21,490 nt of DNA from Promethearchaeota archaeon (lineage in GTDB: Archaea; Asgardarchaeota; Lokiarchaeia; Sigyniarchaeales; SOKP01), in assembly GCA_016839745.1 (NCBI GenBank), contig JAEOTS010000036.1:1-21490 (forward strand). Direction: 5' to 3'. Below are positions 1 to 21,490 of the stretch, piece after piece. Within the stretch, counting starts at the first letter, position 1, and each line of letters begins with the position of its first letter. A model generated the notes under the pieces. It was not told the DNA's origin, did not search any database, and saw only the letters and a list, made by a program, of their open reading frames with translations. The position numbers and the translations under genes are program-made.

Positions 1-687
1 CGGGCAAGTACTTTTTGGGGTTCTAGGCTAGAATCATATCTCGTTGCGGAAGATAAAGAAACTGGTCTTATATCCTGGATTTTTATCGATATTCTGAGCA
101 ATACAATAATTGCTGCCCCTTCAGTAGGAGTTGCAGATAGAAACAGTAAAAATGCTATATATACGACTAGCTCAAAGGGAGACATACTGCTGGATTTTAA
201 AGAAGACACAACTGAACGACAGATAATCTTAACGGGTAATATTACCAATGGAAAAATGCGCAACCTTGATCAACCCCTTTGGGTACTAGGAAACACATCG
301 ATCGGTCACAGTAAAAAATATTCAGATAATAAAAATGATGATACACTTGCCGTTATATTTGATCCTGCTGAAGTTGAAAAAGCTTTAGAAATTTCTATTG
401 AGGATATTCACATAAAGTTTAATAACCTTTTCCCAGATTTAGCAGAACCGGAATTATGCAAGGTCTTATGTTTCCCTTTCGCTCAACACTATATTGCCGA
501 CAGTCCAGGCTGTCGCACCTATATCAAAAATATCAATGACATGATCGAGAATTATAACAAAATTGCAGATATAAAAGAAATGAAAACCTTTTCAACAAGG
601 GGTATACAGAAAATGTTATTAATAAATATCTCATTACTTATGCTAAGCTTTATTTCCGTAATTATTTTATTGATAATTAATCTATAA
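1..687 (+). CDS. 5'-truncated (window edge) membrane-anchored hypothetical protein, paralog of 724..1737; possible acetoacetate-decarboxylase-like fold
   Basis: Frame 1 is open from base 1 (RASTFWGSRLESYLVAEDKETGLISWIFIDILSNT...) through the ATG at 256 to TAA at 687. It aligns by eye with the next ORF (RTSGFIGMRAEFYIIARNKETGMLSWIICDYETNT; LWVLGN/LWIDGN; FPFAQHYI/FPYSQHFI) and has a C-terminal hydrophobic helix. Confidence 0.8.
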   Translation, partial: RASTFWGSRLESYLVAEDKETGLISWIFIDILSNTIIAAPSVGVADRNSKNAIYTTSSKGDILLDFKEDTTERQIILTGNITNGKMRNLDQPLWVLGNTSIGHSKKYSDNKNDDTLAVIFDPAEVEKALEISIEDIHIKFNNLFPDLAEPELCKVLCFPFAQHYIADSPGCRTYIKNINDMIENYNKIADIKEMKTFSTRGIQKMLLINISLLMLSFISVIILLIINL

Positions 688-723
688 AGATGGATTTTAA
701 AAAAAAACACAAGGATTATAAAA

Positions 724-1737
724 ATGAATCAAGAAGAATACAGGAATTTTGTAAAAAAGACAGAATCTCTAGTAAAACCTCAAGATGTAACTGGCATTAG
801 TTTTTTGAGCAGTTTCAGCAAATCTCTTCCTTTAAAAACACAACATAAATTTACACAGAGCGGTAAGAAAAGAATTCCCTATATGGGATTCATAGTAGAT
901 CCCTATGGTTTTTTTCTATCTTTTAGAATAACAAATATTTCAGCAGCACAAGAGATGCTCCCCGAAGAATATGAATTAGCAGAAGTCTCATTTTTTAAGG
1001 ACGATGCAAAGTTTCCCATGGTAATTGCGAGCGTATTTACCGCTCGAACATCAGGTTTTATTGGTATGCGAGCCGAGTTTTATATTATTGCTCGCAATAA
1101 AGAAACTGGGATGTTATCTTGGATCATTTGTGATTATGAAACGAATACTAACAGCTATGACCCAAAGAATGGATTCTGTGGGTACACATGTGATCCAGCC
1201 GTGTTTACAACCACATACTCAGGGGAGTTACTGGTTGATATTAAAAATCCCACCAACAATAAAGAATTCGTTGTATCGGTTGATTTAGAAAAAGATGGTT
1301 CAACGGAATTGGATCATTCTCTCTGGATTGATGGAAATCTTATTGTGGATTATGGCGGCGAGCTAAAAAGTGAATTTTCAGAGCCTTTTAGCCTGCTTTT
1401 TGACCCAAATATGGTAAAAGAAGGCGTAAACATACCTTTAGACCAAGTTTCAATCAAGGCAAACACCTATCTGGGTAATATTATTGATCCTGTTAAGCCA
1501 GTAAACGCACTTATCTTTCCTTACAGTCAGCACTTTATTATTAAGCAAGACCTGCCAAAGTATGCGGTTAAAAATCAAGAGGACTTAGAGCTTCAAACAA
1601 AGGATTTCCTTAGTAGAACTGGAGATAAAGCCATGTCAGGTGAGGATATAAAAAAACCCATTTATGGAATGATCAAAATTTCTTACATAGTACTTATCGG
1701 TATAATTGTATTTTTACTAATACTACTCTTTCTATAA
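724..1737 (+). CDS. Hypothetical protein with C-terminal TM anchor; possible acetoacetate-decarboxylase-like beta fold
   Basis: 337-aa ATG ORF. 'FLSFRITNISAAQEMLPEEYEL' followed by alternating beta-strand patterns resembles the ADC-like superfamily N-terminus (inference). Ends in hydrophobic IVLIGIIVFLLILLFL. Confidence 0.75.
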   Translation: MNQEEYRNFVKKTESLVKPQDVTGISFLSSFSKSLPLKTQHKFTQSGKKRIPYMGFIVDPYGFFLSFRITNISAAQEMLPEEYELAEVSFFKDDAKFPMVIASVFTARTSGFIGMRAEFYIIARNKETGMLSWIICDYETNTNSYDPKNGFCGYTCDPAVFTTTYSGELLVDIKNPTNNKEFVVSVDLEKDGSTELDHSLWIDGNLIVDYGGELKSEFSEPFSLLFDPNMVKEGVNIPLDQVSIKANTYLGNIIDPVKPVNALIFPYSQHFIIKQDLPKYAVKNQEDLELQTKDFLSRTGDKAMSGEDIKKPIYGMIKISYIVLIGIIVFLLILLFL

Positions 1738-1747
1738 GTTTGGGTAA

Positions 1748-2377
1748 AAACCTGTAGAAAAATTAGGATCTATTTCAAAGGGACACTTCTTTTATACTCC
1801 ATCGAAAAAAGGTCTAGGAGAACTAAATCGTTCGATACTCAAATCCCTAATCGAAAATTTTGAAAATACACTAAAGGAAGAGATATTACAGTGGTTAAAG
1901 AAGTTTTGTGAATTCAATACTTATGAAATTTCTATTCCAGGTCTTAAAGATCCCACTTTAGTTCCTAAAGGAAAAACCGGTCTAATTATTAGCGTGCTTT
2001 TTGAATACGATTTATTCAAAAAGATTCAGGAAGCTTCTTGGTATGAAGTATTTAAAAAAGAAGTTGAAAACTGTATTTTAGATACTCTAACAAATTCTAT
2101 ATACCCTGAAATCGAGGAAAAGATTTTTTTCCGTTTTTCTTTAACGCATTTAACTATTCTAAATAGGGTGGGAAACTCTGTAGGGGCTATTACGGGTTGG
2201 TCATACCAAGAACCAGTTACTGTAGTAAACAGACTTCTAAAGATTTCTGGTTCTGTTAAAACAACTATCCCAAAAGTATTACTGGGGGGCCAATGGGTTT
2301 ATAGTCCTGCTGGAATACCCATTGCAATTCTTACCGGCTTACTTGCTTCTCAAAAAATTATTAAAAATAAAATATAG
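1748..2377 (+). pseudogene. C-terminal remnant of a phytoene desaturase (CrtI)-like FAD-dependent oxidoreductase
   Basis: Frame 2 is open from 1748 (after TAA at 1745-1747), upstream of the GTG at 1994. It reads KPVEKLGSISKGHFFYTP...YEISIPGLKDPTLVPKGKTG...GAITGW...KTTIPKVLLGGQWVYSPAGIPIAILTG, which are C-terminal CrtI-family motifs. There is no N-terminal GxGxxG and no ATG in the ORF. Confidence 0.7.
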
Positions 2378-2455
2378 TTCAAAATTGACAGGATGCCTTT
2401 CAAATTTGGTATTTGGAATTGAATTTCAATCAAGATAAATTTTAAACTATCGATA

Positions 2456-4831
2456 TTAAAAGGAATTATGAATCTTTAAAGCAGTTTGACGTCCGTCTCT
2501 TACTGATTCAATTATAGTGTATGTTTGCGGGTAATCTGAATACCATCGGCCACTTGAAACAATTGATTTTGATATATCCTCAAGCTTTAAGTCAAAGGGT
2601 GCTGTTAAATAAATATAATCGTAATTTTTCGCTAGTTTAACTAATTGTTCCTGTTCCTTGAGTTCCCATTTAAAATTAAAATTCATTTCGCTTGAAACCA
2701 TGGAATTAAGCTCTTTTTGAAGTACATTTTCAACTATCGTATTGTTCTCAACATATTTCAACAGTCTCCCGCCTAGTTTATCCTCCTTTTCAAAATAATC
2801 TATTGAATAACCTAGTCGTGCGAGAAAATAACCACATGTCAATCCTGCAGGACCAGCACCAATTATTGCAATCTTTTTCCCGTTAATTGTTGAATAATAA
2901 TCTGACCATCCATTAGCATCAGTATGAGATGCAATCCATTTATGTAATTCTTGTATAGGCATCGCATTCTCTGTAAAGGTTTTGCGATAGCATTGCTTTT
3001 CACAGAAAGATTCTGGAGAACAAACATAACCACAAATTTCAGCTAAAGGATTTGATTCCCTGATTGCTTTAGTCGCCCCATTAAAATTACCTGCTTCTAT
3101 TCTTCTCATAAAATTTGGTATATCAATATGAGCAGGACATGCCGCAATACATGGTGCATCTTGACAATGTTGACAGAGCCGTGCTATTTTTCTTGCAATT
3201 TCAGGATTATACTCCATAATATTGGGGATCTCATACTTTTCCTTAGAGCTAATAGAGGTCACATATTTGTCTTCTACATTGTCTTTATATGTCTCTTTTT
3301 TTAATTCTCTTAGGATTACATTTGCTACAGCAAATCCAGATACTGTAACAGCGGGTAAACCCATACCCATTGTTGTAGAATCTCCACAGGCATACAGATT
3401 TTTCCAATCAGTTTTCGCATTTAGTCTATTCATAAGATCTTGTCCAATACTTTGTTTTGGGCCCCCTACACAACCCCAATTCTTTAATGTATATTTTTCA
3501 ATAGTCGAAGGAGTTCCAATATTTAACATTCTTAAACCTTTTCTAAAATCAGGTAATCTTTTCTCAATCTCATCTAGTATTAAATCTGCTTGTTTTTTCT
3601 TACTTGAATAATAATCTTCTGAATGATATTCCTGATCTTTTGGATTGGGCCATGTTTGGTTTGGTGCTGGTGAGAATATCGTTAATATATGTTCATCTTC
3701 AGGACCTAATGTGTGATCATCAAATGTGGGTATATACATAGTAATGTCTCCCATATCAATTTCAGAACTATCTGATACATAGTATTCGACTGGAGATGTA
3801 CCTTTAGGGAAAACTGATTTTTCAACTGCTGCATGCAGAATCATAGCAGGATATGTATGCTCCAAAGAATCGACCCAATTTTTTTGCTTGGTTGATATCA
3901 AATTTAACGGGATTAGGTCATTATAAAGATTCCAGACTGTAGTACCAGATATTATTTTTTCTGCTTTAATTTTTGAGCCATCTATGAGTAATACTCCATT
4001 CGCTTTTTTCCCATCAAAAAGTATTTTGTTAACTCTCGTTCTATATAACAGTGTACCACCATTCTTTTCAATTGATTTTTCCAGAGTATTGCTATATGTC
4101 TGAGCTGATCCTGCGATATAATAACTCCCACCAATGTGATTATCTGTAAATGTAGTCAATGCCATAATTGCAGGAGTTTCTTCAGCAGTACAGTAAATAT
4201 AACTTGAACATAACATATCAAAGAATTCAATCAGCCTTTCACTTTTTATATATGGTTCCATGATATCTTTTGCTGATTTGGTTAGTAAATCCCTCATATT
4301 CATGGCTCTTTTTGGGTTATCAAAAAGCATTTTTAATTTATCTTTAAGAGTTAATTCAGAGGGAGTTGTAAGCATTTCATATCCTCGAATATTATTATTA
4401 TAAAAATCCATCAAAAAGCTATAGAAAGCTTCAAGCTCTTCTTTTTCTTCAGGAAATGCCTTTTTCAATTCAACAACAAATCTATTTATATCTTTATAAA
4501 AGTTGATTATTCTACCTTTAAAATTCAATCTAAAGAACGCTTCTCTTGGAATAATATCTAATTCTTCTTCAAGAGAGTTCATCAAGATTCTTTCTGGGTG
4601 AAATCCTTCAGTTCCAAAGCCAAAAAATAAAGCAGCTCCCGAATCGAATATTCGATCTTCTCTTCTAAAACTAGTACAAGCTCCACCGGGAAGATAATGT
4701 TGCTCGACAATTAAAACATCAATTCCTCTTTTAGCTAGAAGTGCTCCTGCTGTCAAAGAGCCCAAACCTGCTCCAATAATTATGACATCATATTTTTCTT
4801 TTAATAATGCTTTTGAATTTAAAATTCCCAT
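2456..4831 (-). CDS. CrtI/retinol-saturase-like FAD-dependent oxidoreductase fused to a C-terminal GltD/dihydropyrimidine dehydrogenase-type 4Fe-4S + FAD module
   Basis: N-terminal DVIIIGAGLGSL...EQHYLPGG...FDSGA and NLYACGDST.MGMGLPAV are CrtI-family motifs. From about residue 553 it has CQHCQDAPCIAACP..IDIP, NPLAEICGYVC...CEKQC and KKIAIIGAGPAGLTCG, typical of the GltD/PreT family. Confidence 0.85.
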   Translation of the reverse strand: MGILNSKALLKEKYDVIIIGAGLGSLTAGALLAKRGIDVLIVEQHYLPGGACTSFRREDRIFDSGAALFFGFGTEGFHPERILMNSLEEELDIIPREAFFRLNFKGRIINFYKDINRFVVELKKAFPEEKEELEAFYSFLMDFYNNNIRGYEMLTTPSELTLKDKLKMLFDNPKRAMNMRDLLTKSAKDIMEPYIKSERLIEFFDMLCSSYIYCTAEETPAIMALTTFTDNHIGGSYYIAGSAQTYSNTLEKSIEKNGGTLLYRTRVNKILFDGKKANGVLLIDGSKIKAEKIISGTTVWNLYNDLIPLNLISTKQKNWVDSLEHTYPAMILHAAVEKSVFPKGTSPVEYYVSDSSEIDMGDITMYIPTFDDHTLGPEDEHILTIFSPAPNQTWPNPKDQEYHSEDYYSSKKKQADLILDEIEKRLPDFRKGLRMLNIGTPSTIEKYTLKNWGCVGGPKQSIGQDLMNRLNAKTDWKNLYACGDSTTMGMGLPAVTVSGFAVANVILRELKKETYKDNVEDKYVTSISSKEKYEIPNIMEYNPEIARKIARLCQHCQDAPCIAACPAHIDIPNFMRRIEAGNFNGATKAIRESNPLAEICGYVCSPESFCEKQCYRKTFTENAMPIQELHKWIASHTDANGWSDYYSTINGKKIAIIGAGPAGLTCGYFLARLGYSIDYFEKEDKLGGRLLKYVENNTIVENVLQKELNSMVSSEMNFNFKWELKEQEQLVKLAKNYDYIYLTAPFDLKLEDISKSIVSSGRWYSDYPQTYTIIESVRDGRQTALKIHNSF

Positions 4832-4857
4832 ATTTTAAACCTCTAGTTTCAAAATAG

Positions 4858-5397
4858 TTAATAAAAGATATAATACATTGAAAAAGCTAATGTTGAAATT
4901 AGCATTACTAATATCAAATTTCGACCATTAGGCCATTCATATCGCTTTCTAAGACGAATGTCTAGAAAATAAGAGCTAGGATACACAATTAATATTCCTA
5001 TTGCAAATACGAGTAAATCTCGAGGTGGTACATAATTCCAAATACCCGTTAGGTATATATACAACCCAAAAATAAGTATTGGAGGATGCATTGTCATCCT
5101 TTCTAATAATAACCATCCTCTATTTTTCTTCCAGTAACTTCTTCCCTTAAATCGTCGATAAAAATTAACGTCCCATGTAGAGGTAAAAATCATAGCGGGA
5201 AAACAAACCGCTAATATGACATTAAAAACTGGATTTTGTAAATTAAATATTATACTAAAACAAAAGAAATAGTTTACTAAGCGACTTACATAGAAACGCC
5301 TAAATTGAAGCTCATCTTTTAATTTAAAGGTTGACAACCAGAATCGAAAGATAAAAAATACAATACCTATGGATGGTAAAAATAAATCAGTTAGCAT
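4858..5397 (-). CDS. Integral membrane hypothetical protein (about 6 TM), probably co-transcribed with 2456..4831
   Basis: 179-aa ATG ORF with several hydrophobic segments and a polar ERMTMHPP motif; 26-nt gap to the downstream oxidoreductase on the same strand. Confidence 0.75.
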   Translation of the reverse strand: MLTDLFLPSIGIVFFIFRFWLSTFKLKDELQFRRFYVSRLVNYFFCFSIIFNLQNPVFNVILAVCFPAMIFTSTWDVNFYRRFKGRSYWKKNRGWLLLERMTMHPPILIFGLYIYLTGIWNYVPPRDLLVFAIGILIVYPSSYFLDIRLRKRYEWPNGRNLILVMLISTLAFSMYYIFY

Positions 5398-5545
5398 TAA
5401 CTTAATCTAAACTCATTTTTTTTTAAATATTTTGGTTATTAGTTAAAAACACCCAAACTCAGCAATACATTATACTTTTGACTAAATTATTTCTATAAGA
5501 TATTAACTATCAATTTAAATTTAGAAACACCTTATTTAAAGTACT

Positions 5546-6856
5546 GTGTTTGAAATTAATGAGTCTAATCTTCTTATCCAAGATCTAAAGGAGTGTACAG
5601 CACATATTAAAAAAACTAATGCACTAAAGGTTTCACTATTTCTAAATCTCATATATGTAGTTATTACCATCTCATGTTTCTTTATTGTTCCCATTTTTAC
5701 TCCAATTGAAAATACGATTATTGCAAATGATTATAGAATCTTCTACCAATCGGCTCAAACAATTATGGAAAATCCGATGCTGTTATACACTTTGCCAGAT
5801 TATAATATGCCTTTTCGTTATTTACCCCTTTTTGCTTTGCTTTTTATTCCATATACTTTTATACCTTTTGAAGTTGGTTTTGTCATTCATACTTTTTTAT
5901 TAGGAATAATTCAAACCGCATCATTTTATCTAATATATATTATTTCAACACACTTCTATAACATAAAATATAACACCAAAATAAAGAGAGATTTGTTATT
6001 CTTAGTTATGATGGCTCCATTACAAGTTCCAATGATTTTAATGGGCCAGATCTCACATATTTTCATTTTTCTGATGTTAATTCTACTTTTACTTATAGAA
6101 AATGCAAGAGAAAAGAGATATTATATAAAATATCAATATATATCAACGGGACTAATTTTAGGATTGGGGATTTCATTCAAACCATTTGCTATTTTAATAA
6201 TCCCCTTTTTAGCTAAATTGGTTATTACTTTTGATGCAAAAAGGATTAAGATAAATTTCGGGATTCTTTTTAAACTTCTCTTGGGATTAGCCATTACTCA
6301 TATAATTAATGTTATTTATGTTTTCATTTATCCTGGTTTAGTTCAAGAATTTTTAAATATTAATTCGACCGCTCAGATATTAAATTATCCAAGTAGCAGT
6401 CTAACCAGAATCATATCTGTGGTATTTGGCTCTTTCTCGATTGAACCTATTGTAATGATTATTTTAACATTTATCCTATACGGTTTCATATATTCAGTTT
6501 ATTTGATTACTCCTTCAGAAAAAGTCAACTATCCCTCCTATTTTGGAATGGTACTTCTCCTCGTTATGATAATATTCACAGATTCTTGGTTTTTAAACTT
6601 CTTGATTTGGTTTATGTTGGTCTTTTCTGGTTTATTTCAATACGAAGATGAAATCAATCTAATTTCTTCTGAAAACTTTAAAAAGAACCTAAAAATTTCT
6701 AATTTCATTACTTATAAAATAACCTACTATGGTATCGTGTATTTTTCAGCTGGTGTAGTAATTGGATTGACTATTTATCCAACAGATCCGATTTTGCCCT
6801 TCTTTCTAATTGTCTTGTATTCAAACTTGCTTTGGCGTCTTTTTAGAAATCGATAA
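5546..6856 (+). CDS. GT-C fold membrane glycosyltransferase, family GT87 (DUF2029)-like
   Basis: After TM1: NDYRIFYQSA...LLY...PFRYLPLFALLFIP, then MGQ and SFKP motifs, with about 11-12 hydrophobic segments. The GTG start is uncertain. Confidence 0.75.
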   Translation: MFEINESNLLIQDLKECTAHIKKTNALKVSLFLNLIYVVITISCFFIVPIFTPIENTIIANDYRIFYQSAQTIMENPMLLYTLPDYNMPFRYLPLFALLFIPYTFIPFEVGFVIHTFLLGIIQTASFYLIYIISTHFYNIKYNTKIKRDLLFLVMMAPLQVPMILMGQISHIFIFLMLILLLLIENAREKRYYIKYQYISTGLILGLGISFKPFAILIIPFLAKLVITFDAKRIKINFGILFKLLLGLAITHIINVIYVFIYPGLVQEFLNINSTAQILNYPSSSLTRIISVVFGSFSIEPIVMIILTFILYGFIYSVYLITPSEKVNYPSYFGMVLLLVMIIFTDSWFLNFLIWFMLVFSGLFQYEDEINLISSENFKKNLKISNFITYKITYYGIVYFSAGVVIGLTIYPTDPILPFFLIVLYSNLLWRLFRNR

Positions 6857-7025
6857 TCTAAATTCATAAATATAAGTTCTCCATTGTTTGCTTTATTGTA
6901 AATTGTATATCATTTTCTTAATTAAGGATCTTTTTAAAACTACAACTCAAAACACTCATTCCCACAAAAAGGTAAATTTTACTCATTTTATCAGTGGCTC
7001 CGATAATTGTCACACTTTTTTGATT

Positions 7026-8246
7026 TCAGTTAAAAATATTTTTCGGATTTTCATATAACATTTTATTTCCAATATCAACTGCATCGCTAAAGGAAAATTT
7101 CTTAGCTTGTATAAACTCAATAAGAACTTCTGCTAAAATATCTTTAATTGATAATAACGCTCCGTATGTTCCTTCTAGATTTTCACAATCTCCCCCAAAA
7201 GCAAAAACTTTGTTAGTACAATTCCTTTCAATCAGTTCCGTTAGTAATCGTTTTGTGGCAGACTGGCTAAGAATAGGTATCCAACATAAATCTACATAGG
7301 CATTGGATCTCTGTGTCAAAATGCCTGGTATTGTATGATGAAAGGGGTAACCGCCATGAAAGAGATCAAACTTTACATCAGAAAATTTTCTCATTATGTC
7401 CATAAGATAAATCGGATTTGTTTCTACTATGCGCGCCATACCTGTATGAACCTGAACTGGTAATTTCTCTTTTCTTGCGTATTCTAAAAGAGATGTTACT
7501 ACATAATTGCCCCATCTTCTCATTTCTTTCTCGTTGATTAATTCCTCTTTTTTCTGAATCTTATCGTAAATTTCAGTAATTTTTCCATCATCATTCTTTT
7601 CATATAAAAAATGAATTGAGCGTTCATACGCAGATCCTATTTTAATCGTGTTTGCCATAGAGCGCAGAGAGTTGAAGTATTTTTCAAGAACATCATCAAA
7701 ATCTTCTAGGGTGTTAAGCGATCTGTTATTTTTTTCTGCATATTGCTCAATCTGATGGCTAGCGGTCCAAGAGCGATATTTATACGTGTCTACTTTAACA
7801 AATGGGAAAGTAACTTCGTCAATCCTAATAGTTGTTTGAACGATGGGATGCTTCCAATCTTTCCATAAATCTGGTTTTATGTCTAGAATTACATTTGTTA
7901 TGTTTAACTTCTGTGTGAGAGTATCATAAATATAATTTGGATTTTTATACGCTTCTTTTATTCTACTATTTAGTAGTTTCAATTTTTCAGGTTTTATAGG
8001 AAGAATATCAATTTCATATAGTTGTTTAAATGCTAAGCGGAGTGAATTTAACGCATCAGATCCTATACTAATGTGCAAAATTTCACTCATCCTCTTAAGA
8101 TGTCTCGGTACATACATATATGCTCCTTTAAAAACTTTCGCTAAATCTATCGTAGGTTTTTGAGGGGAATAATTTCCAATATCACCAAAATGTTCATGAG
8201 TATCGAAAATTTGCACCCATTCTGAAATTAATTTATCTTTTAACAT
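7026..8246 (-). CDS. Metal-dependent amidohydrolase superfamily protein (Amidohydro_2-like)
   Basis: DTHEH (HxH), PVQVHTG, LFHGGYP, YVDLCW, FAFGGD and terminal ENPKNIF motifs. Confidence 0.85.
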   Translation of the reverse strand: MLKDKLISEWVQIFDTHEHFGDIGNYSPQKPTIDLAKVFKGAYMYVPRHLKRMSEILHISIGSDALNSLRLAFKQLYEIDILPIKPEKLKLLNSRIKEAYKNPNYIYDTLTQKLNITNVILDIKPDLWKDWKHPIVQTTIRIDEVTFPFVKVDTYKYRSWTASHQIEQYAEKNNRSLNTLEDFDDVLEKYFNSLRSMANTIKIGSAYERSIHFLYEKNDDGKITEIYDKIQKKEELINEKEMRRWGNYVVTSLLEYARKEKLPVQVHTGMARIVETNPIYLMDIMRKFSDVKFDLFHGGYPFHHTIPGILTQRSNAYVDLCWIPILSQSATKRLLTELIERNCTNKVFAFGGDCENLEGTYGALLSIKDILAEVLIEFIQAKKFSFSDAVDIGNKMLYENPKNIFN

Positions 8247-8386
8247 TTCTAATCCTTCTGTTAAATGCTATAGTTAGATTCTGGCTGAAAAATATACTTA
8301 GAATTTTCAATATTGTATTCATAAAAAAGATTTGTATAAATTATATAATGAAAAGAATCAGTAAATTACAAGAAAGCCTTAGGCTC

Positions 8387-9358
8387 TTATAATGTTCCTT
8401 GATCAATATCTTTGATGAATTTCGTTAACCCATCAAAGTATATCTTCTGATCGTCATAAAAGGCACAATGACTACCATTTGGACATAACAGAAATTTTCC
8501 CTGTTGTAGTTGGGTAGATACCCATTTCATATGTTCAGGATCCATTGTATCGTGAGTAGCTCCGATTACTAATGTAGGGACTTTTATTTTTGGCAAATCA
8601 GAGGTTCTATCCCATTTTTCCAATGTGCCTCGGATACCAAATTCACTAGGTCCCTGCATTGGCACATAGACATCCTCATTAAGGTGTTTAAATGTTCGAT
8701 TAACGGGTTCTGGCCACTTGTCAACTGGTATACGAATAAAATGTTCAGCGTAATAATTAGGCAACAATAATTCCAAGTACCGAGGATTATCAAAGTCTCC
8801 TTTGGCTTCCAATTCCTTGATTTCAGCTAATACTTCAGGTTTAAGCTTAGGTCCTAGGACTTCATCAGCATATCTCCCATAAGCTGGGGCACTCATCATC
8901 ATATTGGAGATAACTAGGCCCTTGAGATTTTCCTGATATTTCAGAGCATACTCAACTGCTAGTATACCACCCCAAGATTGCCCTAATAAGTAAAAGTTGG
9001 ATTTGTTTAAATTTAGAGCTTTTCTAACCTGTTCTACTTCCTCGACAAATCTAGATGTCTTCCATAAGCCGGGTTCTGTAGGTTGGTCACTATAATAGGA
9101 TCCCAACTGGTCGTAATAGTAGTATTCAAATCCCTCTGCTGGAAAGAAACTATCAAAACATTCAAGATATTCATGGGTTCCTCCAGGACCTCCATGTAAG
9201 AGAAGTACTTTGATTGTAGGATTATTTCCAATCCTTTTAGTCCAGACTTTAAATTCACCAAATGGAGTTTGAATGGGTATCATTTTGATTCCACCAGTTA
9301 AAATATCTTCACGACCAGTAGTATTATAGTAATCACTTAGAGTTTTTTCAGATGGCAT
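8387..9358 (-). CDS. pip: Proline iminopeptidase / proline-specific peptidase (alpha/beta hydrolase)
   Basis: LLHGGPG, YDQLGS..SD.P, GQSWGG nucleophile motif, GPSEF, HD and GSH catalytic positions. Confidence 0.88.
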   Translation of the reverse strand: MPSEKTLSDYYNTTGREDILTGGIKMIPIQTPFGEFKVWTKRIGNNPTIKVLLLHGGPGGTHEYLECFDSFFPAEGFEYYYYDQLGSYYSDQPTEPGLWKTSRFVEEVEQVRKALNLNKSNFYLLGQSWGGILAVEYALKYQENLKGLVISNMMMSAPAYGRYADEVLGPKLKPEVLAEIKELEAKGDFDNPRYLELLLPNYYAEHFIRIPVDKWPEPVNRTFKHLNEDVYVPMQGPSEFGIRGTLEKWDRTSDLPKIKVPTLVIGATHDTMDPEHMKWVSTQLQQGKFLLCPNGSHCAFYDDQKIYFDGLTKFIKDIDQGTL

Positions 9359-9473
9359 AATAAAAATTGGTTTTTTTAGGATTAAATATTTATTTCTAAG
9401 ATGATTTATAATTTAATCTTATTTATTTACCAAAAACTTCTTTTTGGCTAACTACATAAAGTAAGCAATGATT

Positions 9474-9722
9474 TTAAAAGCTGGGAGTTTTAAGATCAAC
9501 TATTTGATGATTACTTGGATTAAAAATCCATTCGTTTTTACATTTTTTAGAACAAAAATAGTGTTTTGCTGGTTCTTGAGTAATATTTATAAAGACAAAT
9601 TTGTAAGGTCTATCATAATTACTTTGATACAGTTTTAAACGTTTTCCACACAATTCACAACTTTTTTTTAAGGAGATCGTACTTCCTTTTATTTCGTCTG
9701 CGGAATCTTTAAACGATTTCAT
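9474..9722 (-). CDS. Small TRASH/MYM-like zinc-finger protein
   Basis: CELCGK...HYFCSKKCK four-Cys motif. ATG at 9722; an alternative TTG start at 9737. Confidence 0.65.
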   Translation of the reverse strand: MKSFKDSADEIKGSTISLKKSCELCGKRLKLYQSNYDRPYKFVFINITQEPAKHYFCSKKCKNEWIFNPSNHQIVDLKTPSF

Positions 9723-9760
9723 TTTTTTGATTTTCAAATATTCTTCATTTTATTTTCTTC

Positions 9761-9774
9761 TACTCTTAAGAGTA
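9761..9774. promoter_or_regulatory. 14-bp perfect palindrome TACTCTTAAGAGTA, candidate operator
   Basis: Perfect dyad in the intergenic region, between TATA-like tracts (about 9787-9810) and the start of the zinc-finger gene. Confidence 0.3.
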
Positions 9775-9866
9775 TTCTAGTTTACCTATAAAATTATTGG
9801 TTATATATATATTAGATATAAAGATAAAATGAGAAAATAACAATAATGAAAGAAAAAGAAAAAGTA

Positions 9867-11225
9867 TTATTCTAAATTAATTCGACCTATGGCTCTGAAT
9901 GGTAAGGCACTATTAAACCTATCATAATTATAGAGTCTTCTTCCATCTACAAGATTAGGAGTTTTCATATATTCTTTAAAATCATCGGGTGTTAGTGTTT
10001 TAAAGTCGTCCCATTCCGTTATCAAAAGAGTGCATTCAGAACCTTTTAAAGCTTGTTCTATAGAATTTGCATATGCTATTTTATTTCCCAATTCGAGTTC
10101 TGCGGTTTCATTTGCTTTAGGATCGTATCCAACGATGTCTTTGACTCCCCTATTTCTTAATTCGTTAACGACTCTTATACTGGCTGCTTGCCTCATGTCA
10201 TCTGTTCCCGGTTTAAAAGCCAGTCCTAACAATGTGATTCTCTTATTCTTTAAATCTCCCGCTAATTCTTCTGCTATATCCACAATTCGTATTGCTTGAT
10301 CATCGTTAATATCTAATACAGCTTTTAAGAGTCTAGAATGATAACCTTTTGATTTCGACCAAGCTCTTATTGCGTTGACATCTTTGTGAAAACAAGAACC
10401 TCCAAATCCTACTCCTGCTCCTAAAAATCGATCGCTTATTCGATAATCTAAGCCTACGCCCTTCATTACTTGGACTATATCGACGTTAGGCACCAATTGA
10501 GCGAGATTAGCAAATTCGTTAGCATAACTTATTTTTGTAGATAGAAGACAGTTATTTCCGTACTTGACTAGCTCAGCACTTTCTAAGTTCATCCGTAAGA
10601 TAGGGCAATTTTTCAGATGATCTCCATAGAAATACTCATAAAACTCTTGAAGCATCGCCCCACTTTTTTCATCAAATTCTCCAATCACGATTCTATCTGG
10701 TTTCAATGTATCTTCTATCGAACGACCTTCTGCTAGAAATTCTGGTTGCATACATAAACCAAAATCTTTTCCGGGAATTTTACCAGATACTTCAGTAATA
10801 ATCCTTCCAACTAAATTTCTTGAAGTTCCGGGAACCACTGTGGATCTAACAACAACAAGATGATAATTATTTTTTTGCTTAAGAGCTTCTCCTATTTCTC
10901 GTGCCGTGCTCTCAATATAGCCTAAGTTAATACTTTTATCTTCACGCATAGGCGTACCTTGAGTTATCATTGAGATATCCGTTTCGAGAATAGCTTTTAT
11001 GGGGTCAAGTAAACATTGTAATAATTCAGGTTTTTTTGCTTTAATATCGTTCATCATTTCTTGTAGGTCTGCCTCGTAAAAAGGAGCTATTCCATCGTTA
11101 ATCATGCTAGCTTTCTTCTCGTTGTGAGTAGATGCTAACACTTTTATGTCTTTATTGGCAAAACAGGCTGCTGAACAAAGCCCAATGAAGCCTGTACCGA
11201 GGATTGATACACTATACTTATACAA
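9867..11225 (-). CDS. ugd: UDP-glucose/GDP-mannose 6-dehydrogenase family protein
   Basis: GTGFIG, GTP, RSTVVPGT, PEFLAEG, AELVKY, GFGGSCFHKD (catalytic Cys), LGLAFKPGTDDMR, TEW and DGR motifs; TTG start. Confidence 0.92.
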   Translation of the reverse strand: MYKYSVSILGTGFIGLCSAACFANKDIKVLASTHNEKKASMINDGIAPFYEADLQEMMNDIKAKKPELLQCLLDPIKAILETDISMITQGTPMREDKSINLGYIESTAREIGEALKQKNNYHLVVVRSTVVPGTSRNLVGRIITEVSGKIPGKDFGLCMQPEFLAEGRSIEDTLKPDRIVIGEFDEKSGAMLQEFYEYFYGDHLKNCPILRMNLESAELVKYGNNCLLSTKISYANEFANLAQLVPNVDIVQVMKGVGLDYRISDRFLGAGVGFGGSCFHKDVNAIRAWSKSKGYHSRLLKAVLDINDDQAIRIVDIAEELAGDLKNKRITLLGLAFKPGTDDMRQAASIRVVNELRNRGVKDIVGYDPKANETAELELGNKIAYANSIEQALKGSECTLLITEWDDFKTLTPDDFKEYMKTPNLVDGRRLYNYDRFNSALPFRAIGRINLE

Positions 11226-11369
11226 TTTTTATACCACTCGAGTTATTTTATTCTTTAAAGTATCAGTTTTGGATCTTGTTAAAACTTTTTGGTTATTTAC
11301 AAATAGATTTATAATATAATGAAACTTGTATTAAATTTATGGTCTCTTTCAATGTAAGTTGGAAGTATG

Positions 11370-11391
11370 GGAATTCTTTGGGTAGAATTCC
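11370..11391. promoter_or_regulatory. Inverted repeat GGAATTCT-N6-AGAATTCC, candidate transcription-factor site next to a TATA-like TTTTAAAA (11395-11402)
   Basis: Perfect 8-bp arms with a 6-nt spacer in the divergent ugd / 11435 intergenic region, 43 nt upstream of the ATG at 11435. Confidence 0.4.
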
Positions 11392-11434
11392 AAATTTTAA
11401 AATTAAGTATGAATAAATAAGGTTAGATGATAAA

Positions 11435-12721
11435 ATGAATGACATTAGAAATAAATTAAAAATTCCAGACAATGCATTAAGGGTGATAAACGATTTTCTT
11501 CTTGATGATAAAAATCCGTTAATAAATGATCTCTTAACTATCATAGATAATTATGGCGGAGTAGAAGAGATTAATAAGAAAGCGGAGGAAGCAAGTAAAA
11601 TTGAGACCCTTATGGCACAATTAGAAAAAAACAATTCAAATTATGTTAAGGATTTAGAATGGTTGATTTCCCAACGGGATAAACAGGCTTTTATAAGCAT
11701 AGCAGATTATAGGAAAAAGATCTTAGGTGATAAAATGTCTGAAATGACCTTTAACGAGGATTTTGCTGTAACATTAGAGCTCTCTGCCTGCCAATACTTT
11801 CCTTTCTTGATGGATATGACAAGGGATGCAATTAAAAATCAAAAGTTAGTACCTGGCAGAATTATTCGCGTACGATATATGAAAGAACAGGAACAAGATG
11901 GTGATTTACTCGCTATGGCAGCAGCAATGCAAATCATTGGTTCGACATGGGTTGAGACTCTAGATACAAAAGGAACAGCACCTGGACCAGATGGTATGCC
12001 TGTAAATGTGCATCTTGGAGGACCTGATACGATTACCGGATATTTTGGCGGCGTTGGACAACCAAACGATTTTGCATTGAAATGGATTGACGAATTTCTT
12101 TATTATTACACAAATTATGGCATCAAACAAGTCCTTAATGTAAATCCTGGAACTGTATTATTAGGTTATTTTATCCATAAACTGGGCATTAATAATGAGT
12201 TTAAGATAAGTGTATACATGGGTAACGATAATCCATATTCTTGTCTTTGGACTTTGTTAACTGCTAAATTGTTTGCACGAGAGGATGGAACAAGTCCCTT
12301 AATCGGTTTTAATTTATCAAATTCTGTGAATAATGAAACTCTTGAAATGGCAGCTTATATAAGAAAACCATTTGGATTCGAGGATGTTGTAAGGCTTGAG
12401 CATCACATAACAGAAACCTGGAAATCGATAGTAAGGCAACCGTACGACAGAAGGGATGAATTGCTTGAATTAGCACATAAAGTGAAGAACGTGAGTGCCA
12501 AACACGAAGGAGCAGACGTTGAAGTTGATGAAAAGCGAGAACATCCTACAGATATTCTTGAATATTTCATGTCTAAAGAAGAAATTAAAGAGGCAGGGAT
12601 ATGGGAAGCGCTTCGCATAAACTTACTTGATCGATATGATGCTGTTAATACAACGGCTAAAGCATTAACTGAAAACGGATTAACTTTTATAGCTGCTAAA
12701 AATTTACATCACAGGGATTAA
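11435..12721 (+). CDS. Uncharacterised soluble protein, probable (beta/alpha)8 TIM-barrel enzyme; first gene of an operon with the DapA-Fae fusion
   Basis: 428-aa ATG ORF. About eight short hydrophobic strands end in polar residues (VTLELSA, RIIRVR, VETLDTK, VLNVN, EFKISV, IGFNLS, RLEHH, SAKHE). 20-nt gap to the next gene. Confidence 0.75.
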   Translation: MNDIRNKLKIPDNALRVINDFLLDDKNPLINDLLTIIDNYGGVEEINKKAEEASKIETLMAQLEKNNSNYVKDLEWLISQRDKQAFISIADYRKKILGDKMSEMTFNEDFAVTLELSACQYFPFLMDMTRDAIKNQKLVPGRIIRVRYMKEQEQDGDLLAMAAAMQIIGSTWVETLDTKGTAPGPDGMPVNVHLGGPDTITGYFGGVGQPNDFALKWIDEFLYYYTNYGIKQVLNVNPGTVLLGYFIHKLGINNEFKISVYMGNDNPYSCLWTLLTAKLFAREDGTSPLIGFNLSNSVNNETLEMAAYIRKPFGFEDVVRLEHHITETWKSIVRQPYDRRDELLELAHKVKNVSAKHEGADVEVDEKREHPTDILEYFMSKEEIKEAGIWEALRINLLDRYDAVNTTAKALTENGLTFIAAKNLHHRD

Positions 12722-12725
12722 TTAT

Positions 12726-12731
12726 AGGAGG
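12726..12731 (+). promoter_or_regulatory. Shine-Dalgarno AGGAGG for the DapA-Fae gene
   Basis: AGGAGG ends 10 nt before the ATG at 12742, just after the upstream stop codon. Confidence 0.75.
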
Positions 12732-12741
12732 ATATATTTAA

Positions 12742-14232
12742 ATGGGTAAATTTGATTTTAGACCAACAGGAGTTATGCCTGCTTTGGTGACTCCTTTTAA
12801 CAAAGATGATGAGTCAATAAATGAAGAAAACCTTAGAAATCTAATAAATCACCTCATAGAACAAGGAGTTACGGGACTCGTGCCTGTAGGCACGACTGGA
12901 GAGTTCGTTAATATGACGTTTGAGGAAAGATTGAGAGTTATTGAAATTGTTGTAGACGAAACGAACGGAAGAGTTCCAGTAATTGCAGGAACAGGAGAGA
13001 CCGGAACGAAAATGGTAATAGACGCTACTAAAGCTGCAACAGATATTGGGGCTGATGCTGCTATTATAGTAACCCCATATTATTTAAAACCTAAAGCAAA
13101 GGGATTGTACGATCATTACTTCACGATTGCTGAAAAAACGGATATTCCATTAGTATTGTATAACATTCCAGCTTGTACTGGTGTAGAATTACCTTGGACT
13201 GTGGTAGAAGATCTAGTTGATATCGAAAATATAATCGCGATTAAAGATTCATCTGGTGATTATAAGTATTTTTCAGCATTATTGGAAAAAGTTAGTGATA
13301 AAATTTCTGTTTTGATCGGATGGGACGAAAATGTGTTAGGTGCTTTAGCTGGGGGTGCTGCGGGGTGTATACTTGGATCTGCTAATGTTATACCCAAAAT
13401 TTGGCTTGAAATTTACGATCATGTGAAAAATAATCGCTTGGAGGAAGCTCAGACTCTACAAAAAAAAGTTCAAAAGTTAGCTCGTATGCTAATTAATTCT
13501 GGAGCTTTAGGTGCGAAATCGTGTTTAAATATGATGGACGTTCCCGTAGGCACGACAAGAAAACCTATCATTTTAGGGGATGCACTTTCTTACGAATTAC
13601 AGGACGAATTTCGAGTCGAGTTAGAGAAACTAGGGCTACTAGAAAAGAAAGATATCAAATTTAAAATTGGTGAAAAAGAATTAACAAGCCGCTTTTACGC
13701 TGTAGGGGTAACCCCTGAAAAAATATCAGATTTTAGATTAAAAGTTGGGGAATCGCTTGTAGGAAATAGAGTGGAATTAGCACATATTGACTTGCTAATA
13801 GGAAGTAAAGACGGTCCCGTAGGAGATGCTTACGCTCGAGCTTTAACTCATCCAGCTAAAGGTCGAGAGGGATTGCAGGTAATCCTTGAACCAAATATGC
13901 AGGTTAAGCCGGCAACCATAATGATCCCTACAGTGAAGGTTACCTCTCTGCGACACGCGAGCTTAACTTATGGTCCCGCTCAAGCGGCAGTAGCAAAAGC
14001 TATAATGAAGTGTGTAGAGGATGGAATCCTACCTAAAGAAGCCGCAGACGATATTTTAATTATCGTAAATGTATTTGTACACCCGAGTGCGAGTGCTCGA
14101 AAACGAGTTTTCATTAACAACTATAAAGCAACTAGAAATGCGATTCGAAAAGCGATGGAAGGGTTACCAACGGTAGAGGATGGTATCGAAAACGCTGAAA
14201 ATGCTCGACATCCCTTCAGGAACGATCCATAA
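12742..14232 (+). CDS. fae: Fusion of a DapA/NanA-family class I aldolase (about residues 1-300) and formaldehyde-activating enzyme Fae (about residues 334-496)
   Basis: DapA part: PALVTPF, GTTGE, PYY, LYNIP (Y140), IKDSSGD (Schiff-base K168). Fae part from 13741: VGESLVG...AHIDLLIG (H348), KPATIMIP, GPAQAAVAKA, VFVHP, NNYKAT, terminal HPF. Single uninterrupted frame. Confidence 0.92.
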   Translation: MGKFDFRPTGVMPALVTPFNKDDESINEENLRNLINHLIEQGVTGLVPVGTTGEFVNMTFEERLRVIEIVVDETNGRVPVIAGTGETGTKMVIDATKAATDIGADAAIIVTPYYLKPKAKGLYDHYFTIAEKTDIPLVLYNIPACTGVELPWTVVEDLVDIENIIAIKDSSGDYKYFSALLEKVSDKISVLIGWDENVLGALAGGAAGCILGSANVIPKIWLEIYDHVKNNRLEEAQTLQKKVQKLARMLINSGALGAKSCLNMMDVPVGTTRKPIILGDALSYELQDEFRVELEKLGLLEKKDIKFKIGEKELTSRFYAVGVTPEKISDFRLKVGESLVGNRVELAHIDLLIGSKDGPVGDAYARALTHPAKGREGLQVILEPNMQVKPATIMIPTVKVTSLRHASLTYGPAQAAVAKAIMKCVEDGILPKEAADDILIIVNVFVHPSASARKRVFINNYKATRNAIRKAMEGLPTVEDGIENAENARHPFRNDP

Positions 14233-14235
14233 GTA

Positions 14236-14856
14236 TTATTTTTTCTTTTTTGAGTATTTTTTTTTATCCTCAATTTTTTTAATGATCAGATGAACGCCAA
14301 AATAAACTAAAATTACTCCGATCAATAACCAAAATGTAGTTAAAATTATTGGTTGTTCCCCTTCGGTTATTATCACTACGATAAATGCAATAATATTTAT
14401 AATACCTATAGCGATTGAGATTATTCCTAATATTTGGTTAGCTCGTTTTCTCATTTTATCGCTCTCTAAATACATATCTGCACCTATTAGAAATATTCCG
14501 TAAATAATGATAAATATGCCCACGAGGGTTAAAGGCAGTAAAACTAAAACTCTTAATTCATTGATTGCATCAAACCGTGTATCTGCCATAGCATAAATAG
14601 AACTGATTACTGGAATTATACCGTCGATTATTAAAATTAAGCCCTTAACTTTTACGCCCAATTTTGTTTGGGTAATTAAATAAAATCCGAAAAATATTGT
14701 AGTAAAGCTAAACACCATTAACGGAATTGATAAAATAATTAATATTCCTTTAGATAAATCGTAATCAAAAAACAAGCTCCAAATTGTTACTCCTGAAATA
14801 CCTAAAAAGATAACGCCTAAGACTGTTAAAAATATTCCTAAACTTTTTTTATCCAT
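14236..14856 (-). CDS. Integral membrane hypothetical protein, 6 TM
   Basis: 206-aa ATG ORF with six hydrophobic segments in three similar pairs and a basic C-terminal tail. Confidence 0.75.
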   Translation of the reverse strand: MDKKSLGIFLTVLGVIFLGISGVTIWSLFFDYDLSKGILIILSIPLMVFSFTTIFFGFYLITQTKLGVKVKGLILIIDGIIPVISSIYAMADTRFDAINELRVLVLLPLTLVGIFIIIYGIFLIGADMYLESDKMRKRANQILGIISIAIGIINIIAFIVVIITEGEQPIILTTFWLLIGVILVYFGVHLIIKKIEDKKKYSKKKK

Positions 14857-14964
14857 ATCTTAACTCACATTAATGGTTAATTTATATTTTATTAACTTTT
14901 AAAATTTCTAAGAATAATAATTAACAGACCATATTTAATCCTTTTATAATTGATAATCTGAACA

Positions 14965-15522
14965 TTGAAATTCTATTCAAATGATTTTATACTTGTAATA
15001 GTTTTAAAATCCAAAAATTTCAAGGAGTTGATTAATATAGCTGATAAAATTGTTGAATTAAAGGTTGGAGATCCTGCTCCAGATTTTTGCCTTCCGGATA
15101 AAGACAATAACGAAGTGTGTCTTAAAGATTTTAAAGGCAAATATACTATCGTCTACTTTTATCCGAAAGATAATACGCCAGGTTGTACCACGGAAGCTAT
15201 TGGTTTCACTGGAATTCTTACCGAACTTCAAAAATTAAACACAGAAGTGATCGGTATAAGCCCTGATAGCCCTGAATCCCACGCCAAATTCATTGCTAAG
15301 AAGGAGTTAAAAGTTACGCTTCTAAGCGACCTAAATAAGGATGTTATTAAGTCGTATGGGAAATGGGGTAAGAAGAAATTCCGAGGTAAGGAGTATTTAG
15401 GAGTTACTCGTAGTACCTTTTTGATAAATCCTGAAGGAAAACTTGCTTATATTTGGCCTAAAGTTTCTGTGAAGGGACATCCAGAGGAATTACAGAAAAT
15501 TTTAAAGGAGTTACAAAATTAA
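14965..15522 (+). CDS. bcp: Bcp/PrxQ peroxiredoxin; true start probably further downstream (about 15028-15037)
   Basis: LKVGDPAPDF, YFYPKDNTPGCTTEA (peroxidatic Cys), GISPD, RSTFLI and V.GH motifs. AGGAG at 15023-15027 argues against the TTG at 14965. Confidence 0.9.
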   Translation: MKFYSNDFILVIVLKSKNFKELINIADKIVELKVGDPAPDFCLPDKDNNEVCLKDFKGKYTIVYFYPKDNTPGCTTEAIGFTGILTELQKLNTEVIGISPDSPESHAKFIAKKELKVTLLSDLNKDVIKSYGKWGKKKFRGKEYLGVTRSTFLINPEGKLAYIWPKVSVKGHPEELQKILKELQN

Positions 15523-15541
15523 AGAGCAATTTTAAATAATA

Positions 15542-17647
15542 ATGGTGGAAAAAATAAACGATAATAAAAGTTTAGGGGAAAAAACAGAATTTTCAAATAA
15601 AGTTAATAAGCTCATAACTGAAAAAAGTCCCTATTTACTTCAACATGTTAATAATCCCGTAAACTGGTATCCTTGGGGCGAAGAAGCCTTCAAAAAGGCA
15701 AAATCAGAAGACAAACCTATCTTCTTATCAATTGGGTATTCCACATGCCACTGGTGTCATGTTATGGCGCACGAATCGTTTGAAGACCCCTATGTAGCAA
15801 AATTATTAAATGAAGCATTTATCTCAATTAAAGTCGATCGTGAAGAACGACCAGATATAGATAAAATCTACATGACTGTTTGTCAACTTATGACCGGTTC
15901 TGGTGGTTGGCCATTAACAATTATCATGACTCCAGATAAAAAACCTTTCTTTGCTGGAACTTATTTCCCAAAGGAAAGCCGATTTGGAAGAATTGGTTTA
16001 ATTGATTTAGTGAAACGAGTGAAAGATCTTTGGACTAACGAGAGAAAACAATTAGTAGATTCGAGCGAAAAGATAACTTTTGCATTACAAGACACAAATG
16101 CTGAATCCCCGGGAAGATCTCTTACGGAAAGCGTTTTGAAAAACTCTTATTCTCAATTATCGAGAAGGTACGATAAAAAAAACGGTGGTTTTGGTACAGC
16201 GCCTAAATTCCCCACTCCACACAATTTATTATTCTTATTACGATTTTGGAAAAGAACAGGTGATGAGGAGGCTCTTAAAATGGTTGAAAAAACACTTGAA
16301 AGCATGCGAATGGGCGGAATTTACGATCACATTGGTTTTGGTTTCCACCGTTATTCAACTGATCCTAACTGGCTTGTACCTCATTTTGAAAAAATGTTAT
16401 ACGATCAAGCATTATTAACTCTTGCCTATTTAGAAGCGTATCAAGCAACCGGAAAGGAGGAATACGCTAATACCGCGAAAGAAGTATTAACATATGTTTT
16501 ACGGGATATGGTATCTTCAGAGGGGGCTTTCTTTAGCGCTGAAGATGCTGATAGTGAAGGAGAAGAAGGTAAATTTTATGTTTGGTCGAAAACTGAAATC
16601 GAAGATATATTAGGAATAGAAGACGCTGAAGTTTTTTCAAAAATCTATAATATTGATGTAAATGGTAATTTTTTAGATGAAGCAACAAAAAAAAAGATTG
16701 GAAAAAACATCCTTCACTTGAAATCCGATTTAACTACACCCACAATTGACATCAAATTACTTAGAAATAAATTATTTGAAGTAAGAGATAAACGAATTAG
16801 ACCTCATAAGGACGATAAAATATTAACTGACTGGAATGGATTAATGATCGCAGCGTTTGCTAAGGCAGGATATGTTCTTAACGATCCTAAATACATTCAA
16901 GTAGCGAAAAAAGCAGTAGATTTTATTTTAAACAAAATGAAAAATTCTGAAGGAAGACTCTTACATCGCTATCGTGAGGGTGGAGCAGATATACTCGCAT
17001 TCATAGACGATTACGCATTCTTGATTTGGGGTTTGATCAACCTTTATGAAGCCTCTTTTGAAACATCATATCTTGAAGAAGCAATTGAATTAACTGAAGA
17101 ACAAATAGGGTTTTTCTGGGATTCTTCAATTGGAGCTTTCTTTTTTACGGCTAAAGACTCAGAATCGTTGTTAACGCGCCAGAAAGAGACCTATGACGGA
17201 GCGATTCCGTCAGGAAATTCAGCTGCAATGCTAAATTTACTAAGACTAGCGCAATTAACAGGCAATGATGAATATGAGAACAAGGCGGATCATCTTGGAC
17301 GGGTTTTTGCTGAAAGTGTTCGCGCTAATCCTGTAGCTCATAGTTTAATGATGGTTGCTGTGGATTATGCGGTTGGTCCTACATATTCCTTAGTTATAGC
17401 CGGAGATAGTGGAAAAGAAGATACAAATTTAATGCTAGATGAAGTTAGAAAACAATTTTTACCCAACAAATCTTTAATTTTTCGTCCTACGGAGGAGTTG
17501 AATCCAGAAATTGATAAACTTTCCAATTTTGTTCAATTCTTTGATAAATACGAAGAAAAGGCTACTGCTTTCGTGTGTATTAATAAAACATGTAAAGCAC
17601 CTACTAATGATATAAAGCAAGCAATAGAGTACTTAAACGCTAAATAA
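15542..17647 (+). CDS. yyaL: YyaL/SSP411 (SPATA20-like) thioredoxin-domain + alpha/alpha-barrel protein
   Basis: [81 protein letters not shown] and DGAIPSGN. Confidence 0.92.
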
Positions 17648-18398
17648 GAGTCGGGTACTTTCCTACGGGAGCGACTAACACTACAAATTCATTTTTTCCA
17701 TCCAATTCCAGTAAAGTATCGAATTTCTTTTGTTCGTAGTAACCAATTGCGACTGTTCCTAAATCTATCGCTTCGCACGCAAGATACAAATTCTCAGAAA
17801 CATGACCCAAATCGACAGCTATGAATTTATGAGCAACAATAGTATATCGCCACTCGGTCCGATAAGGGATAGCAACCCAACAGAATAGTACTGCTCCTTT
17901 TCCGATAAACTTTTGATCATAAGTTAATTTGCCTATTAATTCTTCAGCATTTTCAATGTTTTTAATAAAAAGCAACTTATGCTTAAATGAAATATATCGA
18001 TACATACCAGGCTTAATCCCTTCTACTCGATTAATTATAAGATATGTCTCAAAAGGACTTTTAGCTCCCGCTGAGGGAACAGTTCGTAAAACACCTGTTC
18101 TATCTTTAAAAGCTCTCTTTACCCCTTGTGTACACCATAGCAAAAAAGACAATTCTTCAAGAGTTAACGACTCATCCGTATAATTTCTGCGACTCATTCT
18201 TCTATTAATGGCAACTATGAAAGGTTTTTTCCCAATTATGAATTTTTCAGGAGGAATTAAATCAATAAGAGATTTCGTTTCATCGTAGGGTTTTTGAAAT
18301 AATGGAAACGGTTTATTTTTTTTCTCGTCAGATTCAGGAACCTCTTTTTCGTACTCATCTTGATCAAAAAAATGTAAAAATCGTCGATTATTTTCCAT
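17640..18398 (-). CDS. SagB/ThcOx-family nitroreductase-fold FMN dehydrogenase (stand-alone)
   Basis: [48 protein letters not shown] and GTVAIG. Overlaps the yyaL 3' end by 8 bp (convergent). Confidence 0.88.
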
Positions 18399-18525
18399 AT
18401 GTTATTACCTAAGTTAAAAAAATGAATTACTCTATAAGATTCATCCTTTCCTTTTTAAAGTGTCGGAGTAACAAATATGGAAAGTAAATTGATTAGAGGA
18501 TAATAAATAAAAATAAATTTTTATA

Positions 18526-18894
18526 TTATTTTAACTTAGAAGATACGAGTTCTTCCATTTCAGTAAGTGTTGCCACTTTATTCATTTCTTCTTGTGATAT
18601 GAATACGGAAAGACTTCCGTTCTTCAAAATATAAGCAGAGGGGTATTTTGCGTCTTTAACATCGTATTTTTCTAAAAATTCATCCTTATGGAGAAATTCA
18701 GATTCTATACCTAGATCGTTAATGAAAGATTTCCATTCTTTTTTAGCTCCAAAAGTCCCAAAAGTAGTCTGACATAGATTGCATTGATATGTGCTAGGTC
18801 TTAACGCCTTATGCCAGAAATCCTTTACAGTATTTACTAATCCGGAATCAGCATTATATATAAAAATTAATTTCTCATCATTATTTTCGTTCAT
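18526..18894 (-). CDS. Conserved hypothetical protein with CxxC (YNADSG...HK...TYQCNLC)
   Basis: ATG at 18894 is preceded by GGTGA (18900-18904, minus strand), so the GTG at 18903 is part of the SD rather than the start. Confidence 0.75.
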   Translation of the reverse strand: MNENNDEKLIFIYNADSGLVNTVKDFWHKALRPSTYQCNLCQTTFGTFGAKKEWKSFINDLGIESEFLHKDEFLEKYDVKDAKYPSAYILKNGSLSVFISQEEMNKVATLTEMEELVSSKLK

Positions 18895-19066
18895 TAATAT
18901 CACCCTTGTTAAACAAAACCCTTATATTGATATAATACCTAACTATAGATTTTAATCTGCGTACTATCATCTATAAATTTCTTTAACTTAAGTAAAGAAA
19001 TTATAGGGAATCTAAGTAAAAACCTACTAAATTATAGGTGAAATTAAACACTTATACCTGTAATAA

Positions 19067-19453
19067 TCAGAGGTTTACGTAGATATTTCTTATATTTTCC
19101 ATTCTTTTTCGATTCACTCCCATGTCACTGTATCCAAGTCTTGCTCGCGAGCGAAAATGGATAACTTTGTCGCTATCATCAAAAAGAAACTCAACATCGT
19201 CCACAAATCTGAATGTAGCCGTTCTAAACTCGGCATGAATGTAATTTTCCTTATCAGTTATAATCTTTGATCTTTTTAGCGAATTTATGATTTTAACTAT
19301 CTTTTCTTTTGCTTCGCTTAAAGATCCTGAATATTGAATGGGATCGATCTTGTGTTGATTGTCTAAAGCTTGAGTAGAAACACAATTTGGTGTATTTGGA
19401 CAGGGGTAAAATTTACCGTCAACAATTCCAATTCGTTTTTTTGATTTTGCCAT
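19067..19453 (-). CDS. DUF1499 family protein
   Basis: CPNTPNCVST, FRFVDDVEF and RSRARLGYSDMGVNRKR motifs. Confidence 0.88.
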   Translation of the reverse strand: MAKSKKRIGIVDGKFYPCPNTPNCVSTQALDNQHKIDPIQYSGSLSEAKEKIVKIINSLKRSKIITDKENYIHAEFRTATFRFVDDVEFLFDDSDKVIHFRSRARLGYSDMGVNRKRMENIRNIYVNL

Positions 19454-19460
19454 AATACTT

Positions 19461-19466
19461 TCACCT
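19461..19466 (-). promoter_or_regulatory. Shine-Dalgarno AGGTGA for the DUF1499 gene
   Basis: AGGTGA on the minus strand, 7 nt before the ATG at 19453. Confidence 0.65.
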
Positions 19467-19474
19467 TTATGTTA

Positions 19475-20785
19475 TTATACACTAAGAATTTCTTTAATAA
19501 GCATATCTATTCTTTCCTTATCGAAAACTGCGGTATTACCTGTTTTATTAAATTGCAATATTTGATCGTGATAGTGCTCTTCAAATTGATTTAATAAGTA
19601 CCTTAACCTTTCTTTTAAGTTTTGATTTGCGGGTTTAGATAAAAATAATGCAATTTTAATAAATTGTCCATATGCGGCATGGACATAGAAACCTTTGTAG
19701 CTTATTTCATTCATTGAGGCAGAACCTCCTATTTCTGAAACAAAAGAATCCATCGCTGACAAAAATCCAGAAATAAGTTCTTTTTCCATTGATATGTCTT
19801 CGCTAGCGTATGATATTATATTTAAACCAGAATTTTTATCTATTATCATCAGGTTTCTGAAAGTTTTTTTGAATTTTGGTTTTATAGCTGCTGCATGGTC
19901 TTCTAAAATCAGCTCCTCCTTTGGAAAAAGCTCAAACATAGCAAAATTTTTAGGATTGTATGACTCACTTTCCTTGAAATGATATTTAGAAATTTTTACG
20001 ACATGTGAAGATGTTCTTATTGGTTCATGGGGTAGTTTTTTGATATATTCGTCTCTGATTGAAGTATCGTGGACTTTCGATTTTTTACCTTTTATTATTC
20101 CCAAGATTTTTTGATGTATTGGGTCTATTACGTACATCCAAGTGTTTAGATTTTCCATATCTCTTTTTAGCCTTTCATACCCTATCTTGCATACGCCTCG
20201 AGGAGTAGTTACAAAGACTGTCCAAATAGCGAGTTTGGAGGCTTCGTTAATCAGGTAAAATGTATTCTTATAATTTTCTTCTGTCATTTCTGCTCCTGTC
20301 TTTACAAAAACAGCTTCAGTTCTTAGGAATGGTTTTTTCTTGATTAAAAATAAATCTAAGGAATAATCCTTGATCTCCGCTGTGTTGTAAACTGATATCC
20401 CATAATCTGCGCAATAGTCAGCAAACGCATCAATTAGTTCTTGTTTAGATATAAAATCAAACCTTTTTAAATAGTCGCTTATTTTTTCGTCGGTGGTTAT
20501 GAAATCTCCTATATATGTAATAGGCGTTTTAAATTGTTTTTTAAGCGTTGGACTTTTTTGATACTGCTTGTAAAAATAAATGCTGATATGATCAAGAAGA
20601 TCCAATTTTGACAAATTTTCTCGTTCTGGTAATGGAATATTATGTCTGTTCATAAAATCATAAATTTCTTTGAATCTAGCTCTTACCATTAAACAATTTA
20701 GACATATAATCCCAAACTTACCCTCAACATCTTTCCTTATCGTCCTTAAAATTTCTTCTGCTTCAGTCAAATTTTCAGGAGTCAT
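19475..20785 (-). CDS. Multidomain protein: N-terminal CxxC helical region, central restriction-endonuclease-like (PD-(D/E)xK) fold, C-terminal longin/roadblock-like domain
   Basis: C-terminal residues 309-436 (RNLMIIDKNSGLNII...ELISGFLSAMDSFVSEIGG...EISYKGF...IALFL...LNQFEEHY) fit the Asgard longin-like pattern. The central ELIDAFADY..DYGISV...LDLFLIKK...AVFVKT...VFVT resembles a nuclease fold (weaker). Confidence 0.7.
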   Translation of the reverse strand: MTPENLTEAEEILRTIRKDVEGKFGIICLNCLMVRARFKEIYDFMNRHNIPLPERENLSKLDLLDHISIYFYKQYQKSPTLKKQFKTPITYIGDFITTDEKISDYLKRFDFISKQELIDAFADYCADYGISVYNTAEIKDYSLDLFLIKKKPFLRTEAVFVKTGAEMTEENYKNTFYLINEASKLAIWTVFVTTPRGVCKIGYERLKRDMENLNTWMYVIDPIHQKILGIIKGKKSKVHDTSIRDEYIKKLPHEPIRTSSHVVKISKYHFKESESYNPKNFAMFELFPKEELILEDHAAAIKPKFKKTFRNLMIIDKNSGLNIISYASEDISMEKELISGFLSAMDSFVSEIGGSASMNEISYKGFYVHAAYGQFIKIALFLSKPANQNLKERLRYLLNQFEEHYHDQILQFNKTGNTAVFDKERIDMLIKEILSV

Positions 20786-20848
20786 TATTGATATTATATT
20801 CCTTGAGTTTTAAAATACTTTTATAATAATTTAAAAAAATTACTTCAA

Positions 20849-21487
20849 TCAACTATCCTCTAACTTAAAGATTTTGTATGCGTCTCTCAATCTTAGTAGT
20901 GCTGTTAAGAATATTAATATTGCAAAAATCCATAATATGACAAACCGCCATGGAATTAAGAGTATTAGGACCAATAAAAAGAAAAATGTCTCGGAACGCT
21001 CCATGAGTCCGCCTTGATATACTATTACTTTTGATTTATTATCCAGTTCATCTCTTTTAATAATTCCTCCTACAATAAGGAACATAGATATACACAATAC
21101 AATAGCTGCTAAGGTAAACATACCTGGCCAAACAAGATTAGATGGATTGGTTGCTACTATAGCTATTATTATGGATACCTCAACTAAACGATCGCAAAAA
21201 ATATCTAATATCCCACCAAAAATCGTAGGTCCCTCAAATCGTGCTACAGACCCATCCAAAGTATCAATAAAAAATGAGATAATTGTAAAGATCAAGGATA
21301 ATGAGATAAAGGTTATCAATTGTTCCGTATAAATGCTGCTTAGATAAATGAATAACGAACTTACCAATCCAATAACTAATCCCATAATAGTAAGTTGATT
21401 AGCGGAAATTCTACTTAGCATTATTTTCCTTACAAACTTCTCGTATCCTTCCTTAAATTTAGTTTTAGAAAGCCATTTATCAATCAT
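20849..21487 (-). CDS. CDP-alcohol phosphatidyltransferase family protein
   Basis: ISANQLT, DTLDGSVAR...GGILDIFCDR (DxxDGxxAR...GxxxDxxxD) and GLMERSET. The start is 3 nt from the window edge and could extend beyond it. Confidence 0.9.
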   Translation of the reverse strand: MIDKWLSKTKFKEGYEKFVRKIMLSRISANQLTIMGLVIGLVSSLFIYLSSIYTEQLITFISLSLIFTIISFFIDTLDGSVARFEGPTIFGGILDIFCDRLVEVSIIIAIVATNPSNLVWPGMFTLAAIVLCISMFLIVGGIIKRDELDNKSKVIVYQGGLMERSETFFFLLVLILLIPWRFVILWIFAILIFLTALLRLRDAYKIFKLEDS

Positions 21488-21490
21488 ATC

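Follow-up and report, generated by a model that had tools for sequence, protein, structure and literature searches.

A gene of a Promethearchaeota archaeon (assembly GCA_016839745.1, contig JAEOTS010000036.1) joins an aldolase of the DapA family to a formaldehyde-activating enzyme (Fae), which raises the question of what reaction such a two-domain protein would catalyse. The window considered here is the whole stretch of DNA that was analysed, comprising 21,490 nucleotides at positions 1 to 21,490 of this contig. The initial annotation, made from the sequence alone, read the gene as a candidate pyruvate/formaldehyde aldolase coupled to tetrahydromethanopterin (H4MPT).

Architecture and spread of the fusion gene

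The coding region is, as first described, a single reading frame of 496 codons, free of internal stops. The features of the locus are as follows:

11435..12721, forward strand: partner gene encoding a 428-aa TIM-barrel protein, remotely U32-like (barrel model; adjoins the fusion in 79 of 99 loci)
12726..12731, forward strand: Shine–Dalgarno-like AGGAGG, 10 nt ahead of the ATG of the fusion (sequence)
12742..14232, forward strand: DapA-family aldolase–Fae fusion gene, 496 aa (ORF translation, Pfam and NCBIfam matches, AlphaFold model)
12763..13641, forward strand: class I (Schiff-base) pyruvate aldolase barrel, residues 8–300 (Pfam, residue alignment, Foldseek match to DapA-family chains with TM 0.94)
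13174..13176, forward strand: codon of Cys145, which replaces Arg138 of DHDPS (motif YNIPACT against YNVPSRT)
13642..13743, forward strand: linker of about 35 residues (301–334), with lower model confidence (domain bounds and AlphaFold model)
13744..14217, forward strand: Fae domain, residues 335–492 (Pfam, NCBIfam, alignment)

Both domains are recognised by curated profiles. The Pfam DHDPS profile matches residues 8–277 (E = 4.5e-77), and the Fae profile PF08714 matches residues 335–492 over positions 1–158 of its 159 (E = 3.8e-57); the Fae model TIGR03126 gives a score of 189.5 against a cut-off of 118. The AlphaFold model (pLDDT 84.9, pTM 0.75) is composed of a TIM barrel, the linker and a Fae fold. 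The linker does join the two domains, but at about 35 residues, part of which the model folds into a beta-hairpin, it is slightly longer than the "short" linker of the initial annotation. Moreover, the gene is the second member of a conserved two-gene unit, a feature absent from that first reading.

In a survey of 251 genomes of the phylum, with families labelled f1, f2 and so on and genera labelled g (for example g9), full-length fusions were found in ten Asgard families (f1, f2, f8, f10, f13, f14, f17, f19, f22 and f28), and about 70 full-length loci were retrieved from Asgard genomes. The best 120 database matches all contain both domains, at 85–95% identity. The nearest relatives belong to Promethearchaeota (Lokiarchaeia) genomes, at 74–95% identity, and remoter fusions, at 35–55% identity, occur in records named Anaerolineae and Thermoproteota/Korarchaeota and on another archaeal contig. 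The domain order is the same in all fusions, across the ten Asgard families and other phyla. The initial annotation had allowed that the fusion might be a singleton or an assembly chimera; it is neither, because full-length forms recur across families and at 35–55% identity, the architecture search returning them from Asgard genomes as well as from Chloroflexi-like and other archaeal contigs. The closest stand-alone DapA-like relatives sit on short contigs and are uninformative for context.

The aldolase domain and its relation to DHDPS

The barrel carries the marks of a PF00701 class I pyruvate aldolase, namely the Schiff-base lysine K168, Y140 and the GxxGE motif at G50–E54 (GTTGE). Y140 and K168 align with Y133 and K161 of E. 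coli DapA, which bears out the earlier description of an intact class I aldolase, and T44, T45 and Y107 of that enzyme are likewise kept, as T51, T52 and Y114. Other positions have changed: R138 is C145, N248 is G254, S48 is F55, the GDD motif reads GWD, and the residues of the lysine site of DapA (H53, H56, N80 and E84) are all replaced. In DHDPS, Arg138 and Asn248 are involved in the binding of aspartate semialdehyde, and both are missing in all fusions compared. In the alignment, the first four of these changes resemble YagE, YjhH and NanA more than DHDPS.

A quick maximum-likelihood tree of aldolase domains with SH-aLRT support, a phylogeny of the kind that the initial annotation had recommended, places the fusion domains in one clade (support 91), separate from the DHDPS clade (99), from YagE/YjhH and from NanA. 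The DHDPS clade contains both E. coli DapA and the dapA product of this genome. E. coli YagE and YjhH fall elsewhere in the tree, so that their similarity to the fusion is limited to the residue pattern. Curated cut-offs for other subfamilies are missed by the fusion (NanA 189 against 281, KdgD 110 against 374, archaeal KDG aldolase 110 against 390, and the HpaI-type TIGR02313 192 against 397), and Pfam and NCBIfam searches gave no match to PanB (PF02548).

According to the database annotation, the protein would be a second DHDPS of lysine synthesis to which Fae was fused without a functional link. The name DapA is attached to it because its score against TIGR00674 (237) passes the cut-off of 206.15; its best PDB matches are DHDPS, source records name its homologs 4-hydroxy-tetrahydrodipicolinate synthase, and it shares with DapA the fold, the Schiff-base lysine, the Tyr/Thr triad and up to 38% identity. 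However, the fusion lacks Arg138, Asn248 and the lysine-site residues, carries Fae, and groups in a clade of its own. In addition, the true dapA of this genome (TIGR00674 score 334, motif YNVPSRT) lies elsewhere, adjoining dapB, dapF and lysA, and dap genes are not recurrent in the 99 fusion loci. A role in lysine synthesis is very improbable, and the view that the domain is not a DHDPS holds. Its sequence indicates a class I pyruvate-type enzyme in a separate subfamily.

The Fae domain and the H4MPT pathway

The fused Fae aligns with the Fae of M. extorquens (PDB 1y5y) along its entire length, and H348, named as the catalytic histidine in the initial annotation, does align with the histidine of the AHID motif. 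The motifs kept include E337, H348, E383-P-N385, G411-P-A-Q414, N443-x-F445, N460 and the C-terminal HPF. The position of Lys71 of the M. extorquens enzyme is occupied by Thr in most fusions, with most other motifs kept.

The H4MPT pathway accompanies the fusion. This genome encodes Mch, Mtd and Ftr, and Mch is found in every fusion-bearing family (f1 54/54, f8 57/59, f13 18/19, f14 3/3, f28 5/5), counts that overstate the co-occurrence because related genomes are not independent. A match to Mch is absent in four fusion-bearing genomes, which are 74–90% complete. Among the Mch-less families searched, the fusion was not found in f6 (0/26), f23 (0/16) or f15 (0/10), nor in f18, f21 and the genus g9 within the 251 genomes. 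The suggested co-occurrence with H4MPT genes is thus seen both in the host and in all carrier families. A separate Fae-Hps is encoded on another contig of this genome; the fused Fae is therefore not needed for general formaldehyde capture.

Further information comes from tandem duplicates of the fusion, which occur in f8, f10, f22 and five non-Asgard or unplaced loci. Eleven tandem pairs were compared. In each, E383-P-N385 and G411-P-x-Q414 are retained by one copy, which has lost E337, H348, N460 and HPF; the second copy shows the reverse pattern, and single fusions hold both sets. In Fae, the cofactor is bound between two subunits. The simplest reading is that a tandem pair would form a heteromer with one complete Fae site at the interface. 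Such a division of the motif set between copies would not be expected unless the site binds a ligand, which argues that the Fae site is under selection. DapA-family enzymes are tetramers and Fae is a pentamer, two symmetries that differ.

The partner gene and its neighbourhoods

The gene upstream ends 20 nt before the fusion, with the AGGAGG inside the gap, and the pair is bounded by one divergent and one convergent gene. The loci in which a homolog of this partner adjoins the fusion include those of f28 and two high-GC contigs with tandem fusions. In family f1, both genes are present in 36 genomes and neither in 15, and a single genome has the fusion alone, at a contig end.

The partner has no Pfam or NCBIfam match, and its family comprises at least 8000 database matches, none of them named. 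It is modelled as a TIM barrel, and searching the PDB by sequence and by fold returned generic TIM barrels only, with Z up to 11.7, a result that excludes no family. Weak reciprocal similarity links it to a U32-like family (hhalign probability 20–40%), and it has no invariant Cys, the kind of residue that binds the Fe–S cluster in U32. The idea that it is a decayed paralog of the fusion was ruled out, no similarity between them being found. The predicted complex of the aldolase domain with the partner scored 0.00 and carries no weight for or against an interaction. In f10, f13, f14, f19, f22 and part of f17, a 315-aa U32-like barrel substitutes for the 428-aa partner. The two are nearly mutually exclusive and weakly similar over the barrel, and a homolog of the shorter protein directly precedes dmpF–dmpG on a Mycobacterium plasmid.

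Away from the fusion, the partner keeps other company. In f6 and f23, both without Mch, and on many low-GC metagenome contigs, it is the first gene of an operon that also encodes a class I aminotransferase, homoserine dehydrogenase and aldehyde:ferredoxin oxidoreductase (AOR), and in f23 a PatB C–S lyase is often next. A PanB-like gene is the partner's neighbour, immediate or close by, on seven contigs of probable bacterial origin; on one of these, the two form a closed two-gene unit like the one described here. These PanB-like proteins form their own clade (support 100). Their catalytic residues are intact, and V179L, I202L, I212L and V214I alter positions lining the pocket in which 2-oxoisovalerate places its two methyl groups; the long branch of the clade may be partly taxonomic, because few canonical bacterial rows are in the tree. 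In two Mch-less g9 genomes, the gene that precedes the partner encodes a DapA-like protein that is unrelated, lacks the Arg and has no Fae domain. The neighbours of the partner in Polaromonas are genes for Ldh2, Fe-ADH and semialdehyde dehydrogenase, enzymes that could oxidise a hydroxy-acid form of the substrate. An amino-acid dehydrogenase and an Ldh2 dehydrogenase are found among its other neighbours.

A proposed H4MPT-linked hydroxymethyl transfer

One compound would suit several of these neighbourhoods, namely 4-hydroxy-2-oxobutanoate (HOB). It corresponds to homoserine as its keto acid, arises when pyruvate gains a hydroxymethyl group, and is also what oxidation of 2,4-dihydroxybutanoate yields. 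From gene order, we infer that HOB joins the fusion, the operon of aminotransferase, homoserine dehydrogenase and AOR, and the PanB-like module. The aminotransferase module would lead from HOB to homoserine, aspartate semialdehyde and aspartate, and the PanB-like module would carry out the equivalent C1 transfer with folate. The partner is a probable maker or user of HOB.

The fusion itself probably catalyses the reaction HOB + H4MPT <-> pyruvate + methylene-H4MPT + water, and the protein is most likely a two-part H4MPT-linked 2-oxo-acid hydroxymethyltransferase. In this mechanism, HOB would bind Lys168 of the barrel as a Schiff base, retro-aldol cleavage would yield the pyruvate enamine and formaldehyde, and the fused Fae would condense formaldehyde with H4MPT to methylene-H4MPT, holding free formaldehyde low. 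Cleavage of HOB alone is uphill and the Fae step is downhill, so that coupling should bring the overall reaction close to equilibrium, like those of PanB and serine hydroxymethyltransferase. HOB had already been named as the substrate in the initial annotation; the other neighbours of the partner lend this comparative support, and the role is a predicted one. The substrate is read from the gene neighbourhood by way of the partner, and formaldehyde, pyruvate and the hand-over between domains are likewise predicted.

The chemistry has a precedent in engineered bacteria. E. coli pyruvate aldolases, including the DapA-family members YagE and YjhH, were deleted to stop the cleavage of HOB to pyruvate and formaldehyde (PMC13279387), and a review describes HOB, as used in the synthetic homoserine cycle, as non-native (PMC8879981). 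A literature search, with incomplete coverage of subscription journals, gave no description of the fusion or its reaction, the reaction being met only in engineered bacteria; this agrees with the earlier statement that no characterised enzyme of this architecture was known.

A broader proposal falls a little short of an even chance. Although hitherto treated as non-natural, HOB may be the central intermediate, or hub, of a natural pathway, as yet undescribed, of anaerobic bacteria and archaea. In it, a new barrel family would operate with interchangeable fusion (H4MPT), PanB-like (folate) and aminotransferase modules that tie HOB to central metabolism. Members of the partner family would then interconvert HOB and a 2-oxobutanoate substituted at C4, such as the methionine keto acid, methanethiol being released or taken up.

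Alternative substrates

Two other readings accept less of this scheme. In one, formaldehyde is right and the keto acid is another, either 2-oxoisovalerate, the fusion then being an H4MPT-using PanB substitute that makes ketopantoate, or 2-oxobutanoate. Such a role would suit the partner's position beside PanB homologs that score above the panB cut-off and, in f8, beside an ECF S-component. However, pyruvate is the usual requirement of DapA-family enzymes, pocket positions distinguish the partner-linked PanBs from ordinary PanB, and the module of aminotransferase and homoserine dehydrogenase suits homoserine better than pantoate. Ordinary panB is moreover kept in this genome and in most fusion genomes (f8 51/59, f13 18/19, f28 5/5), which makes the ketopantoate role unlikely and led to rejection of the idea that the fusion replaces PanB. 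A different keto acid is on the whole quite improbable.

The other reading separates the two domains: the barrel would cleave or dehydrate a larger substrate of the KDG, KDX or 4-hydroxy-2-oxoglutarate type, and Fae would act apart as a detoxifier, a scaffold or a binder of another aldehyde or pterin. The YagE/YjhH-like active-site pattern fits this, as do the Thr at the Lys71 position of Fae and the bacterial homologs of the 315-aa barrel, which occur in sugar-acid clusters with a DgoD-like dehydratase. But sugar-acid genes are not recurrent around the fusion in 99 loci, and the fusion is kept in constant order across ten Asgard families and other phyla, confined to where Mch occurs, with both faces of the Fae site retained even when split across two paralogs. 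Independent action of the domains is therefore considered improbable, and the H4MPT-linked transfer from HOB remains the preferred reading.

Direction of the proposed reaction and possible source of HOB

Within the preferred reading, the direction leans towards catabolism, in which pyruvate and a C1 unit would be fed into the archaeal Wood–Ljungdahl branch; taken by itself, this catabolic running is tentative and stands clearly below an even chance. The initial annotation had offered tetronate or homoserine catabolism as the origin of HOB. For tetronate this is not borne out, a sugar-acid dehydratase being absent around the fusion in 99 loci, and the context clues (aminotransferases, amino-acid dehydrogenase, PatB C–S lyase) point to amino acids. 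An enolising partner barrel could swap the C4 substituent of a 2-oxobutanoate by elimination and addition via 2-oxo-3-butenoate. HOB might then come from the methionine keto acid, a 2-oxo-4-substituted butanoate from which the partner would release methanethiol; this source is doubtful, and it is put forward because the aminotransferase, amino-acid dehydrogenase and C–S lyase neighbours fit it.

The same reaction could run anabolically, from methylene-H4MPT and pyruvate to HOB, from which homoserine would be made or, by the partner acting with a thiol, methionine or homocysteine. Formation of a thioether from an alcohol and a thiol is downhill, and in f8 a ThrC-like gene lies near the partner gene. 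Homoserine dehydrogenase is also rare in fusion families (f8 3/59, f13 0/19, f14 0/3, f22 0/3, f28 0/5), and in f1 it is present in 13/37 fusion-positive and 13/15 fusion-negative genomes, a trend only, as kin are not independent. However, its loss equally fits auxotrophic amino-acid fermenters, and the AOR and semialdehyde dehydrogenase of the alternative modules are typically oxidative. This genome, furthermore, encodes Hom, ThrH, ThrC, Asd, two HcyBio genes and a homocysteine methyltransferase domain; the usual threonine and homocysteine routes are therefore present, which makes an anabolic route unneeded here and the anabolic direction rather unlikely. Replacement of homoserine dehydrogenase by the fusion was rejected as a general explanation, since it holds only as a trend and this genome carries both; replacement of HcyBio for methionine synthesis was ruled out in f1, where HcyBio occurs in 51/54 genomes.

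Comparison with known systems

The closest parallel in working is Fae-Hps (NF009833), also a formaldehyde-linked aldolase barrel joined to Fae, which has been noted in Asgard genomes (PMC11291895). The fusion differs in having a Schiff-base DapA barrel instead of Hps, in its reversed domain order and in the lack of a sugar-phosphate context; its match to NF009833 covers Fae only, with a score of 156 against a cut-off of 274. YagE and YjhH, which are KDG/KDX aldolases, are DapA-family pyruvate aldolases without Arg138 that share the proposed C–C chemistry, but they belong to another clade, and their HOB cleavage is a side activity on free formaldehyde, whereas the fusion is proposed to be dedicated and carrier-coupled.

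PanB and, by analogy, serine hydroxymethyltransferase likewise move a hydroxymethyl group between a methylene-pterin and a carbanion, and a PanB-like clade takes the place of the fusion beside the same partner gene. Those enzymes use a metal enolate or PLP, whereas the fusion would use a Schiff base, two active sites, and H4MPT instead of folate. In DmpG–DmpF, an aldolase for another 4-hydroxy-2-oxo acid (4-hydroxy-2-oxovalerate) is tied to an aldehyde-trapping enzyme, an acylating dehydrogenase; there, however, the aldolase is of class II, the chemistry uses acetaldehyde and CoA, and two polypeptides are involved. In effect, the fusion is akin to Fae-Hps in working and to PanB in net effect, and it belongs to neither family.

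Implications

If the proposed reaction is true, the fusion would be a natural, dedicated pyruvate–formaldehyde aldolase with a built-in formaldehyde trap, a step that synthetic methylotrophy borrows from promiscuous enzymes. Should the anabolic direction apply, it would be the natural version of the corresponding step of the synthetic homoserine cycle. Inexpensive substrates, or the HOB-selection strains of E. coli that already exist, would suffice to assay the aldol step, and the reading offers a direct test for the large unnamed partner family and for the PanB-like clade. If HOB is indeed a hub, the pathway run forward would assemble the four-carbon skeleton of an amino acid from pyruvate and carrier-bound C1, at no cost in ATP.

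Thus, a fusion gene that is widespread in Asgard lineages is labelled as a lysine-synthesis enzyme and is not one. Because of this misannotation, a connection between amino-acid metabolism and the H4MPT one-carbon pathway is overlooked when the metabolism of these relatives of eukaryotes is reconstructed.

Tandem Aldolase–Fae Copies

At several loci, the fusion of a DapA-family pyruvate aldolase with a C-terminal Fae domain occurs as two paralogs in tandem, at the following locus coordinates:

L113, 7303-10191
L114, 7104-10008
L115, 7706-10587
L188, 3736-6649
L216, 6544-9449
L223, 9001-11684
L226, 7528-10479

At these loci, the loss of Fae motifs is complementary between the two paralogs. Judged from their sequences, they probably form a heteromer with a split active site. 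Their assembly may differ from that of known Fae, because a five-membered Fae ring cannot be closed by alternating copies.

Other Genes in the Window

Beyond the fusion, the window carries the following features:

2456-4831 (-), fusion protein (791 aa) joining an FAD domain similar to carotenoid isomerases/desaturases to a GltD-like Fe-S/NAD(P) domain
14965-18398, genes encoding a peroxiredoxin (Bcp), a DUF255 protein with a thioredoxin domain, and a nitroreductase of the SagB type
256-687 and 724-1737 (+), two neighbouring, mutually similar ORFs, neither given a family by Pfam

Genes for peroxiredoxin, the DUF255 protein and a nitroreductase turn up again downstream of the fusion at about 50 Lokiarchaeia loci but hardly at distant ones, so that the arrangement probably reflects lineage synteny. 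Locus L005, from a record named Candidatus Nanopelagicaceae bacterium, contains both the fusion and the partner barrel gene, at 95% and 81% identity; their flanking genes are Lokiarchaeia-like, and the contig is probably misbinned.

Elsewhere, two MttB-like methyltransferase genes, one assigned by scan and the other by eye, adjoin a Cys/Met PLP lyase that falls below every curated cut-off (L258:2663-7771; genome G000, contig C116).

The U32-like Barrel

The U32-like barrel family, which is Cys-less, is represented at the following coordinates:

L113, 6340-7287
L229, 9001-9936
L230, 8980-9918
L233, 9121-9582

Its bacterial homologs lie within sugar-acid clusters of Thermomicrobium and Streptomyces, while in Mycobacterium the homolog precedes dmpF-dmpG, the gene being split into two pieces. 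On an Enterobacter plasmid, the homolog belongs to a biosynthetic-looking cluster with a kinase, an aminotransferase and iron redox enzymes.

Surroundings of the Partner Barrel and DapA-like Proteins

In family f8 (L244-L248, L252), an ECF transporter S-component is followed by the partner barrel. Homoserine dehydrogenase is absent from most members, despite a ThrC-like gene close by.

A very divergent DapA-like protein immediately precedes the partner barrel at two loci:

L234, 6778-7824
L250, 6085-7131

It lacks Arg138 and has a YQLPQ motif; both host genomes, one of them a single 4.36-Mb contig, are without Mch. It looks like an independently recruited aldolase. The fusion's own aldolase clade also includes a far longer protein, P0142 (757 aa).

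A PanB-like clade is likewise linked to the partner barrel, at seven loci (L189, L196, L198, L202, L205, L206, L211). Its pocket residues are altered, and it is a candidate folate-dependent pyruvate hydroxymethyltransferase.
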